DNA of 64,000 nucleotides from the human T2T-CHM13v2.0 reference genome, Homo sapiens (GCF_009914755.1 NC_060947.1); one strand, 5' to 3'; shown: positions 1-64,000, counted from the first letter of the stretch. Translations and numbers: made by a program. Notes: generated from the sequence alone by a model not told the origin.

Positions 1-612
1 TGCCCAGGTAAAACAGTCTAGCAGTTCCTCAAACTATTAAATATAGAGTTATCATATGACCTGGCAATGCCAGTCCTAGGTATATGCCCAAGAGAAGTGA
101 AAACATATGTTCACACACAATATTGTACACAAGTGGTTTATAGCAATGTTATTCAAAGCAACCAAAAGACAAAAGCAGCCCAAAATCTATTAATGGCTGA
201 ATGGATAAGCAAAATATGTACATATATACAAAGGAGTATTATTTGGCAATAAAAAGGAATGAAATACTGATACATACTGCAACTTGGATGAACCTTGAAG
301 ACATTATGCTAAATGAAAGAAGCCACTCACAAAAAGTCTGGATATTATATGATTCCATTAATATGAAAGCCCAGAATAGGGAAATCCACAGGGACAGCCA
401 GGAGATTAGTGTTTGCTTAGGGCTGGCTGTGGAGGATGGCGGATATCAGCGTGATAGCTAGTGGGTATGATATTCCTTTTTGAGGTGATGAAACATTCTA
501 AAATTAACTGCAGTGAAGAATGCACCTAACTGTGAATATATTAAAGCCATTGAATTGTACTCCCAAATTGTACGGTGTGGATTATATCCCAATAGAGTTG
601 ATTTAAAGAGAG
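1..612 (+). mobile_element. Old L1 (L1M-type) 3' end fragment
   Basis: Typical L1M ORF2-end and 3' UTR text (ccatatgacc..gcaat..ctaggtatatgcccaagaga; aaaaggaatgaaatactgatacatactgcaacttggatgaaccttg). Confidence 0.8.
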
Positions 613-619
613 AAAAAAA

Positions 620-885
620 TACTCCCCAGATGATTTTAATGTGCAGCTGAGTTTGAGAACCACTGATGTAGTTGAAAGAACATGCACTTGAAGTTAGACA
701 GATTGGAACAAAATGACTGTGTCATTAGGTGACCCAGCTGTGGCTTTCTGAGCCTCATTTTCCTCATCTGGAGAATGAGGATAATAATTACTGTCTCATA
801 GGCTTTAGAAAGAGGATTTGGTGTGGAAAACAAATGAAAGTATGTGTAGAGTCTGACATTTAGCAAGCCGGCACTCTATTAAAGG
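620..885. mobile_element. MER5-like end followed by MIR fragment
   Basis: ctccccagatgattttaatgtgcagctgagtttgagaaccactg, then the MIR core ctgagcctcattttcctcatctggagaatgaggataataa. Confidence 0.6.
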
Positions 886-3800
886 AAGCCATTGCCATTA
901 TTGTTTTTCTTTTCTGCCTGAAGGCTCACAGGGCCAGCATTAGAAATATTCGTCCTCACTGCACTGACCGGGGAGAAGGTGATCTGGAGTGGAGCGGACC
1001 AGGCCAAATGCATTACCTGAATGCAGACTCAATAAATGTCCTCTGTGCTCATAACAATTTTTTTGGCCCCATCACAAAGCCCACAATATTCCCATGAGTA
1101 AGACTGCAGCATCATTGTTCACTAAGGAAATGTAATTGTTTTTTTTGTTTTGTTTTGTTTTTTTGCCATTAAAACTTATGAAGACCAAACACGGGTCCAC
1201 AGTGGGATCTTACTGGTATACCCTTGCCTTTCATAACATATTTGTCATCAAATTCTATCAAATCTACTGCTATAATATGCCTCTCAAATCCAGCCACTTG
1301 TATCCATTTCCACTGCCACTACCCTAGACCAGGCTTCTAGCATCTCTTACCTAATAATTCTGATCCTCTTTAACTGCCTCTACCCTTTTTCCCCTCCAAA
1401 TCCTTCTCCGCACTGCAGCCAGAGTGATTTTTGTAAAATGCCAATTTGATCAAATCTCTAATTTAAAGACCTTCAAATGGCTTAAAATCTTTCAATGATC
1501 CCCTATAGCTCTAAAAGTCCAACTTCTGTCTAACCCTCCAGGCTTATCTCTTACTACTCTCTGTCTCCTAAACATCTTTTGAAATTGGCCATTTCTTTGT
1601 TGCTCTACACCGTGAGTCCAATCTGCCACCATACTCAATCAGTACTCTTGAACAGCTTGCAAACAGTTTTTCCTAGCTTCAGCCATGCCCCCTTTGAATC
1701 CACCTTCCACATAGCAGCCAGGGTGACTCCTTTGCTTAAACCCTTTTTATGCCTCCCAATTTGCCTAAAAACAAAGATCAAGCTTCTTATCAGGGCTATA
1801 AGACCTTCCATGATTTGACCCTGCTGACTTATCCCCCTTCATGCTTACTTACTCAGTTTTCCATACACACTGCTTCTTCCTATCCATGGACCTTTGCAAA
1901 CATTCTTGCTTTCTGGAATTTCCTGCCTCTGGCCTTGCACGTCCAAGTCTACTACATCCTTCAAGGCCTAGTTCAAATAATACTGTATTCAGGAACTCTC
2001 CCCGAACTCCCCCGAGGAACAGTTCTTCCTGGCTTTCAGACGTCTCATTTTGCATTATTTTTGTCTCATCACTTTCTCATTTAGTTTCTCATCATGTCTA
2101 GTATGGATCTCTCTGCCTCAAATCTAAGATTGTTGAGGTTTAACCACAAATTTTGTTTGAGCCACAAATAACTGAGTCTTAAACAGAAAAAAAAAAAACC
2201 AGAGGATCTGGGCAATACCTGAAGGTATTGATTGGGGGGATGTGGCTATGCAAGTGTGAGGGGTAACAAGCTTAAATATATAAACTCCTTGGATTACTAA
2301 AATAGATTAGAATCATCCCTGCTAGGTGGTCCAATGTGTGAATTTAGATCGGGGGAGTTAAATCAAAATGAGAGAAGTTGTCGTAGAGTTGAAAAATAAA
2401 ATCAAGATCCTTGGCAAGGAACTAGATCTAACTAGAAACGTGTTAGAAAGATGTGCTCAGCGTATACCTCTGAATGTGCATATGTATACATAAATGTGCA
2501 CATGCATACTTTTTTATAGATATGAGTGATTACATATATGCATGAGTTTAAGTGTGTGAATGCATGGCTCTGCACAGACATGTATGTATCTGGGTATGCT
2601 TATGAATATTTCAAATGTGGTTTTATATGTGTGTATAGTTGCAGAGTAGGGAGGGTCTTAGCTTGAGCCTCAGCTCTGTCAATTGTTGACATTCACACAT
2701 GCCTGGGCATGGCTGAGAAACTGGTGGGGCAGGCCCGTCAGAAATATATTTGTATTGAAGGACTAAGGATCCTCCTGGGAGATAATTTATCCTGGAAAAA
2801 GAAAGAGGTATACAAACTTGGCCCAGTAAGAAAGCTTTAGTAACTAGAGGGGAGGGACATTTCTGAGTAGAGCACAGTGGCTGTCACTCGAGTTTGTCTC
2901 CAGACTTAGCACCACAGATTCAATGTCTGAGCCTTATGGGTATGTAAGAAGTTGTAGTCAATAAAAACAAAAACAGCTGTTTTACAAAAATATTTTGTCA
3001 TTATGCACATGCATGACTGCTTTGGGACTGTACTAATTCATTCATTTTTTTCAGTCAACAAATATATTTATCTAACACCTGCTCTGTACCAGATACTGTG
3101 CTAAAAACGCTGGGGATGAAGCAGCAAACAAAGTGACAGAGCTTACATTTGAGTGTAGCCCCCAAAAGAGAGGCATTTTCTGCCACATCCTCCCAAATAT
3201 CATATACTTGGACATCTATAGGCAGAGTTGCAGCTAGTCTATACTGTATCTGTACAAATTAGAAAATGGCACCTGCTCTAGGCAGCCCCAAATCTTGGTG
3301 AGGGAACAATGCACTCTCTGAGCAGGTGAATTAGAAATAGGTATGCATCTTCTCCTCTAGGACAGATTCAACTCCACAGGCATACTGCATGACAGGGGAA
3401 CACGGGATGAATTTGACAACTCCTTGTCCTCTCAGAGAGACATCTCTTGTGCAGTGTGCAATCTGTACAACAGTCCATGGTGACCATGGCTGCAAGTCTC
3501 CAAGGTGTCAACAGTTGCTCTGGGCACAAGATAGTGATGCCCAGCACTAATTTTGGTGGTATTTTAGAAAAGCTACTACTAAGGGAAACTATTATTACTC
3601 CATAGAAGTAACAGCAGTTTCTACTGTGAATTACAGAAGCCAGCAGAGGCAGCTGATATCCAGTTGATGTGGTACCATGCCTTCCAAATGCAGCATTACA
3701 CAGCGCAAGTGTCAGCTCTGCCTAGAAAATATAGCAATGCTTAGATCACATGAGAGCACTTAGAGGATATAAGCTGGAGCACAATAATGGGAGAAAGAAA

Positions 3801-3933
3801 ACACAAAATCCATGTACTTATTCTGACACTACTCATTCATGACCATGTGTGAGAACCCCCCTAAAAACACCCAGAAAAAATTTATTGTGGTACAAACCCT
3901 TCGGGGGATAAAGGAGAAGGCAAGAACTAGAAA

Positions 3934-3992
3934 ATGTGTGTGTGTGTGTGTGCGTGTGTGTGTGTGTGTGAGAGAGAGAGAGCGCGAGAGAG
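3934..3992. repeat. (TG)n(AG)n compound microsatellite
   Basis: Seen directly. Confidence 0.95.
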
Positions 3993-4458
3993 CGCATGCA
4001 TGTGTGCAAATATGTGTATGCACAGGCAGCCCAGGGGCTTCTCTTTGCATTTCACATAAAGGATAGAGTCAAAATGTGTAGCTATAGCTTTCCAGCCTCT
4101 CCAAGAAGAGGGGTAGTTTTCCCTTGCGTAAAATAAAATCCATTTGTTCAGCTATGCAGAAAGAGTTTTCTTCAATATTGGTTGAGCGATTGAATTTAGA
4201 TCCACAGTACTCAAAGTACTATTGATAGCAATATTAGGATATTTATATCTAGAATCTTAAGGCTTTGTTTAGATTTATGTGAGTTATTTGTATATTAAGA
4301 ATATCAACCATTTAAAGAACTGCTGTTAAATATTCACAGTTTTTCCTAATGTGCTGCTTTTTATTAACAGACTGTTTTCTGATTTTAAAAGCAATATATG
4401 CTAGCCTGAAGAGTATGTAAAATTTACAAAGGAAATAAAAATTAGCCATAGCCCCACC

Positions 4459-4462
<4 letters not shown>

Positions 4463-4505
<43 letters not shown>
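4463..4505. repeat. (CA)~21 microsatellite
   Basis: Seen directly. Confidence 0.95.
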
Positions 4506-4507
<2 letters not shown>

Positions 4508-4675
4508 TGCTATGTAAATAGTTGTTATACTATATTTTTTATTTTCATTATTTTATTGATATATATATGAATATATATCTGAATATATATATGAATAGTT
4601 TTGATCAGCAGTTGGTTGATTCCACAGATGCAGAACCCATGAATATGGAATACATGGTTATAGAGGGCTGATTGT
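4506..4675 (+). mobile_element. MER2-like (Tc1/mariner-Tigger) 3' half
   Basis: aaatgctatgtaaatagttgttatact...gttggttgattccacagatgcagaacccatg...gagggctgattgTA. Confidence 0.6.
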
Positions 4676-4822
4676 ATATACACATATGCAATCCATATCC
4701 ACGGATTATGCTGCTATATATAATTTTGTGTTCTCATTTTCACTTAACCATATATATATACACATACATGTATGTATATATACGTATATATGTATATACG
4801 TATATATATGCATATATATATA

Positions 4823-5135
4823 CAATCAGCCCTCCATATCCATGGGTTCCATATCCATGGGTCCTGCATCTGCAGAATCAACCAACCACTAATCAAAACT
4901 GTTCCCATAAAAAAACAAGAAAATAATACAAATAAAAACTATAGTATAACAACTATTTACATAGCGTTTGCATTGTGTTAGGTATGATAAGTAATCTAGA
5001 GGCAACTTAAACTATATGGGAGGATACGTATAGGTTATATGCAAATACTATACCATTTTATATCAGGGATTTGACCATCACAGATTTTGGTATCCACGGG
5101 GGTACTGAAAGCAATCCCCTACAGATACTGGGAGA
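4823..5135 (-). mobile_element. MER2-like DNA transposon
   Basis: TAcaatcagccctccatatccatgggttcc...agtaatctagag...ttggtatccacgggggtactg..atcccctacagatactg. Confidence 0.65.
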
Positions 5136-5166
<31 letters not shown>

Positions 5167-5669
5167 ATTAATATTGTGATGTTTTTCCATGCATACACAC
5201 ACACAAACACACATTAGGATTCTGCTGCTGTATACAATTTTGTGTTCTGATTTTCACTTAACCTTTTATTGAGAACATTTCCCCATGTCATATTGTATAT
5301 TCTATAAAATATATTTAATAAATGGCTGCATAGTATTTCATTTTATCAATAGGCCATAAAGATTTTCTTTTCCTATTATAAATAACATTTCAATAAACAT
5401 CCTCAAATATACATGTTTATGAGCATCTTTGCTTAGTTACTATTATATATTATTGGAAGTGGAATTATTCAGTCGAGTTGATGAACATTTAAAAGATTCC
5501 AGATACATACCACTAAAGTGTTCTCTATTTAAGGTTAAGCTGATTTACACTCAATGTACAGTCTTAGCAGTAGTGTATAAGTGCTCTTTTTACCCCATGT
5601 CTGTTAAATAATGAGGATTATCTTTTTATAAATATCTTTATTAATTTATTCATAATAAAATGTATGTTT

Positions 5670-6700
5670 TAGTTTCAGATAGTATGGCTGTCTAGGTATT
5701 TGGACAGATTTCTGCAGGCAGAAAACAGCTAAAACTGCTGGATAAAGCATATGCATATTATGCTATGTACAGTGTATATATATATACATATATAGTGTAT
5801 ATATGATATGTGTGGAGAAAGAGAATCTTGTTAAAAGTGTCAAAAAGCTAATGAGATGGAAATTACCAGGCATGGATCTAAATGAAGGCAGCAACCCAAA
5901 GAAATAAGCCAAGCCCTGAAATTTTTCCCTAAGGACATTTGCCAAAACAGCCTAATTTGAACTTTGCTCTTTTGTGTCTATGTGATTTATCCAGATATGG
6001 GGACAGAACATAAAGCTCAGGGCTCTACCAAGATGGGGAAACTAATTAAGAGTCCCTACCACCATAAATCCAGTATCCTAAGGGGTTATGTTCTCAGTGT
6101 AAAGGTGAACCAGAAATAAATACATATCCTCAGGAAAATGTAAGGAAAGTTTCTTTGTTGCCTATCACAGCTAGTTGATGGGAGAAGGCGAATAACCATT
6201 CCTGGTAAATTATAACCACAATTTAGCTCTTGTGTGGGTTTATTGCCCCACATTTACATTACAAGTGAGAACATGTGGTATTTGGCTTTCTGTTCCTGTA
6301 TCAATTCACTTATGATAATGGCCTCCAGCTGCATTCATGTTGTTGCAAAGGACTTGACTTCCTTTTTTATGGCTGCATAGTATTCCATATATGTACCACA
6401 TCTATGAAAATATCTTTGAATCTTGAGGATAAAATACAATTTTCAAACAGTCAGGGACTTTGCCACCAGCAGACATACAATATAAGAAATGATAAAGGAT
6501 GTATACTACAGGCAGAAGGAATATGATTTTTGATAGAACATTTGAATACCAAGAAAGGTTGATAAGCAAAGAAAATGACAAATATGCAGGGATAAGGAAA
6601 CTAACTACATAAAACAATAGTATCTTGTGGAGTTTCTTCAAAATAAGAGAAGTTAAGTACACAACAATGAAATAATATTTCACTGTTGTATTATTTGCAT
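5670..6700. mobile_element. Degenerate L1 fragments, including an L1P 3' piece at ~6262-6400 (-)
   Basis: agtgagaacatgtggtatttggctttctgttcctg...ttttttatggctgcatagtattccat. Flanking sequence resembles old L1 5'/ORF1 regions. Confidence 0.5.
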
Positions 6701-7067
6701 ATTTTTGTTACCAGTAAGCTTGAACAATTTTTGTATGTAGCCATATATATCTTTTCTATGAAATATTTTCTTTGTCTAATTTTCTCTTGAATTTTTAAGT
6801 TTTTCTTTTCAATTTGTATGAGTTTTAAAAGATAGATTAAAGCTATCAATCCCTCATTTATCATATTTGTTACAATATTCTTCCAAGTTTTAAAAATCTA
6901 GTACAATCTAAAAATCTTTTGTTATGCCATCCATTGCTTTTAAACTTAAAAAGGTTTTCATTATTAGCAGATCTGACGAACAGTCTTTTTGGGTTTTTTC
7001 TATTGTTTTTGTTTAGTTTTTCACATTCCCTTTTTTAGATCCTTCTGGATTCTGTATTAATACATGC

Positions 7068-7852
<785 letters not shown>

Positions 7853-8159
7853 ATAGTTATCTAATTATCCAAGCACTATTTGTAGTATAATTTCATACTT
7901 CCCCACATATGTTAATACCTTCTTATAATGTGTTACATTATATGAACAAGAAATCTTTGGGGGGGTGATCCTTGTGTTTCACTGATCTGTCTGTTCATTC
8001 TTACAGTTGTGTCAACCTGTTTTAATTACTATAGCTTTGTACTATATTTTCATGAATGCTAAGGCTAAGTCTTGTGCTTACCATTACTCTTAGTTTTTCA
8101 AATAATTCGAAAATCAAGATGAACAGTAAATTGGTTTTCAGAAGTACATTGATTGATAT

Positions 8160-9534
8160 TGAGAGGTGACAGCGTGCTGGCAGCCCTCGCTGGCTCTCGG
8201 TGCCTCCTCGGCCTCAGTGCCCACTCTGGCCGTGCTTGAGGAGCCCTTCAGCCCGCCGCTGCACTATGGGAGCCCCTCTCTGGGCTGGCTGAGGTGGGAG
8301 CTGGCTCCCTCTGCTTGCAGGGAGGTGTGGAGGGAGAGGCGCAGGTGGGAACCGGGGCTGCTCACGGGCCAGCGCGAGATCCGGGTGGGTGTGGGCTCGG
8401 CAGGCCCCACACTCGGAGTGGCTGGCCAGCACTGCCGGCCCCAGGCAGTGAGGGGCTTAGTACCTGGGCCAGCAGCTGTGAAGGGTGCACCAGGTACCCC
8501 AGCAGTGCTGGCCCACCGGTGCTGAGCTGGAATTCTCACCAGGCCTCAGCTGCCTCCCCGTGGGGCAGGGCTCGGGACCTGCAGCCCACTGTGCCTGAGC
8601 CTCCCCCATGCCGTGGGCTCCTGCGCTGGCCGAAGCCTCCCCGACGAGCACCGCCACCTGCTCTGCGGCGCCCAGTCCCATCGACTGCCCAAGGTCTGAG
8701 GAGTGTGGGCACAAGGTGCAGAACTGGCAGGCAGCTCCACCTGCGGCCCCTGTGGGGGATCCACTAGGTGAAGCCAGCTGGGCTCCTGAGTGTAGTGGGG
8801 ACTTGGAGAACCTTTATGTCTAGCTAAGGGATTGTAAATACACCAATCAGCACTCTGTATCTAGCTCAAGGTTTGTAAATGTACCAATCAGCACTCTGTA
8901 TCTAGCTAATCTGGTGGGGACTTGGGGAACCTTTATGTCTAGCTAAGGGATTGTAACTACACCAATCAGCACTCTGTGTCTAGCTCAAGGTTTGTAAACA
9001 CACCAATCAGCACCCTGTGTCTAGCTCAAGGTTTGTAAATGCACCAGTCAGTGCTCTGTGGGGACTTGGAGAACTTTTGTGTCTAGCTCAGGGATTGTAA
9101 ACACACCAATCAGCACCCTGTCAAAACGGACCAATCAGCTCTCTGTAAAATGGACCAATCAGCAGGATGTGGGTGGGGCCAGATAAGGGACTGAAAGCAG
9201 GCTGCCTGAGCCCCCAGTCGCAACCCGCCTGGTTGTCTTCCCCAGTGTGGAAGCTTTGTTCTTTTGCTCTTTGCAATAAATCGTGCTGCTGCTCACTCTT
9301 TGTGTCTGCACTGCATTTATGAGCTGTTAACACTCACGGCAAAGATCTGCAGCTTCACTCCTGAGCCAGCGAGACCACAAACCCACCAGCAGGAAGAAAC
9401 TCCGAATACATCAGAACATCAGAAGGAGCAAACTCCGGACACGTGGCCTTTAAGAACTGTAACACTCACCGCGAGGTGTCCGCGGCTTCATTCTTGAAGT
9501 CAGTGAGATCAAGAACCCACCAATTCCGGACACA
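8160..9534 (+). mobile_element. LTR12C-type (ERV9) solo LTR
   Basis: Starts TGAGAGGTGACAGCGTGCTGGCAG and ends CCAATTCCGGACACA. 4-bp TSD ATAT (8156-8159, 9535-9538). Tandem CACCAATCAGCAC enhancer repeats at ~8810-9165. Confidence 0.93.
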
Positions 9535-11250
9535 ATATGACCTTGAGGCCATGTAATTCAATGTTAATAGATCATCAAGGAGATATAATACAAGGTAATT
9601 AATATGCCTTCACAGAGTGACAGAACCAGAATAAAACATTATATCTAATTTACCAGTCTTCGAATACCCAGAAGAACATGAAACATGGGGCAGACAGAAA
9701 TGGCCTTTCCTTCCTCATGCTAACTTTTAGGATCATAATAAACTCTAAAAGAAACAAATGTGCTGTTGTGAAGCTAGTACAGTGTACATGATCCTGATCT
9801 TAGGTGGAGGAAGGCCCTGAGGTAGCTAAGTACAGAACTGCCCATGTAGAGAGGTCCTGTTTCTGGAGTCAAAGAAGGTCTTTTAGGAGTAGCCTTGTCT
9901 TCTTTATGGTATATTTCTAGAATGTCCATCACGGGGTTTCCTAATGAGACACATTTAGAGAACAATGCAGAATAGGATGAAATCCTATGCTAGACAATGT
10001 AGATGCATACTATAGAATGACTATCGTCTACAAGGTGGATGATCTCTACACTCAATTTTATAACACTGCTATATATTATTTTCTAACAGTAAATAAATAA
10101 ACATATCGGAGCCGGAATTATTTGCCAAAGGCAATGCATATATTAGTTTCTAATGCCCCCATGGAAACCTTAATAGGAGGCTGAATCTCTTAACTTTGTT
10201 TACATCAATGAAAGGTACTTCAGCACATCCAAATAAAATATGGAAAAATACTCAGTAACAGACTAAGAAGCATCTTGATTTGCTGGAAGGAAGGGAAAGG
10301 GAAAGCGGGACTGGAATTTACCCATAAATTTGCAAGGTTTGCAGAAATAAGAGAGCCTGATATTAGCTTCACTTGACTTTGGCTACAGCCCCACTTGAGG
10401 CTGATGGAAGAAAACAAGTCTTTATCATCCTATTCCAACCCCCATCTTCAGTCACAGAGCCAGAGGCAGAGAGGACTAGAAATTTGGTGTGGCTGACTTT
10501 TCTGCACTGGGTGTGGATTTCGTGTTGATGTAAGTTGGGTGGCTGAAGTCCACGCTGCTTAAATAGAAACGGTGTTTGGGTCTGCTTTAAGAGTGCCTCT
10601 CCATGAATGGGCAGAAGACAGAGGCTTGTCCTTGAGATAATTAGGGAAACTACCCACCGCACCTCCCCACCTGTCACATGCAGTTCGCCATGCCCCAAGC
10701 TGAAATTACACACCCCCTTCACTCCCAACTACCCCATTAACTTCCTCTTGCAGTACGAAAGGTCTACTGATAGTAGTATCATCTACCCAGCTGAGTTCAG
10801 TTCAAAAATCTTTATTGATCATCTATTTTGTGCTGGATACTGAGATAACTAGTAAATTACACATAAACCTTTCTCTTTTAGAGATTACCATATAGAAAAG
10901 CAGACAGACAAGCAATTTCAGTGTATGAGTAGGATAGGAGCTAGGCAAGGAAGAGGAAGGAAGTTTCATATGGAGGAAAAACACTAAGCAAAATCTTGAG
11001 ACTGTATGCAAGAAGCTATGAACTCATGTGATAATCAAAGGGAAAGTGTGAGGATAGAAGCAGTGGAAAACAAAGATGAACAAGTAGTCAGGGGCCAGGT
11101 CATTCTAAGAAGTCTGGACCAAGCCTGATAGTGATAATGAGACACTGGGGAGCTTTTGACTGGGGAGAGTCAGGATTATATCGACATTTGTAAAAGATCA
11201 CTGTGGCTGTTTTGTAAAGAAAAAACTAGACTGGATCAAGAGTGAGAGCG

Positions 11251-11671
11251 GAACCAACCCAAATGTCCAACAATGATAGTCTGGATTAAGAAAATGTGGC
11301 ACATATACACCATGGAATACTATGCAGCCATAAAAAATGATGAGTTCATGTCCTTTGTAGGGACATGGATGAAATTGGAAACCATCATTCTCAGTAAACT
11401 ATCGCAAGAACAAAAAACCAAACACCGCATATTCTCACTCATAGGTGGGAATTGAACAATGAGATCACATGGACACAGGAAGGGGAATATCACACTCTGG
11501 GGACTGTGGTGGGGTGGGGGGAGGGGGGAGGGATAGCATTGGGAGATATACCTAATGCTAGATGACGCGTTAGTGGGTGCAGCGCACCAGCATGGCACAT
11601 GTATACATATGTAACTAACCTGCACAATGTGCACATGTACCCTAAAACTTAAAGTATAATAAAAAAAAAAA
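11251..11671 (+). mobile_element. 5'-truncated young L1 (L1PA2/pre-Ta-like) 3' end
   Basis: ORF2 C-terminus (...HRIFSLIGGN*), intact 3' UTR and poly-A. Perfect 13-bp TSD AAGAGTGAGAGCG (11238-11250, 11672-11684). Confidence 0.93.
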
Positions 11672-14082
11672 AAGAGTGAGAGCGAAAATACTTATTTAGA
11701 ATCTAGATTATTTAGGCCTGTCCAGTTACCCAAGCTAGAAATTACTTACTTTATATTTCCCCCTTTTCATCGTAACCAATAATCACATCAAGTTCTCCCA
11801 ATTCTACTGCCAAAATTCATTTAATCACTCAGTGTTTATTGAACTCTTCTATGCATCCAATGCCATGATAGGTGAAAAATAATTCATTTTTCTCCTAAGA
11901 GAGGCTGATTGCCTTGTGGGAGTGGAAAACACGTAAACAGGTAATTTTGAAATAATGTAGTATGTATTTACTGGGTGCTCTCCAAGCTGGAAGTGTAGAG
12001 AAAGATTGAGGGGGCGGGGAGGGGAGGGGGGAGAGAGAGAGATTCTCTGTGCAGAGAATGAGAGAGAAATAAGGGATCCATGGAAATGAGGTAAGAGTTA
12101 TAAGGATGAGTAAGAATTCCCTAAGAGGAGGAAGTTTGGAAGAGGGTATTGCATGTGATGGGAATAGCTCATGCAGAGGCATGGAAACATGATTGAGTAG
12201 GGCTTGGTTTAGGAAGCAGCAAGAAGTTTGGAGTCACTGAAACTGGAGCTTAGATTATGAGAGTTAGCATAAAAGGTGAGGTTGGAGAGATAGGCCAAGT
12301 TGGAATGTGAAAGCCCTTGTCCGATGAGGTGAATCCTGGAGAGTCATGAGAGATTTTTAAGCTGAAGAATGTGATTGATCAGATTTGGGACTTGAATCCA
12401 TATCTTAGGCCACCGTAATTTATCACCATCTCTTCATTCTCCCTAATTGTGCCCTATTAAAGCTCTTGCTCTTTCTTATTTATATGATTGCAGTGGTCTC
12501 CTTACAGATCTCCCTGCCCCAGGTAAACCCCTCCAAACTATCCTTCACTTTTGTGTCTTTCTAAAACCCCAATCTGCTCCTACCACTCTGCTGCAGCAGG
12601 CCAGTGACTCCCCATCATTGCCAGGAGAAATCCTCAAAGGCTCAGTATGGCATGCAAGACCCTCACATTCCAGCCTGTGCTGCTTTCTACCCTCATCTCC
12701 CATCACTCTTTCTCGCTCTTATTCTAGCCAGCCCCTCTTGACATCCCTGCTAACTCCAGGTCTCCCAAGCCTGCCAGGCACACTCAGGACTCTATGCCTT
12801 TCCTGAGTCTCCTCTCTCAAAGTCTATCTGGAGATGTTCTTAACTGCAAATTGCTCCTTAATCTTCAAGAATCAGCCCACAAGGCAAGTTCCTCTGACCC
12901 TGCCTTGACTCCTACAGGAAAAATAAATCCCTTTCCTTCTCTGAGCTCCCTGGCATATGGCACATGCTGATATTAGTGCATACATCACATTGCTTAATAA
13001 TTATTGCTTAAAAGTCTGTCTCTTAGGCGAGAACATAAGTTCCACCAGAGGATAAGGCCATATCACATTCCTCCTATAAACTCAGCTCATAGCACCGTGC
13101 CTGACACATACTTAGAAGCTTGGCAAATGTTAAATAAAGACACTGATCTTTTTGTCCCATTTTTGTCTGGAATCTAGAATCTTTCTCACTAAGCAACTAC
13201 TTACTGTCCAAGAGAAGTCACTCTTTTTTGGGCTAGGTTTCCATTGCTAGGTCACTGCAATTATTCTCTTTAACCAGTCGGACAGCAAAAGGTCTGTAGC
13301 TGAGACATTTTTTGAGTTAGCACGGGCTTCATTCTCCATGCCATAGCTTCCAGAGGGACTCAAGCACCCAACACAGTCTCAGTTTGCAACCAAGCAACAT
13401 GATAAAGCCCGTGTCTGTCTTTTAAATGTCCACCCCTTCCATTCACCTCTGTATATTTTGGGGCCTAAGCAAAGGACCAAGAACATTCTCAGAGCTATCT
13501 TGGGGCATGGCATAATGTCTACACTTCAGCTGAGATTTTTCTAAGGATAGCCACACATATGTCCCAAAGAGGGACTACAAAAAAACAGGGAAAACTATGT
13601 CTGCTAGTATCCAGGCTTCCTATGGCTCCCTCTTAAATGGAAGAACAACAAACCCCCACACTGGGGTTAGTTGAAGGGTCAGAGCCCTCAGAAATCCTTC
13701 TATTTCTCAATTGTGGATTTAACATCCATCCACTTTCAAACTCCAAGAAAAGTTCAGCATGGGCTCTAACAACCGCCCCCCTGCCCCCGCCATTTCCTCA
13801 ACTCTTAATGCTTACAGCAGCTGGTAGGAACTTCAAGCTACTAAGCCCAGGGCACTCCCTGGAGCTTACAGCACGAGTAAGAAAGTATCTAGTGCCTCAG
13901 GAGCCAATTCCTGGAGGGGCTTTCTGGGGCACCCAGGAGTCTCTGGTTACTTGGCAGACTGCACAGGCCACTCATATTGAAGCACACATGTAGGGCTAAC
14001 ATTTTGGGGGATAACCTTAGGTTGCTTTAAGGGCAGCCTGAAAATGTCTCTAATTATTGTTGTCAAAAGTGTTGAAGACCGA

Positions 14083-14334
14083 CTTTGGGAGGCCGAGGCA
14101 GGTGATCACCTGTGGTCAGGAGTTTGAGACCAGCCTGGCCAACAGCGAAACCCTGTCCCTACTAAAAATACAAAAATTAGCCAAGCGTGGTGGCAAGTGA
14201 CTGTAATCCCAGCTACTTGGGAGGCTGAGGCAGGGGAACCGCTTGAATCCGTGAGGCAGAGGTTCCAGTGAGCCGAGATGGCGCCACTGAACTTCCAGCC
14301 TGGATGACAGAGCAAGATTCTGTCTTAAAAAAAA
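14083..14334 (+). mobile_element. 5'-truncated AluS
   Basis: Begins at ctttgggaggccgaggcagg and ends in a short A tail. Confidence 0.88.
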
Positions 14335-16582
14335 GAAGTCGGAGACTGAGTCTTGGAGCTTGTGGGAAGCAGAGTAAGAAACTTTTACTTCCAATAGCTT
14401 TAGTGCTCATAAAACTATTCATGATTCATGTAGAAAAAATGGAAGGGACAGGGTAGGAGTTTAGTTACATGAGGGTACACATTAGTTTGTAGGTACAATG
14501 AGGGAATGGGGCAGAGACAAAGGAAAAGCAGAGGAATTGACTGCAGGGAGATAGGTGGGGGATCACCTGAAATTTTGGAAGGGGGAAGTTTGAAGAACAG
14601 GAATTAATGCCTCATTAAGGGGAAATACTTAAGATGTTTTAGGAATCCTCTATAAACATTTCTCTGATTTGCCTAAGAATGAAGTAGGAACAGGTCCAGG
14701 TAAGCTTCAGGATCTACTGGAGAGGAAACTCAGGCATGGATAGCAAATACCCTTTCTTGATTGTATTCTTGTCCCTAGAGTCTTAGAGGATTTAGTTTTA
14801 GACTCAAGGCCCTCTAGTCCACATTCACAGTGTGCCTGTATGGACCATCTCTCTATAGTATACATTTTCCCTGGAAGTGAGTTTAGAAACAACTATTATA
14901 AACAAAAACAGGAAGCAAAACAAACAAGCAGCTAACAATTTAGCACTGCAGAGGATGAGGGAGAGAAAATGCACTTCCCACACTACCTAAATGTTATAAA
15001 TTTAAAAAGACCAGCAGAAAATGGCAAGGTTAGGATTTTCTAAACAGCAAACACCCAACTGCTTTACTCATTCTGTTACTATAACTTCATCAAATATTTA
15101 TTGAACACTATAAAGTACCACAGGTAAGCACTAAGGATGAAGAGGTGACTTAGGCAAAGTCCTTACCTTCAAGGAATTCACAGTCTATGGGAGAACACTC
15201 ATAAATTATAACACCATACCAGGACCATTGAGCTTGGGAGTGGGATGACCTTACCCACTGAGAACAATGCCTTTAAGCACAGGGATATGGCTCTGTGCTG
15301 ACAAAAGACGAGTTGAAGATCAGCTGCACTTCTGGTTCTCCTTTGCGATTGATTCGATTGATTCAGAATACAGCTGCTAAATCTAACTACAGTTCTTTTG
15401 GCACTGCTAACCGGGCTGGATTCTGCCTGGTGGTCAAAGGCTGCCAAATCCTAGATTTAAGACATTGCCTTTCCAAAGAAAAATAGCTATAATGAAAATA
15501 GCTTATGACTTACATAAACTTTAGTAATATAACACACACATTACCTTTGAAAAGGACGCTAGTATTTTGTTACATATGGACCATCACACTGACTTAAAAT
15601 AGTTATTTCTTGCTTTTATCTTGTTTCCATAAGCTTTATAATTTTAATAGTACCCATCTGACTCTACCCAATGATATATTTATTTGAAAACTTCTCCAAA
15701 AGAAACTTTCTCAACATTTTAATCATTTGACCTTACCTTTACGAACTTAAGGCACAACTTTCCTGAGCCTTGGTTTCATCAACTATAAAATGGGAACGAT
15801 AAACTCCAAAACACCAGCTAGCAGTAAAGTTCAAATGAGATTAATATGTGTACAAGCTGAAGTTTAACCAAAAAATTGTCTCTGCTTTAAATCTAAATGA
15901 GAAATCTTATAGCCTTGAAGCTTGACCCCAAGAGGCTATAACCTGGAAAAGTGTTAAGACTAGGTGAATCTTTTCCCAGGATAAGAATGGCATGAAGAGG
16001 ACAATGTGGAGGAGATAAAGGTAGTCTGGCTGTGACAGAGTCCCTTACTGATACTCAATGCTGATTTGGCTCGTCAGGCTAGTTTCCCTTAGCTCTTACC
16101 TTCCTCTGTCCTCTCATCGTTACTCACTTGGTTAAACACGTTGACCTTGCTGGATGAAGGGATACCACTCCTTTAGTGGAAAAAAGGTGGAAGGCCCTGA
16201 AATCCTGAGTGCCTTCATTGTAGAAAAAAGTTATGTATTGACTGCAAGGACAGCATCTAAGGCAGCATATATGGAGTGTCTGGAGCCCATCTGAAGGCCA
16301 ATAATTGATGGTAATAAACAATAAGATATTTTCTATATGATACAGGTATATAAAACTACCCATTCATTTACAAATATTTTTAAAATGCAGTCCATGTACA
16401 TTTGGATAGACAGAACTGTCCAACTTCAAATAAAAGATTGATAATGATTTTTAAAAATTGAGGTTAAAAAATCTATTCAACAATTTAAAAAAATATTGAA
16501 TTGGGCAGCAAATTAAAGTGATTGTCAAAATGTTTCACTGGATAAAACAAAATAATTGTGTCATATTTAATTTAATATTTCA

Positions 16583-16912
<330 letters not shown>

Positions 16913-17281
16913 TATATTGTCTGAAATATTTTATACATGGACAATTCCCAGTGAACAAATTTGTCATTTGGCCACTTTCTGCATGTAGATCAGGTTATAC
17001 ATATCATTCATTTTCAGCCATTGTCTATAATTTCTATAATATATAATATATAATTTCTATATCATTCTCAGTTTTCCCCCAAAATATGCCAGAATGGTAA
17101 CTAAGGAAACAGGCGAATGAATGTTTAACTTTGTTTAAACATGTACTGCAATACACATGATCATTTTGATAAAAAGTAATGATTTTCAGTTTTGAGAAAG
17201 ATTTATAAGTTAGCAAATCCAGAACATGAAGCAATACACCAAATAATTAAAGAAACCAACCTCAGTAATACAGATGTCTAT

Positions 17282-17287
17282 TTTATT
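17282..17287 (-). terminator. Distal polyadenylation signal AATAAA of RAP2C
   Basis: Minus strand reads TTTAATAAAATAGACATCTGTATTACTGAGGTTGGTTTCTTTAATTATTTGGTGT: the hexamer plus a GU/U-rich downstream element. Confidence 0.75.
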
Positions 17288-17740
17288 AAAAAAGTTACAA
17301 ACAGGTGGACTGCAGGGTCGTCTTACAAAATGACAAGAATGAAATCTATTGGAAAAATTTTACTTTTACAAATCTTTATAGGTAATTGTTCAATGTTTGT
17401 ACTTGTTATTTGAGATTTTACCTTTCACTGATAAAGTTACAGTACATTAGATCCATGATAATAGGTTACATTATTTTATTTGCAGAGCCCTACTGCAGTG
17501 ATTTGAACAACTCCTAAATAGATGCCATAATAAAGACAAGACATATATTGCATTTAATATTAATTTATTATCCTAATAAGCAACATGCAATCTATTGAGG
17601 AAGCTAAAATAACTTTTGGTCCCTTTTCTTAAAATGTGCTGGAGAAACCACCTTTAAAATCACTTTCCCCTGATTCCTGCGATCCTAAGTGAATTCAAGT
17701 CAAATTTGCTGCTGAGGTCAATGACAATGAACACTGTAAT

Positions 17741-17742
<2 letters not shown>

Positions 17743-17778
<36 letters not shown>
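17743..17778. repeat. (GA)n microsatellite, (UC)n in the RAP2C 3' UTR
   Basis: Seen directly. Confidence 0.95.
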
Positions 17779-17784
<6 letters not shown>

Positions 17785-20300
17785 GAACACAATCTACAGG
17801 AAAGAAACATTATAAAAAAATCAAAATCTCTAGAAAATTTAAATCATGATGAATTATTTGATTCCTTTAGAATTTCACAAAGCCACAAAGCTAATAACAA
17901 TGATCCATGATCACTTAACCTACTTTTAAATGAGTGTTTGGTTTTAAGTTTGGTATTAAAGTGCAAACTTAAATTAAGTATTCACTTCAAGCAGTTCATA
18001 AATAAGGAACAATGTTTCAATTGCCTCTATCTTTACAATCTCACCATAAAATTCAAAATTTAAGAACAAGAGTTCACTTTGAGGGAATTTGCTCAGGAAT
18101 CAAATGCAACACGATTTAAAAAAAGGAAATCAAAGTTTAGTCAATTTCTACTCAGTAATTAATGGTCATGCTGACCCATAAATCACATGAATGTAGATAC
18201 CACTTTATTTGAACATCACACACAATATAAATTTAAAATTGCCACACCCTTTCATAAACCATCACTGCATATATTAGAGCTTTCCTTGACAAAGTTATTG
18301 AGCTCTTATTATAGATCAAAAGTATAGTTTTGGTTTTGTTTTATTTTATTTAGAAGCATGTTCAAATGACTAAAGCTGGGCTCCTAAAATCGAGAACTTT
18401 GGTGCAGTAGGTGAGCTGCAGTTACTAACTTCTGCAAATGAAAAGCACACAACTAAAATCAAATAAAAACCCAACAATAAAATACTGTCAAACTTACACA
18501 ATTTAAAAATCATTGCTAGAAAAAGCCCTCATTGTCACGATGTTAAAACTGAACCAAAATATTACTCTGCATAAGTTTCCTTTCTGATTCTACACCTGCG
18601 TTACTGTTAAAATGTTCAAGTATTCAGACAAAAATATGCTGATTAGGTAAACAACATGGAAGGCAATGGCTATTAGAAAGCACATTTGCAAAAATAAAAA
18701 ATAGCCCAGAGACTTGGCGCTATTCTCCCTCCTGTTACACAGATTTTGTCTCTAATACGAACATGCTTCTTGAGAAATAACTAAAAAGCAATTGTGATAG
18801 TGCAAGAAAACTTTAACAAATATTGCTTTAAACTATTATTCAGAAAGACAAATATTAAGAACTAGAAAGTGTGTATGATTTTATTTGAATTCAATTTTAC
18901 ATGTGCAGAAGTCTACTAGATGTCAATTACAAGCCTGATAGGCAAAGATGAGCTATCTCTGTTTAGGTATACAATTAATTTACCATGGATACAATATCCC
19001 TTTTCAAAGGCATTGCTAAATAGGTCATAACTAAATTTAGAACTTCACAGAAAGGAAAATGTTACTGCCGCAATTCAATGCTGTAAATGAGATTAACACA
19101 TGTGAAAACCTAATGGAACTGAATGCTTAACTCTTCAACTAAATGCTCTACAGTCAATTTCAAATATCAATTGTAACCTTCAGAACATGTTAATTACAAA
19201 AAAAAAAAAAAAAAAACAAAACACATCACAAACTGCACTTGAAGAAAAGGGATATTCCATCCATACAGGTAAAATGTGATCTTTAGTTTCTTTTTACAAC
19301 ACTGCCACACGTAAACAAAGTCTCAAAGTATTAACCAATAATTTTAAAGGAGAAAGATTTTACAAATAGGATGAAGCACTGGTACGAGGTAATATACAGA
19401 AGTAACCATTTGTTTAAGGCTCAATTTTTTCTCCATTATAACTTTCTTTTAAAAGGCATTGAGTAGGTAATACTGAGTTTGAGTATTTAATAAATACAAG
19501 TCGAGAAACTGATTAAAGAAATCAATTAAAATATTAAAAATTAACCCTTGTATATTAGCCATCAATAAGAACTTAGAAAGCTATAAAAGGACTGATTGAT
19601 AAAGAATGGATTTTAAACGTATGGTAAACGTGCTAAGCATTCCTGTTTAAGGTCGATGGATCTTGAAGGCCAAAGACCTTATGCACTTAAATAGATGTAT
19701 GGCAACATGCTGTAATAGAGACAGGTTTACCAAGGCTCAGTTCTGCAACCCAGGTTGTAAAGTTCTCCAAAGCAGCATCTGTGCAAATTTCCTCTGAGTT
19801 TTATCTGCAATTAAGATAAACATGTCATAAAAATGTAGAAATACATAGTTTAAAAAGAGAACACTGACAACAGATCTATATACACAGAGAAGTGGTAACA
19901 AGAATAACAAACTTCAGTTAAAGTAGAAAGTTAATTTTCCCTCGTCCTGATAAGTCATTAAAAAAAAATAGAAACACAGAAGTGATGCATTGGATATAAT
20001 GTACTTTGTGTGTGCGTGTGTGTGCGTGTGTGTAGCTATTCTAGCTTATTTCTATAATATTATTATGCCTTGTACTTGTATTATACTTATGCAATATTAA
20101 AAATGTCCTTACTGGTTTAAATGATCTTACAGTATAAAAGTTGTTGCAAATGCTGCTTCTACTTTGAACTTGATCTCTTCACATTTTAACTGGAAATGGT
20201 ATTGTTATCAAATGCATGTTAATTATGAGTTAATTGGCAGTATGTTAGACTTTTCCTAAATTTAGTTTTTTGAGAGATTAAAATAAGAAAACGTCATTCA

Positions 20301-20442
20301 GGCCGGGCACAGTGGTTCATGTCTGTAATCCCAGCACTCTAGGAGGCCAAGGTGGGAGGACTGCAGAAAGAAAAAAGAAAAGAAAGGAAAAGAAAAAAGA
20401 AAAGAGAAGAAAGAGGGAGGGAGGGAGGAAGGAAGGAAGGAA
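20301..20442 (+). mobile_element. Alu 5' fragment followed by GA-rich simple repeat
   Basis: ggccgggcacagtggttcatgtctgtaatcccagcact..., then (GAAAA)n/(GGAA)n. Confidence 0.75.
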
Positions 20443-22282
20443 ATTCAATCAAGGTCTAGATATTGAGCACCTACTAGGTGCCTAGGTAAGGTCAGATGCT
20501 AGGTGATAGCAGCAGTTCACATTTTCCACTTGGGTCTGCCCTTTTTTGGGGATGTCCTCCCAACCACGGGATCTTCTTTTATGACTGGGATTCCTCATTC
20601 CCTGCTCTTATAGCGTACAGATTTCTGCCCTTCCAGCTAATACTAGGGAAAAAAAATCTATCGTTCAGACAGATAGAGCGTCCTTCAACTGTGCTGAATC
20701 ACCAAATAGCTTCTAGGGGAATAGAGTTATGTTTGTTTTTGAACGCATGAGATAAAAAATGTTATCATAAAGCCAGAAACAAAAGTAGAACAGCAACTAT
20801 GAAAGAATGCCAAGGGAAACCAGTTTATAATCATTTAAGGGCTCTACCAATGTTTATAAATGCATAATTTTAATTTCATTTGACAGCTACACTTCTATTA
20901 GTGCTCAAAGAGCCTGAGATAATGCTTTATTAGCAGCTATATCATAAAAATGATTACTATTAAAGAACATCACTCTGCTCATTATTGAAATTCTGCTACC
21001 TAAACACATTAGGAAAAAATAGAACAAAAGTCTGCCTCTTTAGAAATTATTATAGAAACATTCTTCCAATTAAAAGACATTTTGCATTAAATTGTTAATT
21101 AGGACACCAGTTATTTAAGCTTTGGCAAGTCCGGTTTCCTCATCATCGAAAAAGGGATAAAAATACTTTCTTCACAGGGTTGTTGTAAATTTGTTTTCCA
21201 TTTCCAACTATGTTATAAATTTCTAGACTACCAGGATTGTAATTTTGATATCCAGACTAAGGAGCTTTATATTTTTTAGCCTAGCTGGAATTTCTATACC
21301 TACTTGAACACAACAGTATTTCATTATATATGCAGTATTATGAATAAAAATTATTCATTATGAATACTTTTTAGTAATTTAGAAAGACTTCCTTCAATTA
21401 GTTTGAATTAATGAATTTGCTATAAATTTTCATTTCCTTTTTTAAATCAAACAATTATAAAGAGGTTGGGATTTTCAAAAATAATTATTTCTCTTAAATA
21501 TTAAAGACCTCTTCAAGCATTCTCTAAAATCAAATTGAGAAAGTAGTTATTATTTATTTCTAGCCAAAATAAATATTAATAATCAAATCATTTTACTAAC
21601 CATAATCTATATGGAATAAAACATGATATATTAATCACCTCCTACCCTCTAAAAACCTGGGTAACATTTGGTCTATCCACATCCACAGGATGACAATACT
21701 CCTGTGAAATCAAGAGATATAGATAAATCCTGAGTTAGGCTCTACAATATTAACATTAGGCATACCTTTAAGCAAACAAAGTATTAATACTAGCTACTTT
21801 TCAAGAGAGTAATAAATTATAATTATCTGCAGTAATAAATCCTGAAGTAAAATGCTTGCATTAAACAAAAACAACAGTCTCTTTCAGGTTAGAATTTCAA
21901 GTGTAAATGTTCTTGCTCCCCAGTGACAGCAAAATTTTCAATATACTAACACTTTCATTTACGTAAAAATAAATCGCTGAAGGTTTAAAAGCAGCTGGTC
22001 AAATCAGTACTTTTTAACTTGCAGGATATCACATTCAAGCACGTTGCAAATGTATAACTTGCAGCTTTCAAGATAGAACACAAGTTATCCTCGACCTCAC
22101 TCTCAAGTTTCCAGCAAGACACTCAACAAATCTTATCTCTGGAAGCTTCTATTCAAACTCTTACTTAATTGTTTGGTTTTACTTTTTAGCTTTTTACTAA
22201 TGCAATATTATAGGAAAGTACAAAAAAAAAACCACACACACACACACTAATCCAAAGCTTTTGCTCAGGAAATTATGAAATA

Positions 22283-22520
22283 AATAGGGTCTCCCAAGTC
22301 GGGTAAATTGGTATACGAGAGTACCAAACACAGAACAAAAGGAACAAAGATCATTATTTATGTCAGCCTGAAGAAAAAAAGGGGATTCTTGATTCAAGAC
22401 TAGCACATCATTTCACATGGCAGCAGAATGCCTGGTATGTTAACAAAGGCTCCTGAAAGGCTTAGCAGTTTATGAATGTCTTTTTAGCTTAACTGGACTT
22501 ACCTTATCTAAATACAATGG
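22283..22520. repeat. Left arm of long non-Alu inverted repeat
   Basis: Reverse complement aligns with 24596-24861. The core 22384-22459 vs 24657-24732 is 70/76 identical. Confidence 0.92.
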
Positions 22521-22727
22521 TATTTACTAGCATTGTCTCTCTCTCTCTCTCACAAATACTAGTGTGTAATCATAATCACTTTTAATTTTTTTCTAGTTTT
22601 AGGGATATGATATTCTTGGGATTTAACCAAAATACTTTTTTTGAAAATGAATTTCCTTTCATATTTAATTAGCATTTTATTTACAAGTTAAAAGTTAGTT
22701 GTATTAGCAAAACATCAGGCTGCAATT

Positions 22728-23183
22728 ATAATTTTAATAAATTGTTATTTTAATAATGATGTTAATAAATCATCAAAAGTGCTATTTTAATAAAACATTA
22801 AATTATTTTAGTAATAATTTTAATAAAACATTAAATTATTTTAATAATTTTAATAAAACATTAAAATTATTATTTTAATAATAATTTTAATTTCAGAGAC
22901 AGGATCTTGCTCTGTCATCCAGGCTGGAGTGCAGTAGTGCAATTGTGGCTTACTGCAACCTGGAATTCCTGGGCTCAGGGGATCCTCCTACCCCAGCCTC
23001 TTGAACCGCTAGTACTACAGGCACACACCACCATACCCAGCTAAGTTTTTTATTTTTATTTTTTGTAGAGTCGGGGTCTCATTACATAGCCCAGGCTGGT
23101 CTCGAACTCCTGGCCTCAAGTGATCCTTCCACCTCGGCTTCCCAAAGTGCTGGGATGACAGGTATGAGCCACTGCATCTGGCC
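22728..23183 (-). mobile_element. AluJ with an expanded AT-rich tail
   Basis: Alu body ~22893-23183. The TSD tcaggctgcaatt (22715-22727) / tcaggctggaatt (23184-23196) encloses the AT-rich tract. Confidence 0.88.
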
Positions 23184-24595
23184 TCAGGCTGGAATTCCTC
23201 TGATACAGGTTATGTTTTTGTTAAATATCTTTTGTTTTGTTTCTCTATCCTAATGTGCATAATACTCATGAAGCTTACTAGGGTTGGAGTGGGAGGACTA
23301 GATCTTTAAACGTGTTCACTGTCACCCATTAAACACAGAGAGCAAAAGCGGAACCTATGGCATAGAATCCTTGAATGGAGGTGGAATCACACATGAAGGA
23401 AAGCAAGCTCACTAAATGTTTATAGTGAACCCAGGGTAGAAGGGATGGGATTAGCTATATTTCTTATGTACTAGACCTAAAATCTCTGAATGTTTAAATT
23501 AATATGATTAGTTCAATTCTGAGATCTCACATATTATAACCAAGTCCAGTGATAATAAACAACAGTGTGAGCCCAATGATACAATTCCAGCTGCTAGCTT
23601 TGAATTAGACCAGATAAGTTAGTACTCCCCTCAACTCTAAATTGCTTTTTCTGAATTTGATGTTTCTAAGATTGGCTAATTAAAACTACTTGGGAGTATG
23701 TTTTTGATTGGATATGTTTTTCTAACAGCTGACAGGACTTAAGTTTTTCTTACTGATATTATCTTCTGAATTGTAGAATTCTACTGAGAAGTAATCCCAT
23801 GGGGAGAATCTTTTCTGTAGTATGGCTAGAACACTTCCTTGGTGGCAATTCTCCAACTCTATGATGCAATTTTTGTTAATTCTACTGATAGTTCATTCTA
23901 AGCCAGAGAGGTAATGGAGTAAAACTGAATGGCTCATATGCATTTTATTATGCAATAAAAGCCTAATCTTGAGGTTAAAAGGAAGCAATTAAAGAGGGAA
24001 CAGATATACAAAGAGTCATTCTAATCACCAGACACCTCCACATCCAGAGCAGGTCTAACTAGGCACCTGTCCACTCTCAAGTCTCAAACCATGAACCAAC
24101 CCTATGAATTCAGTGAAGGTCTGGGAGAATTAGGAGTAGTAGAAAGGGCAAGGTGGTTTTGTTTTTCCCTTTTACCCAAGGTTCGCTGAGGGCCTTTATG
24201 GTACATACCACCCCCAAAGCATGCTTCTTCTTCCATTCAACTCCTCTGCTCCACTTTGACTCACCATGTGAACTGGATGACAGATGAGCATTTTAAATAA
24301 GCCATTTTCCCCATTCAAAGTGATATGCAAATAGAGCAGTGGGAAAAAAAGAACTATCTAACAAAACTATAACTTCTACAACAGAATTCCACCCCAGCAT
24401 TTTACTGATATTATTAATATTTACCTTGTATAGGAAATTTTAAGTATGTGATGTGATTTGAGGATTTTTCTCCTCACATTTGCTAAACCCCCAGCATACC
24501 ATAAAAATTAAAAACTAAAATTAAAAGTTAAAAAAATTAAAAACCATTCTGATTCTATATTTTATTTTAAAAAACCCTGAAAATGTTTATCAATT

Positions 24596-24861
24596 CCACT
24601 GTATTTAGGAATAGTAAGTCTAGCTAGACTAAAATGATGTTCAAATAGAGTTTAGTCTTTCAGTAGCCTTTGTTAGCATCCCAGGCATTCTGCTGCCATG
24701 TAAAATGACGTGCTAGTCTTGAACCAAGAATCTCCCTTTTTCTTCAGGCTGAAATATATAATGAACTGGGGCTGACATAAATAATGATCTTTGTCCTTTC
24801 AGTTTGCTTCCCTGTGTTTGGTACTCTTATGCACCATTTACTCTAGTTGGGAGAACCTGTT
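24596..24861. repeat. Right arm of long non-Alu inverted repeat
   Basis: Matches the reverse complement of 22283-22520. Carries an extra ~23-nt internal duplication (ggctgaaatatataatga..ggctgacataaataatga). Confidence 0.92.
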
Positions 24862-25244
24862 CCACAGTACACTGAGAAAAATGGTATAAAATCTTACAGG
24901 AGACCTTCAAACCACAGTGAATAACACCTTTTCCCCCATTTTCTTTCTTTATCACTTTCATCAATACTGGACTGACATAAAGGAATCCTTGAAAAATCAT
25001 CTTTAAAATATTCTATTTGCCAAAAGGATATATCAAACTGTCACATTTAAGAGACACCTTTACTGCACTTCCCCCTTACTATTAGGGAATCAACAGAATA
25101 TTTTAGGATATGATTATGCTCCTTCTTGGCATTCTTTCTGTTTGAAGGTCAACACTGACACCCCCCACCCCTACCACCAGTCCCCTCAAGTCCTATCCAT
25201 CTTCAAAGCCTGATTCAAATGCTATTGCTCCCAATATCTCTAAC

Positions 25245-25430
25245 TCGGTGGCGCTTAACCAAGGGCAATTTTTGTCCCCAGGGGGCATTTGGCAATTTCT
25301 GGAGATATTCTTGTCATAATGGGGGATGAGGAAGATGCTACTGTCATCTAGTGGGTAAAAGCTAGGGATGCTGTTAAACATCTGACAATGCACAGGACAG
25401 CCCCAAACAGCAAAGATCCCAGAATGTTAA
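25245..25430. mobile_element. MER20-like hAT element
   Basis: ggggcatttggcaatttctggagatatt...atgctactgtcatctagtgggtaaaagctagggatgctgttaaacatctgacaatgcacaggacagcccc. Confidence 0.75.
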
Positions 25431-28384
25431 GAAACTCTGTTCCAGTTGGTTGTGGTCTCTCCTTTCCCTGAACTCCCACAGGACAGTGATTTACTTCTTT
25501 TATAGTACTATGAGATTATTAACAAAACATCAATCCTTCTCAACAAAAATATACCCAAACAGTGAACTGCCAATAATTTATACCAGCACAGAAGAGCTAT
25601 GATATAGTGAATGAAACCAGAACAGGGTGACAATGCTGACCCGGGTTTCCATTATACTGCTGCCATACAGCAAAAGAAGTCCCTTCAAAGCACTTGATCA
25701 TACGCTCCTCAGATCAGTAAAGAAATCAGGATGATGGCAGCGTATAAGGAATCTGGTTATGCTTCCAAACTTACACTAAAGTTACTGCCAATGGGAGGGT
25801 AAAAGGTGAGGAAACAATCCTGGGAGCCACGCAGATAAACAGGTGTTAGGCACGAGGCCTGTGACCCAAATTGAAAGATGTTAAGACATAAATGTGAGGA
25901 ATTATCAGAAGCAATTCTTAGAGCATTAATAAATTTTCCCTCTCAGTTAAAAACAACCAATTAACAACAATAACAGTGTTTCTGATTTACATCCTATTAT
26001 TTCTAACTTGGACAAGGTACTCTTCTAAATATTAGCGACAAACATTTCTCAAATCAACTTTACCTGTCAAAGTTTGATATTCAATTTAGATCTGGGTCTG
26101 ACAGATTTCAAAGCTCCATGACTCAAGCTATAGGATTCAAAATCCACCATCTATTTTCTTCTCTTCTTAGGTAAATGGTGAGCAAGGACAACCACAAATT
26201 TTACTAGCCTCAGATTAGAGATTCCCATATATGGGAATCAGTTCAATTTTATTTGATGTCAGAAAAAAAAAAAACCTGCATATAGTGCACTTTGTTCTAA
26301 AAGATCTTGGTCAGGGAGTTCCCCTTAATATTTTTAGAAATTCAGTTTATTGGATATTTTATTTCAAGGCTAATATCTTCATTTATATATTCTGCTTACA
26401 AAAACAAACAAAAACCTACACAGAGAACTTGACCCACTACTATAAAAATGAATATAGGTATTAATAATTTCCATTTTTAGTATGTTAATTAACAAAAAAT
26501 ACAAATATAGTTGGCTTGAGATACTAAAAAAAATCTATGTACTCATTCCTGTAGGTAACTAAATAGGTTAAAAATAATTCAGATCACAAAAAGTTACCAA
26601 ATGAAATAAACTCAGAAATGATTCAGAAGAAGAGGTTCAAAAATAGCTTTAGAAATTATTCACCTGCCAATTTGGCTGAGAGAGCTGGCTCTCTACATGT
26701 ATGAGACCAATTTTATTCAGTTAACCTCCTATAGCTGTCTACACTAATGATGGAAGGAAAACTGGGAACATTTCGTGGGAGTTGGTTAATTTTTAAAAAG
26801 ATGATAAAACTAACACAAAATGTGTATAGACACTTACGTTATCTGCCCAGTAAGTGTCAGGTAGAAAAATAGAGCAAAACAGTAAAGACACAATCACCAC
26901 ACAGAACTTGTTCAATTGTGAAGCTGGCTTACAATTTAAGGAGAGAGATTACAGCAGCAAGAATATGGGACTTGATCCATAAGCCTCTCCCCTCCTCAAA
27001 AGACTATACTGCAAGTACAATGCTATCAACCAAACACAAGCTGGACTATGGTCTGAAAAGTGACTTTATAAAATAATAGATGTAGCTAGACATAAGAAAA
27101 TAAATGAGTTTTCATCATATTCTGGTATGCTAAAGGCTGATGAGTGAAAGCATTTTAAATAAAGCATTGTTGTCATCCTTCATTTTCAAAGATGACACTA
27201 TCTGACAGGAGACCTTGTCTGAAAAGATAAATTAGGGACCGTTAGTCTTTTCTCCGGGGAGCATACACAAAGCCAGACCCTTGATTAGGAATCATTGCTC
27301 CAATCTGAAATGCCTGTTGCCATTTGCAACACTGCCTCCTAGACTCGAGGTCAGCCTTGGCTCAGGAAGATCAATTTCATTCCTGATACTGTCAGGCTAG
27401 TCTGGCATTTGCTGCGGTTTCTCAGTCATTCACAATATTGGTTGTTTTATCTTATTATCTAAGTGTTACTGTCTAAGTGAGACTATTTGCTCAATTACAA
27501 TCTAGACTAAAAGATCATGGCATAAATAATCTTGTTTTAAATGCTTCGTAAGTTTTACATAATCTTACTTTTAAAAAAGTATGAGTTTTAAAAAAAAACT
27601 CATTCATTAAAAAAAACTTGTAAGTTATCATTTAACTCAGTGAAAGGCCTGAAGGTTTGTTACTGTTCCTATTAATCTCATAATTTATTAAATTGAATAA
27701 ATTTTTTTATGCATGAAACTGTTCCTTCTAACACATCACAGATAATTCAACTAGATTATCTTTTGGACCGTATATTTATAATGAAGTCAGGGTACACTGT
27801 GGCACTATAATTTGTTATTATCAGAGGTCACTTAAGTCCCTCAAGTGTTAGGTACAGATGAATTTGCTTAAATAATTGTACTGTTAATCAAGCACTTGGT
27901 GATTAGTAAATTGGTGATTTTAATTGCAGCAATTTGCTTGCTCAGGACATAAAAACATAAAAGTACAGAAAATACCACAAAACTTCTGAAATTATTACTC
28001 AGTGCTCTCCTGTGCATTCTGGATGCTAAATCAGAAGAACAGGGAAAAAGTGTATTATGGTTTAACTCAACCCAAAGAAATATTACCAATAAAGCAGAGA
28101 AGGAAGAACAATAACTCACTTAAAATCCTGGTGATGGGAATATAAGCAATTTCTTATCTCCGCTTTGCTTATCTGCATTTAAAAAAATTTTCTTCATTGA
28201 ATGTTGACTATTTTGTGTGATGGAAAATGTTATTTTAAAAATAAAGAAATTTAAGGCAGTGCCATATGTATTAACACTAACCAGCTTTTTGTTTTACTTG
28301 ATCAAAAAACAAAACACTACCTGATTCATACAGTTCCATCAAAAACTAACCTGCTCGGTATGGCCATGATTGAGGTTATCTTCT

Positions 28385-28663
28385 TTACTGGACGACACAA
28401 GTTGTACAACACTGATCTTGCTTCTCCGGCAGGGATGAATAGTTCATTTGCCTGACGATCTCAGCAAAAAGTTCATCCACCATTGATTTACTTTTTGCCG
28501 ATGTCTCCATGAAAGGACAGCCCCATTCTTGAGCCAGAGCTCTGCCTTCTGAAGACATAACCTCTCTTTCTGGTTCCAGATCCACTTTATTTCCTACTAG
28601 GATTAGTGGGACTTTTTCATATCTCTTCACTCTGACAATTTGATCTCTCATTGGCTTGATATC
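28385..28663 (-). CDS. RAP2C: RAP2C coding exon 2 (codons 92-183 plus stop)
   Basis: Acceptor TTTCTCTTTTGTGATTGCTTGAATAG|GAT. Encodes DIKPMRDQ...GNKVD...ETSAK...CCTTCVVQ*, containing NKxD, SAK and a CAAX motif (CVVQ). The 183-aa total matches RAP2C. The exon continues 34 nt past the stop to donor CAG|GTTAGT at 28351. Confidence 0.98.
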
Positions 28664-31212
28664 CTATTCAAGCAATCACAAAGAGAAAGAAAAACATTAT
28701 GCTGTTTGTATAACCATAACAGAAATATTACAGTATTACAAAAAGTCATACCTCAGTGAGTATACAAAGCTGAATCCAAAATGAAATCACACCTAAACAG
28801 AGAAATCGTCATCATTTTGTCCACTGAAGTAAGAACTAGATAATTTCCAGAGACCCTACCTGCTGGGTTTGTCAAGAATATAAAACATGGGTTGCACACT
28901 AACCTTGACTCATATAATCACTTTTACCCACCCCCAGTCTATACTGATTAAAAAAGCAAGTTTCCAAATGATTAATCCATTCGTACATAAGGATGTTTGG
29001 CCATCTCCCTAAACCTGCCTGCTTGTCATCACTCCTTGTAACACCTGTTATCCTAGCACAGGATTGCAGCATCTATGCATTCCTAGCCATGTAGCAAGAG
29101 GGCTTGAGTGAAAGTGTTTTAAGTGGGAAAAAAAACCACTTTGTAATGCCTAGAATAAAAGAGTTACAACCAGATGGATACACTTAAATGTTTTATTTTA
29201 AATTGAATGGTATGCATTTATTCCAGTAAAATCAAACACCTTACAATACACTTAAATTCACTAGAAACTACTGTAACAGTGAGCAACTCCTGGGAAGGAC
29301 AGTGCAAGGGGAGTCTGGGTGGGAAGAAGTCATTTTTTTTTTTTTTGCCTGTGTTTGTTTTTACTACTTGTTTCCCCATGCGTATTACTTTTTCCAAGTA
29401 GTTACAACGAATTACAAAAGATAAGAGCGTTAGCAATTCTCCAGTAGCATCAGTTTTGGGAGGTGGGGGCAAGTATTGATTTAATACAATATTATAGACT
29501 TAATTATAAAAATCACCATTTTCGGTAATATTTCATAATTTTAAAAGTTTGCCTTAAATAGAAAATGTATGCTTAATTGGAAGTCATAGTAAGTACAGAA
29601 TATTCACATGTGGGCCTACGGAAAAGCAAGGGACTATGAAAATCTATAAAAATATAGTTATTTGATATTTGCATCAATTTGGTTTGATAATATATCAACT
29701 CAGATTTCTAGGTTACGCTTATTTCCCATTGTCTTTATGGAAACATAAGTTCAGCTGAAAATCCAAACTTAGGGCATTTGGGCTCAAAAGAGTTTACACC
29801 TCCACTGAAATAACGGCACAGTTTTTCACTCCCAATTCATGTCTATAACACAAATGGATATAACAGAAATCTTATGAAACACCCTTCAAAAGACTCTCAG
29901 CCTCCAGAGAGTAAGCTGATAGAATAACAAATCTCCTGAGGATCCTTTAGGGAAAAAATGCCTGTCAAACAGCACCTTCAGTACTTTGGTACTTTCTGGG
30001 GGAAAATGCTTTTATGATACTATTGTTTGGGAATTTATGCCTACATAAAATGAATTTAGTTTGGTCTCAATAGCTTTGATTTATTTCCCCAGAATTTATC
30101 ATCTTAAAAAAAAAAAATCCCTGAAGTTGTTCTATCAGGTTACTGGGAAAGTTCACTATAGTACTTTAATTTAAAATACTAAAGAAAGTGGAATTAGCAC
30201 ATTGTATTGGCTAAAGCACTTAAGGTCTCTTAAGTAAGCTACATTAAGTGCATACCTTTAAATGCAGAAAAAATATATCCATTTCCTAAATCAATGGAGG
30301 TCAATATAATGGGTCAATATGAGGTTATTCATTTTCAAGGGATAAATAGAAACATACATTGCATATCCTAAAATAACGTTAAACCTTCAGTCTGTTTCCC
30401 AGTGAAGGACAGGACAGATTTTCTAAGAGATTGGACCACATCCAGTTTGGCCACCCAGCCGGAGTAAGAAATCTGCACTTGTTCAGTGTTCCCAGACCCA
30501 CGTATTTTCTGTAAATACAGGCAATGTTACCAGAAACAATTTGGATCAACTGCAGAAAAAGAGTCATTCCTGATTTTTGTTGGTTATTAATTCTAGGTAC
30601 TAGTCTTTTCTATTAGTAACTTTTCTTCCTACTACACGCCCCAAGTAATTAAGTAAAATGCCTAGAAGGCAGGTCTTGAGTTCTTCGTCTTGCAACACTA
30701 AGATTTATGAATCTAGTTGAGAAACTTGAGAGAGAAGGGGAGGGCGGCGGGAGGGGGTGTTGGGGGGTGGGAGGGGAAGGTGTGGGTGGGACAGACACAG
30801 AGGACTTATCTGTGCAACAGATAATCGGCTCCAAATAATTTTTTCAAAGTGCTCTATTTACCCGAGATTATTTGTTAGATGTTTTGTCGTGTAAGTTAAT
30901 CAATACTTGTTGAATTGAGCAAGCAACTTCAGAAGGTTATATTCCAGGCGAAATATACACAGACTGACATTTCTTTTTCACTTTTCTTTCACTTAAAAAT
31001 AGCTTTAAAATATTTGTTGACGCTTGTTACTTTTTACTACGCTCTATAGAAACAACCCGATAGTCTTCCATGGCAGGAGTAACCTCAAAAATGCGTCATG
31101 TCTAACTTTCAAAAGCAAAGCACAGTCATTAATGCACGGTTCAAGCAACCCAGAAGTCGATGTCGGATTACCACACCCCCTTCTAACAAATTACAAGACT
31201 TGGTTTGGTTAC

Positions 31213-31485
31213 CTGAAAAGACTGTTGATTAACCAGGCTATAAACCAGGATGAAACCTTGGCCGTTTTTGATGTAGAGATCTCTCATGGAGGCAAACTGC
31301 TCAGTTCCTGCGGTGTCCAGAATTTCCAGCACGGAGGGGGAAGAGTCCACTTCGATCTCTTTGCGGTAGAAATCTTCAATGGTGGGGTCATATTTCTCAA
31401 TGAAAGTCCCAGTGACAAACTGCACAGTAAGGGCAGATTTGCCAACCCCTCCACTCCCTAACACCACTACCTTGTATTCCCTCAT
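31213..31485 (-). CDS. RAP2C: RAP2C coding exon 1 (codons 1-91), Ras-related protein Rap-2c
   Basis: Translates [17 protein letters not shown]...YDPTIEDFY...DTAGTEQF...QQSFQ, with the G1-G3 boxes and Rap-type T61. ATG at 31485. Phase-0 donor CAG|GTAACC at 31213/31212. Confidence 0.98.
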
Positions 31486-32023
31486 GAGTCTCACCTTCAC
31501 CAACTCCTACCAGAGGGGGGGAAAGATCACCCCGCTAGCTGTGGCGCGGCTAGACGAGGCGGAAGGTGGGCGGAAATCTGCGAACTGGGGAGGAGAGTGC
31601 AGAGGAGCAGAGGGCCCAACCGGGGAAGAAGAGGAAGTTACAGGAGGGGGAGGGGAAAGAGCGTAGAGTCGGGGAGGGTGGGGAAGGGATGGTAATGCCC
31701 TTCCTATAGGAACTGCAGCCCGAGCAGGGGGCGTGGGGAGGAGGGCGAGCCTGGGAAAAGCCCGGCGAGGGTGGCGAGGAGGCGCGTGCCCCCGGGAGGG
31801 AAAGGGTGGGGGCTGCGGCGAGGGGACCCTGCGGCGAGGCGGACGTCGGAGGAGCCCGCAGCCCGGGGCTGCCCGGCACTCCTCCCCCGCCCTTCACACA
31901 AAGGGGCCCAGGGACCCCGCTTCCTGCTCGCGCAGCCCAGCCGGCTCAGGCCTGAGGGCTCCGTTCCAGTTACCGCTGCCCGGGCGGGTTTCTGGGCCCC
32001 GGCTCCCGCGGGGGTCGTCCGGC
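31486..32023 (-). other. RAP2C: 5' UTR portion of the RAP2C start-codon exon
   Basis: Strong acceptor CCTTCTCCCCTTCACAG|GCC at 32024/32023. No upstream ATG in these 538 nt. An alternative acceptor TCTTTCCCCCCCTCTGGTAG|GAG lies at 31507/31506. Confidence 0.65.
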
Positions 32024-32132
32024 CTGTGAAGGGGAGAAGGACGCACATTACCCGGCTGACCCCCGCCCCGAACCTGCGGCGCCGGCCGCCGCCTCCCCCA
32101 ACTCCCACCCGGATCAAGCTACTGCCGCTTAC

Positions 32133-32400
32133 CCCGCCGTCCGCACCCGCCCGGCCGCCGGGGAGGCTCTGTCACGCCAAGGCCATGGCCACCCGCTGGC
32201 TCCTCTGTCTCTCCGCTGCCCCAGCGCTGCTGCTCGCCGCGGGGAAAGAGGCGGGGGCCGTCCGGCGGCGGCCGCAGGGACTCCAGGCGAACCCACCTCT
32301 TTTTTTTCTCACCCACCCCCCACCCCCACCCCCACCCCCACCCCCACCCCCACCAAGCACACACCCGGAAGGGTTTCCCTGACACACTGGCTGAGGTGCC
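32133..32400 (-). other. RAP2C: Non-coding 5' exon of RAP2C (5' boundary uncertain)
   Basis: Donor GGG|GTAAGC at 32133/32132 pairs with the 32023 acceptor across a 109-nt intron. Lies in the CpG island. Confidence 0.55.
32311..32354 (-). repeat. (TGGGGG)n hexamer repeat, G-quadruplex-forming
   Basis: About 7 tandem CCCCCA units on the + strand. Confidence 0.9.
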
Positions 32401-32578
32401 CCAGTTCCCCGAGACTGGACGGGATCACTTCCGGTGGGGAAAGTCCCACCTCTTCGGGGCGAGCCGGGTGGCGCTGGAGCCGCGCCCTGCTGAGCGAGCG
32501 AGCCGGCCGGGGACGGTTTCGGGTCGGGACTCCGGCTTCGGGAACGGGCCTCTGGAAACCTGCGACGTCAGTCCTTAC

Positions 32579-33720
32579 CCGCCCGCGGCTGCCGCGGACC
32601 GTCCCACCCCCAAACCCGTAGAAGCCCCTCCGACCTGCAACCTCCAGCCGCCCGGCCCTAGGACTTGAGCGGCTCCCTGGCCGGTGCGGAACCTGCGGGC
32701 TAATAATCTAGCGACCGGGAGAACGCCAAACATCCCTGGACTAGAAGTTGCAGGGGAAATCAAACAGCCCAGAAAGTTTATTCTCCTTGCTGGTATTTCT
32801 TCCACTTGCTATTTTGCTGAGAGATGCATGCAAACTACCCTTAGACTTTCAGATGCAGTGCGTTTTACTTAGCCGTGCCTGACAAACACACAGAACTTTT
32901 ACCGTCTGGTAGATCCGCCTTGACTTTACCAGCGAATACTAAAGTCACTTAAAAAAAAATCACAAGGCTCGAAAACAGCAGCATTAGAAGTAGACTTTAT
33001 GGTACTCTGCTCAGCTATGTTCTCATTTGATTCCAACCACTACACGGCAGAAAAGGTAACCAATATTCAAGAAAGATTTGATTGGAAACGGTTTAGGCCT
33101 AAAGACTAATTTATTTTAATCGTTGATTATGTATAACAATTTGCTTGGCTGGCTCTTACATGCTGAAGTTTTGTTTTAAAGGCCATCCTATGTAGTCTTT
33201 GAAATTCAAAAGCAAGTAGTAACTCTGGTGTTAGATTCTAAGTTTCTATTTTTAGATAAAATTGTTACTTCCGACTATCTTTCCCTTTGCTAGCTTTCTA
33301 TTTGTAAACTTTGTGTCGGATCCACAGAGCCCCAGGGCCAGGAGTCTAGGCTGTATTTTAGGTGTGTCACTTTCTTTTCAATTCAAGCATGTACCCAGAA
33401 ACCTGCGAGACTCAGTGGCCAGCCTAGCAAAAATGACTCCAAATTCCCTTACTTACAAGCCCTAAATGGCCAAACTCTATAAAGAGATTTATTACTCAGC
33501 CTAAATTGTTGGACATTAGAACACAGGCGAATCATAGTAGTGTGAGGTCCCACTGTCCCTCCCTGAGTATTCCCCAATGTCACTTACAGTCTTCAAAGGA
33601 GAGTTTAGTTCAATTTCTCCTTGACCTCAGGCCGGTGCCATCTCTCCAGCGAAGTCCCCAGCTCTGGCTCCAGCTGGCCTGGGCCCTGTGTCGTATCAGA
33701 GGCACTGCCCTCTGCTGGAA
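32579..33720 (-). other. Candidate further upstream non-coding RAP2C exons
   Basis: Minus-strand donors CGG|GTAAGG (32579) and ACT|GTAAGT (33588). Candidate acceptors at 32740 and 32816. Exon usage cannot be confirmed from sequence. Confidence 0.4.
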
Positions 33721-35365
33721 GGGGTTTGGTCTGTGAGTTATGAGTTTCCCCACAGGTCACTGCTCCTTTCACACGTGCTGTTGCCTGATTTGGAGCTCTG
33801 CTGCTCATCTCCCTGCCTAGCTGTCTCCAGACTGTCTGGTGGGATTCACAGCCCTCCACCAGCCGTGCTTGTAACTGAGTCTGGAAATTCCTCTTCTGAT
33901 CCAGCCAGTGTTGAGCAATCGTGGCAAGTCTTTGCTCTATTACTAAACTGTCAAAGCAAGGAGTTCTTTTTCAGGTCATCCCACCTGTTGGCAATTCTAA
34001 TATCTCTGAATGTGTTGGTCATGCTTAGGAGAGAGTTCTTTGTTTCTCCACGCAGTGAAACATACTCCTCCCCTCAGTACAGCGTCCTGTGGGGTCACTC
34101 TCGTCAACTACAGTGGACAAATATTACACTCAGTCTAAAGATCCTTCTAAACTTTCTTAGGAAGGGTATTCATTACAGCATTGATTAGGAAATCAAACAA
34201 TTGGAAGAAGCTTAAATGTCCTTCAGTAGGTGATTTTTAAAAGTTTCATAGCTCTCTATATCTATTATCTATCATCTATCTATCTATCTACCAACCTACC
34301 TACCTACCTATCTGTATTCACAGAATAGGATATTATGCAGCTACTTTAAAAGAGAAAAGCAGATTTGTAAGTGTTTATATAAAAAGATGGCCAAGATATA
34401 TTGTAGGGCTGAAAAAGCAAGATACTGAACAAATGTCTAGTTGCTACTGTTTATGTAAAACGCAGGTGTGTAATAGTTACATAGCCATTCAAATCTGAAA
34501 CAAAGTAATTATGGGTGAGGACTATTATGAAATGGCTTTTATTTCTCCATATTTTAATTTATAAACAATAATTGGGAAAAAGGAAGTAAATATAACTTTA
34601 TAATATTTTTAAAGGAGGAACAAAAGAAAGTTGTTGATCTTGGTTTTGTAAAAAAAAAAAAAAAAAATCCTGACTGTCTAGGGGTCAGTGGACAGGTCCG
34701 CCCAATTTAAACAAATTCCCTACCCTTGCTTGCCCTCCCCAAACATCTCTATACTTAGAAAAGTATTTTCACATACATTATCTCATTAGACTCCTGTTGT
34801 TTGCTAGTGTACTCTCATTAAGCAATGAGGGTATAAAGAGCAAGCAGAAGAGTGCGGCCTGGCAGTTGAGAGCTAAGGCTCTGAAATGAGACAGAGGTGC
34901 ATTAAAATTGCAGCTCCGCCACATTCTAGCTCTGTGTCCCCAAGCAAGTGATTTCACTTGTCTGAGCCTCTAACTCCTCACTTGTAAAAAGGAGATAAGA
35001 AGTTAACGTGAAAATGTAATGAGGTATTACAGGTAAAGTGCTTAGCACAGTCCCTTGCACATTATAAAGCCTCAATAAATGCTATTTGGTTTTTATTTAA
35101 AAGATTTAATGAATTGTTAATTTTTAAAAAATAGCAAACATGGGGGTAACAAAATTTTAAAAGCTCAAATATCTGCAAGTGGCACGAAAATAATAATTCA
35201 GTTACTCTTCACAAAGATATTTATTGTTAAAAGCTTCTTATGTTTTTCAGGGGGGAACATTATTCATATGTCAGTGTATCAATCTACCTTCTATATATAT
35301 TTTTAAAAATTACTGTACTACAAAAGTAATCAACTGTACACACTATTTTTTACCTTGCTTTTTAA

Positions 35366-35682
<317 letters not shown>

Positions 35683-37624
35683 TAATTTTTATTTCATGGC
35701 TGTATCATAAGCTAATTAGCCAGCTCCCCTTTGAAGGACACTGATTGCTTCTAGGTTTTTGCACTAAACGCCTTGGACATATATCATTGTCAGTTAATGT
35801 TTAGGGTGAATTTCTAGTAATTCAATAATTGAAACAAAAGGCACTTGCACTTAAAATTCTTCTGGTAAGTATTGCCAAATTGTCCTTCAGAAAGGTCACA
35901 CCAATTCACATTCCCACCAATGCAGTATGACCGTATCATTTTATAACCTCACAGTAGGTATTACTAATTTTAGCATTTTATAGTGATTGTTACTTGCTTT
36001 AGGGTATTTTCAGGACTAACAAATGCAGGGCAGCGTTTTAGAAGGAATTTGGACTTCAGAGCCAGACAGTCCTAACACTGCCCTTTTGCAAGCTACACCT
36101 CCATTCCTTCATTTGTAAAGTTGGGCATAATAGCAGTATCTAACTCATAGAATAATAAATGAGAAATCCATTCAAAGCATTTAGCCTTCCAAATATTAAT
36201 TGCTCAATAAATAGAAACTGCTCAAGTAATAATTTTCTACTCCAAAGGCTTGAATATGGGAAGAGGGGAATGGGAGGACTTCTCTAGAGATCATGCCCTT
36301 GAGATTCACAACTTTTGCTTTAATTCTGCATCAACCTCCTTTCCAAAGTATTGCTCAGGCATTATTTTAAAGAACACAACCCATTTTTACCATAGTGTGA
36401 AGAAACCACAGTGTATGCACTATATGCAGATAATATAAGTAATAGGGCCATAATCTCATTTTTTGAAATTAGTTTGGCACAAGTTTAAAGTGCTGGATGT
36501 TTGCTACAGGCACCAGTTGCTTACTTATCCCTTTCTTCTTTTCGAGTTGTTACCTCCTTCAGTTGCAATCCTTGGAGCCACCAACTGCCTGGGATATTTT
36601 ACCCTAACTTCCACTCTCCAAATGAGCCGTCTTGCCTTCTAGGTCCTGGGAAAAAACCCATGGCTATCCATCTACTTTCTATACATGGCTATCTATTTTC
36701 CATCCAGGCTCTTCCCTTCTCTTTTGCTAGAAGTTGCTCTTGAATTACCAGAAAGCTTGAGCCAGTAATGTCCTCAGTCTTTGCCTACAGAAATCTTATT
36801 TCAATGCTTTAGGGACCCCATTGATATCAGCTAAATTGTCCTGGATTCTTTCTAGCTCCTACCCTCTAAGATTCCAATCTTCTCTTTCAAATCCTGCCTC
36901 CAGCTACACCAATCATTAGTTAATCATTAGTTCTGCATGTCAGGCTCCCCCAGTACACAAAACCAATTTTATACCTTTATTATTATCTTTTTTCTCATGA
37001 AAATAATGTTATTTGCAAAAAATTATAAAAGTATAATCCCACTACCTGGAGAAAATTGCTATTAACATTTTAGTGTCTTTCACAATTTTTTTTCTGGAGA
37101 GAGTTAAAGAACATTTTTTTTTTGTAAACTAATAATGGGTTCATATAAATTTGTGAATGGCTTCTTTCACTTACTGAAACATCATGTCTGCATAAAGCAC
37201 TAAAAAATACTCATGTATCCCTCATCCCCTACATGAGTAAGCCTTTTTTCCTATAGCTTTAGCTTTCCTACAGCATCAATGAGAATTTAATCACATTCAA
37301 TTTTGCTCACCTGGAATCCTTCATCCAATCAATGAGATTTCACTAGAGGTGCTGCTGACCACAGAGGACACTACCCCAACCTGGCCAGGCAGACACTCCT
37401 ACAAAGTCACAAATTTGTGCGACTGCTGACAAAGTTAGTTTCTCAGAACTGAGAGGCGTACTAAATAGGGATGTGTTTAAAATAGATCTGAATTCCTTAA
37501 CAATTTTTCCCTCTCCACTTCATCCTTGATTTGAAAGATAGTAGTTAGAAAATTATTTTGTAATCTATCAAGTACCAAATAAATTTAAAGAATTAGTACT
37601 AATAATAACTATACTCCCATACTC

Positions 37625-37798
37625 CTAATATATGTACATCAGAATCACCTGGAGGTGATGTGAACCACAGACGGCCAGGTCTCAACCCCAGAGTTTTTTA
37701 TTCAGTAGGTCTGGGTCAGGATCTATAATTTGCATATCTAAGTTCCCAGATGACACTGTTGCTGCTGGCCCAGGGACCACATTTTAAGCACCACTGTT
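37625..37798. mobile_element. MER5A-like hAT element
   Basis: catcagaatcacctggag...ttcagtaggtctggg...agttcccagatgacactgttgctgctggcccagggaccacatttt. Confidence 0.75.
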
Positions 37799-38345
37799 CT
37801 GTAAAGCGGTAGGACATTATTTGGGGCTTTCTTGCTTGATACTCATTAATGTATCCACTCATTCATTTATCACACAGTTATTGAATTCCTACTCTGTGCC
37901 AAGCACTTTACTAGCATTTTTGAGGAATATAGACAATACAATCAACATTACAGTATAGCGTGGCACATCCTGTGATACAGATATCGGCCAGGGTGTTATG
38001 GGAGACTTAGGAAGGGTATCAGGGAAGATTTCCTAGAGAAGGTGATTGGGCAGTAGGCAAGGAGGCCAGAAGAATCGGTAGGGGCTAGAACCATAGGGGA
38101 AAGCCTTGAGTAGTAAGCTAAGGGGTTTGACTTTTCCCCTGGAGGCTGTAGGAAGCCATGGAATGTGTTTTTACAAAGGTCTTAATTGCGGTATACAAAA
38201 TCAGGGGCTAGCGACATCCATGCCAGGTTCAACCATTGGCTGTGCTGCATATGTAGCCTGAGGCAAGTTACTTCTTACCTTCTCTGAGCTTCTCTTTCAT
38301 CATGTGTGAAGGGAAAATATTAATAGATCTACCTTATTTGGGTAT

Positions 38346-38703
38346 TGTGAAGATTAAGTAAGAAAAAGTGCCTAAGTACCCATCATATGGTAGGTGTTTA
38401 ACAAATGGTGATTATGATCAGGTTTAAGCCATAGAAAGAAATGACATGTAAGACATGCTTCTCAGGTTATTAAAATCCATTTGAAATTGCCAAGCTAGTC
38501 TCAATATCAAGGCCATATTTGATGTGAAGATTAAGTAAGAAAAAGTGCCTAAGTACCCACCATACGGTAGGTGTTTAACAAATGGTGTTTATGATCAGGT
38601 TTAAACCATAGAAAGAAATGACGTGTAAGACAGGCTTCTCAGATTATTAAAATCCATTTGAAATTGCCAAGCTAGTCTCAATATCAAGGCCATATTTGAT
38701 GTG
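38346..38703. repeat. 177-bp direct tandem duplication (2 copies)
   Basis: Copies start at 38346 and 38523 and differ by 7 substitutions. TGTG occurs at all three junctions. Confidence 0.95.
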
Positions 38704-38719
38704 GTGGCAAGTCGGATGA

Positions 38720-39062
<343 letters not shown>

Positions 39063-40601
39063 TGATGATAATTTCTTGATTACAGATTATTTGCGAGGCA
39101 CTGTGCAAAGTGATTTATGCACATCATTTCATTTAATCCTAGCAATAACCTTAAGAGTTAGGTATTATTATTCCCAATTTTACAAACAAAGGAATTAAGG
39201 CTCAAAGAAGTTAGTTTGTACATAGTCGAACAGTTGGGTAGTGGTAGAGTTTGAATTCAAACCTAAGTTAGTCTGAGCCTATCTTATATTAGCCACCTTG
39301 TTCCACAGAAAGCAGTTTTGTTTCTTTGAAGGACAGGGCAGCGAATGGGCAGTGAGGCAAGGTTAAAGAATCTAGACTTTATTACCCTGTTTCTCTGCCC
39401 TCGAGTAAGACTGACTGTTCATACTGATTTCAAGTGCCCTCTGGAAACATGCCTCTATAACCTCCCAGGGGCCCCTTGACCTTGGATCTGTGGCACCTGG
39501 TACTGAACCTGAGGTGGTCATAGTTACTTTCCAAAGTGCTCTGGAACATTTACAACAAGGAGCCCCCTTGTTTTGACACTAGGACAATATTAGACTCTGT
39601 AAGAGGAGGCATTGGGGTAAGCCTAGTTATTTTTAATGCTGCTATTACTACTATTGTTTATTGAGCACTTGCCACATGTCAGAAATTCTGTACTTCAATC
39701 CTTACAGCAACCCTATAAGGCAAGCACATTGTCATCATCATCTCTAGTTTAGAGATGAGGAAACTGAGGCTCACACAACTAAGTTCACACAGCCGGTAGA
39801 TGCAGATTCAAGCAGAAAACTCGTTCATTCATTTTTACAAACCTTGCATTTTCATTTCTTCCTTTGCCTCTGTACCTATAACACCTTCAAACACAGATGT
39901 AATCCTCCTGAATTCTTTTACTGCCCACAAGTTTTATTTACCACATAGTTTAAGCCCTATTTTTAATGATGTATATACAAATCGTGTTTCTCCTCAAAAT
40001 TATTTCATGCCATAAAAAGTCACTCTTCCCTCCCTTTATTTACAAATTCATTCCTCTTTAGAAATGAGCACTTATAATAATTACATGCAAGGCCAAATTT
40101 TTACTGTTTAGTGTAAACCCATAATGTGAAATTGAGAATGGTTGAAAAGCACGGTTATGAAAACATCGTGGACTCCAGACTCATCCCATACAATTTCCAA
40201 GGGGAATTTATTCTAAGTACTTTAAAACTTACAAAGAGTTGAATTCTGAACTACTTGGGCCTCTATGCACTCTTAGCAATTCCCCCAGCAGGGAACCAAA
40301 AATGAGAATAGAAAGAAATTGCCTCAACATTGAATTCTTAGACATTTAGAAGGCCTGGAGTCTGAATACTTTAAAAGGCTGTTATTTAAATGTGGGAAAT
40401 GATGTGAAAAGTATAATGTAAAGATAAGATAAATATTGTTTGCTAAAATAAATCATCGGGTTTTTTTTTGTCAAATTCATGGCAATTTTAAAATCCTGTT
40501 AATTCTATTTATTTTTTTCTTATTTGGAGCAGGTAGCTGAATATGCAGAGTTCTGGCACTAGGTGTCAGCAAAAGATTAAACTAAAAACACCCACTTTGG
40601 G

Positions 40602-40935
40602 TTTTTTTCTTTTCTTTTTTCTTTCTACACATATATATTTGAGACAGGGTCTCACTCTGTCACCCAGGCTTTAGTGCGGTGGCATGATCATAGCTCACTG
40701 CAGCCTCGAACTCCCTGGGCTCAGGTGATCCTCCCAACTCAGCCTCCGGAGTAGCTGGGACTACAGCCATGTGCCACCATGCCCAGCTAATTTTTTGTAT
40801 TTTTTTTTTTTTTTTTGTAGAAATGGGGTATTGCTATGTTGCCTGGGCTGGTCTCAAACTCCTTGGCTTAAGCAATCCTCCTGCCTTGGCCTCCCGAAGT
40901 GCTGGGATTACAGTCATGAGCCACCATGCCCGGCC
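40602..40935 (-). mobile_element. AluJ
   Basis: Dimeric Alu in reverse orientation. Confidence 0.9.
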
Positions 40936-41013
40936 TAATCTTCCATATATTTCAAACTTTATAAAAATAAAAATAAAATACATAGTCTGGATTTTAAAAA
41001 GAAGAGACAACAC

Positions 41014-41040
41014 ACTTCCTTGTTGCCATGACAACGTCAG
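41014..41040. promoter_or_regulatory. RFX X-box with adjacent ETS and half-CRE motifs
   Basis: ACTTCCT-T-GTTGCCATGACAAC-GTCA; 13/14 match to the palindromic X-box GTTGCCATGGCAAC. Confidence 0.55.
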
Positions 41041-41540
41041 CATGAGAGAGGCTGGGTTGCTGCTGCTCAAGTAGGCACCTTACAGAGATCCTCATGGCTC
41101 AAGGAATTCAATGTAAGACCGTTTGACCTTTAGCATTGAATGGCTGGGGACTCAATTTTGTGTCAGCTAGAAAGCTGGGGAATGAGAAGTTTGGAGGGTT
41201 GGATGGGGTGGTGAGGTACACTCCTGTAAACCAGATCTTAAAAGTCTAAATATTAAATTATTTTACATAGAAATGTAGTGTTCAAGCCAACCACAGTGCT
41301 TGTGCAGACAAATTCAGTGGATGCTTTTCCCACATGACAAGATTAACAAAATTAACTTAGAGGCTAGCTTTGAGAACCCAGGCTGATCCTAAGGGTTTCT
41401 CAAACTTACTATGTTAATTTTAGCATATCATAGGGTTTTTTTTTCCTTTTAATATCCAGAGCTTTCCCCCCTTCTTGTGATTCCTGTCACAGTAAATGGT
41501 GTTACCATCCAGCAGTCATTGAAAGTAGAACTTAGGGTAT

Positions 41541-41945
41541 TGTTTTAGGTCATTCTTGTGTTGCTAGAAAGAAATACCTAAGGCTGGGTAATTTATAAAG
41601 AAGAGGTTTAACTGGGTCAAGGTTCTGCAGGCTGTACAGGATACATGGCATGTGCATCTGCTGGCTTCTAGGGAGGCCTTGGGGAGCTTTTACTTATGGT
41701 GGAAGGTCAAGCAGGAGCAGGCAGGTCACACGGGGAAAGCAGGAGCAAGAGGAAAAGAGCAGGAGGTGCCACACACTCTTACACAACCAGATCTTGCAAC
41801 AACTGACTCACTATAGCAAGGACAGCACCAAGCCATGAAAGATCTGCCCCCATGATCCAATCACATTCCACCAGGCCCCACCTCCAACACTGGGGATTAC
41901 GTTTCCACATGAGATTTGATGGGGACACAGATCCAAACCATATAA
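41541..41945 (-). mobile_element. MaLR LTR (MST/THE1 family)
   Basis: tgttttaggtcattcttgtgttgcta..gctgggtaatttataaag...atccaaaccatat. Confidence 0.8.
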
Positions 41946-42468
41946 AATATCACTCTTAACTCTTCCTTTATCCTCATTTCCTATAACCAAACAACCCATT
42001 AAGTCCTGCCAAGTCTACCTCCTTAGTCTTTCTTACATCCGTCATATCCTATGTCTGCTCTAGTGTGTAGAGGGACTGGAGAAACATTTGTGTGACAACT
42101 CTTTCCTGAATGCTGTAATAGCCTCCTAAATCGTTTGTATGTCTCTGGTGTTTTCTGCATACTTTTACCAGTGTTATGAAACAAGTCTGTTTGAAACAAG
42201 TCTAACTACATATTTCTGCTGATTTCAACAACTCTCTATCAGAAAAAGCCCAAGTTTATACGCATGAAATATAAGGTCTTCTATATTCTTATTCCTGCCT
42301 ACCTTCCAAGCACATCTCCCACCTTCACATCCTTTATGTTCTAGTACAAATAAAATCATCATGGTTTCAGTGAATTTGCACCCAGTCTTATGGCTTTAAA
42401 TACCATCTTACATACTGCAGACTCCCAAATTTACATCTCCAGTTCAGACTGCTCCCATAGTTCTAGAT

Positions 42469-42824
42469 CAGGGGTCCACGACCTCTGGGCCATGGGCCGG
42501 TACCGGTCTGTGGCCTGTTAGGAACTGGGTCACACAGCAGGAGGTGACTTGTGGGTGAGGAAGCATTACCGCCTGAGCTCTGCCTCCTATCAGATCAGCA
42601 GCGGCATTAGATTCTCATAGGAGCATGAACCCTATTGTGAACAGCGCATGCGAAGGATCTAGGTTGTATGCCCCTTATGAGAATCTAACTGCCTGATGAT
42701 TTGACATGGAACAGTTTCATGCTGAAACCATCCCCTGCTGTCGCCCCCCACCTCCCCACCCTCTATGGAAAAAATTGTCTTCCACAAAACCAGTCCCTGG
42801 TGCCAAAAAGGTTGGGGACCGCTA
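42469..42824 (+). mobile_element. MER1-type hAT-Charlie element
   Basis: CAGGGGTCC...GGTTGGGGACCGCT termini. 8-bp TSD ttctagat/ctctagat. Confidence 0.85.
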
Positions 42825-42951
42825 CTCTAGATTCATACTTATACTATAGTTCCATTTGTATTACTCAGACATCTCAGATTTAACATGTCCAATGCTGAAT
42901 CTTGATAACCACCTCTCCTCAGAAATGAACACATGCCTCTCCTGCAGTCAG

Positions 42952-43390
42952 TCTTCCTTTCTTTCTCTTTCTTTTTCTTTCTTTCTCTCTCTTTCTTTCT
43001 TTCTCTCTCTCTTCCCTCCCTCCCTCCCTCCCTCCCTCCCTCCCTCCCTCCCTCCCTCCTTCCTTCCTTCCTTCCTTCCTCTCTCTCTCTCTCACTCTCT
43101 CTGTCTCTCAGACAAGATCTTGCTCTGTTGCCCAGGAAGGAGTACAATGGTGCAATCATGGCTTACTGTAGCCTTAACCTCCTGGGCTCAAGCAATCCTC
43201 CCACCTCTGCCTCCTGAATAGCTGGGACTACAGGCAAGCGTCACCATACCCGGCTAATTTGTGTATGTTTTGTAGAGATGAGGTCTCATTTTGTTGCCCA
43301 GACTGGTCTCGTACTCCTGGGCTCAAGCAGTCCTCCTGCTTGCACCTTCTGAAGTGTTGGGATTACAGGCATGAGCCACCATTCCCAGCC
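42952..43390 (-). mobile_element. AluJ with CT-rich microsatellite tail
   Basis: Alu body ~43108-43390, preceded by (TTTC)n/(CCCT)n/(CT)n. Confidence 0.88.
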
Positions 43391-44390
43391 TCCCTTCTGC
43401 AGTCTTAAAAATCTCAGTAAATGGCAACTCCAGCTTCCAGTTGCACAGACTACACTCTTCCAGTCATCCTAGAGTCTTCTTTTCCCCTTATGCCATACAA
43501 TCCAACCCATCTGGAGATACTGAAGTTCTTATCTTCATAATATGTCCAAAATGTGACTATTTCTTACCACACCCACTGCTAAGAATCTGGCCCAAACCAC
43601 CATTTTCACTTTTCTGGATGATTATTGTATTCTTCTAATTGCTCTTGCTGTTTGTGAACTTAGCCTCCTTCAATCTATTCTCAACGCAGTAGCCAAACTG
43701 ATCCCATTATAGCCACAAAATCCTACAGTAATTTCTCATCTCACTCAGAGCAAAGTCAAAGTCCTTACAATAATCTAAAAAGCACTACATAATCTGGCTC
43801 TTCATAAATGATAGATATACTCTTACACTAGCCTCTGTACTTGCTGTGCCATCTAGAACGTTCTTCCCCCAGATTCTCAGTTTCCTTCCTTTCTTCAGCT
43901 GTTTTACTCAAGAGCTCCTACTCTGTGTAACATTGCACCCCCTCCTCATGCAATACCTTCAAGTCTTATTTATTTTTTTCTCATTAGCACTTACACTTTT
44001 CTAATGTACTATGTTCTTTAGGGATTTTAATATGTTTCCCCTATTACAATGTAAACTCCACAAGGATGGGTACTTTTGTAAATTTTGTTCACTGAATATC
44101 CCATGGTCTAGAAAAGTGCCTGCAACGTGGTAGGTGTTAAATAGTGATGATGTTATTAAACTGTTTACACAGTTCTGTACATATTTTATTTGCATATGCC
44201 TTATATATTACCTCTGCCCAGAGGGCTTTCCCCTATCTTCATTTTTCCCCGCTATGGATTGGCAGCATTCTTTTTTCTTAAAAAAATCAGCTTTATTGAA
44301 ATATAATTTACACACCACATAATTCATCCACTTAAGGGGTACAATTCAATGATAGTATTATGTTACAGAGTTACGCAACCATCACCACAT

Positions 44391-44588
44391 TTTTTTTCTT
44401 CAAATTCTATTTTAAGTTCTGGGGTACATGTGCAGCATGTGCAGGTTTGTTACATAGGTAAACATGTGCCATGGTGGTTTGCTGCACAGATCATCCCACC
44501 ACCTAGGTATTAAGCCCCGCATCCATTAGCTATTCTTCCTGATGCTCTCCCTACCCCCACCTTCCCCTCTGAGAGGCCCCAGTGTGTG
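44391..44588 (-). mobile_element. Short L1PA (older primate) 3' fragment nested in L1MB
   Basis: ttttaagttctggggtacatgtgcag..ggtttgttacataggtaaacatgtgccatggtgg. TSD-like catcaccaca/cgtcaccaca flanks. Confidence 0.8.
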
Positions 44589-44970
44589 CGTCACCACAAT
44601 TTTAGAACATTTTTATCACTTCAAAAAGAAGCCAGGTACTCTAGCTATTGTCTCTCTATCTCCATTCCTGCAGCCCTAACCAACCACTAATCTACTTTCT
44701 GTCTCTCTAGATTTGCCTCTTCTGGACATTTCATATAAATGGAATCATATAATATGTGGTTTTTTGTGACTAGCTTGTTTCACTTAGCATAATGTTTCTA
44801 AGCTTCATCCATGTGATAGCATATATCAGTACTTCATTCCTTTTCATGGCCAAATAATATTATATTATATTATATTATATTGATATACCACATTTTGTTT
44901 ATCCATTTGTCAGTTGATGTGCAATTGGGTTGCTTCCACCTTTTGACTATTATGAATAAGACTCCTGTAA

Positions 44971-45401
<431 letters not shown>

Positions 45402-45796
45402 TCATTTCTTTTGAGTTGAGAATTGCTGAGTCATATGACAACTCTAGGTTTAACCGTTTGAAAAACTGCCAGACCATTTTCCAAAGTGAATGCACCATTT
45501 CACATTCCCACCAGTAGTGTATGAGGGTTGAAATTTCTCCTCATCCTCTCCAACATTTGTCATTATCTCACTCTTTGATTGTAATCATCCTCATGGGTGT
45601 GACATGGTAACACATTGTAGTTTTGATTTGCATTTCCCCACTGACTAATGATATTGAGCATCTTTTCATGTGCTTATTGGTTATTTGTATATCTCTTTTG
45701 GAGAAATGTCTAGATCCTTTACCTATTTTCAAATTGGGTTCTTTTTCTTTTTATCATTGAGTTGTAAGAGTTCTTTATATATCCTAGATATAAGTC

Positions 45797-46165
45797 TGTA
45801 TTAATCTGTTCTCACACTGCTATAAAGAACTACCTGGTACTGGTTAATTTATGAAGAAAAGAGGTTTAATTGGCTCACGGTTCCACAGATTTAACAGAAA
45901 GCATGACTGGGAGGCCTCAGGAAACTTACGATAATGGCAGAAGGTGAAGGGGAAGCAAGCACCTTCTTCATATGGTGGCAGGAGAGAGAGAGAGCAAAAA
46001 GGGAAGTGCCACATACTTTTAAACCATCAGATCTCATGAGAACTGACTCACTATCAGGAGAAGAGCAAGGGAGAAATCCTCCCCATGATCCAATCACCTC
46101 CCACCAAGTCCCTCCTCTGATTAAACATGAGATTTGTGTAAGGACACAAATCCAAACCATATTCA
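45797..46165 (-). mobile_element. MSTA-like MaLR LTR nested in L1MB
   Basis: tgtattaatctgttctcacactgctataaagaactacc...atccaaaccatattca, flanked by aagtc-like duplications. Confidence 0.82.
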
Positions 46166-49100
46166 AGTCCCTTATTAGACATAGATGATTTGCAAATATG
46201 ATCTCTCATTCTCTAGGTTGTCTTTGGGTTGATAGTATCTTTTGGAGCACAACATTTTTTAAGTATGATGAAGTTTAATTTATCTATTTTTTTCTTTGGT
46301 TGCTTGTGTTTTTGGTGTCGTATCTAAGGATACTTTGCCAATTTTGAGGTCATGAATATTTACCTTATAATTTCTTCTAAGAGTTTTACAAGTTTAGCTC
46401 TTACATTTACATCTTTGATTAATTTTGAGTTAATTTTTGTATATGGGGTGAGTAAGGGTACAATTTAACTCTTTCACATGTGGCTAACTAGTTGTTCCAG
46501 CAGTTTGTTAAAACAACTATTCTTCCCTGTTGAATGGTCTTGGCAAAAATCAATTGACCATAGGTGTATGGGTTTATTTCTGTACTCTCAATTCTATTCT
46601 ATTGTTTTATGTCTATCCTTATGGCAGTAACACATTGTCTTGATTACTACTGCTTTTTAGTACATTTTGAAATCAGAAGTGTGAATCTTCCAGGTTTGTT
46701 CTTCTTTTTCATGATTATTTTGGCTATTCTGGGTCATTTGCAATTCCAAGTGAATATTAGAATCAGCTAGTCAATTTCTAAAAGGAATCCACCTGAGATT
46801 ATGGTAGGAATTGCATTGAATCTATAGATCAATTCAAAGAGTATTGCCACCTTAACAATATTAAGTCTATTAAGTCTTCTCATCCACAAGCATGGGATAT
46901 TTTTCAATTTATTTAGATATTCTAAAATTTATTGAACAATATTTGTTAGTTTTCAGAGTGTAAGATTTGCACCTCTTTTGTTAAATTTCTTCCTAAACAT
47001 TTTATACTTTTTCAATGCTACTATGAATGGAATTGTTTCTTAATTTCATTTTGGACTGTTCATTGTAAGTGTATAGAAATAAAATTGAATTTTGTATATT
47101 GATTTTGTACCCTAAAAACTTGCTGAATTTGCTTATTAGTTCTAATAGTTCTTTTCAGATTCCTTAGCATTATCTACATACAAGATCATGTCATCTGTGA
47201 ATAGACATCATTTTATATCTTCCTTTCCAATCAGGATGTCTTTTATTTCATCTTCTTGCCTAATTGCCCTGCCTAAAACTTCCAGTACAATGTTGAATAA
47301 AAATTGTGAGAACAGATCGATATCTTCGTCTGATTTTCCATCTCCTGGAAAGCATGTAGCCTTTCACTACTAAGTACGCTGTTAGCTGTGGGTTTCTTGT
47401 AGATACCCTTTATCAATTTGAGGATGTTCTTTCTAATTCTAGTCTGTGGAGTGTTTTTTAAAATCATGAAATAGTGTTAGGATATTTGTCAAATGGTTTT
47501 TCTGTGTCTACTGAGATGATCATGTAATTTTCTTGTTTTGTTGATATAATGTGTTATACTAATTGATTTTCAAATGTTGAACCAAACTTGCATTCCTGTG
47601 ATAAATCTCACTTGGTCATGATACATAATTCTTTTTTGGATTTTGCTGGATTCAGTTTGCTAGTGTTTGTGGTGAATTTTTGTATCCATATTCATAAGAG
47701 ATATTGGTCTGCAGTGGTTTTTTTTTTAGTTGTGATGTTTTTGTCTGTTTTTTCTCTCAGGATAATATTGGTCCCATAGAATCAGTTGGGAGATGTTCCT
47801 TCCTCCTTTTTAATTTGGAAGAGTATGTGATGAACTATTATTAATTGATCATCACATGTTTGGTAGAATTCACCAGTGAGGCTATCTGGGCCTAGGTTTT
47901 TCTTTGTGGGTAGTTTTGCCTTTTTATTTTTTTTTTAACTACATCAATCTCTTACTTGTTATAGGTCTCTTCAGATTGCCTAATTTTTCTTGAGTAAATT
48001 TTGGTAGTTTTTGTCTTTCTAGAAATTTGTCCATTTAATCTAGGTTATTTATTTTATTGGTAGACAACTGTTCATAGTACACCTTTATAATCCTTCTTAT
48101 TCCTGCAAGGTCTGTAGTAATGTTCCCTTTTTTGCCTGGCTAATATATATTCTTCCTCTGAGATCCAATTCACACACCATCTATTTCACAAAGCTTTCTT
48201 TTACACTCCTCCTACCCCCACCCCCACCCCAAAAATCTTTCTGAAATAATATTCAATACCCCTCTTCATTCCCTCATCATATCATTTTACAGACTGTATT
48301 ATTTCCTCTTTATTATGTCTATTTTCCTCCTAGACTGTGAGAAACTTGAGGAAAGAAACTTTGGTCTTAATGACACAAGATGCTTAATGAATGTTTTTGG
48401 AAATTAACTGAAATTAGTGACTGTTATCAAGCTCCCTTAGCCTGATGCATCTATATCCACTATTGAACTACATTTGCTACTCAGAGTAAATATTCCTATT
48501 TTCTCATCAGTGTCCCCTCTTATTCTTATTACTGATCTCTCCCTTTGCCTTTCTCCACACTTGTATAATATGATGACCTCTCTCCCTCATCCACAAGTTG
48601 CCAAGAACTTCCTTAAAAAGCTAAATCTCAGTTTTCCATATTCCACCCTTCTAAATCATCCATGGTTCATTGTAAAATCTCTGGCTGAAAAAAAAACATA
48701 AAGAGCCCTAAACTCATGAAAAGGTACTCAGTCTCACTCCGTAATAAGAAAGGTGTAAATTAAAGCCACACTGAAATACTGTTTTTCACCTATCAGATTG
48801 GCAAAAGACAAAATGTTTGATAATACAAGTAGCAAAGAGGAAGAGAAGGAAAGAAACTTGTAACCATCAAGCAACTACAGTGGACCAGGCACATTACAGG
48901 AAGTAAGCTATTGATTTCCTCCCTCTCCATCTTTTACGTGAATTTGCCAGCTAAAATGAAGTATGTACAAATAAAATACATTTTGCTTGAAAAGTAAGTT
49001 ATTTCTGGACACATATTTGTGTATCAGAAAAGATAAGTGTTTCATATTAAGATAAGGAAAGAGTGTGAATTAGGTTCAACTATACATAATTTACAGATAG

Positions 49101-49609
49101 ATTATAAATCTTTTTCCCTGTCTCTTGCCCTGTGCTCCTCCTAATCCTCATTAGTTAATGACATCAAATGAGAATGCATGCAATTTAGGAAACGATAGTA
49201 GAGAGTACAAAAGGGGATTTCAGTAAGTTTTCAGACAACCTAGAAAGTTCAGCCTCCTTTCAGTGTGATCAGGAAAGACTGAACTATGAACAGGATTCCA
49301 GATTCATCTAAAGTTAAGGTCGAAATTTCTAAAAGTGGGGCTGTGGATCTCTTAGAGGCTTGTAAATCCCTACATTGAATTGTCTGTACACAATAAATAG
49401 ATCTGGTATATATGTGCAATGCTTTAAATTCATATTGATGTTATTGTGAAGAATAAAATATAAATTCACATATGTTTACAAACAAATTTTAATTTTTTCA
49501 TTTTGCAAAAGCAGTACATGCTAATTGTCAAAAACTATGGACTGGCAAGAGGAAGAACATAAAGTTCACCTAAAATTCTACCACCCAGAAGTAACCATAG
49601 TTGTATATT

Positions 49610-50080
49610 TTTTGATAGAAATGATTTAGATTTACAGAAAAATTGTGAAGATAGTATAGAGTTCCAATATAACACACACCTAGTTTCTCCTATTATTAAC
49701 ATCTTATGTTAGCATGGTACATTCGTTTTAATTAGTGAACCAATATTGATTCATTATTATTAACTGAAGCCCATACTGTGTTTGAATTTCCTTAGTTTTT
49801 ACCTAATGCTTTTTCTCTGTTCAGAGATCCCATCCAGGATACCACAGTCGTCATACCTCCTTAGGTTGTTCTTGGCTGTGACACTTTCTTTGATTTTCCT
49901 TGTTTTTGATGACGTTGACAGTATTGGTTAGATATTTGTAGAATGTTTCTCATTTGGATTTGTCTGATGTTTTTTGTAATTTGACAGAAGTTATGGAGTT
50001 TGAGGAGAAAGACTATAGAAGTAAAGTCCAATTCTCATCAGTAAAATGCCATTCCCATCACACCATATCAAGGGTGTGTA
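49610..50080 (-). mobile_element. L1MC/L1MD-type 3' fragment
   Basis: atttacagaaaaattgtgaagatagtatagagttcc...cctattattaacatctta...gatcccatccaggataccac. Confidence 0.65.
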
Positions 50081-50735
50081 CATTACATATATGTGCGTAC
50101 ATGTACGTTGTAATTATATGTGTATGTATATATAATTACATATAATTACAATGTACATACTATTTTGTACTCTGCTTTCACTTAAATACCTGGCACGAAA
50201 CCCTTTCATGTCATTAACAGCAACATATTAATATCTACAAGTTCATTTTAAAATGTTAATGATTCCAGAGGAGATTTATGTCTCCATGTCTTTCCTCAAA
50301 TGATGGATTCTCTGGGTCTACTTCCTATCATGTGCAAGACAGTGTCATTTGTTTACATTATAGAAGTGGGTCTGATTGTAGAGTTTGCATCCTAGACTCC
50401 GACATTTCTCTTTGAGGCTGTAGGTTGGGTTGGGTTTTGTGAGCTATTTTGAATATTTTGAATTCCTTTCAGGATCAGTGATAAGTGAGGAGGTAAGAGA
50501 GATAAATACAGAGGATACGCTATGTAGAGAATTCAGAAAAACAAGAGACTTTTGGATTTATTATCTAAAGGGAGATAATCCAATTCAGAGTCACTACCTG
50601 AGATACTATGGGAACTGACAGTCTCCAAAGGCTATGTTTTGCTAAACCACAGCATATTTCCACGAATTAGGACACAAGGGATGGTAAAGATTTGTGGCAA
50701 TAGATATTTGCGTCATTTAGAAATGTCAACTAGGG

Positions 50736-51079
<344 letters not shown>

Positions 51080-52002
51080 TCATGGTATTTTTTATGAATT
51101 GAAAAGTGACCCCAAATAACTAGCTAATTTGTACTTTGTGGTAGCATTTTATTAAATATTAAAATTTGGTTCTTCTGGGTGGAATTTTACCTAAGATAAT
51201 TACAATATATTATAATTTAAACCAACACTGTGGTTGAACCCAACGTCATATTTTGAGTGTTACTGCCAATTGGACAATGTTTACTTACTACCCCCTATGG
51301 GTTAGAGGTAAACTAACTAGATTATTTGTTTGGGCTTATCTCTGCTTATGTTGATCCAAAAGATGTCATTAATTTCTGCTAACATTATTGTTTGAATGAA
51401 GTGAAATTAAGGGTGTGTTATTATGACTAATACGGTGAATGTATTTATTTATTTATTTTAAGTATTTGACACTGACTCCTGGGGATTACAATAGGAGATT
51501 CTGCTGGCTTTTGCCTACATATCAAGAAAAGTATGTATGCAGTATCATGCCAGGAAATGAGTGGCAGAGGCTTGGACTGGGAACATTATACCAATTGTAA
51601 TGTATTTGCAGCAGTAAACCAGAGGCCAGGGGAGTTACAAAAACAAGACTGCCAACTCACACCGAATGTCTATGCAAATAAGCAATTGAGAGATCTTAGT
51701 TTATTTATTCAAATGTGGTATGCTGACAACAGCAGTGGACTGAGAAGTATGAAGTTCTGAGTTTGGAAGCCTCCTACAACACCAACTCCCTGTGTAATCA
51801 AGACTCATCACTTCCTCTTTCTGAGTTTTCCCCTCCCAAGGCTCTTTCTAGATCTAGCAGCCTATGAATCCTATGATTCTACTAGGTGTGAGGCATTAGG
51901 TGCTTTGTGAGAGCCAAAATTGTATAAGACACTCTTAAAGTTCTTTTTTTGGAGGCTGTATATTTTTAATAGAAATATTAAAAATTTATCTGTCATTGTG
52001 TC

Positions 52003-52638
<636 letters not shown>

Positions 52639-52827
52639 TAGATATTCTGCAAATATTTGCTCCCAGGACTCAAGAAGGCCCCAAGAACTGAGGCAGAGAC
52701 AGAGCACATAAGTGGACAGTTACACAATTCTAACAATGAAGCAAGGCTACAATATTTGTCTTAGCTTCAATTCCATTTATTTTGCTCCAACGATCTATCT
52801 ATACACAGCTGAAAATTAGTGATAACA

Positions 52828-53141
52828 TTGTCTCTTATCTGTTTTGTGCTGCTATAACAAAATGCCACAGACTGGGTAATTTATAACAAACAGAAATGTA
52901 TTTCTCACACTTCTGGAGGCTGGGAAGTTCAAGATCAGGTGCTAACATCTCGTGTCTGGTGAGGGCCTATCATGCTTCCTCACATAGCAGAAGAGCAAAA
53001 AAAGAGCAAACCCACTACACGAACCCTTTTTATAGCAGCACTAAACACCTCCCATTAGGCCACACCTCCCAGCAGTGTTGCATTAGGGATTAAGTTTCAA
53101 CATGCATATTGGAGGGAACAAAAACATTCAAACCATAGCAC
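52828..53141 (-). mobile_element. MLT1/MST-type MaLR LTR fragment
   Basis: tgtgctgctataacaaaatgccacagactgggtaatttataac...aacattcaaaccatagca. Confidence 0.7.
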
Positions 53142-53304
53142 ATTGGTTTAAAACCAATATACCAGAACTTAAGCATGTGTATCATCTCTTTGAAGTAATT
53201 GAACAATTATTCAAAGACACTTGGAAACTGCCTACATAACCTGTGGCGCATATTCAAATTTACTTGGTTGGGAATAGCCAACCAAGTAAACCAAACATCA
53301 CTTA

Positions 53305-53835
<531 letters not shown>

Positions 53836-55621
53836 TTAGACTGATGAGCTTCTCTGTGCAAGGGTGCCTTTTTGGAGCAATGTCCCCATTCGGTCCATTG
53901 ATATGAACCACTTCATTGAATGTCTTAGACGGTAAGTAGTAACAGCTGCTGTGCTTGCTTGTCAAAAGGAAATTTTTCAGAGCCTGGACTTTTGTAATAT
54001 ATGGCTTCTTTCTGTTTTCTATAGCTACCAGGAGAAAGTAATCTTTCTCTGGAGCCATCCCAGAATGTAGATCAAATTACATCAGAATACATAGACATTG
54101 ACTTACTGGTTAGTCAATCACATAATCAATGTGAAAAAAATGATACTGTGCATTTTTGTACCACACATTTTACTTCTTCTGTGTTCATTCAAATATGGTA
54201 TTGCATTCAGACCATCTACCAATTATCTGAAGGGCAGTAAGGTAGACATTTCTATCCCCATGTGAAAGACAAGAACACAGGTTCGGAATGATTACATAAA
54301 TTACCTAGGGTTAGATAGTTATTATTTTATTATTATATAGATATTAGATAGTTATTCTTTTCTTGGTTGTAAAAAAGATTTAGAAGCCTAGAGACTAGTT
54401 AAAATATTTTTTTTTCAGGAGCTAAGACGAATATACAATATAGGTAAAACACACTTGAAGCTCAATAAAACAAACCAACCACATAACAAAAGAGGGGAAC
54501 CCTTTGTAGATAACTGACAAATGTGAAAGTGTTATTGTTCATCTATTTATTAAATCAATGAAAATTTATTTTTATAAAATGAATCAGGCTTTCAGCCCTG
54601 ATTCTTGCCCAGAGTTTGAAGGTGAGCCAGGCTCTGTCACATTATGATAATCAGTTTCTTTGACTAAAACATGACGAGGGACAGAGAGAATGATACTTGC
54701 TTTACTTACTCCCTTGGGGTACTGTGAAGAGCTTTGCCAGTTGTAGAGATCTACACACAGGTAAAGACTTAATTAACTCAACAAATGTTTATTGAGTGCC
54801 TACCGTGTATAATGCACAAAGGGAAATATTCATCTGCCTTCAAGAAACTAGTAGCCTGCTACAGCAAGAATAAAATGTATAAAAATGAGAAATGTGAGGT
54901 AGAAAATCCTAAGTGCCAAAATAGAGGTAACATCTCTGAAAATATTACAGTTACTACATTTCTGAAAATAAGTAGGTGGTTACTGGAATTGATCAATAAA
55001 ATGATTACAACTATAAAAATGATCTTTTTAGGCATGCAGCTTTAGCATCCCATTTGCTTTATTCCCAGTACTTAATTAAATCATTTTCACTTGACAAACA
55101 TTTATTGAGCAACTACTATGAGCTGGTCCCTGTCCTAGGAGCTGGAGATAAAGTTAAAAATGCATGTCCTTGCTCTCAATGAACTTATGGTTTAGTAAGG
55201 AGAAACAAACATGCACAATAATGATAAAAATTTACAGGTGCAGTGGGGGATAGCATAAGATAAGCAGTGGTTAGTTCTAGCTGATGGTGGAGTGAGCAAG
55301 GATCTGGGAAACTTCATGGAGAAGGTTGTGTTCAGTCTTGAAGGAGAGGGAGGACTCCCTGAAGCAGGCAAGAGGCAAGGAGCCATGGATATCTCTGGCA
55401 GAGCGAAGGGCATGAATACAAACACAAAGGTGCAAAGAGCCTGGGAGTGAGGGCAACTGTAAGTGGTTTCCGTTGGCACTATTGAAGTAGGCTGAGGGAA
55501 GAGAAGTGCAACGGAAAATATGAGGCACTTGTTGATTTCTTTACAACTTTGCCCAGATTCAGGCCTATAACCATCCTTCAATCTGAATTCCTTTTGTTTT
55601 ATGTAATAGCTTCAAGTCTGA

Positions 55622-55973
55622 ATGATATGGTTTGGTTCTGTGTCCCAACCCAAATCTCATATTGAATTGTTATCCCCACGTGTTGAGGGAGGGAAGTGAT
55701 TGGATTATGGGGCAATTTCCCCCCTGCTGTTCTCGTGCTAGTGAGTGAGTTCTCATGAGGTCTGATGGTTTTATAAATGGTAGTTTTCCTGTACTCACTC
55801 ACGCTCTCTCTCTGCCAACATGTAAGATGTGCCTGCTTCCCCTTCCGCTATGATTGTAAGTTTCCTGAGGCCTCCTCAGCCATGCAGAACTGTGAGTCAA
55901 TTAAACTTCTTTCCTTTATAAATTACCCAGTCTTGGGTATTTCTTTACAGCAGTGTGAGAACAGACTTATACA
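55622..55973 (+). mobile_element. THE1/MST MaLR solo LTR
   Basis: tgatatggtttggttctgtgtcccaacccaaatctc...attaaacttctttcctttataaattacccagtc...acagacttataca. Confidence 0.85.
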
Positions 55974-58472
55974 CTCACCCACACACAGTTGAAAACACCT
56001 GCATTTGAAAAACAAACAAACAAACAACAACAAAAAAAGCAAAAAAAGTTTTGTTTCCAAAATGTATTACAAGTATTTTCCATGTGAACATGGTGCGGAA
56101 TGGCACAACTGGACTTGGGGTAGTGCATTACTCTCTACTGCATATTCATCCAAGCTGGTTAAAGGCTTTCTGTGTGAACTTCTTTTCTTCTAGGAAAAAA
56201 GGAGTCTGAAAATTTTTAATTAACCATTCAGGTTTCTAGAGCTCTGAAACAGTTGTTAGCTCACTAAATATTAGTATTATTCTAAAATGTTTTTCAACTA
56301 AAGTCTGCATTTTCTGTGTTTCCATTCCTTTTTTCCCTCACTCTGTGGCTTCACTTGCTATATTGCTTTCAAGTTTGGCGAGAATGGATCCTTTCCCTTT
56401 TACTGTGGGCCAGCTATTCTGTGTTAGAGCTCACCGGAATAAATGCTTGGTGCCCCTAAGAAGCCATGTTCATGCTCTTTTGTGATATACTCCCCAATCA
56501 AAATTGGAGGCCTGCCTGTATCTGCTGTTGACTACAGGCTATCTTGCATGAGTATCATTCCTGCCTTTTGAACAGGAGCTAGTCTAGCGCAATAGTCATT
56601 TGCCATAGGGGAATTCCATTACCTTTCCTTACCAGGAGGATGGATTCTGTCTGGTGTTTACACTGAAGATGGGGGAAATTTAATTAAATTCTTTCAAGTG
56701 CTAGATTTACTTACACTATCAATTTACTGCTAAAACCGCCATTCTCATTTTGGAGAATGAGAATAGGACCATATGTCTTAAACTTATCAACTGTCAGCAC
56801 TTCCAGTAATAGTTTTCTGCTTAGAATCAAAGAAAGATTTGGGTTTTTGAGTTCCCAAAGCCCTCTAGTTAGAACCTTGTGGACCTCATGATTTGGAACT
56901 GAATTTACTATACATTTTTGCCCACTGGAATGAGTTTTGCAATAAATCTAGTATCTTATTTGGAAAATGTCTTGGGGTAAAGTTTGGCAGCTTCTTCAAA
57001 GAGTAGTTCATTCCTCCCATAATTGCCTGGTGAAGACTATGCAGAAATTAGATTAAACAACACCACTGCCAATAAATCATCCAGGTGTTTGGCCAAATAA
57101 CAAAATACTGGACTATGGGGAAAGCTAGTGAAAGCTAGGATAAGTACACACAATAATTGGCATAAAAATAAATCAGTATAAAGAGAAACAGGGTAAAAAT
57201 TTCAGATGCCAGAGATAAGGCATTCTTAATCCTGTCCAAAAATTGATATTATGGGAAAACTCCCCTTGAGTTTCAGTTTAGTTCACTATTTGAAGGTGGA
57301 AAAGAAATACATATGGATTTGGTTGGGAATTTGTTTACAAAATGTTTGACACTTGGATAAAAGCTGAAAAAAATCTATCAAAAATCTAATGGGACATGAA
57401 ACCTGTTCTCAAGTAGCTTATAACATAGTTGAAAAGATAAGACTTCCACACTTGGCATCATTAAAGCTTGCAATGATGAGTGAAATGCATATAACTTAGT
57501 GTAAACCTGCATGATACAGACACGCATCAAAAGCTATGGAAATTCAGGAAAAGAATCAAAGGATTAATGAGGAGCTCAAGTCTTAGGAAAAGCTTCATGA
57601 GGTATGTGTGATTTATGTTGACTCAGAGGCTAGGCACAGTTTGGGTGCACAGAAGGGAGAGAGAATGAGATATTCTGATTGAAAAGGGGGAAGAAAAAGA
57701 GCAAAAGCATGAGAGATGGAATGAAATTGGTGGGCAGAAGGCAAAGAAAAGGTCAGACTACCTAGGGTAGAGTATGTGACAAGGCTGGCATGGCTGGGTA
57801 GACTCAGACTTGGCAATGCAGGCTTTAGAAGTTAGTTTGAGTTCCAGAGGCAAAGAGCCATCAGGATCCATTGAGCAGCATAGTGACATGATGAATGCAG
57901 TGTTATGGGAAAATTAGACCAGGATTTATGGGATTACCTATGGCCATCCAGATGGCAAACACACCAGTTGCAAAGATTCTTACTTGCCGGTACAATGAAT
58001 GTGAAGGGAAAGAGGCTGAAGGCTGGCATGAAATCAGGCTATGATGGAGGCTCAGATCAACCAGAATGAATTCAGATGGAGGGTACAGATAGTTTCCACT
58101 GGCATATGAGAGAGGTGAGATGAAATATTCTGATATAGAGTACCCAAAAGAAACTAAGAGGGTAAAAGAAACTAAGGAGAATTAGAGAGCTGGAATAGTG
58201 AAGGTCCATTATTATCTAGCCCCTGCCTCTGACTCCAACTTAATTTTCTTTTTTTTAATTTTATTATTATTATACTTTAAGGTTTAGGGTACATGTGTAC
58301 AATGTGCAGGTTTGTTACATATGTATACATGTGCCATGTTGGTGTGCTGCACCCATTAACTCGTCATTTAGCATGAGGTATATCTCCTAATGTTATCCCT
58401 CCCCCTCCCCCTACCTCACAACAGTCCCCGGTGTGTGATGTTCCCCTTCCTGTGTCCATGTGTTCTCATTGT

Positions 58473-62287
<3,815 letters not shown>

Positions 62288-62350
62288 TATGATGTTAGCT
62301 GGTTATTTTGCTCGTTAGTTGATGCAGTTTCTTCCTAGCCTTGATGGTCT

Positions 62351-63367
62351 TTACAATTTGGCATGTTTTTGCAGGGGCTGGTACCGGTTGTTCCTTTCCA
62401 TGTTTAGTGCTTCCTTCAGGAGCTCTTGTAGGGCAGGCCTGGTGGTGACAAAATCTCTCAGCATTTGCTTGTCTGTAAAGTATTTTATTTCTCCTTCACT
62501 TATGAAGCTTAGTTTGGCTGGATATGAAATTCTGGGTTGAAAATTCTTTTCTTTAAGAATGTTGAATCTTGGCCCCCACTCTCTTCTGGCTTGTAGAGTT
62601 TCTGCTGAGAGATCAGCTGTTAGTCTGATTGGCTTCCCTTTGTGGGTAACCCAACCTTTCTCTCTGGCTGCCCTTAACATTTTTTCCTTCATTTCAACTT
62701 TGGTGAATCTGACAATTATGTGTCTTGGAGTTGCTGTTCTCTAGGAATATTTTTGTGGTGTTCTCTGTGTTTCCTGAATTTGAATGTTGGCCTGCCTTGC
62801 TAGATTGGGGAAGTTCTCCTGGATAATATCCTGCAGAGTGTTTTCCAACTTGGTTCCATTCTCCCCGTCACTTTCAGGTACAGCAATCAGATGTAGATTT
62901 GGTCTTTTCACATAGTCCCATATTTCTTGGAGGCTTTGTTTGTTTCTTTTTATTCTTTTTTCTCTAAACTTCTCTTCACGCTTCATTTCATTCATTTCGT
63001 CTTCCATCGCTGATGCCCTTTCTTCTAGTTGATCGCATCGGTTACTGAGGCTTGTGCATTTGTCACGTAGTTCTCGTGCCGTGGTTTTCAGCTCCATCAG
63101 GTCCTTTAAGGACTTCTCTGCATTGGTTATTCTAGTTATCCATTCGTCTAATTTTTTTTCAAAGTTTTTAACTTCTTTGCCATTGTTTCGAACTTCCTCC
63201 TTTACCTTGTATTAGTTTGATCTTCTGAAGCCTTCTTCTCTCAACTTGTCAAAGTCATTCTCCGTCCAGCTTTGTTCCATTGCTGGTGAGGAGCTGTGTT
63301 CCTTTGGAGGAGGAGAGGCGCTCTGATTTTTAGAGTTTCTGGTTTTTCTACTCTGTTTTTTCCCCAT
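62351..63367 (-). pseudogene. Disrupted L1 ORF1p
   Basis: The 1017-nt span equals intact ORF1 length but has in-frame stops (e.g. 62741). Contains EIWDYVKRPNL, LQARREW and YPAKLS. Confidence 0.9.
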
Positions 63368-64000
63368 CTTTGTGGTTTTATCTACCTTTGGCCTTTGATG
63401 ATGGTGACGTACAGATGGGTTTTTGGTGTGGATGTCCTTTCTGTTTGTTAGTTTTCCTTCTAAAAGTCAGGACCCTCAGCTGCAGGTCTGTTGGAGTTTG
63501 CTGGAGGTCCACTCCAGACCCTGTTTGCCTGGGTATCAGCAGTGGTGGTTCCAGAACAGCGGATATTGGTGAACTGCAAATGTTGCTGCCTGATCGTTCC
63601 TCTGGAAGTTTTGTCTCAGAGGAGTACCCGGCTGTATGAGGTGTCAGTCTGCCCCTACTGGGGGGTGCCTCCGAATTAGGCTACTCAGGGGTCAGGGACC
63701 CACTTGAGGAGGCAGTCTGCCCATTCTCAGATCTCTAGCTGCATGCTGGGAGAACCACTACTCTCTTCAAAGCTGTCAGACAGGGATATTTAAGTCTGCA
63801 GAGGTTACTGCTGTCTTTTGTTTGTCTGTGCCCTGCCCCCAGCGGTGGAGCCTACAGAGGCAGGCAGTCCTCCTTGAGCTGTGGTGGGCTCCACCCAGTT
63901 AGAACTTCCCAGCTGCTTTGTTTACCTACTCAAGCTTGGGCAATGGCGGCCGCCCCTCCCCCAGCCTCATTGCTGCCTTGCAGCGTGATCTCAAACTGCT

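What the first reader, a model, noticed from the sequence alone, without database searches (positions are those of the whole stretch)
22283..24861. Long non-Alu inverted repeat in the RAP2C 3'-UTR intron, predicted to form a ~230-bp pre-mRNA duplex
Seen: 22283-22520 is the reverse complement of 24596-24861, with about 2.07 kb between the arms. The 76-nt core (22384-22459 vs 24657-24732) has 6 differences. Three of these become G-U wobbles on the RAP2C (minus) strand, giving 73/76 paired. The flanks are visibly more diverged, and I recognise neither arm as a TE. Inference: an old duplication whose core was kept complementary by selection or conversion. It could act as a long-range RNA structure (ADAR substrate, splicing regulator or looping element) in the intron that starts 34 nt after the stop codon.
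Basis: partly seen in the sequence, partly recalled or inferred. Interest (0 to 1): 0.8.

Follow-up and report, generated by a model that had tools for sequence, protein, structure and literature searches.

The report
Unique old palindrome in RAP2C intron
The inverted repeat is real, larger than reported and found nowhere else in the human genome, and it should fold into Alu-like double-stranded RNA in the RAP2C pre-mRNA, but nothing here shows it was kept for a function.

Summary
The arms 22283-22537 and 24579-24861 are reverse complements (E 8e-46). The 76-nt core has 6 differences, and 3 of them are G-U on the RAP2C strand.

Once an Alu that landed in the left arm is removed, the homology runs inward to 23515/24092. 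The structure is then a palindrome of about 2.1 kb, with arms of about 770 nt and a 576-nt spacer.

It is a two-copy sequence. Two DNA searches and three of four exhaustive motif searches of the T2T genome found only the two arms. The fourth motif's other matches that I fetched (28 of 120) did not extend. Two positive-control repeats from the same window gave 7,756 and 1,464 candidates. I found no target-site duplication, no ORF longer than 82 aa, and no Pfam or Rfam match in the arms.

Divergence has two tiers with a sharp break at 22460/24656. The outer tier is 88% identical (K2P 0.13) and the inner tier 66% (K2P 0.45).

The predicted sense-strand duplex (210 bp, 52-bp helix, ddG -185 kcal/mol) matches inverted Alu pairs. 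The antisense strand folds equally well, and G-U-compatible differences show no strand bias (14 vs 15).

Best reading: a neutral relic of an old local inverted duplication, partly re-homogenised, and an incidental dsRNA (likely ADAR) substrate. Cross-species conservation could not be tested.

The parts
22283..22459 (.). Left arm, outer (well-preserved) tier.
   Evidence: 154/175 aligned columns identical, K2P 0.133 (15 transitions, 6 transversions). The change point is at 22460, with 2-lnL support 22449-22467. The outer edge is sharp: no homology outside it (z -0.1 and 0.8).
24657..24861 (.). Right arm, outer tier. It carries a 7-nt insertion and an extra tandem copy of about 23 nt (about 24747-24769) relative to the left arm.
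   Evidence: Alignments A1 and A2. The repeat finder pairs I2 and I3 show that the single left-arm copy matches both right-arm copies at 89-90%.
22460..22717 (.). Left arm, inner (diverged) tier, part A, up to the Alu insertion site.
   Evidence: Local score 28 vs 13.6 +/- 2.1 in shuffles, 0 of 200 reach it. The same pieces compared in direct orientation score at chance.
22718..23197 (-). Later insertion in the left arm: an Alu (body 22894-23185, sense to RAP2C), its AT-rich expanded tail (22730-22893), and flanking 12-nt target-site duplications at 22718-22729 and 23186-23197 (11/12 identical).
   Evidence: Rfam SRP-like hits on the minus strand at 22894-23041 and 23066-23182. TSD strings printed. 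The right arm lacks the insertion, and homology resumes after it. Only 4 CpG remain in 292 nt.
23198..23515 (.). Left arm, inner tier, part B.
   Evidence: blastn 23187-23515 vs 24394-24092, 59.5% over 336 columns, E 1.5e-6. Local score 26 vs 10.7 +/- 1.5, 0 of 200 shuffles.
23516..24091 (.). Non-palindromic spacer (576 nt).
   Evidence: The two halves compared in inverted orientation score at chance (z -0.2). No ORF of 60 aa or more and no Pfam match.
24092..24656 (.). Right arm, inner tier.
   Evidence: The inner tier overall has 361/545 identical, K2P 0.452.
22384..22435 (-). Longest uninterrupted predicted helix (52 bp, G-U included), formed with 24681-24732 in the RAP2C-sense RNA.
   Evidence: MFE of the 2,979-nt sense RNA 25061->22083.

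Best explanation
This is a unique, old local palindrome. About 0.77 kb of RAP2C intron sequence was duplicated in inverted orientation around a 576-nt spacer. That happened long ago, since the inner arms have diverged to K2P about 0.45. An Alu later landed in the left arm. The outer 177 nt of the two arms were made alike again much later, by gene conversion or re-copying with a sharp tract edge at 22460/24656, and have since diverged to K2P about 0.13. Because the whole structure lies inside the constitutive 8.5-kb 3'-UTR intron, every RAP2C pre-mRNA carries both arms. These should fold into an imperfect stem of about 200 bp in the outer arms (about 400 bp in all), with a 52-bp helix, looping out about 2 kb. 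Such a stem is energetically equal to an inverted Alu pair. It is therefore most likely bound and edited by ADAR1 in the nucleus and discarded with the intron, as a by-product and not a selected device. Shown: existence, extent, uniqueness in the genome, two-tier divergence, folding potential. Inferred: mode of origin, conversion, ADAR editing, neutrality.
For: Extent and significance. Uniqueness: the DNA searches with 22283-22540 and 23198-24900 each gave 2 first-look candidates, self and partner. The same tool gave 7,756 and 1,464 candidates, scored at 70-81% identity, for two other repeats of this window. A 25-mer and a 35-place motif shared by the arms occur nowhere else in 3.1 Gb at up to 3 mismatches. 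No transposon hallmarks: 0 candidate target-site duplications within +/-15 nt of the ends, vs a mean of 1.27 at 300 random position pairs. The longest ORF is 82 aa and lies inside the Alu. Pfam found 0 families in the 9 ORFs I submitted of the 15 listed; the 6 left out lie in or overlap the Alu and its AT-rich tail. Two tiers with an abrupt switch. Fisher p 6.6e-6 for a 22540 cut. No RNA-strand signature: equal duplex gain on both strands, and G-U-compatible differences 14 vs 15 in the outer arms, 46 vs 52 overall. Folding: ddG -184.7 kcal/mol, 210 bp, vs -12.9 +/- 4.1 for 30 shuffles. The arms pair in the MFE of the 2,979-nt context, with 198+51+154 bp. Three inverted Alu pairs of the window give ddG -179 to -248, 214-244 bp, longest helices 26-38 bp.
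Against: Gene conversion between arms that were already strongly diverged elsewhere is inefficient in mammals (general knowledge). It is not obvious why it would be confined to the outer 177 nt. A sharp edge is equally what a functional element under constraint, or a transposon's terminal inverted repeat, would show. Identity inside the outer tier is uneven: 78% outside vs 93% inside 22344, dlnL 3.8, which is within the permutation range of the whole-arm test. No cross-species data, polymorphism data or RNA data could be consulted, so neutrality and editing are untested.
Confidence: 0.5

Rival explanations
1. Selected long-range RNA structure. The outer 177-nt tier is kept complementary because the stem does something for RAP2C pre-mRNA. 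It might shorten the effective intron, mask the strong 3'-splice-site-like motif in the left arm, or serve as a platform for dsRNA-binding proteins.
For: The outer tier has diverged 3.4 times less than the inner arms, with a sharp edge. It holds a 52-bp uninterrupted helix, longer than in three Alu pairs. RAP2C has only one full Alu and a 51-nt inverted fragment, so this is by far the gene's strongest long duplex: ddG -185 vs -47 kcal/mol for Alu x fragment. The sense-strand motif TTTTTTTCTTCAG|G lies within a predicted 13-bp helix, 22365-22377.
Against: There is no strand asymmetry in energy or in G-U-compatible differences. In the 125-nt best block, 6 vs 3 is not significant. Large bulges (7 nt and about 23 nt) sit inside the tier. 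RAP2C is absent from the held supplements of a conserved-complementary-region catalogue and of two editing/dsRNA papers. This is weak evidence, because the full catalogues are external files.
Confidence: 0.15
2. Relic of one insertion of a very-low-copy non-autonomous DNA transposon of about 2.1 kb. Its long terminal inverted repeats (the 177-nt tier) were near-identical at insertion. Its subterminal regions were only loosely palindromic in the element itself.
For: Sharp outer ends with the best similarity near the termini, fading inward, and a unique middle. The two ends begin AAYAGGKTCTCCCAA, which from memory resembles hAT-type termini. That is a recalled lead, not a test. No coding capacity, as in non-autonomous elements.
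Against: No other copy in the genome. By my binomial arithmetic, zero further hits of the shared 25-mer at up to 3 mismatches limits a family to about 13 copies if each is 20% diverged from the ancestor, and about 90 if 30%. Terminal repeats at K2P 0.13 imply a fairly young insertion, whose siblings would be easy to find (controls). No target-site duplication. The 3 extra hits of the terminal motif are no more than the reversed-pattern control's 9, and do not extend convincingly.
Confidence: 0.2
3. Two independent insertions, in opposite orientation, of a known old dispersed repeat.
For: Searches here cannot see relatives below about 65-70% identity. The 66% inner-tier partner was itself missed by the genome search. 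A very old low-copy family therefore cannot be excluded.
Against: The arms are collinear over about 770 nt, with both ends matching and mirror-symmetric around one spacer. The outer tier is 88% identical, yet nothing else in the genome is detectably similar.
Confidence: 0.05

Closest known systems
Inverted-repeat Alu pairs (IRAlus) in introns and 3' UTRs, the main ADAR1 substrates in human
   Same: Intramolecular dsRNA of about 200 bp formed by two inverted copies a few kb apart in one pre-mRNA. The predicted duplex gain and number of pairs fall in the range of three IRAlu pairs of the same window.
   Different: The arms are not Alu: Rfam SRP-type hits lie only in 22894-23182. The arms are unique in the genome. 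The longest perfect helix is longer, 52 vs 26-38 bp. Editing has not been shown here.
Pairs of conserved complementary regions (PCCRs) / long-range pre-mRNA structures (Kalmykova et al. 2021, PMC8052449; I saw only the search listing with the start of the abstract and a supplement search)
   Same: Two complementary intronic regions within 10 kb in one human pre-mRNA, proposed to affect processing.
   Different: PCCRs are defined by evolutionary conservation of both regions, which I could not test. This duplex is also far longer than the short complementary segments I recall for that class. RAP2C does not occur in the 5 held supplementary files.
Palindromic MITE-like dispersed repeats, e.g. the one at window 4495-4978
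   Same: Old palindrome with arms about 66-69% identical.
   Different: That element has 1,464 first-look candidates, and the copies scored lie on many chromosomes. The RAP2C palindrome has none, is four times longer, has a 576-nt unique spacer, and has a second, much better preserved tier.
Large X-chromosome palindromes kept alike by arm-to-arm gene conversion (recalled from the literature, not read here)
   Same: X-linked inverted repeat around a unique spacer. Arm-to-arm conversion is the proposed cause of the well-preserved tier.
   Different: As I recall, those have arms of many kb at over 99% identity and often carry genes. Here the arms are 0.77 kb, 66-88% identical, intronic and non-coding.

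Membership tests
Dispersed transposable-element family (any class) | Multiple copies dispersed in the genome | tested here: not met
   Both DNA searches found 2 first-look candidates, self and partner. The 25-mer and the 35-place motif at up to 3 mismatches occur only in the two arms. Positive controls gave 7,756 and 1,464 candidates. Limit: relatives below about 65-70% identity are invisible to these searches.
Dispersed transposable-element family (any class) | Target-site duplication flanking the element | tested here: not met
   0 direct repeats (6 nt or more exact, or 8 nt or more with 1 mismatch) within +/-15 nt of 22283/24861. Random position pairs give a mean of 1.27. Old duplications may have decayed.
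Dispersed transposable-element family (any class) | Terminal inverted repeats with sharp ends | tested here: met
   Homology starts abruptly at 22283/24861. This is equally expected for an inverted duplication.
Dispersed transposable-element family (any class) | Transposase or other element-encoded protein remnant | tested here: not met
   15 stop-to-stop ORFs of 45 aa or more; the longest (82 aa) is inside the Alu. Pfam found 0 families for the 9 of these 15 that I submitted, at E <= 0.1; the 6 left out lie in or overlap the Alu and its AT-rich tail. Non-autonomous elements need none.
Inverted-repeat Alu dsRNA | Both arms are Alu elements | tested here: not met
   All 4 Rfam matches at E <= 1 lie in 22894-23182. 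blastn with that Alu hits 13 other places in the window, and neither arm.
ADAR-edited long dsRNA | Long, largely uninterrupted intramolecular duplex in a transcribed RNA | tested here: met
   In silico only: 210 bp, ddG -184.7 kcal/mol, a 52-bp helix, and the arms pair in the 2,979-nt MFE. Both arms lie in one annotated intron (hub table).
ADAR-edited long dsRNA | Observed A-to-I (A>G) clusters in RNA | not testable with these tools
   No RNA-seq or REDIportal access. RAP2C is absent from the held supplements of PMC12695637 and PMC4365171, which hold only part of those data.
Pairs of conserved complementary regions (PCCR) | Both regions evolutionarily conserved, with compensatory changes | not testable with these tools
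   No vertebrate genomes or alignments are held. The genome tool states the window's genome has no relatives here.
Known structured RNA family (Rfam) | Match to a covariance model | tested here: not met
   No match at E <= 1 in either arm or the spacer.

The most novel reading that the evidence does not exclude
The 177-nt outer tier is a selected, non-repeat long hairpin in the constitutive 3'-UTR intron of RAP2C. In this reading the two arms co-evolve to keep a dsRNA stem of about 160-200 bp. The stem would mask the strong cryptic 3' splice site in the left arm and/or recruit dsRNA-binding proteins (ADAR1, ILF3, Staufen-type) to control removal of the intron in an unusually Alu-poor gene.
Probability: 0.12. 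Interest if true: 0.6.

Novelty: new member of a known kind. Interest (0 to 1): 0.3.

Why it matters
If it is only a relic, it is one more non-Alu intronic inverted repeat. It is still a clean one: unique sequence, a 52-bp helix, and almost no competing Alu in the gene. That would make it a convenient natural substrate for studying ADAR or dsRNA-sensor behaviour on non-repeat dsRNA, with unambiguous read mapping. If the well-preserved tier is conserved across mammals, it would be a rare example of a very long selected pre-mRNA duplex in a human gene. The two-tier divergence with a breakpoint resolved to about 20 nt is also a tidy case for asking whether short, old palindromes undergo arm-to-arm conversion.

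Tried and rejected
(1) I built a sequence-only covariance model of the two arms (R1), but this genome cannot be searched by a model. I went on with the DNA and pattern searches the tool offers.

(3) The 21-mer ACATGGCAGCAGAATGCCTGG at up to 3 mismatches gave 122 places. I fetched 28 of the 120 non-arm places, and none aligns to an arm beyond 36 nt. The other 92 were not examined. The reversed-pattern control (1 hit) is a poor yardstick because it contains CpGs.

(4) The terminal motif gave 3 extra places (control 9). The best extends to 77 nt at 65% including the seeded match, which is not convincing.

(5) A G-U strand-bias test for RNA-level selection found no bias. Transcription-linked mutation asymmetry would in any case blur this test.

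(6) The search for target-site duplications found none.

(7) ORF and Pfam scans for a transposase remnant found none.

(8) Literature. 'RAP2C' + 'inverted repeat' found 5 papers. 'RAP2C' + 'ADAR' + 'editing' found 6. 'RAP2C' + 'intron' + 'hairpin' found 7. Judged from titles and abstract starts, none concerns this structure. Two arm motifs typed as text found 0 papers. Supplement look-ups for RAP2C in PMC12695637, PMC4365171, PMC8052449 and PMC10691357 found 0 occurrences. The large site and structure tables of these papers are external or only partly held, so this says little.

(9) I considered homology to RAP2C exons or the UTR and rejected it. The only other in-window hit of an arm query is a 30-nt stretch at 17731-17759.

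Full report

Yes, exactly as described.
- The repeat finder reports a 163-nt inverted pair 22375-22537 / 24579-24741 at 80% complementarity, with three further collinear pieces out to 22306/24839.
- blastn within the window aligns 22283-22537 to 24861-24579: 285 columns, 72.6% identity counting gaps, E 8e-46.
- The 76-nt core 22384-22459 vs 24657-24732 has 6 differences. Three are G-U on the minus (RAP2C) strand, one is G-U on the plus strand, and two cannot pair on either. That gives 73/76 on the RAP2C strand.
- The gene context given by the hub also checks out. The two coding parts translate to a 183-aa Ras-family protein ending in a stop. 34 nt of exon follow the stop. The intron 19805-28350 (8,546 nt) has GT...AG ends. 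The right arm lies 3,489 nt from the 5' splice site and the left arm 2,478 nt from the 3' splice site.

**2. The structure is larger than reported.**

A relaxed self-comparison of the intron extends the inverted alignment to 22727/24385. It also finds a second collinear piece, 23187-23515 vs 24394-24092.

An Alu lies between the two pieces.
- Rfam gives SRP-type hits on the minus strand at 22894-23182.
- The Alu has an expanded AT-rich tail at 22730-22893.
- It is bracketed by a 12-nt target-site duplication, 22718-22729 and 23186-23197, with 11/12 identical.
- The right arm has no such insertion.

With the insertion removed, a single local alignment runs 22283->23515 against 24861->24092. It has 815 columns, 720 aligned and 515 identical, and scores 155 against 14.9 +/- 1.7 in 100 shuffles.

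The inner parts are significant on their own (z 6.9 and 10.4; 0 of 200 dinucleotide shuffles reach them). The same pieces compared in direct orientation, the two halves of the middle, and the sequence outside the ends all score at chance.

So the original object was a palindrome of about 2.1 kb: two arms of about 770 nt and a 576-nt unique spacer (23516-24091), with sharp outer ends. The Alu is younger than the palindrome.

**3. Is it a known or dispersed repeat?**

Not detectably.
- The left arm (22283-22540), and separately 23198-24900 (inner left arm, spacer and whole right arm), were searched against the 3.1-Gb assembly the window comes from. Each gave two first-look candidates: itself and the partner arm.
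- The same tool has the needed sensitivity. A non-Alu dispersed repeat of the window (41562-41943) gave 7,756 candidates, of which 40 were scored at 77-81% identity.
- Another, much more diverged palindrome of the window (4495-4978, arms 69% alike) gave 1,464 candidates; the 40 scored yielded 175 matches on many chromosomes, mostly at 70-91% identity.
- Exhaustive pattern scans agree. A 25-mer and a 35-place motif shared by the arms occur nowhere else at up to 3 mismatches.
- A 21-mer gave 120 further places. I fetched 28 of them, and none extends beyond 36 nt.
- A terminal motif gave 3 further places, fewer than its reversed control, and none extends convincingly.

By my binomial arithmetic, the 25-mer result caps any family at roughly 13 copies if each copy is 20% diverged from the ancestor, or roughly 90 copies if 30%. 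That rules out the common Mesozoic and primate families but not a very old, very small one.

Other negatives:
- No candidate target-site duplication at the ends: 0 found, against a mean of 1.27 at random position pairs.
- No ORF over 82 aa, and that one is in the Alu.
- No Pfam family in the 9 ORFs I submitted of the 15 listed; the other 6 lie in or overlap the Alu and its AT-rich tail.
- No Rfam match at E <= 1 in the arms or the spacer.

The ends read AAYAGGKTCTCCCAA. From memory this looks a little like hAT-type termini. I could not test that and give it little weight.

**4. Two tiers of divergence.**

A likelihood change-point scan of the 720 aligned columns puts a single break at 22460/24656, with 2-lnL support 22449-22467.
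- Outside the break, 154/175 columns are identical (88.0%; K2P 0.133; 15 transitions, 6 transversions).
- Inside it, 361/545 are identical (66.2%; K2P 0.452).
- The gain in log-likelihood is 17.4, against a maximum of 7.5 in 500 permutations.

With a neutral rate of about 2e-9 per site per year (recalled, rough), the inner tier would date the duplication to roughly the age of Mesozoic repeats. The outer tier would date to a few tens of millions of years.

Three causes fit an abrupt switch:
- a conversion or re-copying tract;
- a functional element under constraint in both arms;
- the terminal repeat of a transposon whose subterminal parts were only loosely palindromic.

The third needs a single-copy family of moderate age, which the searches make unlikely. 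I cannot separate the first two without orthologues.

**5. Is there a signature of selection on the RNA?**

None that I could find.
- The two outer arms cofold with ddG -184.7 kcal/mol and 210 intermolecular pairs on the RAP2C strand, and -183.9 kcal/mol with 221 pairs on the opposite strand. Shuffled partners give -12.9 +/- 4.1.
- Transition differences, which give G-U on one strand and A-C on the other, split 14:15 in the outer arms and 46:52 over the whole palindrome. In the best 125 nt the split is 6:3, which is not significant.
- Known transcription-linked mutation bias would, if anything, favour G-U on the sense strand. So the test is weak in both directions.

**6. What it would do when transcribed.**

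Both arms lie in one intron of all listed transcripts (hub table). In the MFE of 2,979 nt of sense RNA the arms find each other.
- There are 198 pairs in the outer arms, and 51 and 154 in the inner parts.
- The longest uninterrupted helix is 52 bp, 22384-22435 with 24732-24681.
- Three inverted Alu pairs from the same window give ddG -179 to -248 kcal/mol, 214-244 pairs and longest helices of 26-38 bp.
- The RAP2C unit itself has only one full Alu (in the loop, sense orientation) and a 51-nt inverted Alu fragment at 20310-20360. Their pairing is worth only -47 kcal/mol.

So this palindrome is the dominant long duplex of the RAP2C pre-mRNA. By analogy with IRAlus it should be an ADAR1 substrate. 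That is an inference; no RNA data were available.

**7. Literature.**

Full-text searches pairing RAP2C with 'inverted repeat', with 'ADAR' and 'editing', and with 'intron' and 'hairpin' returned 5, 6 and 7 papers. Judged from titles and abstract starts, none concerns this structure. The arm motifs occur in no paper. RAP2C does not occur in the held supplements of two dsRNA/editing papers and two long-range-structure papers. The full catalogues behind those papers are not held, so this does not show absence.

**8. Verdict.**

The feature is real and unique, and it is better described as an ancient 2.1-kb palindrome with a re-homogenised or constrained 177-nt outer tier.

The most likely account (about 0.5) is a neutral relic of a local inverted duplication whose transcript forms incidental, Alu-like dsRNA. 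A low-copy transposon relic (0.2) and a selected RNA structure (0.15) remain open.

It is a new member of a known kind, the non-Alu intronic inverted repeat. The decisive data are Dfam annotation, mammalian orthologues, and editing or duplex reads. All of these exist publicly but were out of reach here.

Noticed in passing
window 4495-4978: A second palindrome (self-inverted, 68.8% over 516 columns) that is a dispersed repeat. The genome search gave 1,464 first-look candidates; the 40 scored yielded 175 matches, with copies of its ~140-nt arm on many chromosomes at about 70-78% and a ~75-nt central piece that also occurs in tandem arrays (e.g. C8:108.67 Mb). It looks like an old MITE-type element. 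Family not named.
   Followed up: partly
window 22718-23197: An old Alu (4 CpG left in 292 nt; 71-79% identical to the window's other full-length Alus), sense to RAP2C. Its tail has expanded into an AT-rich minisatellite of about 165 nt (units like ATTTTAATAA). 12-nt target-site duplications are still 11/12 identical.
   Followed up: yes
window 17262-33665: The RAP2C transcription unit is strikingly Alu-poor. It has one full Alu and one 51-nt fragment (20310-20360), while the flanking 30 kb on either side hold 12.
   Followed up: partly
window 22363-22381, minus strand: On the RAP2C sense strand the left arm reads CCCCTTTTTTTCTTCAG|GCTGAC, a strong-looking 3'-splice-site motif. It lies in a predicted 13-bp helix with the right arm. 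It was not scored with a splice-site model, and no exon is annotated there.
   Followed up: no
window 38346-38703: Tandem duplication of 181 nt at 96% identity (38346-38526 vs 38523-38703), overlapping the end of the RefSeq enhancer 37971-38500.
   Followed up: no
window 50101-50158: A short perfect-centre palindrome (58 nt, 83% self-complementary), just upstream of an Alu at 50736-51034.
   Followed up: no
outside the finding (locus-level): A gestational-length GWAS lists an indel, rs200879388 (chrX:131,300,571 in that paper's build), under the RAP2C locus (PMC5561422; passages read). I did not map it to the window. By my recalled gene coordinates it lies outside RAP2C, and nothing links it to the palindrome.
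   Followed up: no
window 22539-22552 and 22224-22248: Small microsatellites: (CT)n inside the left arm, where the right arm has unrelated sequence, and A10(CA)n about 35 nt outside the left end.
   Followed up: no
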